Made by a program: the position numbers and the translations under genes
Shown: piece after piece, positions 1 to 34,799 of the stretch
Numbering within the stretch: the first letter of the stretch is position 1
Layout of the letters: the number at the start of each line of letters is the position of its first letter
The notes under the pieces: model-generated
Database searches by the model: none
What the model saw: only the letters and a program-made list of their open reading frames with translations
What the model was told of the DNA's origin: nothing
Virus record (IMG/VR): IMGVR_UViG_3300030095_001539
Span: 1-34,799 of that record
DNA from: a virus
Lineage: Duplodnaviria; Caudoviricetes
DNA length: 34,799 bases
Strand: one strand, 5' to 3'

Positions 1-3000
1 TAAAAACTTAGGTCTACCCTTTTCATTTATAGTACTAGCATCAAATCCTAATATTTTTGCTACTTCATTTTTACTTCTAACTGTAGATATTTCTTTTAAT
101 TCTTCTATTAATTTTTTAGAAAATAATAAATCAGGTCTTGTTTGGGTTTTTCTAGCTGACGTAGCGGTAGTTCTGTCAGTTTCCCCTCTATTAACTCTAC
201 TCTCTGGTAAAAAGTCTTTAAACATTTTCTTACCAAACGCTTCGGCTAGTTTACCTTTTCTATTGCTAACAGTAGATGGTTTTTCTTTTGTAAAGAAATC
301 TACAGTAGCATCTGCACCAGGGTTTAATATGTCATAAAGCATAACACCTTGAGCTTCGTTTTCTACAAAAGCTCTACCTGAGTCTCTATACTTTCTTATA
401 TCAGCTTGAGTTGTTAGACGTCTATTAGGTTTAGTAAACATTCTAGGTTTACCTTGCTTCATTAAACCTTTATCTAGCTCTATAAGATATTTTAAATCTA
501 AATCTCTTATGTTGTTATAATTTTCTCTTACGAAGGTTTTATAGTCTTGACCTTTTAATACATTGTCTTTAATCCAGTTCTTAAGTTCAGCTCCAGCTAA
601 TTGATCTACTCTTGTTCTATATTTAGGATCACTAACAGGTGGTAATTTACTTACTATAGGTTCTGATATTTCTTTAAATGATTTAACTTCTTCTTGAGTT
701 AAACCTTTTTCATTACCTCTTTTTATATTTCTTCTAAATGTAGACTTAGGTTGTTCTTTAACTTCTCTATCTACCTCAGCTATAATATCTGTTGAAGTAT
801 CTTCAATGTCAAATGTTTGACCTTCACTAGTAGGCTTATCTATACTACGAGCATCAGAATCTACTCTAGTAGCATAATCTTTTTTAACATCTAATAAAGC
901 TTTCTGAGCAATACCACCTAAACCTCTTTGATCTGCTTTACCATATAAATAACTAAACAAACTTCTTCTATTTCCATCTACTACAGGTTTAAAATTATTT
1001 AAAGCTCTAAGCTGTAAATTTTCTTTTATCTTTCTATTAACCTCTTCTTTAACCTCAGAGTCTAATCCTTGTAAATTATTATCTCTATTTATTAATTGAT
1101 TTATATAGTTGTTAAATTGAGAATTATTTTCTATGTTTTCAAAAGCGTCTATAGCTGCTTCACTGTTTTTAAAATCTTCATTAGTGACTAAGTCTTCTGT
1201 AATGTTTTGATCAAAAGAATTAGACATAGATCTAGTATCAACACTTATAGGTTTAGAAGCAACCATTTTAACAGGTTGTTTAGCAGGTTCTTTTATTGGT
1301 ACAACTCTAGTAGTTTTAGATGTAGAAAGAGTAGGTTGTTCTTTTATATTATCTTCTGCAAGAGATTTCAATTCTTCTTGAGCTAAAACTTCACCTTTAG
1401 TTCTTAGATCTTGATCAATGTTAACCTCTCCTTTTACAGCTCTTTTTTGAGCTTTAGTTACGTTACCTTCTTTTAAGTTGTCAGCATAATCATTTAATAC
1501 TTCTAATATATTGTTTTCGTTAATATCTAGTTTCATACCTAGATTTTGATAGAGTCTTCTAATTCCTCTCTTTAGCTGTCTAGAAACAGAGTTATTTGTA
1601 TCAAAAAGACCCCTTTCTCTTAACTGAGTATAGTAAGGCATAACCTCTTGCATCACTGCGTTACCATCATAGTTTTCGTCTTCTCTATATTTATCTAATT
1701 GCCTATCTAATACTGCTGCTGCTTTTGGATTTTGCTTTCGCATTTCGTTCATAACCTTATCAGCAAGCGCGTAAACTATATTTTTATTTTCTAATTTTGA
1801 AAAAGCAATGTCAGTAAATAAATGAGTCCCCTCGTGAATATCAACTCCTTCTGCTGCGTTTTGTGATAATAATATTACTCCTTTTGAAGGTATATAACTA
1901 CCTTCGTTTCTAAACTCTCCGTTTTCGTCTACTAATTGATCTACGTCTATACCATATTCATCTGCTATAGACTGAGCTTCTGCTGGTGAAAATACTCTTA
2001 CTGCAGTTTGCTTAGGATCAAAATCTATCTTATTAGCTTCTACTTGCTCTTGTACTTCTTCCTCTGTAAGATTTGGATTTTCATCTCTTATTACTTTTTC
2101 TATATCTTTATTATCTAGATTTACTTTTTCTTCTGTGCTTATCACAAGAGCTTCTTCTAGCGATGATACAGTCTTATCTTTATCTACTTTAGCGTTGTTA
2201 CTATCACCAGAAACATCAGCCATTTCGTTATTTATAGCTTCTATCTGTTTATCTATTCTACCAGTAGAACCTTTAGCTAAATTTTTCTTTTTATTTTCTA
2301 ATGCTTTTTTACGTTGAAGCAGAGCTGCTATTTGCATCTGAGCTCTACCATTCAAACCGTCGTCTATTTCATTATAAAGATTATAAGTTTCATTTGCGTC
2401 TTGAATTTTTTGTTTTTTATCAGCGTCACTAAGTGTATTATCAGAAGATATTTTACTTATTTCATTTTGCAAAGCATCTGCATCTCTAGCCGTATTAGCA
2501 TAAAACTCATATAGCTTATCTGTTTGCTGTCTTTCTTGAAATGTAGTATTTTTTTCGTAATCACTTAGTATAGCTTCGCTTGGGCTTGAAGCCATAGTAA
2601 AAGCAGTACCACCAGCGCCTGATAGAAAAGACACTTGCATCATATGGTTTAATTGCTTTTTAAATTCAGGACTGTCAAAATCTGGTATATCAAAATTTAT
2701 ATCATCACCAGTGGAGTTTTGAAACCATTCATCTATTTGTATAGCACTGTAAAACTGAGTAGTTTCTTCTATTGTTTCTAATAAACCTGCAGTTGTAAAT
2801 TTTTTACCACCTCTAATTACTTTAGCAGCACTATCACCTAAGTACTTATTAACAGCTATTTGAACTTCTCTAGCAGTTACATTACCATTAGTTAATTTTC
2901 TTAGTACATGATTAGTTATATTATTAACCATGTCTGTTGATTTTTTACCTGGTATTTTACCACTTAAAATCTTACCAGATAAATGAGACAAAGCACCTTC

Positions 3001-5733
3001 TACAGCTGCTTGAGTGTAAGCATATAGCATTTGTCTAGACTTTGGATATGACTCTTCGTATCTTTTCATAGCGTCTTTTCTGCTAACGCCATTTTCCATT
3101 AATTCTTTTACATACTCTTTTTGTCTGTTTTGATTTGCAACATTACTTTGAGACATGCTACTTAAAAAGAAACCAGCACCTAACCCACCTAGTGGAGCAC
3201 CCATAGCAGAGGCTGCCATTTGAGTAAATGCAACTATAGTTCCACCTACTAAGCTGTCTGCAAATTTTTGAGAATATTTTTCATCATTTCCTATACCTAC
3301 TAGCTTATCAACTATTGCTTTTTTAGTTGACTCCATAGTAGCTTCTTGTGATTTAAAAGTAGCTAAATTAGCGTTATATTCTCCTTCAGATATTAAACCC
3401 ATTGAATTACCCACGTTGTTTATTCCTCTAGCAAAATCACGCATTATATCATTAAAACCAGCTTGAGTATCTACAAATTGAGTAGCAAAAACATCGTATA
3501 CTTCTGTAAATGGATTACCAGAAAATTCTTGATTTTGTTTTCTAGCAACTCTGTCGTTATTTTTATATCTTAACACAGCTTTTAAACCTTCTAATGTTTC
3601 GTAGTTGTTTAAATATGATTCTATATTGAAAGATATTCTACCTGTCTCAACTTCTAAGTCTTTATTTTTCTGTATTAAAACATCTATTTGTTCTTTTTCT
3701 TTTTCATAAAGATCAGTATAGTCATCAATTAAACCGTTGACATTATCTAATCTTTTTTCTTCCTGCTTGTCTTCCCACTTTTGATACTTTTTTACTAAAG
3801 CGTCTGCATCATCTGGATTTTCAGTAACAGCTATTTTTAGTTCTTCTCTTTTAGATGTTACATTATCTACATAAGCCTTGTTTATATCTTCTATCTCGCT
3901 TTTAGTAGTTTCTAGCTTGTTAGTAACGTTTTTAGCAAGGCTTTCACTTTCTGCGTTATTTTCTTTATACTTATCTATAATCTCTTCTCCTCTTTTTTGC
4001 TCATCTTGTATTTTATTTACTAAGCCTTTTTCTTTATTCTCTATCTCTCTATTTTGTTGTTTAATTGCTTTATCACTTCCTTCATAATATCTTGGTAATG
4101 CTCCTTCTCCATCATATGTATATTCAGCGGCGTTGTCTTTAACAAACTTCATATAATTAGCTATGTCTTCAGGAGTTTCTTCACTTTGAAATATATTTAT
4201 ATCTTTTTTACCCAGTGTCAAACTTGAAGATAATCCTTCTCTCTGCATTGCTTTGTTGAAAGCGTTTCTTTGTTGCGATCCACTTTTTAAATAATCTTTT
4301 AAAGGCTCTAAACCGTTTGCTTCTAGAGTTGCATTATAATCTATATCTCCATTTTCTTCAAATACAGGGTTTTTATAAGTTATAACTTCTTTACCATCTA
4401 CTATAGTTCCTAAACCGTGGTTTAAATAATTATTATTTAATTTAGTTGCTATATCTCTAGGGTTTTCACTAGATAAAAACCTAGCTCCATCATAGACCAT
4501 TTTATCACTAAAAGGATTCCAAACTTGATGAAAATCATTTTCTCTACCTTTTATCTCAAACTCACCACTATCGTTGTCAAACTTGTAGTATTTAGTTCCA
4601 GAGTTTGGCAGTACATTTTGAATATTAGGGATTTCTTTTTCTTCTCCTATATTTTCTGTGTTTCTGTTTAAATAGTCTCTATTAGAAGCTCTTAAAGCGT
4701 TTTGATTAACTAGATTATCATATCTCCTTATCTCTTTCTCTTTTTCTTGCTGTAGCTTTTCTATTTCTTTTTCGTCTGTTGCATCTTTTATTTTACTATT
4801 TAAATCTTTTAATTTGCTTAAATGACCTTCTTCATCTATGTCTAATAAAGATAAATCTTGAGCTTGACTAGCAGTAACTTCAACACCAGGCAGTATGTTG
4901 TCTTTTTGAGTAATTACCCCAGCATCTTTATATATATAAGCATTTAGTTCTTTATCTTTGATAGCCACTGGTTTTCCTTCAAAAAGAATAGGATTACCAT
5001 CTGCATCTGCACCTGTTTGATATACTGGTATGTAAAAATTACCTTGATCTCTAAGAACACTTCCTTTTATAACTTCATCTTCTATTTTAAATACATCTTC
5101 GTCAACAAAATCTTTAGATGTTTTATCAAGCTTTTTTAATTTTACAAGATTTTTAGAAACATCTAATTCACCTTCGCCTTTTAAATCTTTTTCTTTAAAT
5201 AACGATATATCAATCTCACCTGTATTTTTATAGTGGTCATAAGCATCTTTTTCTGATCTAAGTTGGCCTCTAGATGGATTGTCGAACTCTGCTTTCTTTC
5301 GCTCTTCAAAAGCTGTATAGTCAAAAGGTTTTACTTGTTGCTGAGTGTTTTTGTCTATATCAAAAGTTACTTTAGCTTCTTTAAACTTCTCACCATCAAT
5401 ATCTATCTCTTCTAAAATATCTATTTCTTCACCTTTTGGTATGCCTACTTGATTTTTAGATGCAACATATTTTTTAGGTGGATCAGAAATTTCAGGTTTT
5501 TGTTTTAGCTGTTCAGTGTCTTCTTTTGGTAAAACCAAAGAAATATTTTCCTGCTTGGATTCCGTACTGTCCGTAGGACTTGCCACTACAGGTGCAGCAT
5601 CCGTTGCAGTGGCCTGAGGCTTTTCCACCTCTGTAGGTTTGTTGTCAATATCCCATTGTTTAACTAATTCTATAGTTTGTTCTTTAGTCTTACCTTGGTC
5701 TAGCATAGACTGAGCATACTCTTTTCTAGTCAT
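1..5733 (-). CDS. Giant virion cargo/ejection polyvalent protein (>1911 aa, 3' end truncated by window edge) with hydrophobic segment, HExxH zincin motif and sigma-region-2-like segment
   Basis: Absent from the ORF track because no stop is reached. ATG at 5733 gives MTRKEYAQSMLDQGKTKEQ. Every segment I translated is open in the same frame, including positions 1-60 (AKILGFDASTINEKGRPKFL). Gly/Ala hydrophobic stretch TIVAFTQMAASAMGAPLGGLGAGFFLSS at about 3150-3240; HEGTH at 1822-1836. Lies after tail and ejection genes, as in crAss-like phages. Confidence 0.85.
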   Translation of the reverse strand, partial: MTRKEYAQSMLDQGKTKEQTIELVKQWDIDNKPTEVEKPQATATDAAPVVASPTDSTESKQENISLVLPKEDTEQLKQKPEISDPPKKYVASKNQVGIPKGEEIDILEEIDIDGEKFKEAKVTFDIDKNTQQQVKPFDYTAFEERKKAEFDNPSRGQLRSEKDAYDHYKNTGEIDISLFKEKDLKGEGELDVSKNLVKLKKLDKTSKDFVDEDVFKIEDEVIKGSVLRDQGNFYIPVYQTGADADGNPILFEGKPVAIKDKELNAYIYKDAGVITQKDNILPGVEVTASQAQDLSLLDIDEEGHLSKLKDLNSKIKDATDEKEIEKLQQEKEKEIRRYDNLVNQNALRASNRDYLNRNTENIGEEKEIPNIQNVLPNSGTKYYKFDNDSGEFEIKGRENDFHQVWNPFSDKMVYDGARFLSSENPRDIATKLNNNYLNHGLGTIVDGKEVITYKNPVFEENGDIDYNATLEANGLEPLKDYLKSGSQQRNAFNKAMQREGLSSSLTLGKKDINIFQSEETPEDIANYMKFVKDNAAEYTYDGEGALPRYYEGSDKAIKQQNREIENKEKGLVNKIQDEQKRGEEIIDKYKENNAESESLAKNVTNKLETTKSEIEDINKAYVDNVTSKREELKIAVTENPDDADALVKKYQKWEDKQEEKRLDNVNGLIDDYTDLYEKEKEQIDVLIQKNKDLEVETGRISFNIESYLNNYETLEGLKAVLRYKNNDRVARKQNQEFSGNPFTEVYDVFATQFVDTQAGFNDIMRDFARGINNVGNSMGLISEGEYNANLATFKSQEATMESTKKAIVDKLVGIGNDEKYSQKFADSLVGGTIVAFTQMAASAMGAPLGGLGAGFFLSSMSQSNVANQNRQKEYVKELMENGVSRKDAMKRYEESYPKSRQMLYAYTQAAVEGALSHLSGKILSGKIPGKKSTDMVNNITNHVLRKLTNGNVTAREVQIAVNKYLGDSAAKVIRGGKKFTTAGLLETIEETTQFYSAIQIDEWFQNSTGDDINFDIPDFDSPEFKKQLNHMMQVSFLSGAGGTAFTMASSPSEAILSDYEKNTTFQERQQTDKLYEFYANTARDADALQNEISKISSDNTLSDADKKQKIQDANETYNLYNEIDDGLNGRAQMQIAALLQRKKALENKKKNLAKGSTGRIDKQIEAINNEMADVSGDSNNAKVDKDKTVSSLEEALVISTEEKVNLDNKDIEKVIRDENPNLTEEEVQEQVEANKIDFDPKQTAVRVFSPAEAQSIADEYGIDVDQLVDENGEFRNEGSYIPSKGVILLSQNAAEGVDIHEGTHLFTDIAFSKLENKNIVYALADKVMNEMRKQNPKAAAVLDRQLDKYREDENYDGNAVMQEVMPYYTQLRERGLFDTNNSVSRQLKRGIRRLYQNLGMKLDINENNILEVLNDYADNLKEGNVTKAQKRAVKGEVNIDQDLRTKGEVLAQEELKSLAEDNIKEQPTLSTSKTTRVVPIKEPAKQPVKMVASKPISVDTRSMSNSFDQNITEDLVTNEDFKNSEAAIDAFENIENNSQFNNYINQLINRDNNLQGLDSEVKEEVNRKIKENLQLRALNNFKPVVDGNRRSLFSYLYGKADQRGLGGIAQKALLDVKKDYATRVDSDARSIDKPTSEGQTFDIEDTSTDIIAEVDREVKEQPKSTFRRNIKRGNEKGLTQEEVKSFKEISEPIVSKLPPVSDPKYRTRVDQLAGAELKNWIKDNVLKGQDYKTFVRENYNNIRDLDLKYLIELDKGLMKQGKPRMFTKPNRRLTTQADIRKYRDSGRAFVENEAQGVMLYDILNPGADATVDFFTKEKPSTVSNRKGKLAEAFGKKMFKDFLPESRVNRGETDRTTATSARKTQTRPDLLFSKKLIEELKEISTVRSKNEVAKILGFDASTINEKGRPKFL
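5513..5626 (-). other. Candidate programmed -1 frameshift cassette (G_GAA_AAG, 6-nt spacer, 9-bp stem-loop) and 35-codon transframe tail
   Basis: GTG GAA AAG at 5628-5620; spacer CCTCAG; stem GCCACTGCA (5613-5605) pairs with TGTAGTGGC (5590-5582). The -1 frame reads ASGHCNGCCTCSGKSYGQYGIQAGKYFFGFTKRRH and stops at TGA 5515-5513. Confidence 0.55.
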
Positions 5734-5740
5734 AATTTAA

Positions 5741-7627
5741 TTATTTTGTAAGATTGTTAACTAAGTCTTCTGCTGATTCTTCTTCCTCTTCATCAAACAT
5801 ATCTATTCTATTTTTCCAAGTATTATCATACTTTTTTGGATCTAAATCTTTATATATGTCTCTTTTAGCTTGTTTAATTTTTTCATTAAAAGCAACTGGA
5901 TCTTCTTGCATTAATTTTTCAATTTCTTCTTTTTTCTCTTTCCATAAATCACCATGCTCTGCTTCATCTCTAGCTTCTCTTAATGTTAAATCTCCATTAG
6001 CTAATAACATCAAATCTAAAGTGCTCATGCTACTATTAAACTCATAATCTGCAAGCTGTTGTCTTATTTGTTTAGGATATTCTGAAGGAACTTTACTCAT
6101 GTATTCTTCTTCAAATATTATTTGAGCACCTTCTCTAGTTAAATCTCCATTGTCATCTCTATACTTGTCGTATTTTTTATTTGCATATTTAGGATCGGTA
6201 AAACCAAAATCTTGTAGCCCGCCACCAGTTCCTGATCCAGACTTGCTTTCATAATCAAATATTTTAGAAGCTGTATTGTATACAAAATCATCTTTCTCTT
6301 TTTCTTTTTTACTTTCTATATTTATGTTCCCCTCTTCAGTTTCTCCTTCAACTTGTAAATCTTCAGGTAATTTTTCTTCTTCAACTTCTAAATTTTTAGC
6401 ACTCTCTGCGATTTGTTTGTTGACGTCTTCTGTAGGATCATCCAATGCTATTTGCATTGAAGCAGCTCCCGCTTCTAGTGATTGATTAGCTAAAAAATCT
6501 AACGCAGGTTTATAATACTCATCATAAAAAGCTTGATAAAGCTCTTTATCTTCTTTAGTAGCGTTTTCTCTAGTAGCATTAGCTATTATCTCATCTGATG
6601 ATAAACCGTTCCAAGCATCAGGGTCGTCGCCTGTAGGCCATTGATTTTTAACTAAACCAGCTTCATACATTTGATCTTCCCAAATACTTTCAGCTATATT
6701 TCCATCTCCTTGTAATAAGCCTCTAAAGCTACCACCTGTTGCTTTTTCTTTAGGTTTTGAAGGATCATCCCCCATTATACTATTTTTATAATCCACCTGC
6801 TGCTGAGGTGTCATACTATAAGTATCGTTAGCGCCTTTTGTTATAAATGTTGGGTTATAAACACCTTCGTCATTTTTGTTTTTAACAATATCGCCGTAAA
6901 ATCCTATAGTTGTTTCTTCAGTTGGTATTGCATATTTTAAATAATCTTCACCTCTGTCTTGAGATCTATTAAATTCAGTTATATTAAGAGATGTATCACT
7001 TTTAGTGTCATAAAGTATTATATTATTACCTTCTCTTTTAAACTCTATATCTTCAGCCTCACTTCCACCACCTGTTATTTTTCTTATTATTTGCAATTGA
7101 CTAGATGGAGCTCCAGCGTTACTTAATTTACCACCACTGTTAAGATCTGCTGTAGAAGCTTCTTTAATTGCTGAGTTAAAAGCCAACATATTAGCAACAC
7201 CTTTCCCATACTCATCAATCATATTTTCTATATTTGCTAAATCTTGCATGCCTAAAGAAGGGTCTTTCATGTTCTTCATATTGTTTTTAATACCATAATA
7301 GTCGTCTATTATACCATTCATAAAAACATCTGCTTTTTTATCAGTTCCTTCATATCCAGTTTCATAATCTGCACTACCTACTTTTTTATATAATTTTTGA
7401 GTTGCATTAGCATAATCTTTGTTTAGTTCAGCTAAACCATCTGCTTTAGGTGCTATGGCTTGAGTGGCAAAAGTACTTGCTATATTAGTCAAAGCAGATA
7501 AATTTTGACTAGTTCTAGCTTGCTGGGTAGCTTCTCTTTGAGAACTTCTTTTTAGCGATTGATCTAGTAGAGTTTGATTCAACTCTAAAGCACCGTCTTT
7601 CATTTGTTTTGGTTGTCTATAACTCAT
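5741..7627 (-). CDS. Internal virion/ejection protein with C-terminal GH108-like (lysozyme-fold) domain
   Basis: 628 aa, acidic and helical. C-terminal IFDYES...DFGFT...DLTREGAQIIFEEEY...PKQIRQQLADYEFNS...TWKNRI follows the GH108 / PG-binding pattern. Position is within the cargo gene block. Confidence 0.6.
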   Translation of the reverse strand: MSYRQPKQMKDGALELNQTLLDQSLKRSSQREATQQARTSQNLSALTNIASTFATQAIAPKADGLAELNKDYANATQKLYKKVGSADYETGYEGTDKKADVFMNGIIDDYYGIKNNMKNMKDPSLGMQDLANIENMIDEYGKGVANMLAFNSAIKEASTADLNSGGKLSNAGAPSSQLQIIRKITGGGSEAEDIEFKREGNNIILYDTKSDTSLNITEFNRSQDRGEDYLKYAIPTEETTIGFYGDIVKNKNDEGVYNPTFITKGANDTYSMTPQQQVDYKNSIMGDDPSKPKEKATGGSFRGLLQGDGNIAESIWEDQMYEAGLVKNQWPTGDDPDAWNGLSSDEIIANATRENATKEDKELYQAFYDEYYKPALDFLANQSLEAGAASMQIALDDPTEDVNKQIAESAKNLEVEEEKLPEDLQVEGETEEGNINIESKKEKEKDDFVYNTASKIFDYESKSGSGTGGGLQDFGFTDPKYANKKYDKYRDDNGDLTREGAQIIFEEEYMSKVPSEYPKQIRQQLADYEFNSSMSTLDLMLLANGDLTLREARDEAEHGDLWKEKKEEIEKLMQEDPVAFNEKIKQAKRDIYKDLDPKKYDNTWKNRIDMFDEEEEESAEDLVNNLTK

Positions 7628-7638
7628 TGTATATATAT

Positions 7639-8205
7639 TTAAGCCATTATGCTGTTAGTGTAGCCAGTTTGAATAGCGTTTAAGTTGTCTAAAGTTCTTT
7701 GTTCGGTGTTATCCAATTGAGTAGCCGCCCTATCTATATCTGCATTTTGCCTGTTTTCAGTAGTATTGAACTTGAACTTTTCACCTTCCGCTATTTGAGT
7801 CTGCAATTGTTGTGCTCCTTGTGCAGCTAATTTTTGATTATTTGCCTCTTGTTGCTCTAGTGATGCTGCTATACTTTTTTTACTTTGCAATGCTGCTTGC
7901 GCTAATGCTGTAGCACCACCAGCACCACCACCTGTAGCTGCTATAGTATCTAGTGTGTTTGCTAAAGCTATATCTGTTTGTTCAGCTTGAAACTCAGCAG
8001 CTTGAGTAGCAACTCCTAGATTAGCCATTTGATTAGTCATACCTGCATATGGGTTTATAGCCGGTTGTCTATTCTTTAATAAATTATCTAAATGATCTTT
8101 TTTTGCTTTTATTAATTTTTTAGCTTGATCTCTAGCCTCATTGATTTTATTTGCTCTATTGGTTTCTTCTATTTCGAGAGCTTTATTATTATCTTTACAA
8201 CCCAT
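7639..8205 (-). CDS. Small internal virion (ejection) protein
   Basis: 188 aa, Gln/Ala-rich coiled-coil with a GGGAGGATALAQAAL segment; follows the GNAT-like gene as in podovirus ejection clusters. Confidence 0.6.
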   Translation of the reverse strand: MGCKDNNKALEIEETNRANKINEARDQAKKLIKAKKDHLDNLLKNRQPAINPYAGMTNQMANLGVATQAAEFQAEQTDIALANTLDTIAATGGGAGGATALAQAALQSKKSIAASLEQQEANNQKLAAQGAQQLQTQIAEGEKFKFNTTENRQNADIDRAATQLDNTEQRTLDNLNAIQTGYTNSIMA

Positions 8206-8215
8206 GTTTATTTAT

Positions 8216-8623
8216 TTACTTTATTACTTTAATTATTTTATGCAAAGGATCTTTGTCTATATGCCAGTTTTTCTTTTTAAAAGTTGATATTAAACTCTTG
8301 TTGTCACTAACAGTTATTATGTATTTTTTACCAGCTGTTTCAACCATGTTTTCTACTACGTTTACTAAAGTTATTAAAGCTTTGGCTCTAGTTATTCTAT
8401 TAGCTTTTTTGTCAGATATTATCCAGTCAAACCACACTATGTTTGAGTTACTCCAAAACAAGAAACCTGCTATTATAGGTTCGTTATTTTTTTCAATCAT
8501 AACACCACCTTTACCATTTTCTGGTAACATATCTTTAGGTACTGGATCCCAACCCCAGTCTTTCCACCATTGTACTAGTGTACTGTAATCTTTTTCTGTA
8601 AGATTTCTTACGTTTAATTCCAT
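8216..8623 (-). CDS. GNAT-fold acetyltransferase-like protein (internal virion protein A-like position)
   Basis: 135 aa with pattern VRNLTEKDY..L..WW..WGW, IIAGFLF, and C-terminal SLISTFKKKNW typical of phage GNAT-like proteins; sits between tail and ejection genes. Confidence 0.6.
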   Translation of the reverse strand: MELNVRNLTEKDYSTLVQWWKDWGWDPVPKDMLPENGKGGVMIEKNNEPIIAGFLFWSNSNIVWFDWIISDKKANRITRAKALITLVNVVENMVETAGKKYIITVSDNKSLISTFKKKNWHIDKDPLHKIIKVIK

Positions 8624-8633
8624 TTAATTTAAT

Positions 8634-10301
8634 TTAATATGACGATACAACATACTTAGTTCCAGCTGACCAAAGTTCTTTAGCTCCGCCTAGATTTGTT
8701 GTTGCATCTGTTTCTATTGTTACTGTAGCAAAATATCCTTTAATACCAGATATTTGATTTCCAAAAATAATCTCACCAGCTCTAGCTACTGAATTAGATA
8801 TTAAGTTTGAAACATATCTGTTTTCTTTTCTATTGAAACCAGCTCTTAAAGGTTGTCCTGTAACGCTGTCTGTGTATAAGCCTTCATCATAACTTCTTAT
8901 AGAAATTAAAGTACTTGGATCTACATAGTTTTTGTCTTGATCTTGAATGTAATTTGAAGTACCCGTAGCTGGATTAGGATCAAATCCTGTAAAGCCAGAA
9001 ACAAATGAAGTAACTTCCCAACCATTACTACCCTCGTAAGAAGCGGTTTGAAAGTTTTTGACTATTGAGGACTGATCGTTAAATATGAAAGTAACATTAG
9101 AAGGTTTTCTTACTCCATAAAATAAGCCCCTACTACTAGATGTATCATCATAATGCTTGTATAAAGTAGAGTTTTGTACACTATAAAAGTTATTTAAAAC
9201 ACTAAAAATAAAATTTGGTTTAAATGTAAAAAAGCTAACCCAACCATTTATAGACTCATCAAAAGCTAAAGTATCATAAGTGCTTTCAAGTGTTGATACT
9301 TGATTTGGTGTTTTTTGTATAGATAATACATAGTTTTTGTTATGTATGTCCCATCCACCTATTAACTTACCTCTAGTCTTATAATTAAAAGTTATTTCGC
9401 CTGATAAATTACTACTAAATAATTGTGAATAATATATAATAGTATTACTTCCTGATATAGTTACATATTTTATATGACCAGGATTTTCATATATACTCAT
9501 CCCAGCCGTAATATTTTGACCTGATGTTATACTACTTGTTAATATTGAAACTTTTGTAGTGCTAGTTTGGCCAAAGCCATTTACAGTACCTTTAACTACT
9601 TGGTTAGTAAAGTTACTGTTAACATCAGATAAACTATCTCTAAAATAATCTTGCATGCCATACATGTTTATTTCAGTTAAACCATCATTAGACAGTCTCA
9701 TTATAGCATTTCTATTTTTATCTGCAAAATACTTCCTATAGTTATATATTGCAAATGATTCTGGATTTTTACTTATTCCATATTCTCCTTTATAAGGAAC
9801 AAACTGTCCTATTACAGCTTTACCTGCTTGAGTTTGTGTTCCACTTTCAGTTGTATATATAGTGTCTTTCTCTATTAAAGCTCTATGTATTTTATTTTCT
9901 TGAAAAACTATTAGATTAGTATCTTCAGCATAAGTTTTTTGTATTGAGCCGTGTGATGGATCTAAAGATTTAGTTATAGCATCACCTATTGAAAAAACAT
10001 TAGTGTCATTTACACCTGTTCTAGAGTTATAAATACCTGAATATATAAGTGTATTTATTCTTTTTTGTTGTAAAGGATATTGTTCATCTAAATAAGCCCT
10101 AACACCGTTGTCTGTAGCTGTGTTATTATAGCCACCCCTTATTCTAGCTTCTTCTACAAAGTAAGTATTAGTATTAGATGTCGTATTAGTATCTGTACCA
10201 TAAGCAACTCCTGGTGGCATAAAAATTCCCGCATTATTTTTTGTCTGTACTTTTCTTACAATATAAGAATTAAACCATTCTATCTCTAATGTTGCACTCA
10301 T
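8634..10301 (-). CDS. Tail stabilization/nozzle protein, C-terminal-type part (P22 gp10-like family of crAss-like phages)
   Basis: 555 aa, beta-rich; motifs EEARIRGGYN, LIYSGIYNSRTGVN, GEYGISKNPESFA, GWVSFFTF, GIKGYFATV. Confidence 0.75.
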   Translation of the reverse strand: MSATLEIEWFNSYIVRKVQTKNNAGIFMPPGVAYGTDTNTTSNTNTYFVEEARIRGGYNNTATDNGVRAYLDEQYPLQQKRINTLIYSGIYNSRTGVNDTNVFSIGDAITKSLDPSHGSIQKTYAEDTNLIVFQENKIHRALIEKDTIYTTESGTQTQAGKAVIGQFVPYKGEYGISKNPESFAIYNYRKYFADKNRNAIMRLSNDGLTEINMYGMQDYFRDSLSDVNSNFTNQVVKGTVNGFGQTSTTKVSILTSSITSGQNITAGMSIYENPGHIKYVTISGSNTIIYYSQLFSSNLSGEITFNYKTRGKLIGGWDIHNKNYVLSIQKTPNQVSTLESTYDTLAFDESINGWVSFFTFKPNFIFSVLNNFYSVQNSTLYKHYDDTSSSRGLFYGVRKPSNVTFIFNDQSSIVKNFQTASYEGSNGWEVTSFVSGFTGFDPNPATGTSNYIQDQDKNYVDPSTLISIRSYDEGLYTDSVTGQPLRAGFNRKENRYVSNLISNSVARAGEIIFGNQISGIKGYFATVTIETDATTNLGGAKELWSAGTKYVVSSY

Positions 10302-10315
10302 GTTTATTTTTTAAA

Positions 10316-13282
10316 TTATTCACTAACTGGGGTTACTGGTGGATCTGGAGCTACAGGTGAAGCGGTTGATCCTATTGCAACAGCGTTGTTTAAATCAGAT
10401 ATTAATCCAGATGTTGAAGTTTCCCAAAATATTTCTAACCTAGATTCTGCAGGTTTTATTTCAAAAATTCCTAAAGCAACATTTTTGTCTCCTGATTTTC
10501 CTATTATTTGACCATCTGGCATTGTTAATATTATAGCGGGAGGATCACTAGCCGCAGCATAAACACCTTCTGATTGTACTGGCGTTTTTCTAGTACCATT
10601 ACTATCTAGCTCTGCTAAGCCTATGTCTGTTATTTTGCCATATGCGTTTATTGACGCTGTTGTTGTGCCAAAATAAAATTGAGTTGGAACATATACAGTA
10701 CTTATTAAACTAGTAGTAGAGCCTACTCTAGGATATAGCTCAACGTCGCTAGTGCCAAATTGAGTTTGCTCAGGGCCTACGGCATTTAAATCAGCTGGAA
10801 TTTTATTAACATTGTCAGATATTAAACTTGTTACAAAACTATTTTGTGAAAATGTATACCCACCACTATCAGTAGTACCTCCGTCATTTGAAACTATAGC
10901 AGAAGATGTAGATATTGTAGAGATATTTCCTACATAAGCATTGTAATAATCTCCAGCTTGTTGCTTAACTACTATTTTATATGAATACCAACCTAGTTTA
11001 TTTTCATCTTTAAATATTGTAACATTATATGATGCTGTAGCTTGGTTTGTTATCTCATCAGCAATTGTTATTCTCGATGTAGTAGTGTTTACTGAAGTAA
11101 TACTAGTTATAACTCTACCTGCATCACCCGTAGGTACTTGAATAATGTCACCCACTTGATAATTTGATATTGTTCCTACTGTATACTGTGTTCCACTATT
11201 ATTAACGGTAAATGTACCTATTATAGTTGGCGCTTGATACAGTCCAGGATAACCTTCAGCATAACTAGCTGTAGAAGGTATTGCATTTCTCATTAATAAT
11301 CTTATAGCATCACCTTTCCAGTTCTGCGGGTTATTTGATAATTTAGATTTATATGGATGGTATATGGTTGAACCATCATAAACAGTTGTTCCACCATCTT
11401 GGCTTTGTTGGAAGTCAGTTATAGAAGATAAAATAACATCTGACTGTCTACCATATCTATCAGCTAATACTATACCTATTTGATAAGTTCTATTTTGCTT
11501 TACGGTATGTGTAGGGTATGATATACAAGAGTTATTATATATGTCTCCACTAGCAGCGGAAGTTGGATTAACGCTAGTTGCCTTTTGAAATATTTGAACG
11601 TTGTAATCTAAGTTTTCTGGTGGCGTGTGCTTATTTACAAAATTACCATAAACTATTCTATTGCCTACAGAACTTTGTGACAATGCTCTAATAGGAACCT
11701 TGTCGAAAACTCTAGTTGTTTCATTAGCAGGTAAAGTTCTAAAAGGTTTTCTTGATTGGTAGTTGTAAATAAAATTTTTAGTATCATTGTCACTACCGTC
11801 TGGATTTTTTGAAAAAACAGATGAATCTATAGTTTCTAAAACCTGTATAGCAAGTCCATCAGATTCTTTGTATAAAATATCTAATTCTATTACTTTTAAA
11901 TTAGGCTCAAGAGCACTCCAATTGTAAGGACTAGGTACGTTGAGTTGTATTGAATTTACAGAGTTTTCAAAAAACGGTAATATAGTGCTTGCCATTATTG
12001 CAGTTTCTCCAAACTCTTGTTTAGGTATTAATGTTCCTGCAGAATTAAAGTTTTCTACAGCTCTATCAGATATATATCCATCTTGAAAAGGTATAAAAAC
12101 AGGTTGAGTAAAAGGTGATATTAAAGAATATTCTCCATCTTCAAATTTAAATCTATAAGCAAATCTTGAAAATTTATCTTTTAAAAAATCATTATCACCA
12201 GGAAATGTGTTTATGTAATCTGGATTAGGCCAACTAAGTTCAGCTACAACTGCAGCAAAACCAGTTAGATTATTAGGTATACCATGAGCCCCGCTCAATT
12301 GAAGAGTTTCATAACCTCCAGCAGTGGTTATAGCTGTTACTGTTGGTAAGTTATTAGGGTCAGTGTAACCAATAGCGTTAAATCTCATTGTAGTTTTGCA
12401 TGTTGAACTAGCGTTTTGCAACTTACATGATGTAGTACTTACAAACGCGGTAGATCCTAGACCAACAACAATAATAGAAGGAGGCAAAAACTCATCATTA
12501 GCATTTTGAGCAGATTTTTCTATAAGTTGAATTGTTGACTCGTTTTTAGAACCAATAGTGGATGTGGTGGTAAATTGGTAAGGTGAAGTATATTTTACTG
12601 TTTGTACATAAGCAGCAGTTCCTGCAATATTCATATTAGCTCTACAATTGTCTCTAGTTAAAACAGTGGTAGTAGTATAAGTTGTGCCACTACCAGAAAC
12701 ACTACTTATAGATATATTATTATATAGCTTAATAGGTTCGTATGGATAATATTTCGCTACTGATATTTGATCTTCTGAGTTATAATGATCTTGAGAATCA
12801 ATAGCTTTATCTACATTTATTTTTCTTGGCTGATTACGATTATCTGTAAAAAACAATAAGTTTTCTATTAAATTTACGCCAAAAACTGGAGATGTTTTAG
12901 AAAAATTTAAAAACCTACCAGTAACTAAAGTATTAGTTGTGTTATTGGTTAAGTCTCTCATTATGATATAATGTAAACTATTATATGGCGCAACATTACT
13001 TAACATATCTAAAGAGGTATCTGTATAATCAGTGACAAAGAAGAAAGCTCTATTATTGCCATCGTCTTCTAAATAACCTATAACTTCTAATCCACTTTGA
13101 GACGAAGGTAAATTAGCTACTAAAGTATTACCTAAAACATTTTCTAAAGCACCAACATCATCTCCCTCTGATCTACTTATATTTACATTTTGAGCATTTC
13201 TATATTCTCCATTAGATAAAAGTCTATCGTCAAGATCTTTGTTCATCTTTGACTTAGTAAAAGTATTTTTTATTTCTGGCAT
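10316..13282 (-). CDS. Tail stabilization/nozzle protein, N-terminal-type part
   Basis: 988 aa; N-terminus MPEIKNTFTKSKMNKDLDDRLLSNGEYRNAQNV, plus LLFFTDNRNQPRKINV, RFAYRFKFEDGEYS and VKQNRTYQIGIVLADRYGRQS, characteristic of crAss-like tail proteins. Confidence 0.8.
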   Translation of the reverse strand: MPEIKNTFTKSKMNKDLDDRLLSNGEYRNAQNVNISRSEGDDVGALENVLGNTLVANLPSSQSGLEVIGYLEDDGNNRAFFFVTDYTDTSLDMLSNVAPYNSLHYIIMRDLTNNTTNTLVTGRFLNFSKTSPVFGVNLIENLLFFTDNRNQPRKINVDKAIDSQDHYNSEDQISVAKYYPYEPIKLYNNISISSVSGSGTTYTTTTVLTRDNCRANMNIAGTAAYVQTVKYTSPYQFTTTSTIGSKNESTIQLIEKSAQNANDEFLPPSIIVVGLGSTAFVSTTSCKLQNASSTCKTTMRFNAIGYTDPNNLPTVTAITTAGGYETLQLSGAHGIPNNLTGFAAVVAELSWPNPDYINTFPGDNDFLKDKFSRFAYRFKFEDGEYSLISPFTQPVFIPFQDGYISDRAVENFNSAGTLIPKQEFGETAIMASTILPFFENSVNSIQLNVPSPYNWSALEPNLKVIELDILYKESDGLAIQVLETIDSSVFSKNPDGSDNDTKNFIYNYQSRKPFRTLPANETTRVFDKVPIRALSQSSVGNRIVYGNFVNKHTPPENLDYNVQIFQKATSVNPTSAASGDIYNNSCISYPTHTVKQNRTYQIGIVLADRYGRQSDVILSSITDFQQSQDGGTTVYDGSTIYHPYKSKLSNNPQNWKGDAIRLLMRNAIPSTASYAEGYPGLYQAPTIIGTFTVNNSGTQYTVGTISNYQVGDIIQVPTGDAGRVITSITSVNTTTSRITIADEITNQATASYNVTIFKDENKLGWYSYKIVVKQQAGDYYNAYVGNISTISTSSAIVSNDGGTTDSGGYTFSQNSFVTSLISDNVNKIPADLNAVGPEQTQFGTSDVELYPRVGSTTSLISTVYVPTQFYFGTTTASINAYGKITDIGLAELDSNGTRKTPVQSEGVYAAASDPPAIILTMPDGQIIGKSGDKNVALGIFEIKPAESRLEIFWETSTSGLISDLNNAVAIGSTASPVAPDPPVTPVSE

Positions 13283-13284
13283 AA

Positions 13285-14439
13285 TCAGTGTTTAATCCAT
13301 TTAGATTTACCACGCATTACTTGAACTATTTCATCAAGTTTTATATTTGATAACCTTATTTTAGCATTTCTTAATTTTGCTGATCTTTCTCTTTGGTATC
13401 TTTGAACGATGTATTCTGGGATGTTTGTTTTTGTTGATAGTATAGAATGATTAATATGAGCATATAATGCGTCCTCGGCCATCTTAGGCACCTTAGAATC
13501 TATGTCATAGGCTAATCCATCTGAAATATATTCTAAAACTATAAGTTTATTAGCTAAATCACTAGAAAAAGTAAATTTACCTTCTCTTTCATTTATTTGA
13601 AACCAACCATTCATTTGTGAAACTTGTGGATCTAAACCATATCTTTGTCCATAAGTTAATTTCCACCAATCTCTACTATATACATTAACATCGTTTTCGT
13701 CAATATTTCCAGTTATATCTTTATCACTAGCTGTATTCCATTTTTCTTCTGTTAAAGATTGATCTGCTTGAATATTTTTACTAAAATTGTCTTGGATTGG
13801 GACTCCTGATTCATCTTGCAATGGTAAAGTAAAAGGTGAGGATGTTAGATTATTAACTGGATATATTATGTGTTGAACACCACTGCTGTCTATCCATGAA
13901 CATCTAACGTAGTTTACATAGTCTTGTGGTATTGGAACACCTAAACCAGGAGGTATTGTTAATTCTTGAGATTTAATACTTTTTAAAGTATCATAACTAA
14001 ACTCTTGTAAACCTCTTTTAGCGTGGAATATAACATCAGTTCTGCTAATTCTATTTATTAATTTATCTTCGCCAACGTAGGCTACTATAAAGTTGTTTAT
14101 AATATCGTTTAGACTAGTATACTCGTAACTACCGTAATTTCCCTCTATTGCAGGATTTTTTAACTGTATGTAAGTAGATCCAGTATATGGACCATTCCTA
14201 AGTGTTATTATATTACTAGATGGATTAGATACGTAAGATAAATTTTCTGCTTGAGCAACACCATTTATATATATAGTGTAATTAGAAGCAGATGAAACCA
14301 TACCGCCAGCACTGTCAAAAGCGCTAACAACATCAACATTAAAAGTACAATTAAAAGTTGGGTTTGATTCACCTGCTAAATTAGGAAATGTTTGTTGACC
14401 TGAATAGTATTGAGCGTTAGTTTCAGTTATTAGTCCCAT
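13285..14439 (-). CDS. Tail ring/tubular protein type B (long copy)
   Basis: 384 aa; SLNDIINNFIVAYVGEDKLI...DVIFHAKRGLQEFSYD...PKMAEDALYA...LRNAKIRLS; paralog of 15247-15834. Confidence 0.7.
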   Translation of the reverse strand: MGLITETNAQYYSGQQTFPNLAGESNPTFNCTFNVDVVSAFDSAGGMVSSASNYTIYINGVAQAENLSYVSNPSSNIITLRNGPYTGSTYIQLKNPAIEGNYGSYEYTSLNDIINNFIVAYVGEDKLINRISRTDVIFHAKRGLQEFSYDTLKSIKSQELTIPPGLGVPIPQDYVNYVRCSWIDSSGVQHIIYPVNNLTSSPFTLPLQDESGVPIQDNFSKNIQADQSLTEEKWNTASDKDITGNIDENDVNVYSRDWWKLTYGQRYGLDPQVSQMNGWFQINEREGKFTFSSDLANKLIVLEYISDGLAYDIDSKVPKMAEDALYAHINHSILSTKTNIPEYIVQRYQRERSAKLRNAKIRLSNIKLDEIVQVMRGKSKWIKH

Positions 14440-14463
14440 ATTTATTTTCTTTTAATATTAAAT

Positions 14464-15237
14464 TTATTTATCTGCAAGTTCTTGAGCTGCTGCTTGAACT
14501 ATTTGAGGATCTCTTATTACTACTCCAGCATATTTAAGTATTTCTAGTATAACTTCAGTCTGGTAGTTACTACTTATTTCAAAATCTACAGATCCAGTGG
14601 TAGGTATAATACCAGTGCCTGTGCTAGATGGTTGATACACATAGTTACCCAGAGTTGAGTTTACGCTATAAGCCCAAACAACATTTTTAGGTTTTCTTAT
14701 AAAACTTGCTTCTACGTTTGCTGTAATATTACTAGGTTTTATTGTTAATTCTTTATTCTCATATAGATATACAGGGTAGTTTGCAGTAGGCGCTGTTAAA
14801 TCTGATCTATCTATATTGTAAAAATAATCTCTTTGTAGTCTTTCTATTTCTACAGGTTTAGTAGATCCAAAAGTGACTGTTCCTAATCTATAAAAAGCAA
14901 ATTGATTAGATGCAGGAGCATCATCATAAACAACAGCTGTGTTTGTTAATAAATCTACAGTTGGTGTAGTAAACCGCGAAGAACTTTGGTATGTACATGC
15001 ACCTAAGCATTTAAATGTAGATAACTCATCATCAATATTTTCTATAGGATTACTATAGTCAAATTCATTTTGAGGTATTCTTAATTGCTTGTCTAAATCT
15101 TTAAAATAATTTTCAAATATATCTAACTGAACTTGAGTAGCTGCTTGATTAAACTCATATGGAGTTAAGTAACCACGCTGTTCTTTGTTAAGTATACTCA
15201 ACACCGTTGTGTACACTGTGTTTACGTTAATCGCCAT
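14464..15237 (-). CDS. Tail ring/adaptor protein type A
   Basis: 257 aa; MAINVNTVYTTVLSILNKEQRGYLTPYEFN...SVDFEI...ILKYAGVVIRD; paralog of 15840-16559. Confidence 0.7.
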   Translation of the reverse strand: MAINVNTVYTTVLSILNKEQRGYLTPYEFNQAATQVQLDIFENYFKDLDKQLRIPQNEFDYSNPIENIDDELSTFKCLGACTYQSSSRFTTPTVDLLTNTAVVYDDAPASNQFAFYRLGTVTFGSTKPVEIERLQRDYFYNIDRSDLTAPTANYPVYLYENKELTIKPSNITANVEASFIRKPKNVVWAYSVNSTLGNYVYQPSSTGTGIIPTTGSVDFEISSNYQTEVILEILKYAGVVIRDPQIVQAAAQELADK

Positions 15238-15246
15238 ATTATTGTT

Positions 15247-15834
15247 TTAATCGAAGTTAGTAAATACCAGTCTTGATTTAGCTCTTTCTAGTTTGTCAGT
15301 TTTTTCTATAAGTAATCTTTGTAATACGTCTGGTCTAGTTTTTTCTCTATTTGCAAGTATAGCATAAATCATACATGCGTATAAAGCTTGTTCCGCTAGC
15401 TTAGGTATAGCAGCAGATTCATCTGTAGTAAGTGCATTTGATAAATATGTCAACGTTGCACTACCAGCATCTCCATATTTAATTGTCTTAGCTGCATAGT
15501 CTATAAAAAACTCTCCACTGGTAAGAGCGGCTAATGTAGAAACCTCAACAAGTGGTGTAGTCGCACTAAAACCAGTGTTTATTGCTGATATTACAGCAAC
15601 AAAATCTGTTGGTAAAGCAATTGCACTTGAAGTTGTCACAGTAGTAGGTCCTTCTGTAAATTGACTTTTTATAGTTTCGTAAGCAAACTCTTGCAAACAT
15701 CTACGAGCATGAAATATAACTTCTGTTCTTATGGCATCTGGTATTAATCTACCAGGTCCAGTATAAGAAATTAAAAAGTTATTTATAATATCATTAAGCG
15801 ATATAAAAGCGTTTGATAAGGGTGTTGTTGCCAT
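15247..15834 (-). CDS. Tail ring/tubular protein type B (short copy)
   Basis: 195 aa; SLNDIINNFLISYTG...EVIFHARRCLQEFAYE...PKLAEQALYA...AKSRL matches 13285-14439. Confidence 0.7.
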   Translation of the reverse strand: MATTPLSNAFISLNDIINNFLISYTGPGRLIPDAIRTEVIFHARRCLQEFAYETIKSQFTEGPTTVTTSSAIALPTDFVAVISAINTGFSATTPLVEVSTLAALTSGEFFIDYAAKTIKYGDAGSATLTYLSNALTTDESAAIPKLAEQALYACMIYAILANREKTRPDVLQRLLIEKTDKLERAKSRLVFTNFD

Positions 15835-15839
15835 AATTT

Positions 15840-16559
15840 TTATTTTTGTCCGTCAATATCTATTTGTTGTTCTTTGCTATTTGCCAACTGTAAAGCTAGC
15901 TGATCCCTAGTCATAACACCTGCATAACCTAGTATTTTATCTACTAACATAGGCTCATCCGATTGATGTAACTCAAAATCTACAGAGCTTTGTGCGTTGT
16001 AAATATAATTACCAAGTTCTGTATCAATAGTGAAACCCCATTTAACGTCTGTTGGATATTTTAAAAAGTTTAACTGAATATCATTTGTTCCATTAACAAT
16101 GGTCGATGGGTATAGCTGTATAACATTGTTTTCATAAGTATATACAGGGTATCTAGTAGTTGGTGCGGTTAGTGGAGATTGATTAGTAGTATAAACCTCG
16201 TGTTTTTGTATTCTTTGAACTTCTCTACCTGCGCTAGATCCTGTTTCAAAATAAACAACATCACCTAGCTCTTGCACCGCTGTTGTTGGGGTTACAGTCC
16301 CAGTAGCAGATGTGCTAAGAGTTTCAACTCTTTTAAATATTTGTATCTTTTCGTCTAATAAAGCATATCTATCAGCGTATGCTAGACTCGTTTGAGGTTG
16401 TCTCAGTAACTGGTTTAGTTCATCAAAATACTCTATGAATATTTCTTGCTGTGCTTGTGTAGCAACTTTGTTGAATTCAGTAGGTGTTAGTACACCTCTT
16501 TTTTCTTGTTGCAATACTACAAGTACAGACTTATATACCTGATTTATGTTTATAGCCAT
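15840..16559 (-). CDS. Tail ring/adaptor protein type A (second copy)
   Basis: 239 aa; MAININQVYKSVLVVLQQEKRGVLTPTEFN...SVDFEL...ILGYAGVMTRD matches 14464-15237. Confidence 0.7.
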   Translation of the reverse strand: MAININQVYKSVLVVLQQEKRGVLTPTEFNKVATQAQQEIFIEYFDELNQLLRQPQTSLAYADRYALLDEKIQIFKRVETLSTSATGTVTPTTAVQELGDVVYFETGSSAGREVQRIQKHEVYTTNQSPLTAPTTRYPVYTYENNVIQLYPSTIVNGTNDIQLNFLKYPTDVKWGFTIDTELGNYIYNAQSSVDFELHQSDEPMLVDKILGYAGVMTRDQLALQLANSKEQQIDIDGQK

Positions 16560-16583
16560 TTTGTTTTTTTATTTTTGCGTATT

Positions 16584-16604
16584 AGGCCCGAGTGAACGGG
16601 CCCT
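16584..16604 (-). other. GC-rich intergenic hairpin (possible terminator or RNA processing/stability element)
   Basis: GGCCCG-TTCACT-CGGGCC in an AT-rich spacer between head and tail genes; no U-tract follows on the minus strand. Confidence 0.5.
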
Positions 16605-16621
16605 TATACTATTGTTACATG

Positions 16622-17419
16622 TTATTTTAGTTTTTTCTCTATTGATTTAAAAACTTCAACACCTTCATCTGTCTTAAACCACGCAGCTAAAGCTGAATAT
16701 GGGTTCTCATCAAAAGGTACTGTCATTAGTTTACGATCATTAGACCCCCAAGAAAACACTCTATTATCACCACTAAGCTTTATTATGTTTGCTTCTCTAG
16801 CTCTAATACCTAAGTTTCTTAGTTGTACGTTTTCATCATTTGCTATAGATATAAACAATGAAGGTTGATTTTTAGCAAATAATAAAAGATCTCTCTTTAA
16901 TTCTTTAGAAGTTAATTCAGATACTTTAGATCCTATTTCAACTCTTAATATAGCCTCTGCAAAATCTGGATCCATTTCCATAGCTGCATTCATTGCTATC
17001 AATTGAACTTCTATATCTTCTACTTCATCTACAGCTTCCTCAACTTTATCATATTCAGAAAATAATATGTTGTTGTGAGGGTGTTTAGATAAAAACTCTT
17101 GTAAATTCCTTTGTTCTTTAGGCACAATAAGCACACCTAGGTCAAATACCACATGCTTTAAAGTAACTTGCCCTTGTTGTTCATCTACAAATATTGACTT
17201 TTGATTTGTAGCGTATCTTAATTCTCTTTCATAACCTTTTTCTGGGTCAAACCAAACTAAAGGGTATTTTCTAGTATGTTTACTAGGTAAAGTATATGTT
17301 AAAGGATTTTTACCTCCTATTAGATAATAATTTCTATCTTTATATTCCCAAGTATCTTTTTTTACTTCAGGTTTTGCTACAGCTTTAGCTGCAGGCTTTT
17401 TCTTTTCTTTTGTTTCCAT
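16622..17419 (-). CDS. Conserved capsid-module protein of crAss-like phages (downstream of MCP)
   Basis: 265 aa; RELRYATNQKSIFVDEQ, LQEFLSKHPHN, ELKRDLLLFAK, ALAAWFKTDEG; conserved position. Confidence 0.6.
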   Translation of the reverse strand: METKEKKKPAAKAVAKPEVKKDTWEYKDRNYYLIGGKNPLTYTLPSKHTRKYPLVWFDPEKGYERELRYATNQKSIFVDEQQGQVTLKHVVFDLGVLIVPKEQRNLQEFLSKHPHNNILFSEYDKVEEAVDEVEDIEVQLIAMNAAMEMDPDFAEAILRVEIGSKVSELTSKELKRDLLLFAKNQPSLFISIANDENVQLRNLGIRAREANIIKLSGDNRVFSWGSNDRKLMTVPFDENPYSALAAWFKTDEGVEVFKSIEKKLK

Positions 17420-17441
17420 AATATAATATAATATAATAATT

Positions 17442-17475
17442 AATAAAGACCCCGCCTAAGCGGGATCTTATTATT
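17442..17475 (-). terminator. Rho-independent terminator after the capsid genes
   Basis: Minus strand AATAAGATCCCGC-TTAG-GCGGGGTCTTTATT: GC stem, 4-nt loop and T-rich tail just after the stop of 17485-17820. Confidence 0.75.
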
Positions 17476-17484
17476 GTTTAATCC

Positions 17485-17820
17485 TTATGAAGGATCAGCA
17501 TCTCCAATAGTTACTGACTTGCAGAACAATCCAGCGCCTAAATCTACTTCAATAGCAGGTCCAGCAGTTCCAGCAGCTAATTCAATAGCGGTATTAATAC
17601 CGTTTCTTGAAGCAGCTGTTAAATCAGCAGCGCTATCAGCAGAATCAGCTCCAGCTATAATAGCTATTAAAAACGTTGGTGTTGCAGCACTTTCAGCAAC
17701 TACGCCGTAAGTAATACCAATGTCTTTGTTAGATGAACTAGGAGCACTAACATGTACGATGTTATCAGCAGGTAATAGATCTACAGATCCATCATATTTT
17801 TTTAACTTTATATATCCCAT
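17485..17820 (-). CDS. Hypothetical protein, possible capsid decoration/auxiliary protein
   Basis: 111 aa Ala-rich ORF between MCP and the terminator, so probably co-expressed with MCP. Confidence 0.5.
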   Translation of the reverse strand: MGYIKLKKYDGSVDLLPADNIVHVSAPSSSNKDIGITYGVVAESAATPTFLIAIIAGADSADSAADLTAASRNGINTAIELAAGTAGPAIEVDLGAGLFCKSVTIGDADPS

Positions 17821-17850
17821 TTTCTTATTTTTTTAAATGTTAATAATTAA

Positions 17851-19335
17851 TTATGCTCCTTTGAATAACACGAAGTTATTAGCAGCTTGAGTTACTAAAC
17901 ATCTTTCAGATAAGAAGTGTACAGACATTGCATCTAAACTTGAAGTATAAGCTCCACCAACTGAACCAGTAATCCAGTTTTTGAATCTTCGATCTTCAGT
18001 TTCAGAAGCTCTATACCTCACGTGTAAGAAAGGTCGTCTGATGTTAGATCCTAACATTTGATCATATACTGTTGAAGTTCCAGCAGGAACTAAAACACCA
18101 TCAATCGCTTTGTCTAATCCTCTAGTAGAAGCATCATTTAGATATTTCCAGTCAGTCTTGTAGAAGTCATAAGAACCTCTTCTGAATCCAGTAAATCCAA
18201 AGTTTAATGCCATTTCTTGTTCGTTATCAAATAAACCATAAGAAGCTGAAGCTGTAGAAGCATAACCTCCACCTGCCATAGCAGCAATCATATCGTCAAA
18301 ATCAAGAGCAGTAGCTCTAGATAAAAATAACATATTTTCTTCAATAGCACCTTGTTTGTCTAAGTTTTTAAGGATTTCATCGAAATCACCTAAAGCGCCA
18401 GCTCCAGGAGCAGCAGCACCAGCGAAACCAGAGTATATATTACCTCTTTTTTCGATAGCTTCAAACATACCTTCCGTACCTTCAAAACCTGCAGTACTTA
18501 ATGCAGAAGCATTACCATTAGCAAGTTTAGCATCTTCACCTTCAACCATCATCATTTCAAGATAATCTTCAAAACGTAATCTAGTTTCAGACTCAGCTTT
18601 TAGATACCATAAGTATCCAGATGTTCCGTCTTCAGTAGCAACTTCAACCCACCCAATTTGAGCAGTATCAGAACCATTTATTTCGTACTTATCTTTGATA
18701 ATTACAGGTCTGTTAGAGAACTGGGTGAAAGATGGCTCAATAGAACCTTCCATTCCGTCAGTACCTTTTTTAAACTCAGAACCATATACAAACATATTTA
18801 CATTATTTGTATTAAGTAATCCTGCTGGAACTGTATCAGCTCCGTATATTTGAGCTTCAAACTTAGTTTCATTAGTAGTTAAAGCCGTAACTAAAACTTT
18901 CATTGTTACTAAACCTGTAGCTTGGTCAGATAAAAGAACTGTTTGACCAACTCTTACAGCGATTTTTGATAAATTTGTACCGCCTGGTCCTGTTCCAGTT
19001 AATAATGGTTCAACTGTAATTTTCGCAGTAGAAGTACCACTATTAGCAACGCTAATGTTAGCAGCTAAACTTTTGTAAGCAACATGAAGTCTATTTTGTT
19101 CAGACCAAATTACTTGATCAGAAGTCATAGGCATTTCAGCTCCTACCATTCTCAAGAAACCAGACAAAGTCCTATTTCCGTATCTTTCTACTTCGGCTTC
19201 ATAAAGTTCAGGTAGATATTGCTGAGCAAAATCTTTACCAGATCCAGTATTAAACTCTAGAAAGTTTGATGAAAGTGCCATTCTCTTTTGCGCCGGCACT
19301 ATTGACGCAGGGAAACTCCCTCCAGATAAACTCAT
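17851..19335 (-). CDS. Major capsid protein (crAss-like type)
   Basis: 494 aa; QQYLPELYEAEVERYGNRT, SDQVIWSEQNRLH, GYLWYLKAESETRLRFEDYLE, GFRRGSYDFYKTDWKYLND, HFLSERCL; follows portal and scaffold. Confidence 0.92.
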   Translation of the reverse strand: MSLSGGSFPASIVPAQKRMALSSNFLEFNTGSGKDFAQQYLPELYEAEVERYGNRTLSGFLRMVGAEMPMTSDQVIWSEQNRLHVAYKSLAANISVANSGTSTAKITVEPLLTGTGPGGTNLSKIAVRVGQTVLLSDQATGLVTMKVLVTALTTNETKFEAQIYGADTVPAGLLNTNNVNMFVYGSEFKKGTDGMEGSIEPSFTQFSNRPVIIKDKYEINGSDTAQIGWVEVATEDGTSGYLWYLKAESETRLRFEDYLEMMMVEGEDAKLANGNASALSTAGFEGTEGMFEAIEKRGNIYSGFAGAAAPGAGALGDFDEILKNLDKQGAIEENMLFLSRATALDFDDMIAAMAGGGYASTASASYGLFDNEQEMALNFGFTGFRRGSYDFYKTDWKYLNDASTRGLDKAIDGVLVPAGTSTVYDQMLGSNIRRPFLHVRYRASETEDRRFKNWITGSVGGAYTSSLDAMSVHFLSERCLVTQAANNFVLFKGA

Positions 19336-19346
19336 TTATTTAGTTT

Positions 19347-20423
19347 TTAGTTTTTATTTTTTGTTTTAATTTTCAACTTAGAACTATCAACGCCAGACAC
19401 TGCTTTAACTTTTAATCCGCCAATAAAAATATCACCATTATTTTGAGGTCGTGATGACGCTTCTATATTTTTAGATTTATCAACTACATCTTTAATTCCA
19501 TCGGATTTACCTTGTTCATAAAAATGTTTAGCTATAGTATCAGCATTTCTAGCAGCAAACATAGCTTTGTGGTAACCTTCATGATCGGCCATTGAACCAT
19601 CTTCATTTAAGAACATCTTAGTGAATTCTGATAACTTAACCTGTGTCTTGCCTACCTCTTGAGCATTATTAACATTATAACTAAACTTTTTTTCTCCTAC
19701 GTTAAACTCAAAACCTTTGAAATCCTCGGAAAAATATTTGTTAGTTAAATCAATAAACTCTTGCTGTTGTGTGTTTGCTCTTTCTTGTTCTTTGTTGTAT
19801 CTATTGAAAAAGTCCGTTGCTTTTTGTTGATCTTCGGTTATACTAGGTCTCAACTTGATCTCTTCGTAATATTTATCCTTAGTATCTTCTAAAAAACTCT
19901 TGGCATTTGCAATTTCTTCTTTAAAAGCGAGTTTCTTTTTCTTTATATCTCGCTCTTCGTCCAACTCTTTATCAAATCCAAATTGATCTTCCATTATAAA
20001 ATCAATTTCTTCATTGTCTAAGTGTGGCTTAGTACTTTTGTAATATTCTCTTAATAAAGTATTTTCATCAACACTAGAAATATCAGTGTCTAGTCTTACA
20101 TAGTCTTTAACTGTTCCACCTGTTTCTTTCATAAATTTAACTAATTTATCTAAACCTTCAGGTAGTTGTAAATCTAATGGTGTTGGTGTATTTTCTTTTA
20201 CCTCTTCTTTTTTTTCTTCAGTTTCAGTAATTTCTTGTATAATAGGTTCTGTTGATTCTTCTTTTTTTAAATCAACTTCTTCTTTTATTTCTTCTTGTTC
20301 TTTTTTATTAAGATTTACTTTTAAAGGAGTGTCTTCTTTAACCAATATGCTTGGTTTTTTCTTAATTTTAAACTCACCTTGAGTCAACTCTCCTCCTTTT
20401 GTTTCTTTTATTTCTTCTGACAT
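19347..20423 (-). CDS. Putative capsid scaffolding protein
   Basis: 358 aa; Glu/Lys-rich N-terminus, helical core, HFYEQGKSD motif; lies between portal and MCP. Confidence 0.7.
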   Translation of the reverse strand: MSEEIKETKGGELTQGEFKIKKKPSILVKEDTPLKVNLNKKEQEEIKEEVDLKKEESTEPIIQEITETEEKKEEVKENTPTPLDLQLPEGLDKLVKFMKETGGTVKDYVRLDTDISSVDENTLLREYYKSTKPHLDNEEIDFIMEDQFGFDKELDEERDIKKKKLAFKEEIANAKSFLEDTKDKYYEEIKLRPSITEDQQKATDFFNRYNKEQERANTQQQEFIDLTNKYFSEDFKGFEFNVGEKKFSYNVNNAQEVGKTQVKLSEFTKMFLNEDGSMADHEGYHKAMFAARNADTIAKHFYEQGKSDGIKDVVDKSKNIEASSRPQNNGDIFIGGLKVKAVSGVDSSKLKIKTKNKN

Positions 20424-20445
20424 AATATAATATAATAGTTAATAA

Positions 20446-22851
20446 TTACTCTAATAATCCTTCGGGTATAGAGTCTTGTACCCCGCCACCTTGTTTAAAA
20501 TCTATAGGTGGTAAATTTAAATTTCTTTGATTTATCATTTCACTCTGTTGAGTACCTTCAATTCTTGTTCTTGTATCTTTTCTATCTTCTATTAGCTTTT
20601 CTTTTTCAAAAAGCCTATCTACTTCCATTTGTTTTAGCTCTTTGTCGAACTGAAACTGCATCTGCATCATTTGTTTTTTCAACTCTGCGTCTTGCTGCAT
20701 TTTGTTAATTTCAAATTCTGATTTACCTTTAGCTATTTGAAGAGTTGTTTCTGCTAGTGCTTGTTGTTTTTGCATTTCAGCTAAAGCAGCTCTTTCACTA
20801 GACTCAGCATTTGCTTGAGCTTGCGCTTGTATATTAGCTTGAGATTTTTGTTGATCTTCAGCAGCTTTTTGTTTTCTTTTGATTTTTATATATTGATTAG
20901 CTAGCTTTAAGTTTTTAATATCTCTTATTTCTATAGCATCTTCTAAGTTTATAGATTGTGACTGTAATGCTACTTGTATATTTTGTTCTAGTTGAGCTTT
21001 TTCTTCTTCATCTGGAACTAACTCTAAAAATATACCAAACTCAAACATGTTTAAATTTTGCATGTCTTCTAGTGTGCCTACGTTGTAAGAACTAATACTT
21101 GATTTTAAAGCTTCTTTAGTTAAAGGAAACTCTAGCATATCAGCTATTCTTAAAGATATATTTTCACATGTTCTAGCTGATAGATATAAACTAGCTTGTA
21201 CTATGTGTTTAGTTGCTGTATTAGAATTAGCAGCAGCAAGCTTTTGTAAGCCTACTAAAGAATCTTTATTTGGTTGACTACCATCTCTAGCTTCATTAAG
21301 ACCGGTAACATCTCTCATCATTTGTAGATAATATTGATAAGTTTGAATTAAAGACTGCATTTTAGCAGCTCCTGATCCTGACTGTAGTTCTTGTATTGGA
21401 ACTTTACCTGGGTTTGCTCCACCATCTTGTGTCATAGATCTACCTAATATACTACCAGTTTGAAAATACATATTCAATGCTTCAGCTGGATTATAGTTTG
21501 TGCCATTACCTAAATCAACTTCTGCTAATCCATCTACGTCTAAGAAAACACCATCTGGCACTGTTCTAGCTAAAACTTGTTGAAGCTTTAAATGGGTTAA
21601 TTGAATCATATCAGCAAAACCTGTCATTCTGCTAACTAAAGATTCTATACGGCCTTTATACATTTTAGGAGCACATATGTTATAATTCATATTTACTTTA
21701 ACTAAATTAGAATCTGGTCTTACCATGTTATTAGCTAATTTCCAACTTAACATCATATCGTGGCCTAAGACTTTTGCTCCTTGATATAATACCTCTATAG
21801 ATCTTGACACTCTATCAAAGTTATCATTTTCAGGTGGATTAAAAGTATCTGGTTTTTCAATAGCTTTTTCTAAACCAGTGTTAGTTTCTTTTATTTTAAA
21901 AACTTGATTACTATACGTTTTATATTCATAATACAAAACAGCTACACTGTTATTGTCTTGCCTGCCATTGAATTGATAGTTATAACTAGCACTACTAGGA
22001 TATTGTTGTATTGTCTCTAAATCTTTATCATCTAAGTAGGGAAATTCTTTTTTAAGTTCATTTAAACTTATATATTTAACTTCACCCACATACCATATAT
22101 CTTGAAAGTTTGGATCATCAGTGTATGAATAAACTAAATCAGCCGGGTCAACGTACTTTATAGTAACACCTTCAGACAAATTAAAAGAAGTTTTAACAGC
22201 GCCAATACCTAGCACTACTAAATCTTCTGCCATCCTTCTCCTAGTAAGTTCGTATTTATTAAAAGCTAAAGTGTTATTTATAGCTTCTTCTTCTGCAATT
22301 TCAATTGATTGCTTATAAGTTAATTGCATATGCACATCTAGCTCTTCCCTATTTTGAGGAAGATCTTCTGGGTTAGAAGTAGAATACATGTTCATACCTG
22401 TTACACTCTGTATTTGATCTATAAGTTTTTTTGCTTCTATATCTCTTAGTAGAGATTCTGCATATTGAGTTCTTTTCTTTATTGACTCTGGATCTTGAGC
22501 ATAAGCTTTAACATCGTATAGTTTGCCATCCATACCATTGACCACTATATCTACAAACTTAGGTATAATAGGTACTGGTTTCCAGTCTAAGTTTAAATAA
22601 GATAAATCACCATTAATTGCTAGCTCATCTTTATATTTTTGAACTGTTTGTTCGCCTCTTGCATATAATCTTAAATTTCTAAAATTATTATAATTAGTGT
22701 TATACCTGCCTGACACACCAGTTCTAGTACCGCTAAACCAATCTCCTTCAATCGCTCTACCAACTTGCCTACCGTAATCTAAACTTTCTTTAACCTCGTC
22801 AGGTACAACCTGATCCGGGAATGAACTGCCATTATAAGTTTGTATTTGCAT
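20446..22851 (-). CDS. Portal protein
   Basis: 801 aa; LRLYARGEQ, SYLNLDWKPVPIIPKFVDIVVNG, RDVTGLNEARDG, C-terminal Gln-rich coiled-coil; directly after TerL. Confidence 0.92.
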   Translation of the reverse strand: MQIQTYNGSSFPDQVVPDEVKESLDYGRQVGRAIEGDWFSGTRTGVSGRYNTNYNNFRNLRLYARGEQTVQKYKDELAINGDLSYLNLDWKPVPIIPKFVDIVVNGMDGKLYDVKAYAQDPESIKKRTQYAESLLRDIEAKKLIDQIQSVTGMNMYSTSNPEDLPQNREELDVHMQLTYKQSIEIAEEEAINNTLAFNKYELTRRRMAEDLVVLGIGAVKTSFNLSEGVTIKYVDPADLVYSYTDDPNFQDIWYVGEVKYISLNELKKEFPYLDDKDLETIQQYPSSASYNYQFNGRQDNNSVAVLYYEYKTYSNQVFKIKETNTGLEKAIEKPDTFNPPENDNFDRVSRSIEVLYQGAKVLGHDMMLSWKLANNMVRPDSNLVKVNMNYNICAPKMYKGRIESLVSRMTGFADMIQLTHLKLQQVLARTVPDGVFLDVDGLAEVDLGNGTNYNPAEALNMYFQTGSILGRSMTQDGGANPGKVPIQELQSGSGAAKMQSLIQTYQYYLQMMRDVTGLNEARDGSQPNKDSLVGLQKLAAANSNTATKHIVQASLYLSARTCENISLRIADMLEFPLTKEALKSSISSYNVGTLEDMQNLNMFEFGIFLELVPDEEEKAQLEQNIQVALQSQSINLEDAIEIRDIKNLKLANQYIKIKRKQKAAEDQQKSQANIQAQAQANAESSERAALAEMQKQQALAETTLQIAKGKSEFEINKMQQDAELKKQMMQMQFQFDKELKQMEVDRLFEKEKLIEDRKDTRTRIEGTQQSEMINQRNLNLPPIDFKQGGGVQDSIPEGLLE

Positions 22852-25077
22852 TTATTTTTTTATTTTAGATAAACTTCCTTCGTTATTATATTTTTTTATA
22901 CCTAAATCAATACTTTTTTTAGTAATCATAGGCACAGGCGTATATTTGTTTTTATTACAAGCCATAATAGCTAAACCAGAGCTTATAGATGCATCGTGTT
23001 TAGTTCTATTATTTATATCAAAAACAGCCCAGTCTTCTAGTGTTTTTTGAAAATACATATCACCATATTCTTCATTAGAATATCCAATATGAGTTTCTAT
23101 ATAAGACTCAATAGCAGCTGCATGAGCTTGCTTAATGTCTTCACTTGAATTAGGTATTCCACCAATTTCTTTTTCTGTTGTAGATAATTTGTTCCAAATT
23201 TTGTCCGGTCTGTTTATTGAAAAAGCTCTATAACCTCTACGTTTAAAATAATACAATAATCTAGGTTTATTATTTTCAGCTAGTATTGGCATACCATAAA
23301 ATATACAAGCCATCAAAACGTCTTCAAAGAATATCTCAGCTGTTTGAGGCCTTGATATATACTCTAAAAAGAAATGGTTAGGTGGCGCATCTTCCATAGA
23401 AAACTTAGTTAATCCATGTAGTGATCCATTAGAGCCCTTACCATCAACAGTACCGCTAATGTCGTAACTATCACAGCCAAAAGCTCCAATATGTTCGTTA
23501 CCTGGATGTTTAATACCATTTTTTATTATAACTTTATTTTGTAATCCTATACTTGGTACCCAAGAAACCATGAACCTACCCTTATTATTAGGATAAAATA
23601 CAACTCTAGTATCTTTAACGCCATTTACCCATTGGAAATTACCTTTAGAAACTCTACTTGAGTTATTTATTTCTTCATTGTAATCTATTTGCTGGTATAT
23701 TTTAGTTAAATTAAATATAGACTGTTTTGACTCATCTCTAAAAGCGTGTTGTTCAGTTCTTGGAAACTGTCTATAATATTCATTTAAACTATCTTGATCA
23801 TTTTTTAATCCTTCAACTTCGTTCTCCCAGTGCTCAATAACGCCTGTTGTAATGTCGTAACCGTCAACTCCTTTGATTGGATTTTCTTCTCTAATGAAAA
23901 CAGGTAGTCCGTAAGAATCCATGAATCCTTCGTAGTTCCACTCCATAGGGACGAACAGAGAATAGAGTCCAGAAGAAGTTTGTCCGTTACGATTTCGTTT
24001 TGTAACGTCTGAATTATAGTATAACTTTTTGAAGTTGTTTCCACCTTTGTCTAAAGAATTTGAAGTTGAGCCCATCATACATTTACCTACGATTCTTGAT
24101 CCTAGTCTTAATGTAGTTTTTGTAACCCTCCAATTGTTTAATATATTGTCAGGTCTTTCCCACTTACCACTTTCATCATGAGCTAATAGTTTTAGCTTTT
24201 CACCATCGTAAGAGTTATCACCAGTATTTTTCCAGTCAATAGTTGTATCAAGCCCGTATAGCTCTTTTAGTTGTTCATTATTTTCAAGCTTTCTTCTAGT
24301 AAGTTTGGAAGCTGGAACCCTATACGCCAATTCTGTTTTAGGACGATCCATACCGTCCTGGATCGGTTTGAAGAAAAACGGATAGTTAACGGATATTGGT
24401 ACGACTTTGTCTGTGAACATTTTTTTAGCATCTGCTCCAGATTTAGATAATATACCGAATCTGGAATCACTGGAAATTGTCGCCTGGTTAACAAGCTCTG
24501 CTGAGGACATAAATGAAAATCCAGATCGTCTGTTTTTAAGATAGCACATCCCGTAACATCTGTTATCTGCTTTGCATGCTTCCCAAAATATAAAGAATAA
24601 TCTATTTGCTTCTCTAAAATCTGGTGCTCCGACATCGATTTTTGACCACTGCAAGTACATGTAATGAGTACCAGTAATATATACAGGACTGCCGTTATTG
24701 AAGAAATGAAAACCTTCTTCTCTACGCTTAAATTCTTCGTCGATATAGTCATACCATTTTTCTTTAAAATCATTGTCATATTCCTCCCAATCAAATCTAC
24801 TTTTAATTCTGTTTAGTTCTTTTGGGTATTCTGCTTTTTGCCAGTATTGCTCCGCTTTTTTTTCGCTTCGTTTATACGGTTTATTTGCTGCTGGTAAAGC
24901 AATCCTGAGATTCTGTATTTCAATGATTTGTCCAATTTGTCCAGTTTTACTTATTACTATAAAATCATAGTCGGAATTATAACCATATTCCCACTTTTTG
25001 AAACGATTTTGTTTCTTTAGTATTTTAGGATTAACAACATCTTTTAACTCTTTCCAGAGTGTTTGTTCATAGCTCAC
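22852..25077 (-). CDS. terL: Terminase large subunit
   Basis: 741 aa; Walker A-like KNRRSGFS, Walker B LLAHDESGKW, motif III MGST, nuclease GCDSYD and HDASISSG; GTG start overlaps the upstream TGA. Confidence 0.93.
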   Translation of the reverse strand: MSYEQTLWKELKDVVNPKILKKQNRFKKWEYGYNSDYDFIVISKTGQIGQIIEIQNLRIALPAANKPYKRSEKKAEQYWQKAEYPKELNRIKSRFDWEEYDNDFKEKWYDYIDEEFKRREEGFHFFNNGSPVYITGTHYMYLQWSKIDVGAPDFREANRLFFIFWEACKADNRCYGMCYLKNRRSGFSFMSSAELVNQATISSDSRFGILSKSGADAKKMFTDKVVPISVNYPFFFKPIQDGMDRPKTELAYRVPASKLTRRKLENNEQLKELYGLDTTIDWKNTGDNSYDGEKLKLLAHDESGKWERPDNILNNWRVTKTTLRLGSRIVGKCMMGSTSNSLDKGGNNFKKLYYNSDVTKRNRNGQTSSGLYSLFVPMEWNYEGFMDSYGLPVFIREENPIKGVDGYDITTGVIEHWENEVEGLKNDQDSLNEYYRQFPRTEQHAFRDESKQSIFNLTKIYQQIDYNEEINNSSRVSKGNFQWVNGVKDTRVVFYPNNKGRFMVSWVPSIGLQNKVIIKNGIKHPGNEHIGAFGCDSYDISGTVDGKGSNGSLHGLTKFSMEDAPPNHFFLEYISRPQTAEIFFEDVLMACIFYGMPILAENNKPRLLYYFKRRGYRAFSINRPDKIWNKLSTTEKEIGGIPNSSEDIKQAHAAAIESYIETHIGYSNEEYGDMYFQKTLEDWAVFDINNRTKHDASISSGLAIMACNKNKYTPVPMITKKSIDLGIKKYNNEGSLSKIKK
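23805..24044 (-). CDS. Candidate overprinted ORF 2 in terL +1 frame (79 aa)
   Basis: Stop-free for 79 codons; terL codons here are unusually C-ending (TAC, GAC, AAC, ATC, TTC, GGC). Confidence 0.35.
   Translation of the reverse strand: METTSKSYTIIQTLQNEIVTDKLLLDSILCSSLWSGTTKDSWILTDYLFSLEKKIQSKELTVTTLQQALLSTGRTKLKD
24267..24794 (-). CDS. Candidate overprinted ORF 1 in terL +1 frame (up to 175 aa) with signal-peptide/TM-like segment
   Basis: 175 stop-free codons against 8 stops in the next ~74 codons of the same frame; segment KKVFISSITAVLYILLVLITCTCSGQ. Confidence 0.45.
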   Translation of the reverse strand: MIGRNMTMILKKNGMTISTKNLSVEKKVFISSITAVLYILLVLITCTCSGQKSMSEHQILEKQIDYSLYFGKHAKQITDVTGCAILKTDDLDFHLCPQQSLLTRRQFPVIPDSVYYLNLEQMLKKCSQTKSYQYPLTIRFSSNRSRTVWIVLKQNWRIGFQLPNLLEESLKIMNN

Positions 25078-25349
25078 TTGCTTCTCCCTTCTGCAAATCC
25101 TTTAAAAGTTTTTTGTTCTTTAACTTCTTTAGGCTTTTCATTTAAAATATCTTCTTCTATTTGTATTCTAGTTAATATTTCAAAAGCATCAAATATAGCT
25201 AACTTTTTAGTTGCAGCAGCATTTTTTAATCTGTCAGCGCTTACATCATCGTCTGAGTCAACAATCTTTTCTTTTGCTACTTTAATAAGTTCCTCAACTG
25301 CTTTTTGCCCAGCTTGGATTATTTTCTTTTTCGTCTCCTTGATATTCAT
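25074..25349 (-). CDS. Putative terminase small subunit
   Basis: 91 aa helical protein (ADRLKNAAATKKLAIFDAFEIL...FKGFAEGRSK), translationally coupled to terL. Confidence 0.55.
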   Translation of the reverse strand: MNIKETKKKIIQAGQKAVEELIKVAKEKIVDSDDDVSADRLKNAAATKKLAIFDAFEILTRIQIEEDILNEKPKEVKEQKTFKGFAEGRSK

Positions 25350-25887
25350 GAGTTAAAGCTATATCATTTGATTTCATACAATAAAGTCGTTCACCATTTA
25401 TAATAAACTCAAATTCAGAGTTTGGTGTAAACGTAATAAGTGTCCCAGGTGTTACTCCTGCAGCTTCTAAGGACTTATTAGTGTATTTTACTATACCAAC
25501 ATTAGGCTGCTCTTTTCTATTCTCTAAAATGCTTTTATTTTTTAAAGGCTTGACAAAACAATAGTTTAAATGAGATTTTAAATTATACATATATATTTGT
25601 TCTGGAGAACAGAAATATAAGTTATCTCTAAAGTATGTACTACTATTCTTTTCTACACCTTTCATATTGTAATATCTACGTAAGATATTATGATGAATAT
25701 ATACTTCATCACCAGGTTTTATTTTTGTTTTATAAGCAGCTGGAGTCGAAACTACAACTGCTTTTTTACTTACAAAAATATGATTTTCTATATTGGAATT
25801 AATTACTAATTCTTTACCATCAACCAGCTTAACGTTTTCATATGTTTTATCTAGTGGTTTAATGATAAAATGGTATATACTATTCAT
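25294..25887 (-). CDS. Tandem GroES-like (co-chaperonin fold) protein
   Basis: Two GroES-like units: FIIKP...AVVVSTP...IKPGDEVYIHH and CFVKP...GIVKY...VTPGTLITF...EFIINGERLYCMKSNDI. Confidence 0.6.
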   Translation of the reverse strand: MNSIYHFIIKPLDKTYENVKLVDGKELVINSNIENHIFVSKKAVVVSTPAAYKTKIKPGDEVYIHHNILRRYYNMKGVEKNSSTYFRDNLYFCSPEQIYMYNLKSHLNYCFVKPLKNKSILENRKEQPNVGIVKYTNKSLEAAGVTPGTLITFTPNSEFEFIINGERLYCMKSNDIALTHEYQGDEKENNPSWAKSS

Positions 25888-26111
25888 TAGTACTTAAGAT
25901 CATACTCTACTGATACGGCCATATTGGAGTTAAATTTTTTCCAAGGTAATACTTCTTCATTTTTAATTATAAAAATATTATAAGAGCTATCTTTGTTTTC
26001 AAATATTATGTCACTAATAACGTGACCTCCATAAACTTCTTGACCAGTAGAATAATGCATAGCATCATTTTTATAATCAGATCCTATACTAATCTTTCTT
26101 ATCTTCGACAT
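25887..26111 (-). CDS. Hypothetical protein
   Basis: 74 aa, IRKISIGSDYKNDAMHY...LPWKKFNSNMAVSVEYDL; stop overlaps the next start. Confidence 0.7.
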   Translation of the reverse strand: MSKIRKISIGSDYKNDAMHYSTGQEVYGGHVISDIIFENKDSSYNIFIIKNEEVLPWKKFNSNMAVSVEYDLKY

Positions 26112-26340
26112 CTTTTGTCTCTATCTCAACGTAACTACCATCTTCTAAGTTGATATTAACTGAACCATATTCAGCTTCAAGAACTTTTTTATATTCTATA
26201 ATATCTTTATTTACCTTGTCTAAACTAGAAAGCATTTTATATTTTTGAAACTCATATGCTCCTATTTCGTGAGATATTCTATTAGCTTCATCTTGGTGTT
26301 TTACAATTGTTTCTAATTGTTCTTTTTTTATTTTACTCAT
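26089..26340 (-). CDS. Hypothetical coiled-coil protein
   Basis: 83 aa, heptad pattern ending LEAEYGSVNINLEDGSY; AT-rich leader. Confidence 0.7.
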   Translation of the reverse strand: MSKIKKEQLETIVKHQDEANRISHEIGAYEFQKYKMLSSLDKVNKDIIEYKKVLEAEYGSVNINLEDGSYVEIETKDVEDKKD

Positions 26341-26374
26341 TTTATTTTATTTTATTTGATTTGATTTTATTGTT

Positions 26375-26650
26375 TTAATATATAGCTACACAGTCTGTTC
26401 CAACTTTTAATTTAGTAGCTAACATAGGTGTTTTATCACCTACAACTGTTCCTGGTTGTACGTTTTTAAATATAACGTCATTACCAGCTTCTGTTGTAAT
26501 AGTAATATCTTGTGCTGAAGATTTTCCGTTATATATTACAACACCTCTTTCGCTTGTGTTTGCTATTGCGCCTGTTCCAGCTGTTAAAGCTACGGCATCG
26601 TGACCAAACACTCTTGGTTGAGCCATCATATTTCCTTGTAAACCGTCCAT
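26375..26650 (-). CDS. Hypothetical beta-rich protein (possible minor structural protein)
   Basis: 91 aa with VIFKNVQPG motif; fits the packed operon. Confidence 0.6.
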   Translation of the reverse strand: MDGLQGNMMAQPRVFGHDAVALTAGTGAIANTSERGVVIYNGKSSAQDITITTEAGNDVIFKNVQPGTVVGDKTPMLATKLKVGTDCVAIY

Positions 26651-26652
26651 TT

Positions 26653-27099
26653 TTATTTATTTATTTTTGTTATTTTTTCAGCACCACGACTTCCGAAGTA
26701 TGCTACATAAACTGTTACCAGTAATGTTTTCAAAAGTCCTATCCAAGCTTCATCAACATCGAATTGTAAATGAAAAGAATCTACAGCCATCATAAACACT
26801 GCAGATGCTGTTAGGAACACCAAAGCTAAAGGTCTAGTGTTTTTAGACAGCCATGAATCACTTTTCATATCTGCTCTCCATCTACTAGATACTTCTTTCA
26901 TTTCAGCTATATCTTGCTCTATAAGCTTCATAGCCTGCTCTTTATCTATTGCCTTAATCTTATTATCACTTGATATAAGATTTTTTACCACGCCAAGTGT
27001 TCCTTGATTAGGTAGCACATCTCCAAGAGCTTGCAATACCTTAGGAGCTTTGCTTGAAAGAAAAGCACCTATTTTAGTTTCGTTGAATGATTTTTTCAT
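26653..27099 (-). CDS. Holin, 3TM / gene-transfer-agent holin-like family
   Basis: RWRADMKSDSWLSKNTRPLALVFL, two C-terminal hydrophobic helices and the YFGSRGAEK end motif. Confidence 0.7.
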   Translation of the reverse strand: MKKSFNETKIGAFLSSKAPKVLQALGDVLPNQGTLGVVKNLISSDNKIKAIDKEQAMKLIEQDIAEMKEVSSRWRADMKSDSWLSKNTRPLALVFLTASAVFMMAVDSFHLQFDVDEAWIGLLKTLLVTVYVAYFGSRGAEKITKINK

Positions 27100-28005
27100 T
27101 TAACAAGATCTTTTAGTGCATGAAGTTGAAAACTTTGTAGAAAATTGAGGCTTTCTATTTTTCTTTTTGTATTTTGTTGTTTTAACTTTCTTAGGCTTAT
27201 ATGTTGTGTTTTTCTTTTCTTTCTTTTTTTCAACTACTTTTGTTTCTTTCTTAACAGGTGTTATCTCAGTTCTAAGCTTTGGCTCTGAAGATGTAGTTAT
27301 TTTAGCTTTTCTAGTTGGTATTTGTTCTTCAACTTTAACGTCTTTCTTTTTATATGCTTTAGCAGCTTTAGTAAAACCTTCTAATGTAGGGTATTTGCTT
27401 TTATCTGCTTTTTTATAAGCATCCTCATATCTAACACTACCTTTTGAACCAGGTGAACCACCTTGTTTAGTGGTTGTAGTAGTAAGACGTTTCATACCTG
27501 TCTCAGGATTAACATCTGTTTTAGTAGTTTTAGTTACTTTTTCTTTATCACCTTCTCCAGGAGCTGATGCGCCATGCATTGACACACCTATTAAACCTCT
27601 TTCGGCCATGTGTTTAAAAGGTTTATTATTGCCTCTATATCCTTTTAATTTGAATTTTGTTGATCCCATTTCTGTTTGTTTTTTCCTTGATTGTTTACTA
27701 GCCTTGTAAGCTTCTTTCTCCCAAGGTAACTGTTCGTTGTGTTCGTTTAGATTTTCTCTAGGATAAGTTTTACCTTTCCAGTAGAAGTTTTGTTGGTCAT
27801 AATCTAAGTCACCATTAGCTTGTTGCTTTTGATGAACTTTTTCATGAGCTATTACATTTTGCTCTTCTTCTGGACTAATACCACTTTGCACTATTATACC
27901 AGTATGGTTTGATTTACCTATAGATCCGTCTGTTAAATCTTTTTTATAAACAGCTATGTTCATATTAGACTCATCGTATGGTGATCCTTTTAGCTTAAAA
28001 CCCAT
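27100..28005 (-). CDS. HExxH zincin-like metallopeptidase domain plus Lys/Thr-rich disordered tail
   Basis: VIAHEKVHQKQ followed by LPWEKEAY (likely third ligand); very basic C-terminal half. Confidence 0.65.
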   Translation of the reverse strand: MGFKLKGSPYDESNMNIAVYKKDLTDGSIGKSNHTGIIVQSGISPEEEQNVIAHEKVHQKQQANGDLDYDQQNFYWKGKTYPRENLNEHNEQLPWEKEAYKASKQSRKKQTEMGSTKFKLKGYRGNNKPFKHMAERGLIGVSMHGASAPGEGDKEKVTKTTKTDVNPETGMKRLTTTTTKQGGSPGSKGSVRYEDAYKKADKSKYPTLEGFTKAAKAYKKKDVKVEEQIPTRKAKITTSSEPKLRTEITPVKKETKVVEKKKEKKNTTYKPKKVKTTKYKKKNRKPQFSTKFSTSCTKRSC

Positions 28006-28220
28006 TATTTGTTTTTATTCTTTTTATCTGCTTTTATTTGCTTGTCAGTTAAAGGAACGTCAGCATCTGTAGAAGGTCTTAATTTTATAGTGCCATTGTC
28101 ACAATAAAACTCTCTTCTTTCTCTAGCAGCTTCTTCTTTACCACCTGGTTTCTTAGCATAGCCTGCTTCCCAAGCTTTCCAAGCTTTTCCACATTTACCT
28201 TTACTACCTCTATTTCTCAT
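28005..28220 (-). CDS. Small basic hypothetical protein
   Basis: 71 aa, Lys/Arg-rich, coupled to neighbours. Confidence 0.6.
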   Translation of the reverse strand: MRNRGSKGKCGKAWKAWEAGYAKKPGGKEEAARERREFYCDNGTIKLRPSTDADVPLTDKQIKADKKNKNK

Positions 28221-28221
28221 A

Positions 28222-28641
28222 TTATTTTTTCTTTTTCATAGAAGCACCTTGTGTAAATCTTGCGCTTTTATTTTTTATAGCTTCTTTCTTTTGTTCTGGA
28301 CTCATTTTCTTGTGAGTTCTACCTTGAGAAACTAACTTATCTGCTCTTTTAGATCTTAGTGAAGCACCATCAGAAGCTAGTATTTTCTTTTGCAAAGCTT
28401 CTGGTAAATTCTTTTGTTTACCTTTTAATGGAACTGAAGCTCCATCATTTTTCTTAGTTTTACAACCAAAGTTATTAGCATAGTTAGCCATTTTGACTAC
28501 AGCCGGAGAATACTTTTTAGTTTTAGATCTCATAATTTTACTAGCAGCTTTACAAGTGTCCATACCACCCATATTCTTTTCTACCCATTTAGTAAACTTA
28601 CCTTCGTTCTTTTCTTTTATTTCTGGAAATTTCTTAGCCAT
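28222..28641 (-). CDS. Small basic modular protein with three GAS motifs
   Basis: 139 aa; NDGAS, SDGAS and TQGAS separate short Lys-rich modules. Confidence 0.7.
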   Translation of the reverse strand: MAKKFPEIKEKNEGKFTKWVEKNMGGMDTCKAASKIMRSKTKKYSPAVVKMANYANNFGCKTKKNDGASVPLKGKQKNLPEALQKKILASDGASLRSKRADKLVSQGRTHKKMSPEQKKEAIKNKSARFTQGASMKKKK

Positions 28642-28646
28642 TTCGT

Positions 28647-28799
28647 TTATTTTTTATTCATGTTGTAAGGAAAATTTTTATTAAACCATTGCTTACGATC
28701 ATCGCAACCGCAACCACCTGGTATCATATCTGCAACTTTTTTTATACCTGTTGCCTTTGTAAACTTTTCTATGCTATCGCCTAAACCTCTTGATTTCAT
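28647..28799 (-). CDS. Small CGC-motif phage protein (50 aa; below ORF-track cutoff)
   Basis: MKSRGLGDSIEKFTKATGIKKVADMIPGGCGCDDRKQWFNKNFPYNMNKK; fills the gap exactly. Confidence 0.75.
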   Translation of the reverse strand: MKSRGLGDSIEKFTKATGIKKVADMIPGGCGCDDRKQWFNKNFPYNMNKK

Positions 28800-28809
28800 A
28801 ATATTTTAT

Positions 28810-29466
28810 TTAACAGTTCCACCTTCTTCTAGCTGCTAATCCTCTTTCGCCTTTCCAGCTTTTTGATCTAGCACAAAATGATTTTCTACGCTTAGCATCT
28901 TTACTACCTGGTTTTAGCTTTGATGGATCTTTTGTAACAGCTGTTTTTAATTTACTACCTGGATTATTACGCTTATATTCATTAACACCTTTTTGTGTCA
29001 TACCACCACCAGCTTTACCTCCTGTACCCGTAGGATTAGCTTTGTTAAAATTTTTGCCTTTACCTATTGTTCTTTTAGGATCAGCTGCACTAGGACCACC
29101 TACTTTTACGCAGTTGTTAACCATCCTATTGCCTTTTTTCTTCATACCTTTTTTAATAAAACCATCCCAACAAGGAGTTGATTTTTTTGAAGGTCCATCT
29201 TTTCTTTTTGTTTTTTTAGAACTACCACCACAAGGTCCACCTGTAGCTACATTAATCCAGTTCTCTTTTTCAAACCAGTCTCTTAGCGTAGCTCCTTTTT
29301 TACGAGCACCTTTTACATTAGAAGAACTTGATCTCTTGTATTTGCCTTTAGAAGCTGCAGATCTTTTAGCATTGACAACTTTATCTCTTTCAGCTTGACT
29401 CATTGATCTTACCTTGGAAGCAGGTAGGCATACTTTACTAGTTCCGCCTCCTTTAACTTTTCCCAC
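28810..29466 (-). CDS. Basic multi-module protein (C-terminal RRKSFCAR...RRRWNC module); start uncertain (GTG 29466 or 29508)
   Basis: Modules VCLP..MSQAER, LRDWFEKENW..PCG, PCWDG..VNNCVK and NPGSKLKTAVT..RRKSFCAR..WNC. Confidence 0.7.
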   Translation of the reverse strand: MGKVKGGGTSKVCLPASKVRSMSQAERDKVVNAKRSAASKGKYKRSSSSNVKGARKKGATLRDWFEKENWINVATGGPCGGSSKKTKRKDGPSKKSTPCWDGFIKKGMKKKGNRMVNNCVKVGGPSAADPKRTIGKGKNFNKANPTGTGGKAGGGMTQKGVNEYKRNNPGSKLKTAVTKDPSKLKPGSKDAKRRKSFCARSKSWKGERGLAARRRWNC

Positions 29467-29611
29467 GGTTTCTTTTTTTAGATCCGCCACCGTAGTTACC
29501 TGGTCCACCAGCTTTAGTACATCTCACACCCCAGCCAGAAGCATAAGCACTTGGCCATACTTTAAATTTCTTTTTTGCTGCGGCTTTACAAGCTGGACTA
29601 ATTTTTCCCAT
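29453..29611 (-). CDS. Small basic protein with KFKVWPSAYAS motif (52 aa; below ORF-track cutoff)
   Basis: MGKISPACKAAAKKKFKVWPSAYASGWGVRCTKAGGPGNYGGGSKKRNRGKS; ATG overlaps the upstream TAA. Confidence 0.75.
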   Translation of the reverse strand: MGKISPACKAAAKKKFKVWPSAYASGWGVRCTKAGGPGNYGGGSKKRNRGKS

Positions 29612-30006
29612 TATCTACGTTTTTTACTTACTTGAACTTCTTTAACTATCACAGTTGGTTTTCTTTTGTGTAAGTCTTCTAATTTCTTTTGAAGCTCTTG
29701 TAACTTACCATCACTTTCTGTACCATCTTTAACTAAACCAGACAACACATCTATTTCTTCAAATATAACATCGTCAACTTGTTCTAACATATTAACTCTT
29801 TCTAACATGTCTTCAATGTTCTCGTGGTTCCACTTTTCTTTTAGATCATACTCTAGTCTACCAACTTCTACTGGTGGTAAACCTTTAGCTGCTTCTATAT
29901 CTTCTTGTAAAGTATAATACATACCAACTAGTGTTGTTGTTAGCATTATTATCCCAATTACAGTTTTTATATCAATTTTAAACTCAGTGTTTTCAGATAT
30001 TTTCAT
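29611..30006 (-). CDS. Single-TM coiled-coil membrane protein (lysis-associated, i-spanin/holin-like)
   Basis: Likely start MKISENTEF at 30006; TM TVIGIIMLTTTLVGMYY followed by a coiled-coil; directly after the endolysin. Confidence 0.55.
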   Translation of the reverse strand: MKISENTEFKIDIKTVIGIIMLTTTLVGMYYTLQEDIEAAKGLPPVEVGRLEYDLKEKWNHENIEDMLERVNMLEQVDDVIFEEIDVLSGLVKDGTESDGKLQELQKKLEDLHKRKPTVIVKEVQVSKKRR

Positions 30007-30406
30007 ATTCTTTCGTCGCGTCAAATGATGGGCATGCTTTATTAGCAAACTCATTATGTGAATAAATAATAGCGTCTGGATACATTGCTTTTAATGTTTT
30101 AAGCACATGTAACAGACTTTCTTTTTGAACCTCTGTTCTTGTATCTTTTGGTGTCTTACCGTCAGCTTCTACGCCTCCGCAATAACATAATCCTATAGAA
30201 TTACGATTGTGCCCTTTACAATGAGCGCCTGTTTTATCTATATCTCTACCTTTTTTGATAGTGCCGTCTAGTTCTATATAGAAATGGTAACCTATGTCCG
30301 TCCAGCCTCTACCTTCAGTATGCCACTTTTTTATTGTTTCAACTGGTATTTCTTGACCTTCTCTAGTAGCAGAGCAGTGTATTATAATTTCTTTTATACT
30401 TCTCAT
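29993..30406 (-). CDS. Endolysin, N-acetylmuramoyl-L-alanine amidase (Amidase_2, T7 lysozyme-like)
   Basis: IIIHCSAT, GWTDIGYHF, GAHCKGHNRNSIGLCYCGG, HNEFANKACPSF; likely start MRSIKE at 30406. Confidence 0.92.
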   Translation of the reverse strand: MRSIKEIIIHCSATREGQEIPVETIKKWHTEGRGWTDIGYHFYIELDGTIKKGRDIDKTGAHCKGHNRNSIGLCYCGGVEADGKTPKDTRTEVQKESLLHVLKTLKAMYPDAIIYSHNEFANKACPSFDATKEYENI

Positions 30407-30408
30407 GT

Positions 30409-30753
30409 TTAAGCAGGATTTTGCCAAGTAAAATATAAATCTTCGTTTACTGGTGTAATTTGTTTTTGTATTTGCGCATCTATATCAGCTTTCATAGTGT
30501 CTAAATCTAAAGCATTTTCTAGCCATCCTATAACTACATTTTCAAAAGCCTCAGTATTTTCATAAGGTACAAAAGGATCACCTTCTACATAAGTAAAACC
30601 TTCACTACCTATGTTACTTGCTGTGTAAGTTTTTCCTGCAGATTCTTCTGATCCAGTATAAATCCAATGTACTGTGTATATAACATTGTCTTTGCCTTCA
30701 GCGTGAATATGTGCGTTCATTGGGTTAATTGACCATTTATAAGTTGTTGCCAT
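30409..30753 (-). CDS. Hypothetical phage protein (type often found near tail fibre genes)
   Basis: 114 aa; TYKWSI..NVIYTVHW..FVPYE..VIGWLE pattern. Confidence 0.6.
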   Translation of the reverse strand: MATTYKWSINPMNAHIHAEGKDNVIYTVHWIYTGSEESAGKTYTASNIGSEGFTYVEGDPFVPYENTEAFENVVIGWLENALDLDTMKADIDAQIQKQITPVNEDLYFTWQNPA

Positions 30754-30755
30754 AA

Positions 30756-31136
30756 TTATTTCTTTTTAAATAAAACATTGCTCATTGCAGCTCCTTCGTT
30801 TACTTTTTCAACATTCATTGTTGTTGTTTGATCAAAATTTGGTCTCGCAGATCCAGTGCCATTGCTTATAGGAAAATCATTAATATTTTGCTGTGTAACT
30901 CCAGTAGTATTATTCATTAAAGGTTGTACTTCACTTTCATTTATACTTTGTACTTGATTATTTCCAAATCCTTGAAACTTGTTTGGAAGAGTTTTATTTC
31001 CAAATCCTTGAAACTCTCCTTGATTAACCATACTTTCTTGTTTAGGTTCAATCATTTCTTTAGTTCTTTCTGCGCTTTGATCTATCCTATCATTAAAGTT
31101 AGAGAAAAAATTGCTAGCGCCATTTTCTTTTTTCAT
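30756..31136 (-). CDS. Asn/Gln-rich disordered protein with duplicated FQGFGN
   Basis: 126 aa, begins MKKENGAS; internal repeat. Confidence 0.6.
   Translation of the reverse strand: MKKENGASNFFSNFNDRIDQSAERTKEMIEPKQESMVNQGEFQGFGNKTLPNKFQGFGNNQVQSINESEVQPLMNNTTGVTQQNINDFPISNGTGSARPNFDQTTTMNVEKVNEGAAMSNVLFKKK
30958..31015. repeat. 22-bp direct repeat, 36-bp period
   Basis: TTATTTCCAAATCCTTGAAACT at 30958-30979 and 30994-31015. Confidence 0.9.
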
Positions 31137-31297
31137 AATTTATTTTTTTTATTTATTAAATACCACTTATGTACAGTATAACCAATTGTTAAAGATAACA
31201 AGAGTATTTCTAAAGCCGGTTCTATCCAGTTTAAGCTAGCTAGAGTAAATGAAGATGCATTTAGTAAATACAACTTCAAATCTTCACTTGCTATCAT
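31133..31297 (-). CDS. Small membrane protein, holin-like (54 aa; below ORF-track cutoff)
   Basis: MIASEDLKLYLLNASSFTLASLNWIEPALEILLLSLTIGYTVHKWYLINKKNKL; hydrophobic with basic C-terminus; ATGA overlaps at both ends. Confidence 0.65.
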   Translation of the reverse strand: MIASEDLKLYLLNASSFTLASLNWIEPALEILLLSLTIGYTVHKWYLINKKNKL

Positions 31298-31446
31298 TTC
31301 TGAGCGTTAAGAACAGCGTTACCTTTATAAGGCACGTTATCTATTTTCCTAAGAGTAGGCATTATTGTAGAGTTATTTGATCTCATTACTCTTGTACCAA
31401 CAACGGGCTTGCCGGTGTTCAATACTTTTCCTGCTGGTTTTTGCAT
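31294..31446 (-). CDS. Small basic hypothetical protein (50 aa; below ORF-track cutoff)
   Basis: MQKPAGKVLNTGKPVVGTRVMRSNNSTIMPTLRKIDNVPYKGNAVLNAQK; fills the gap with an ATGA overlap. Confidence 0.6.
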   Translation of the reverse strand: MQKPAGKVLNTGKPVVGTRVMRSNNSTIMPTLRKIDNVPYKGNAVLNAQK

Positions 31447-31449
31447 AAT

Positions 31450-32499
31450 TTATCCTTTTAAATTTTCCATTTTGTTTTCATCATCTAGTTGTTGCATGAT
31501 GTTTTTATTCTTTTCTTCTTCTTTAGCTCTAGCTGCTGACTCATTGTTAGCTATTTTCTCTTTTTTAAGAGTATTTAATCTTTTCTTTGCTTTAACAGCG
31601 TCAACACCTTTACCTACTAAATGACCAGCAATTAAACCCACGTGACCTACATTTACTTTAACACCGCCTATATTAGCATTTACACTATTGTTAGCTAAAT
31701 TTTGAAAAAACCTTTGGTAATCGGTTTTTGGAGTTTTAAAGTTATCAGCAGAGCTAGATTGATAACCTTTAGGCATATTACTTTTCATTGAAGCTCCGGA
31801 AGGATTACTGTAAGAACTTGGCTGGTCTTTTGCTTCATATCTCGGGTCTAGAGGTTCTGTTTCGTTTCGCGTTAAGCCTAGCGGCTTATTCAAATCTTCA
31901 GCCGTAACAGAACTATCATTTCTTGATTTTATTGCTGCTTCTGCTTCATTAGCTTTATTAATACCTGCTTCAGCTACTCTTGATTTTAAATCACCAGCAT
32001 CTTGGCCTGTTATTTCAGCTGCTTTATCAAAACCATAATCACTCATTCCTTTTGCTTTTCCAGCTAATGACTTTGTTTTTTCTACTGCTTTACCTAACTT
32101 CTGGTGTTTAGAAGAAAATTTAGCAAACTTTTGAGCTTTTGTAACACTTTTTTGACCGGCCTCTCCAAGTTTTTGAAGTTTAGGCATAGTATTTTGAGTT
32201 AGTTTAACAGCACCTTTTGTTGTTGCTTTAGCCGTTGATGCTGTTGCTTTACCAGTTTTAGCAGCGGTAGAAGCAGCTTTTGCTGTTTTAGCAAACTTAC
32301 CAGCTTTTAAAGCAACTTTACCAGCCTTAGCAGCTTTTGCAGCCTTTGCTGCTGCCGCGGCTACTTTAGCTGCTTTTGCAGCTTTTACACCTGCCACAGC
32401 TACTTTAGCAAGTTTTATACCTCCTAATATGGCAGCTGTTATAGGCTCTGAAGCACCATCATTATGCAGGGGAGTATTTTTAGGTTGTTTATAAGGCAT
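31450..32499 (-). CDS. Ala/Lys-rich protein (AAKAAK repeats), possible internal virion protein
   Basis: 349 aa; DGAS-EPITAAILGG followed by low-complexity amphipathic KAAKAAK; second GAS at PSGASMK. Confidence 0.65.
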   Translation of the reverse strand: MPYKQPKNTPLHNDGASEPITAAILGGIKLAKVAVAGVKAAKAAKVAAAAAKAAKAAKAGKVALKAGKFAKTAKAASTAAKTGKATASTAKATTKGAVKLTQNTMPKLQKLGEAGQKSVTKAQKFAKFSSKHQKLGKAVEKTKSLAGKAKGMSDYGFDKAAEITGQDAGDLKSRVAEAGINKANEAEAAIKSRNDSSVTAEDLNKPLGLTRNETEPLDPRYEAKDQPSSYSNPSGASMKSNMPKGYQSSSADNFKTPKTDYQRFFQNLANNSVNANIGGVKVNVGHVGLIAGHLVGKGVDAVKAKKRLNTLKKEKIANNESAARAKEEEKNKNIMQQLDDENKMENLKG

Positions 32500-32500
32500 A

Positions 32501-32935
32501 TTATCTTGTTTTGTCTTTGTTAACGTAATCTATTGATTTAGTAATTACTTTATAACTATATCTATTACTTTTTTCTAATTTAGTTGTAGGCATATCTTCT
32601 TCGCCTAACATAATACGGTACATGCGACTTATCAGCTGTTTGCACTTGAAGGAAACTTTATATATATGATATTTTTGAGTTGTGCGGTTTCTTTTTCTCC
32701 ACACTGTGATCCACCCTTGTTTCAATAATCTGTTCCAGCGCCTGTTATCCCAGCTGAATGAGTACGTACCTTTTATAAAATCATCTTTAGTAAACATATC
32801 TATAGCATCGAGATATATCAATAGTTCTAAATCTGCATCATTTAAGTCATTAGTTTTACAAGCCCACTTTCTAATTATTCTGTAATGTTTAAGTAAACCT
32901 AGTTCTTTTAAATCACTAGAAGTTAACTTTCTCAT
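32501..32935 (-). CDS. Putative winged-helix DNA-binding protein
   Basis: 144 aa; DLNDADLELLIYL..FTKDDF..RWNRLLKQGWITVW..IYKVSFKCKQLI has MarR/wHTH-like spacing. Confidence 0.5.
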   Translation of the reverse strand: MRKLTSSDLKELGLLKHYRIIRKWACKTNDLNDADLELLIYLDAIDMFTKDDFIKGTYSFSWDNRRWNRLLKQGWITVWRKRNRTTQKYHIYKVSFKCKQLISRMYRIMLGEEDMPTTKLEKSNRYSYKVITKSIDYVNKDKTR

Positions 32936-33192
32936 AGTATAATAACTACATCAAACTCTTTAATAACTTTATATTCTTCTTTATTTATTTCAATATTAAA
33001 TCCAGATGATTTATCGTAATAAATTTCATCACCTTTTTTTAATACAGATACTTCAGAGCCAGGTTCTATAACCTTAGCTCTTCTATATCTAACATCTTCT
33101 CTTTGCTTTTCAGCTAGAATTAATCCACCCTTTGTTTGAACATCAACTTCTTTGATTGGTTCAATTACTATAAACTTACCTACTGCTTTCAT
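32932..33192 (-). CDS. groES: Co-chaperonin GroES
   Basis: 86 aa; MKAVGKFIVIEP, mobile loop TKGGLIL, LKKGDEIYY, YKVIKEFDV. Confidence 0.88.
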   Translation of the reverse strand: MKAVGKFIVIEPIKEVDVQTKGGLILAEKQREDVRYRRAKVIEPGSEVSVLKKGDEIYYDKSSGFNIEINKEEYKVIKEFDVVIIL

Positions 33193-34736
33193 GCTCTTAT
33201 ATTATTAATTACACAATCAGTTGATAATATAGTAGTAGCTACTGAAGCTGCGTTAAGTAATGCACTCTTAGTAACTAGTAAAGGATCTATAATTCCGGCT
33301 TTTACCATATCAACCGTTTTTCCTGTAACCACATTTAATCCTAAACCTTTTACTTCTGGAGTTTCATAATTTTCTACACCAGCATTTTTTAATATCAATT
33401 TAAAAGGCTCTTTGATAGCACAATAAAGTACTTCTTCGCCCATTGACTTAGGTTCTAAATGTTGTGCAGCATTTAATAAAGCTATACCACCACCTGGCAC
33501 TATACCTTCCTTAATCGCAGCTTTTGTAGCACAAATAGCATCTTCTACTCTATCTCTCTTCTCTTTTAATTCTATTTCTGAGTTTGCCCCAACTTTAACC
33601 GTAGCTACTTTAGCTTTTAGTTTAGCTAGTCTTCTTTCTAGTCTAACTATAATATTAGGGTTTTTAGTTTCTTTTATGTTCTTATCTAATAAAGCAATAG
33701 TTTCTTTAACTTCTTTATTCTCTGTTAAATCAACTTTTAATATTGTATCTTCGTGGTTTGTTATAGATTTAATACATGATCCTAAATGCTCAGGTTGTAT
33801 AATATCCATATCATCTCCTAAGTCTTCATTAATAAGTGTAGCACCAGTCACAGCACATAGATCTGATAATACATCTTTTTTGCTGATTCCGTATACTGGT
33901 GCATCTATGATGTTAACTTTTATATTGCCTTTAGATTTATTCATGGCCAGCGCGGAAACCACTTGTGGGTCAACATCAGCAATGATAAGTAAGCTCTTAC
34001 CATTTTTAATAACATGTTCAAGGACTGACTGTATTTTTCTAACATTAGGTATAACTGATTCAACTATAAGAACTAATGGATTATCTAGTTCAGCTGTGCC
34101 TTTTTCTTTATTAGTAATAAAATGGTTGTTTTTTAATGCTTGATCATATTGAACACCTTCTATTAATTCTACTACAGTCTCAGGTTGTTCGTTTGTTTCC
34201 ATCATAACAACTCCTGTTTCATCTACTAACTTAAACGCTTCTCCTATAACTTTACCTAACTCTATATCATTGTTAGCCGATATAGTAGCTACTTGGTCTA
34301 TTTTTTTACCTGTTACTTTTTTACTATTTTTATTTAAATAGTTTAATACTTTTTTAACAGCACTATCAATACCTTCTTTCATTATTCTACTATCTTCTAG
34401 TAAATTGTGAGCTTGTGCTTGATCTAGTATTGCTTTTGCTAAAACAGTTGCTGTAGTTGTTCCATCACCTGCATCTGATACTGTTCGTTGAGCTGCTTGT
34501 TTAATAAGTGTCGCTCCAATGTTTTCTATAGAATCTTGTAGCGTAATTGAATTAGCCACTGTTACTCCATCTTTTGTTATTTGTGGCATACCATTAGCAT
34601 CTTCTAATATAACACATTTACCACTTGCTCCTAACGTTGACCCTACCGCATTAGTAAGTTTTTCAACGCCAGTTAATATCTGACTTCTAGCTGTATCGCC
34701 AAAAGCCAGATTTTTAACTAACTTTATTTCTTGCAT
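33189..34736 (-). CDS. groEL: Chaperonin GroEL (phage-encoded)
   Basis: 515 aa; ITKDGVTVA, DAGDGTTTATVLA, TISANND, DRVEDAICATKAA, GIVPGGG, GIIDP; lacks the GGM tail. Confidence 0.96.
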   Translation of the reverse strand: MQEIKLVKNLAFGDTARSQILTGVEKLTNAVGSTLGASGKCVILEDANGMPQITKDGVTVANSITLQDSIENIGATLIKQAAQRTVSDAGDGTTTATVLAKAILDQAQAHNLLEDSRIMKEGIDSAVKKVLNYLNKNSKKVTGKKIDQVATISANNDIELGKVIGEAFKLVDETGVVMMETNEQPETVVELIEGVQYDQALKNNHFITNKEKGTAELDNPLVLIVESVIPNVRKIQSVLEHVIKNGKSLLIIADVDPQVVSALAMNKSKGNIKVNIIDAPVYGISKKDVLSDLCAVTGATLINEDLGDDMDIIQPEHLGSCIKSITNHEDTILKVDLTENKEVKETIALLDKNIKETKNPNIIVRLERRLAKLKAKVATVKVGANSEIELKEKRDRVEDAICATKAAIKEGIVPGGGIALLNAAQHLEPKSMGEEVLYCAIKEPFKLILKNAGVENYETPEVKGLGLNVVTGKTVDMVKAGIIDPLLVTKSALLNAASVATTILSTDCVINNIRA

Positions 34737-34765
34737 TTAATTTAATTTAATTTGATTTGTTTTGA
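34734..34765 (-). promoter_or_regulatory. Pentamer (TAAAT/CAAAT)n translation leader of groEL
   Basis: Minus strand CAAATCAAATTAAATTAAATTAAATG; similar leaders at 8621-8637 and 26338-26370; no Shine-Dalgarno, as expected for Bacteroidota hosts. Confidence 0.45.
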
Positions 34766-34768
34766 ATA

Positions 34769-34799
34769 CTACTCGAAGGTTTTAACTACTTTCGGTCCT
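34769..34799 (-). CDS. 3' end of an upstream gene (...GPKVVKTFE*)
   Basis: Open frame from the window edge to TAG at 34771-34769; only 9 codons visible. Confidence 0.4.
   Translation of the reverse strand, partial: GPKVVKTFE

Follow-up and report, generated by a model that had tools for sequence, protein, structure and literature searches.

The giant gene that runs off one end of the window (the whole stretch of 34,799 nucleotides analysed here) raises the question of whether it makes one protein or two. The window is the structural module of a Flavobacteria-type podovirus, and the source phage is uncultured and related to the Flavobacteria podoviruses. The giant gene lies on the minus strand (1..5733, with codon 1 at 5733), and its zero frame encodes more than 1911 residues and continues beyond the window edge. 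It is the third of three cargo-type genes downstream of muzzle-like genes. The other two, also on the minus strand, are a 628-aa gene (5741..7627), whose product has a C-terminal tail to which the N-module described below may bind, and an Ala-rich 188-aa gene (7639..8205), which served as an unbiased anchor for locating relatives. The ejection or cargo proteins of crAss001 (gp45-47), T7 (gp14-16) and N4 (gp50-52) are likewise encoded downstream of the tail genes by three genes that increase in size. The giant protein is probably packaged in the virion; the GenBank record of phi18:3 notes that the counterpart was detected in virions by mass spectrometry.

The initial annotation had proposed that ribosomes shift into the -1 frame near the 5' end of this gene. 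The proposed signals were present on the minus strand: codons 36-38 read GTG GAA AAG and contain the slippery heptamer G_GAA_AAG (5626-5620), with A_AAG at the A site, followed by a 6-nt spacer (5619-5614) and a 9-bp stem, stem 1, between arms at 5613-5605 and 5590-5582. The heptamer is imperfect at the P site, which counts against it, and the window itself has no A9 run. Ahead of the slip site, a stop at 5645..5647 (-) blocks the -1 frame; the 43 codons that follow, up to the stop at 5515-5513, are open and include none of the possible starts ATG, GTG and TTG. A shift at the heptamer would join codons 1-38 (5620..5733), which encode an N-terminal module of two predicted helices common to both products and a putative docking tag, to a tail of 35 residues plus stop (5513..5620). 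The predicted product of 38 + 35 = 73 residues lacks annotation. No Rfam frameshift model matched at E up to 1 within 5300-5900. The local fold of the window alone was only modestly unusual (z -2.09, with 5 of 200 shuffles equally good), and it is because of its conservation that the element stands above chance.

For a blind test of this conservation, 72 non-redundant starts of giant genes were gathered through the neighbouring gene. Of the 72, 42 had a slip-type site followed by a strong stem, and at 35 of these 42 sites the -1 frame was open for 25 or more codons, compared with 7/42 for the +1 frame and 44/2135 (2%) for background sites. In pattern scans, the tail motif lay close to the beginning of a long ORF, in its -1 frame, at 117/120 viral and 111/120 metagenome loci, and one strict pattern was estimated to match ~460 viral and ~1600 metagenome stretches. 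The slip site and the predicted pseudoknot were retained in more than 200 related phage sequences. The -1 stretch was free of ATG, GTG and TTG in 94 of 97 relatives and free of ATG in all 111 metagenome loci. Perfect heptamers in register were present in 69/97 relatives versus 17% of 852 control windows; out-of-register controls scored 31/97 and 32/97 in their turn, since an A-run yields a perfect heptamer whichever register is read. The slip sequence turned over among the relatives (G_GGA_AAG, A_AAA_AAG, G_GAU_UUU and A9-A10 runs) while the tail motif YGxxxG[RK][WY]FFG stayed constant. The commonest non-A heptamer (21/97) was G_GGA_AAG, which is also the slip site of lambda. The element was absent in about 18 of the 72 relatives, and a quick tree implied about 10 gains or losses, so that it is not universally essential; L063 and L169 retained the tail and had no slip site. 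A link between the element and the upstream acetyltransferase-like gene was rejected, as the element was present with and without that gene.

The spacing and pairing of the RNA were also maintained. Among 69 stem loci, the spacer between slip site and stem was 6 nt in 33 and 5-7 nt in 49. In an alignment of 56 of these loci, preselected for having a stem, stem 1 showed 94 cells with changes on both sides, compared with 27.8 in shuffled and 15-42 in slid alignments. A pseudoknot between the loop sequence GGAT and a downstream GTCC had been suggested; the conserved stem 2 of the family instead pairs the 3' part of the loop (5599-5595) with 5569-5565 and covaries. Stem 2 was strong in 50/59 loci versus 36% with partners swapped, and the connecting loop was 3 nt in 48 of the 59. 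It has 5 bp in the window, one pair weaker than the 6 bp of the nearest relative, L127. Stem 1 and stem 2 are predicted to form an H-type pseudoknot.

Conservation of this kind could arise without recoding if the -1 motif were a shadow cast by a zero-frame linker that is itself conserved, or by an RNA or DNA element serving another purpose. The zero frame does have a loose recurring pattern, but at the tail columns it swaps Ser with Leu and Glu with Val, Ala or Gly. In 19 disjoint pairs that had not been picked by a DNA pattern, changes fell 40/30/75 over the -1 codon positions, and the changed codons were synonymous in 46/110 cases in the -1 frame versus 15/101 in the zero frame. This substitution pattern shows that the -1 tail is under selection. 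The constant spacing between the stem and several unrelated slip sequences also argues against a shadow, which we regard as highly improbable. An in-register slip motif, a covarying 3' structure and a selected alternative frame without starts, the features by which bacterial -1 frameshifting is recognised, were all found. Since the aligned homologues keep the slip site, the covarying stem and the YG...FFG tail, none of the sequence features that would have spoken against the shift turned up, and the -1 shift of the initial annotation to a short isoform with the same first 38 residues is supported by conservation. Judged from these comparisons, ribosomes very likely shift -1 at this site in the cell, and because a fraction of them would do so, two products are likely from the giant gene. 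The slip site and predicted pseudoknot at codons 36-38 would send this fraction into the -1 frame to terminate 35 codons on, so that one gene would make, besides the giant cargo protein, a protein of 73 residues composed of the N-module and a predicted amphipathic β-hairpin.

In a sister group, A9-A11 runs very likely stand in for the pseudoknot, probably through slippage of the polymerase or the ribosome. Runs of nine or more, the length associated with transcriptional slippage, stood before the tail in 25/97 relatives, versus 9 such A-runs in 755 kb elsewhere. The cultured relatives are phi18:3, phi13:2, phi38:1, Elemovirus, Gundel_1 and Panino, and all those read had A-run versions. For one cultured relative, DNA contigs X1 and X4 had A10, and RNA contigs had A9 (X12, X13) or A10 (X14, X15); these contigs show the majority form only, A11 was seen in none, and library stutter or a mixed stock could explain the RNA split. 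In four Pachyviridae records and in Panino, the giant gene is split at A9. The idea that Pachyviridae need a slip to make the giant was rejected in the case of L232, since two DNA contigs of the underlying record had A10, and this suggests that the short ORF and truncated giant in the four Pachyviridae records reflect a miscalled A-run (shown for one).

The short product had initially been proposed to be a Cys-rich protein that binds metal or membrane. Of 58 pseudoknot loci, 44, 45 and 49 have Cys at the three respective positions, its codons TGC and TGT interchanging, as might be expected of a metal-binding protein, but all three codons lie within the paired arms, the middle one is Ser in 7 of the 58 loci where stem 2 covaries, no family match was obtained, and Cys is missing in 24/25 A-run loci and 10/69 stem loci. 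The cysteines are thus dispensable and, for the most part, by-products of the RNA structure, and a metal-binding role is very unlikely. What is conserved is the hairpin at the end, which leaves membrane binding as the better option. The C-terminal motif (5513..5566 with its stop, minus strand) is predicted to form this amphipathic β-hairpin, and the stop comes 14-19 codons past the motif Tyr in 91/97 relatives. Hairpin positions 2, 4 and 11, which lie outside the search pattern, are hydrophobic in 98-99% of the 97 (background 33%). Basic residues are frequent in the -1 frame regardless (24% background). An AlphaFold2 model placed strands at residues 45-52 and 55-62, with a pLDDT of 93 over residues 51-60; the tail modelled alone gave low confidence (mean pLDDT 58). 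The hydrophobic face covers only about three rungs, so the hairpin would be too short to cross a bilayer. Its cross-strand pairs vary jointly, being mostly G:G, C:C in L223 and polar in the L197 type. Neither the giant nor the short product was assigned or matched in PHROG, Pfam, NCBIfam, PDB sequences, Foldseek (PDB, viral) or the ESM Atlas. A likeness to leucyl/phenylalanyl-tRNA transferase (110/120 genome hits) was taken as a coincidental Gly/aromatic hairpin. Twenty-nine called proteins carry the module and hairpin in one frame; a stand-alone gene was rejected, as each of the 10 fusions checked forms a cluster by itself (9 are on one contig, 1 is on two), the fusions change frame at differing places, and 0/31 loci related to one of them have a fusion. 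We read them as indel artefacts or rare mutants.

The function of the short protein was approached through its two parts. A model of a similar N-module had helices at residues 3-12 and 17-35, and by eye the class of the N-module goes with that of the upstream gene's tail, including in unrelated high-GC phages. For N4, it has been proposed that the N-terminal domain of the giant binds gp51 and in this way follows it (PMC13434306). The N-module may dock on the C-terminal tail of the 628-aa cargo protein encoded upstream, and the hairpin may grip a membrane surface, in which case the short protein would serve the cargo (ejection) complex as an adaptor or an anchor; the shift would also restrict the amount of the giant. 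This role is proposed tentatively. With the same recoding, the short protein could be an assembly bridge like lambda G/GT, its N-module sitting on the cargo complex and its hairpin adding a strand to the portal, scaffold or ring during packaging, with no membrane entry. The specific Gly/aromatic sequence with its jointly varying pairs is in keeping with such a bridge, as are the crAss001 cargo segments that bind portal and tail rings (PMC10172136) and the lambda precedent (PMC5009743). Against it, no PDB or viral fold match was obtained, and the hairpin is constant across phages whose structural proteins are about 27-50% alike; we consider it possible but doubtful. Aromatic clusters can act as protease signals, and the shift might mainly be a dosage device for the giant, with the aromatic tail as a degradation tag or protease decoy. 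A truncating shift near the 5' end, a C-terminal tail at a narrow distance from its stop and repeated loss of the element fit such a device, but a pure dosage device would not require a conserved motif of 15 residues with hydrophobic alternation and a fixed turn, and this reading is unlikely. Taken as a whole, it is probable that conserved signals direct a -1 shift yielding the giant and the 73-residue protein, with a docking or anchoring role that we infer.

The predicted recoding is of the dnaX/copA type, here placed in a cargo/ejection gene. As in dnaX, the zero frame gives the long product and the shift the short one; the tau and gamma products of E. coli arise by a -1 ribosomal shift at A_AAA_AAG with a 3' stem-loop, and Thermus thermophilus uses polymerase slippage on a run of nine (PMC5009743). 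Both routes are seemingly used here as well, split by branch into a pseudoknot class and an A9-A11 class. The shifted frame of dnaX stops almost at once, whereas here a selected tail of 20-45 residues is added and the split is about 70 versus over 1900 residues, in a phage cargo gene. The copA gene of E. coli, which makes a 70-aa product from an 834-aa gene, similarly uses an early -1 shift to free a small N-terminal module of a large protein (PMC5009743). The short copA form is a putative copper chaperone consisting of the N-terminal segment, whereas here the shift would append a conserved hairpin from the new frame, and a metal-binding role is unsupported. Like lambda gpG/gpGT, this is a phage morphogenesis gene in which a -1 shift combines a common domain with a frame-specific binding part. 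The lambda shift, found in long-tailed phages, occurs close to the 3' end and makes the product longer, whereas this one lies near the 5' end of a podovirus-type cargo gene and truncates it; gene order and ORF geometry both depart from the G/GT arrangement (between the major tail and tape measure genes, with a 3' lengthening shift). T7/T3 gene 10 and the capsid gene of Lactobacillus A2 also give two products from one virion gene by a -1 shift (PMC5009743), but there the capsid protein is extended at its C-terminus. By eye, the element was absent from the first 150 codons of crAss001 gp46, 47, 49 and 50 and of phi14:2 gp076-079, and the crAss001 paper does not mention a frameshift. Searches of cultured phages with the element (blastn, tblastn) and with the 188-aa gene (tblastn) gave chance matches only or none. 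We found no description of recoding in cargo or ejection genes in listings of the openly searchable literature.

More speculatively, the Flavobacteria podoviruses may have gained a fourth ejection protein through recoding, a swappable docking tag with a membrane-gripping hairpin that would fill surplus docking sites on the tunnel protein and anchor the channel, with frameshifting and polymerase slippage interchangeable between lineages and setting its dose against the giant. The cultured relatives make the prediction testable now, including in existing mass spectra, and the family offers a set of bacterial frameshift pseudoknots in which nature has swapped the slip sites. The finding indicates that a widespread group of phages has a conserved protein invisible to gene callers and proteomics databases, and bears on how podoviruses load, dose and anchor their giant ejected proteins.

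Re-reading of the window, a complete virus record of 34.8 kb, showed the slip site G_GAA_AAG (5626-5620, minus strand), the spacer, the stem, the frame and the 73-aa product at the start of the giant gene exactly as given in the initial annotation. The -1 frame was shut by a stop codon at 5647-5645, and no start codon was found between that stop and the tail. The local fold of the element taken alone gave a z of -2.09. A 5-bp hairpin at 5616-5631 enclosed the slip site in its loop. The comparison of homologues showed that the slip site, the covarying stem and the -1 YG...FFG peptide were all kept across related loci; the observation is real and conserved, and -1 recoding at this site is very probable.

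The minus strand of the window encoded GroEL/GroES, an amidase, a holin, a terminase, a portal, a 494-aa structural protein and ring-like, muzzle-like and acetyltransferase-like proteins (the last label taken from the record of a relative), after which came three genes of 188, 628 and over 1911 aa. The 494-aa protein was 51% like that of a Manatee Spring podovirus, 45% like that of Maribacter phage Panino and 42% like that of Elemovirus, and the portal was 27-33% like those of Pervagoviridae and Pachyviridae phages. From this gene content and these likenesses, we infer that the host belongs to the Flavobacteria and that the last three genes encode cargo (ejection) proteins. The phi18:3 counterpart of the giant was noted in its record as detected by MS in virions. 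A contig within a Flavobacteriales MAG (L242) had the element, in agreement with this host group. The muzzle-like protein at 8634-13282 was split into two genes of 988 and 555 aa, which matched opposite ends of one PHROG, and was a single gene in some cultured relatives; the ring-type genes at 13285-16559 appeared to be duplicated (phrog_13977 and phrog_14543, two each). The giant gene also contained an HExxH metallopeptidase-like motif and a part with a resemblance to sigma factors (window ~1800-1840 and 780-1110, minus strand); searches of Pfam and Atlas gave no support to either.

A viral scan used a DNA pattern encoding YGxxxG[RK][WYC]FFG, and 120 loci were taken of about 460 estimated. 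The next frame was open to the locus end in 117 of the 120, one of them (L032) probably a chance match, and its ATG usually lay 50-120 codons upstream. Among 97 non-redundant loci, the -1 stretch lacked ATG, GTG and TTG in 94, and a stop lay 14-19 codons past the Tyr, the first residue of the motif, in 91. A perfect in-register heptamer was present in 69/97 loci versus 17% of 852 control windows; the out-of-register controls gave 31 and 32, which were high because A-runs score in every register. The heptamers included A_AAA_AAA (24), G_GGA_AAG (21), A_AAA_AAG (9), G_GAT_TTT (8), A_AAT_TTT (7) and G_GAA_AAG (4), and in the three shortest cases just four codons, the A-run among them, led from the 5' stop to the Tyr. 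A metagenome scan gave the same result, with the motif in the -1 frame in 111/120 loci, no ATG in any of the 111 and a slip class in 106. The motif columns of both sets were fixed by the pattern itself except for positions 2, 4 and 11, which were hydrophobic in 98-99% of the 97 viral loci versus a background of 33%. In 19 disjoint close pairs of loci, anchored by a peptide regex rather than picked by the DNA pattern, substitutions across -1 codon positions 1/2/3 were 40/30/75, and changed codons were synonymous in 46/110 cases in the -1 frame versus 15/101 in the zero frame. At L169:7992 and in L063 the tail motif was intact in the -1 frame, with just nine open codons ahead of it and no slip site, possibly a relic, and the single contig L412 had a stop in the giant within the hairpin region and an intact tail.

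Relatives were also gathered through the 188-aa neighbour gene (20 loci and the best 80 of 583); the giant start was reached in 81 of these 100, of which 72 were non-redundant. Sites were chosen by RNA criteria alone: within the first 130 codons, the best stem 5-7 nt past AAA or TTT was taken, and in 42/72 its energy was -9 kcal/mol or lower. At these strong-stem sites the -1 frame was open for at least 25 codons in 35/42 and the +1 frame in 7/42, against a -1 background of 44/2135 downstream sites (40 of the genes), and nearly all of the -1 tails ended with the motif, in full or degenerate form. Manual sorting placed the element in 54/72 loci (two odd) and found it absent in 18. Since this distribution needs 10 changes on a quickly built and unfinished neighbour-gene tree, the element was probably lost repeatedly.

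An A9 run was absent from 72/97 viral loci, and a stem of 9 or more bp lay 5-7 nt past a candidate site in 41 of these 72 (185 sites) versus 80/1275 control sites. Covariation was analyzed in 59 rows, comprising 56 of the 69 stem loci, the window, L002 and L003; in the 13 left out, the automatic pick had landed on another site or structure. Stem 1 was paired in 88.5% of cells, with 94 both-side changes versus 27.8 when shuffled and 15-42 when slid; the choice of loci was biased toward pairing, not toward compensation. Stem 2, in which the 3' part of the loop paired with downstream sequence, was strong in 50/59 rows, compared with 36% with swapped partners and 30% when shuffled; the connecting loop was 3 nt in 48/59, and compensations included GGATGC/GCATCC, GGGTGC/GCACCC, GGTTGC/GCAACC and GGATCC/GGATCC. 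As judged from these alignments, the two stems form an H-type pseudoknot, which had no match in Rfam. In the window, stem 2 had 5 bp and was a different pairing from the GGAT/GTCC one suggested previously. All three Cys codons sat within the paired arms; the cysteines were kept at the three positions in 44, 45 and 49 of 58 loci, and the middle one became Ser in 7 where stem 2 changes. Some selection may act on them. In 10/69 stem loci and 24/25 A-run loci there was no Cys; on sequence grounds, the short product does not need its cysteines.

An A9 (5) or A10 (20) run was found in 25/97 loci, usually no more than 20 nt from the Tyr and mostly together with a duplicated N-module (codons 1-38, common to both products), whereas elsewhere only 9 runs of A9 or longer occurred in 755 kb. 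The cultured phages phi38:1, Gundel_1 and elemoF and the Manatee Spring phage had A10 or A11 and divergent aromatic tails in the -1 frame. In the records of phi13:2 (gp126/127), phi18:3 (gp122/123), phi19:3 (gp128/129), phi46:3 (gp119/120) (L228-L231) and Panino (L222:31566-31747), the run was A9, and the giant was split at it into a short ORF and a long remainder annotated from a late TTG/GTG codon. This annotated split is likely a homopolymer miscall, because two DNA contigs (X1 and X4) for L232, a record equal in length to phi18:3, carried A10, which restored a single frame. RNA contigs for L232 from one study had A9 (X12, X13) or A10 (X14, X15), and the run was the sole variable place in 20 kb (X1, X13, X14, X15) despite A7, A8 and T8 runs. 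Polymerase slippage is efficient on runs of nine (PMC5009743). The RNA split fits such slippage, but also library stutter or a mixed stock, and its A9 form gives the other frame; it is thus a hint and no more. The alternative-frame tail of Panino (L222:31700-31830) had the G-x-W-F-[FI]-G unit twice, suggestive of a three-stranded version, and in the single contig L503 an A10 run placed the start codon in frame with the hairpin but not with the giant.

The dnaX and copA genes yield a short form through an early shift, as the element very probably does, and the dnaX genes of E. coli and T. thermophilus take two routes to it (PMC5009743), as the pseudoknot and A-run classes appear to do. The logic is also common to lambda G/GT, yet the element does not belong with G/GT and adds a selected tail. 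No such element was seen by eye in the cargo genes of crAss001 and phi14:2, and our literature search found no description of it.

AlphaFold2 predicted two strands for the -1 tail alone with low confidence (mean pLDDT 58). For P0007, a database entry in which an N-module of similar kind is joined to the tail (21-row alignment), the prediction was two helices and a hairpin, whose two strands (45-52 and 55-62) flank a Gly-Arg turn; pTM was 0.29, and residues 51-60 had a pLDDT of 93. In the register of this model, positions 0, 2, 4, 7, 9 and 11 would lie on one hydrophobic face; degenerate members kept the hydrophobic alternation, and L223 had a Cys pair at 1:10. Structure and family searches returned no fold or family match for the short product. 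Tentatively, its hairpin may grip a membrane leaflet or, almost as likely, a structural protein. The N-modules fell into several unrelated types, each of which, judged by eye, went with a tail type of the upstream cargo gene (628 aa), also in high-GC phages without the hairpin. The C-terminal tail of that gene (window 5741-5790; loci L361-L389) seemed paired by type with the N-module, and an A-x-x-L-I-x-K-Y tail and an IDAGEPE module recurred together in unrelated high-GC phages (L371-L383). The cargo-1 genes of L012 and L016 had a C-terminal extension of ~70 aa, which resembled an intramolecular chaperone/peptidase S74 tail. The proposal for N4 is that the N-terminal domain of the giant lets it follow gp51; packing in T7 is 8:8:4 (PMC13434306). 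Together with the pairing of module and tail types, these points suggest that the N-module may be a docking tag and that the short protein might take up surplus docking sites.

Follow-up and report, generated by a model that had tools for sequence, protein, structure and literature searches.

Destabilising the outer membrane at lysis is the job of the spanins. In superinfection exclusion by phage T5 the lipoprotein Llp blocks the receptor from the periplasmic side. Llp is listed as a phage lipoprotein exclusion factor in PMC9409062. The embedded o-spanin of lambda, Rz1, is described in PMC6139136 as the product of a lipoprotein gene nested out of frame in Rz, and the same paper gives the lipobox consensus as [LVI][ASTVI][GAS]C and counts 91 of 677 phages of Gram-negative hosts without a recognisable spanin. 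Unimolecular spanins (u-spanins) are represented by T1 gp11 and have been annotated in the flavophages Ingeline and Nekkels (PMC8776804).

The DNA analysed here, called the window throughout, is a 34.8-kb phage fragment of 32.5% G+C whose minus strand carries GroEL, amidase, holin, GroES-like, terL, portal and structural genes. A second gene lies in the +1 frame of terL; it is a nested phage gene in an unexpected host gene, predicted to encode a lipoprotein, and its function is one that we infer. The features needed for the discussion are given below.

22852..25077, minus strand: terL, terminase large subunit and host gene, 741 aa; phrog_6681, E 2e-166
24267..24752, minus strand: overprinted +1 gene, likely extent from ATG 24752 to TAA, 161 aa; overlaps terL codons 109-270
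24657..24752, minus strand: predicted signal peptide with basic n-region, hydrophobic core and Cys32
24651..24659, minus strand: Cys32-Thr-Cys34, candidate lipidation site; Cys34 requires terL Leu142 to be TTG or CTG
24270..24650, minus strand: tail, hydrophilic, mildly basic and predicted disordered; variable in length, 104-183 aa in carriers
23892..24011, minus strand: second constrained stretch, candidate overprinted peptide or nucleotide element; terL codons about 356-395
26653..27099, minus strand: holin; phrog_3427, E 6e-20
29611..30006, minus strand: membrane anchor plus coiled-coil gene of i-spanin topology, directly after the amidase; candidate partner
29993..30406, minus strand: amidase endolysin, same strand and upstream of terL; phrog_822, E 4e-59

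TerL contains KNRRSGFS and LLAHDES, which we take to be Walker A- and B-like motifs. A PDB sequence search with TerL gave no match, and in a fold search with a low-confidence TerL model terminases ranked first, non-significantly, for the presumed ATPase region that hosts the second gene (codons 109-270). The closest cultured relatives of this terL belong to Elemovirus, Pachyviridae and Pervagoviridae flavophages (31-46% identity), most of which share the GroES-terL-portal order of the window. The host group is taken to be flavobacterial because of these relatives and because contigs of this kind were found in Flavobacteriaceae bins. Unlike the window, the five cultured flavophages tested and the uncultured record MW202828.1 have +1 stops scattered in the region.

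Like Rz1, the +1 gene is nested out of frame, is predicted to encode a lipoprotein with a flexible unstructured body, is missed by gene callers and lies in a presumed late lysis context. Unlike Rz1, it is nested in a terminase gene and not in an i-spanin gene, its product is about three times longer and has no penta-proline region, the closest i-spanin-like gene is ~4.9 kb away and does not co-occur with it, and it has been repeatedly lost. A search for a proline-rich fusion region in the +1 protein found none (5 Pro in 130 mature residues). In the records compared, neither embedding in or adjacency to an i-spanin gene nor regular co-occurrence with a cognate i-spanin, the marks of a two-component o-spanin, was seen. 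The +1 protein has a predicted N-terminal lipoprotein signal, as u-spanins do, and genes of u-spanin topology adjoin the endolysin in relatives without the hidden gene. It differs from the u-spanins in having no sequence similarity to them and no C-terminal membrane segment; the C-terminal hydropathy is 0.4 in the window and at most 0.4 in the carriers listed. Position, partner and C-terminal anchor set the +1 gene apart from both spanin classes, yet it may work in a similar way. With T5 Llp and other exclusion lipoproteins it would share being a small, accessory phage lipoprotein. Genes of the Llp type are free-standing, whereas this one is overprinted, encodes a product predicted to be disordered and sits in the packaging operon. 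No report of a gene overprinted on a terminase came up in searches of an open-licence library.

The open frame and its distribution among terL genes

The minus-strand ORF at 24267-24794 (175 aa from TTG) sits in the +1 frame of terL, and the frame is open from 24812, giving an uninterrupted run of 181 codons. A first-pass annotation, made from the letters of the window, had described a frame open for 175 codons with one stop in the surrounding interval and many stops beyond it. This description was confirmed: a single stop (24815) lies between TAA 24953 and TAA 24269, and eight +1 stops follow in terL codons 295-342. Codon shuffling, which had been named as a check, was run as three nulls, and in none of them did any of the draws reach 181 codons, the longest runs being 136 for resampling of genome codons, 139 for synonymous permutation and 148 for codon permutation (5000 draws each). 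In the other 21 genes examined in the window the longest such run was at most 58 codons. It had also been noticed that Ile, Leu and Val codons here avoid NTA before purines, and the count bears this out: none of 12 such codons before a purine inside the ORF ends in A, vs 7 of 11 before a pyrimidine in the ORF and 28 of 55 downstream. Two alternative hairpins at 24340-24365 had been put forward as a further constraint. The two 6-bp stems are legible; their z scores are -1.4 on the mRNA strand, which is non-significant, and -2.1 on the other, the letters vary among the 13 homologues compared, and the claim was dropped.

Homologues were collected by four viral-contig scans (with the window, two non-carriers and one distant carrier as queries), a genome-contig scan and six annotated records. 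After removal of 34 duplicates, 30 partial loci, 6 with N and 5 without a match, the 355 loci gave 281 distinct terL genes including that of the window. The number of +1 stops in codons 113-249 is bimodal: 162 genes have none (carriers), 10 have one or two and 109 have 3-11. Because the homologues were picked as best matches and not at random, the proportion of carriers among them does not measure prevalence. The openness of the frame across homologues, also proposed beforehand as a check, is thus observed in 162 of 281 genes. The two halves of codons 113-249 agree on open or closed in 273 of the 281. A null based on the codon use of each gene expects 5.5 stops per gene and only 0.11 stop-free genes among the 162 carriers (0.01 among 114 non-carriers). 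In the first 80 genes NTA occurs before a purine in 0 of 472 cases in the overlap, a zero that follows from the definition of carriers, and before a pyrimidine in 336 of 538, so there is no general avoidance of NTA; outside the overlap it is found in 57% of cases before purines and 63% before pyrimidines. Three genes (L036, L236 and L338) have a single +1 stop each, at codons 225, 230 and 114, and may be shortened versions or recent losses. Two further candidates were rejected. A second long +1 ORF near the end of terL was traced to 16 zero-stop cases on contigs that end there prematurely, and a programmed frameshift does not fit database proteins that are TerL/+1 hybrids, which are read as assembly indels because their frame switches at scattered places.

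Where did the gene come from? All of the database matches to the +1 protein that were tested, 120 of the 120 listed out of 159 and 133 of 133 in another set, are +1 translations of gene-lacking terL, and no free-standing homologue was found among them. A FastTree tree of 265 genes has one clade of 199, of which 149 are carriers and 50 are not; the sister clade has 3 carriers and 58 non-carriers, and there are no carriers among the distant outgroups on which the root rests. Carrier state changes 25 times on this tree and 17 times on a tree of the overlap region (17-29 over three trees), vs about 85 for shuffled labels. One gain followed by many losses is the simplest reading of these trees, with recombination as the alternative. 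Judging from the outgroups, in which the frame is closed, the terL frame is older and wider than the +1 gene. Between a non-carrier and its nearest carrier (23 rows), 44-67% of synonymous sites differ in the overlap and 24-41% elsewhere, vs 31% and 30% for carrier pairs; the excess divergence of non-carriers in the overlap is consistent with codon reversion after loss.

Selection on the product and its predicted route to the envelope

Each +1 codon has as its second letter a third codon letter of terL. At these positions T is gained in carriers over codons 130-139 and lost over the tail. The +1 product has the KK, the hydrophobic core FISSITAVLYILLVLI and the TCTCSG-Q that the first-pass annotation had read in it. 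Hydropathy of the core in the 162 carriers is 2.27 vs 1.09 in a synonymous null, and a core of at least 2.0 is present in 151 of 152 carriers. The tail has a hydropathy of -0.51 vs 0.35 in the null and is more hydrophilic than the null in 162 of 162 carriers, vs 61 of 114 non-carriers. In 11 independent pairs, chosen on a tree of the C-terminal half of terL, the hydrophilic tail goes in the same direction in 10.6 with none against (p 0.001), and the presence of Cys142 or Cys126 in 8.1 with none against (p 0.008). The end of the ORF varies from codon 250 to 329 across carriers. Synonymous change in the tail is not reduced in 84 close carrier pairs (0.27-0.35 vs about 0.25), and a structure model of the +1 protein is confident for the N-terminal helix only, residues 3-52. 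On these three grounds the tail is kept in composition and not in sequence. A family search with the +1 protein found no PHROG or Pfam match and Atlas matches of at most 0.78.

Across the sequences compared, selection acts on the alternative product, beyond the avoidance of stops. The open frame, the specific avoidance of stops, the selected core, cysteine and hydrophilic tail, the repeated loss and the lack of a free-standing homologue among matches leave us close to certain that the overprinted gene is real. The locus is an unusually clean natural experiment in gene birth and a rare instance of overprinting on an essential gene. A new, probably exported protein occupies third codon positions of a packaging motor that is conserved and indispensable, and among hundreds of relatives the gene is variously kept, given a shifted signal or another length, or lost with reversion of the codons. 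Selection on bulk properties (anchor, cysteine and hydrophilic tail) suffices to hold an overprinted gene, and standard annotation misses such a gene.

Starts in Bacteroidetes use no Shine-Dalgarno sequence and favour A at -3, -6, -12 and -13, according to PMC6847099. ATG 24752 has A at -13, -12 and -6. In a rough start matrix it scores 1.0, ATG 24779 and 24773 score -3.5, and TTG 24794 scores 1.2. An ATG at the position of 24752 is present in 60% of carriers and 19% of non-carriers, a difference that is non-significant in independent pairs (4.0 to 0.3, p 0.125). All 162 carriers have a start codon after the last upstream stop, vs 86 of 104 non-carriers, and in lineages with a stop at codon 112 this holds for 31 of 31 carriers vs 35 of 52. 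ATG 24752, giving 161 aa, is more likely the start than the alternative TTG 24794 on such evidence. An internal promoter TAGATTTG at 24792-24799 was considered and rejected; the 58 occurrences of the motif are about what chance would give (53), and its letters are not kept in most relatives. Metatranscriptome contigs span the stretch, being assembled from mixed relatives and blind to frame, strand and start.

The lipobox calls made here use a heuristic of our own. The main-clade lipobox is non-canonical, L-I-T-C or T-C-T-C with Thr at -1, the window included. Cys140 is forced by Met-Tyr of TerL and is also found in 97 of 104 non-carriers. Cys142, the Cys34 of the window, depends on the codon for Leu142, which is TTG or CTG (+1 Cys) in 122 of 135 main-clade carriers; other Leu codons before a pyrimidine in the overlap have this form in 55 of 275. 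With TTA at Leu142 the +1 residue would be Tyr, and no stop would arise. A clade of 27 carriers has a shifted, earlier signal that ends at Cys126 (GSC or GLC; mostly I/T-G-S-C, a canonical lipobox, e.g. IGSC). Cys140/142 is absent in 22 of these, and TerL itself has changed to YWFMCN in 26 of the 27. Two signal registers that both end in Cys are an argument for lipidation. Candidate periplasmic cysteines for disulfide links are Cys69, in 94% of carriers and 69% of non-carriers, and Cys112, in 100% and 98%.

Readings other than an exported lipoprotein can be judged against these data. A reading without any protein, in which the open frame comes from a local rise in G+C, from RNA structure, from chance or as a by-product of frameshifting, would fit the higher third-position G+C of the overlap in the window (0.31 vs 0.22) and the database proteins in which TerL and +1 sequence are fused. 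NTA is, however, avoided only where a stop would arise, T goes up in the core and down in the tail, synonymous change is unreduced, unlike that expected for RNA structure, and the hybrids change frame at scattered places, as assembly indels do; we regard this reading as very improbable. An uncleaved single-pass inner-membrane protein, acting in lysis timing like an antiholin or as a tether for the packaging machinery, is quite unlikely. It would suit the n-region of ~20 residues, the near-universal hydrophobic core and the non-canonical lipobox of the main clade, but leaves the selected codon for Cys142 and the separate canonical GSC register unexplained. The first-pass annotation had proposed a hidden gene for an exported protein or a lipoprotein, for example a spanin or exclusion factor, and had noted that Bacteroidota proteins cleaved by signal peptidase I (SPI) often start with Gln. 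The exported or membrane-anchored gene is strongly supported by the open frame and by selection on its product, and the Gln reading did not hold up family-wide. At least in the window's subclade, a cut after Gly36 would release into the periplasm a soluble protein with pyroglutamate as its first residue, in line with the Bacteroidetes Q-rule, which covers about 71% of SPI substrates (PMC5837995). Gln145 (Gln37 of the window) is kept in 22 of 23 members of that subclade, although TCA makes up only 161 of 639 Ser codons elsewhere, while Cys142 is kept in 12 of 23 (Cys34 is lost in 11), so the SPI/Gln reading is tenable there. Among the 112 other main-clade carriers the residue at this site is Pro in 60, Leu in 19, Val in 18, Gln in only 11 and Ala in 4. 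At the cleavage-site position Gln is about as frequent in carriers (55 of 162) as in non-carriers (32 of 104), independent pairs show no link between Gln and the open frame (2.6 to 2.1, p 1), Tyr stands at -3 in 7 of 23 subclade members, and Gln is the cheapest hydrophilic residue at that site. SPI cleavage is therefore judged unlikely; the lipoprotein reading suits the family better because Gln is confined to the window's subclade and is not tied to the open frame.

Possible roles in lysis and exclusion

Internal initiation at ATG 24752 on a late transcript would yield the +1 lipoprotein, which would pass through Sec, be lipidated at Cys32 or Cys34 and then be sorted to the outer membrane. 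These steps taken jointly are fairly probable. At lysis the endolysin would first remove the cell wall, and the anchored, flexible, basic tail would then reach the inner membrane or a partner and destabilise the outer membrane. How could such a tail be written into an ATPase? It fits in the third codon positions because it needs composition and not a fold. The reading that we put forward, to which we give slightly less than an even chance, is an overprinted terL +1 lipoprotein of a marine flavobacterial-type phage clade that acts late as an outer-membrane lysis helper. Should this role be right, the gene bears on how spanin-less phages of Gram-negative hosts open the outer membrane.

The endolysin neighbourhood has a bearing on this role. 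Genes of u-spanin topology (a lipoprotein with a C-terminal membrane segment) were found in 8 non-carriers and 1 carrier, L070, which has both this gene and the hidden one. Among loci with a visible endolysin, such a gene lies at most 1.5 kb from the endolysin in 0 of 40 carriers vs 6 of 29 non-carriers (p 0.004 with kinship ignored). The pattern is made up of 4 of 5 close and 2 of 24 distant non-carriers and represents at least 2 separate losses. In G001, the fifth close non-carrier, a gene for a disordered lipoprotein directly adjoins one of i-spanin type, and no spanin-like gene lies beside the visible endolysin in 21 of the 24 distant non-carriers. Same-strand stand-alone lipoproteins in large contigs occur in 4 of 16 non-carriers (12 of 16 are without) and in 2 of 16 carriers. 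The endolysin-neighbour pattern thus favours a role in lysis, but a strict exchange of one gene for the other is refuted. The rule that a phage has the hidden gene or a stand-alone lipoprotein and never both was rejected, as L070 has both and most non-carriers have neither. When gene content was clustered for the region upstream of terL and for 32 large contigs, no family emerged as a general replacement of the hidden gene, and the differences follow the deep split. Of the records compared, many of which are incomplete, 11 of 23 from carriers and 7 of 21 from non-carriers have the i-spanin-like family, which does not track the hidden gene. Its best lysis match is just E 0.01, in one relative, and a modelled pairing of its protein with the mature +1 product scored 0.00, a value that weighs neither for nor against a partnership.

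The same lipoprotein could instead serve superinfection exclusion, blocking a receptor or entry from the periplasmic side or shielding progeny from receptors on debris, much as T5 Llp. Its lipoprotein anatomy, with a selected cysteine and two signal registers, would suit this role, and repeated loss (the changes seen over three trees) suits an accessory, host-dependent function. Against this, a free-changing sequence with an end that moves from codon 250 to 329 suits specific receptor binding poorly, the position in a late packaging operon suggests late expression, and the u-spanin/endolysin pattern is not predicted. Exclusion is rather unlikely. The lysis-helper reading can also be extended to a two-layer terL, in which a de novo lipoprotein needs neither a C-terminal anchor nor a cognate i-spanin to disrupt the outer membrane, as a new spanin substitute exchangeable with u-spanins, its lipobox having settled twice via TerL residue changes, and a second short peptide at codons about 345-410 outliving the first. 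This extended form is rather unlikely to hold in all its parts.

A second constrained stretch and neighbouring genes

The second stretch sits in a +1 ORF at 23805-24044 (minus strand, 79 aa), in which GTG is the only start in the window. Synonymous change at codons 360-399 is 0.16 in carrier pairs vs 0.28-0.31 in non-carrier pairs. Of 152 carriers, 143 are free of +1 stops in codons 343-400, where 23 would be expected to be so. The same holds for 41 of 49 close non-carriers against an expectation of 7.7, and for 19 of 59 distant ones against 15.4; these counts rest on about one stop-capable site per gene. The stretch does not track the first ORF in independent pairs and is kept after the main gene is lost. 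RNA structure was rejected here, since none of 9 pairs changed on both sides and z ranged from -0.9 to +1.3. The stretch is a clade-wide constraint, and a small overprinted peptide and a nucleotide element are about equally likely as its cause.

Several neighbouring genes were noted in the course of the analysis. Five genes of u-spanin topology lie right after an endolysin and are unannotated (L139:2124-2612, L141:1204-1683, L205:2680-3147, L221:395-829 and L285:6018-6497); four of them match phrog_5885, whose function is listed as unknown. The anchor plus coiled-coil gene (29611-30006 in the window; elsewhere for example L383:7440-9317 and L407:9636-11527) forms in many relatives a cassette with an exported thioredoxin-fold protein (PF00085) and also with an exported protein of ~390 aa without a family match. 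It is present in 18 of 54 records and in 0 of the 8 searched records with a u-spanin-topology gene, which are mostly short. Two non-carriers have stand-alone lipoproteins with a Tyr/Trp-rich middle and a disordered tail that are mutually dissimilar (L359:10204-10638 and L426:19328-19942, minus strand), and for the disordered stand-alone lipoproteins found in G001 and G050:C10 the set contains no homologue.

In the window itself, a 91-aa gene at 25074-25349 (minus strand) before terL has a weak likeness to the N-terminal extension of Elemovirus TerL (E 0.018) and may reflect a fusion or a small terminase. There are two GroES-like genes and a full GroEL (25294-25887, 32932-33192 and 33189-34736, minus strand), the second GroES-like gene being recognised by position and motif only. 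Small, strongly basic, Lys/Gly-rich genes fill 27100-29611 (minus strand) from amidase to holin, and their order is shuffled in relatives. An ORF of at least 1911 aa at 1-5733 (minus strand) runs off the end of the window. In four members of a distant non-carrier group (L094, L095, L098 and L099) the antisense strand of the central part of terL has a frame without stops for 172-235 codons.
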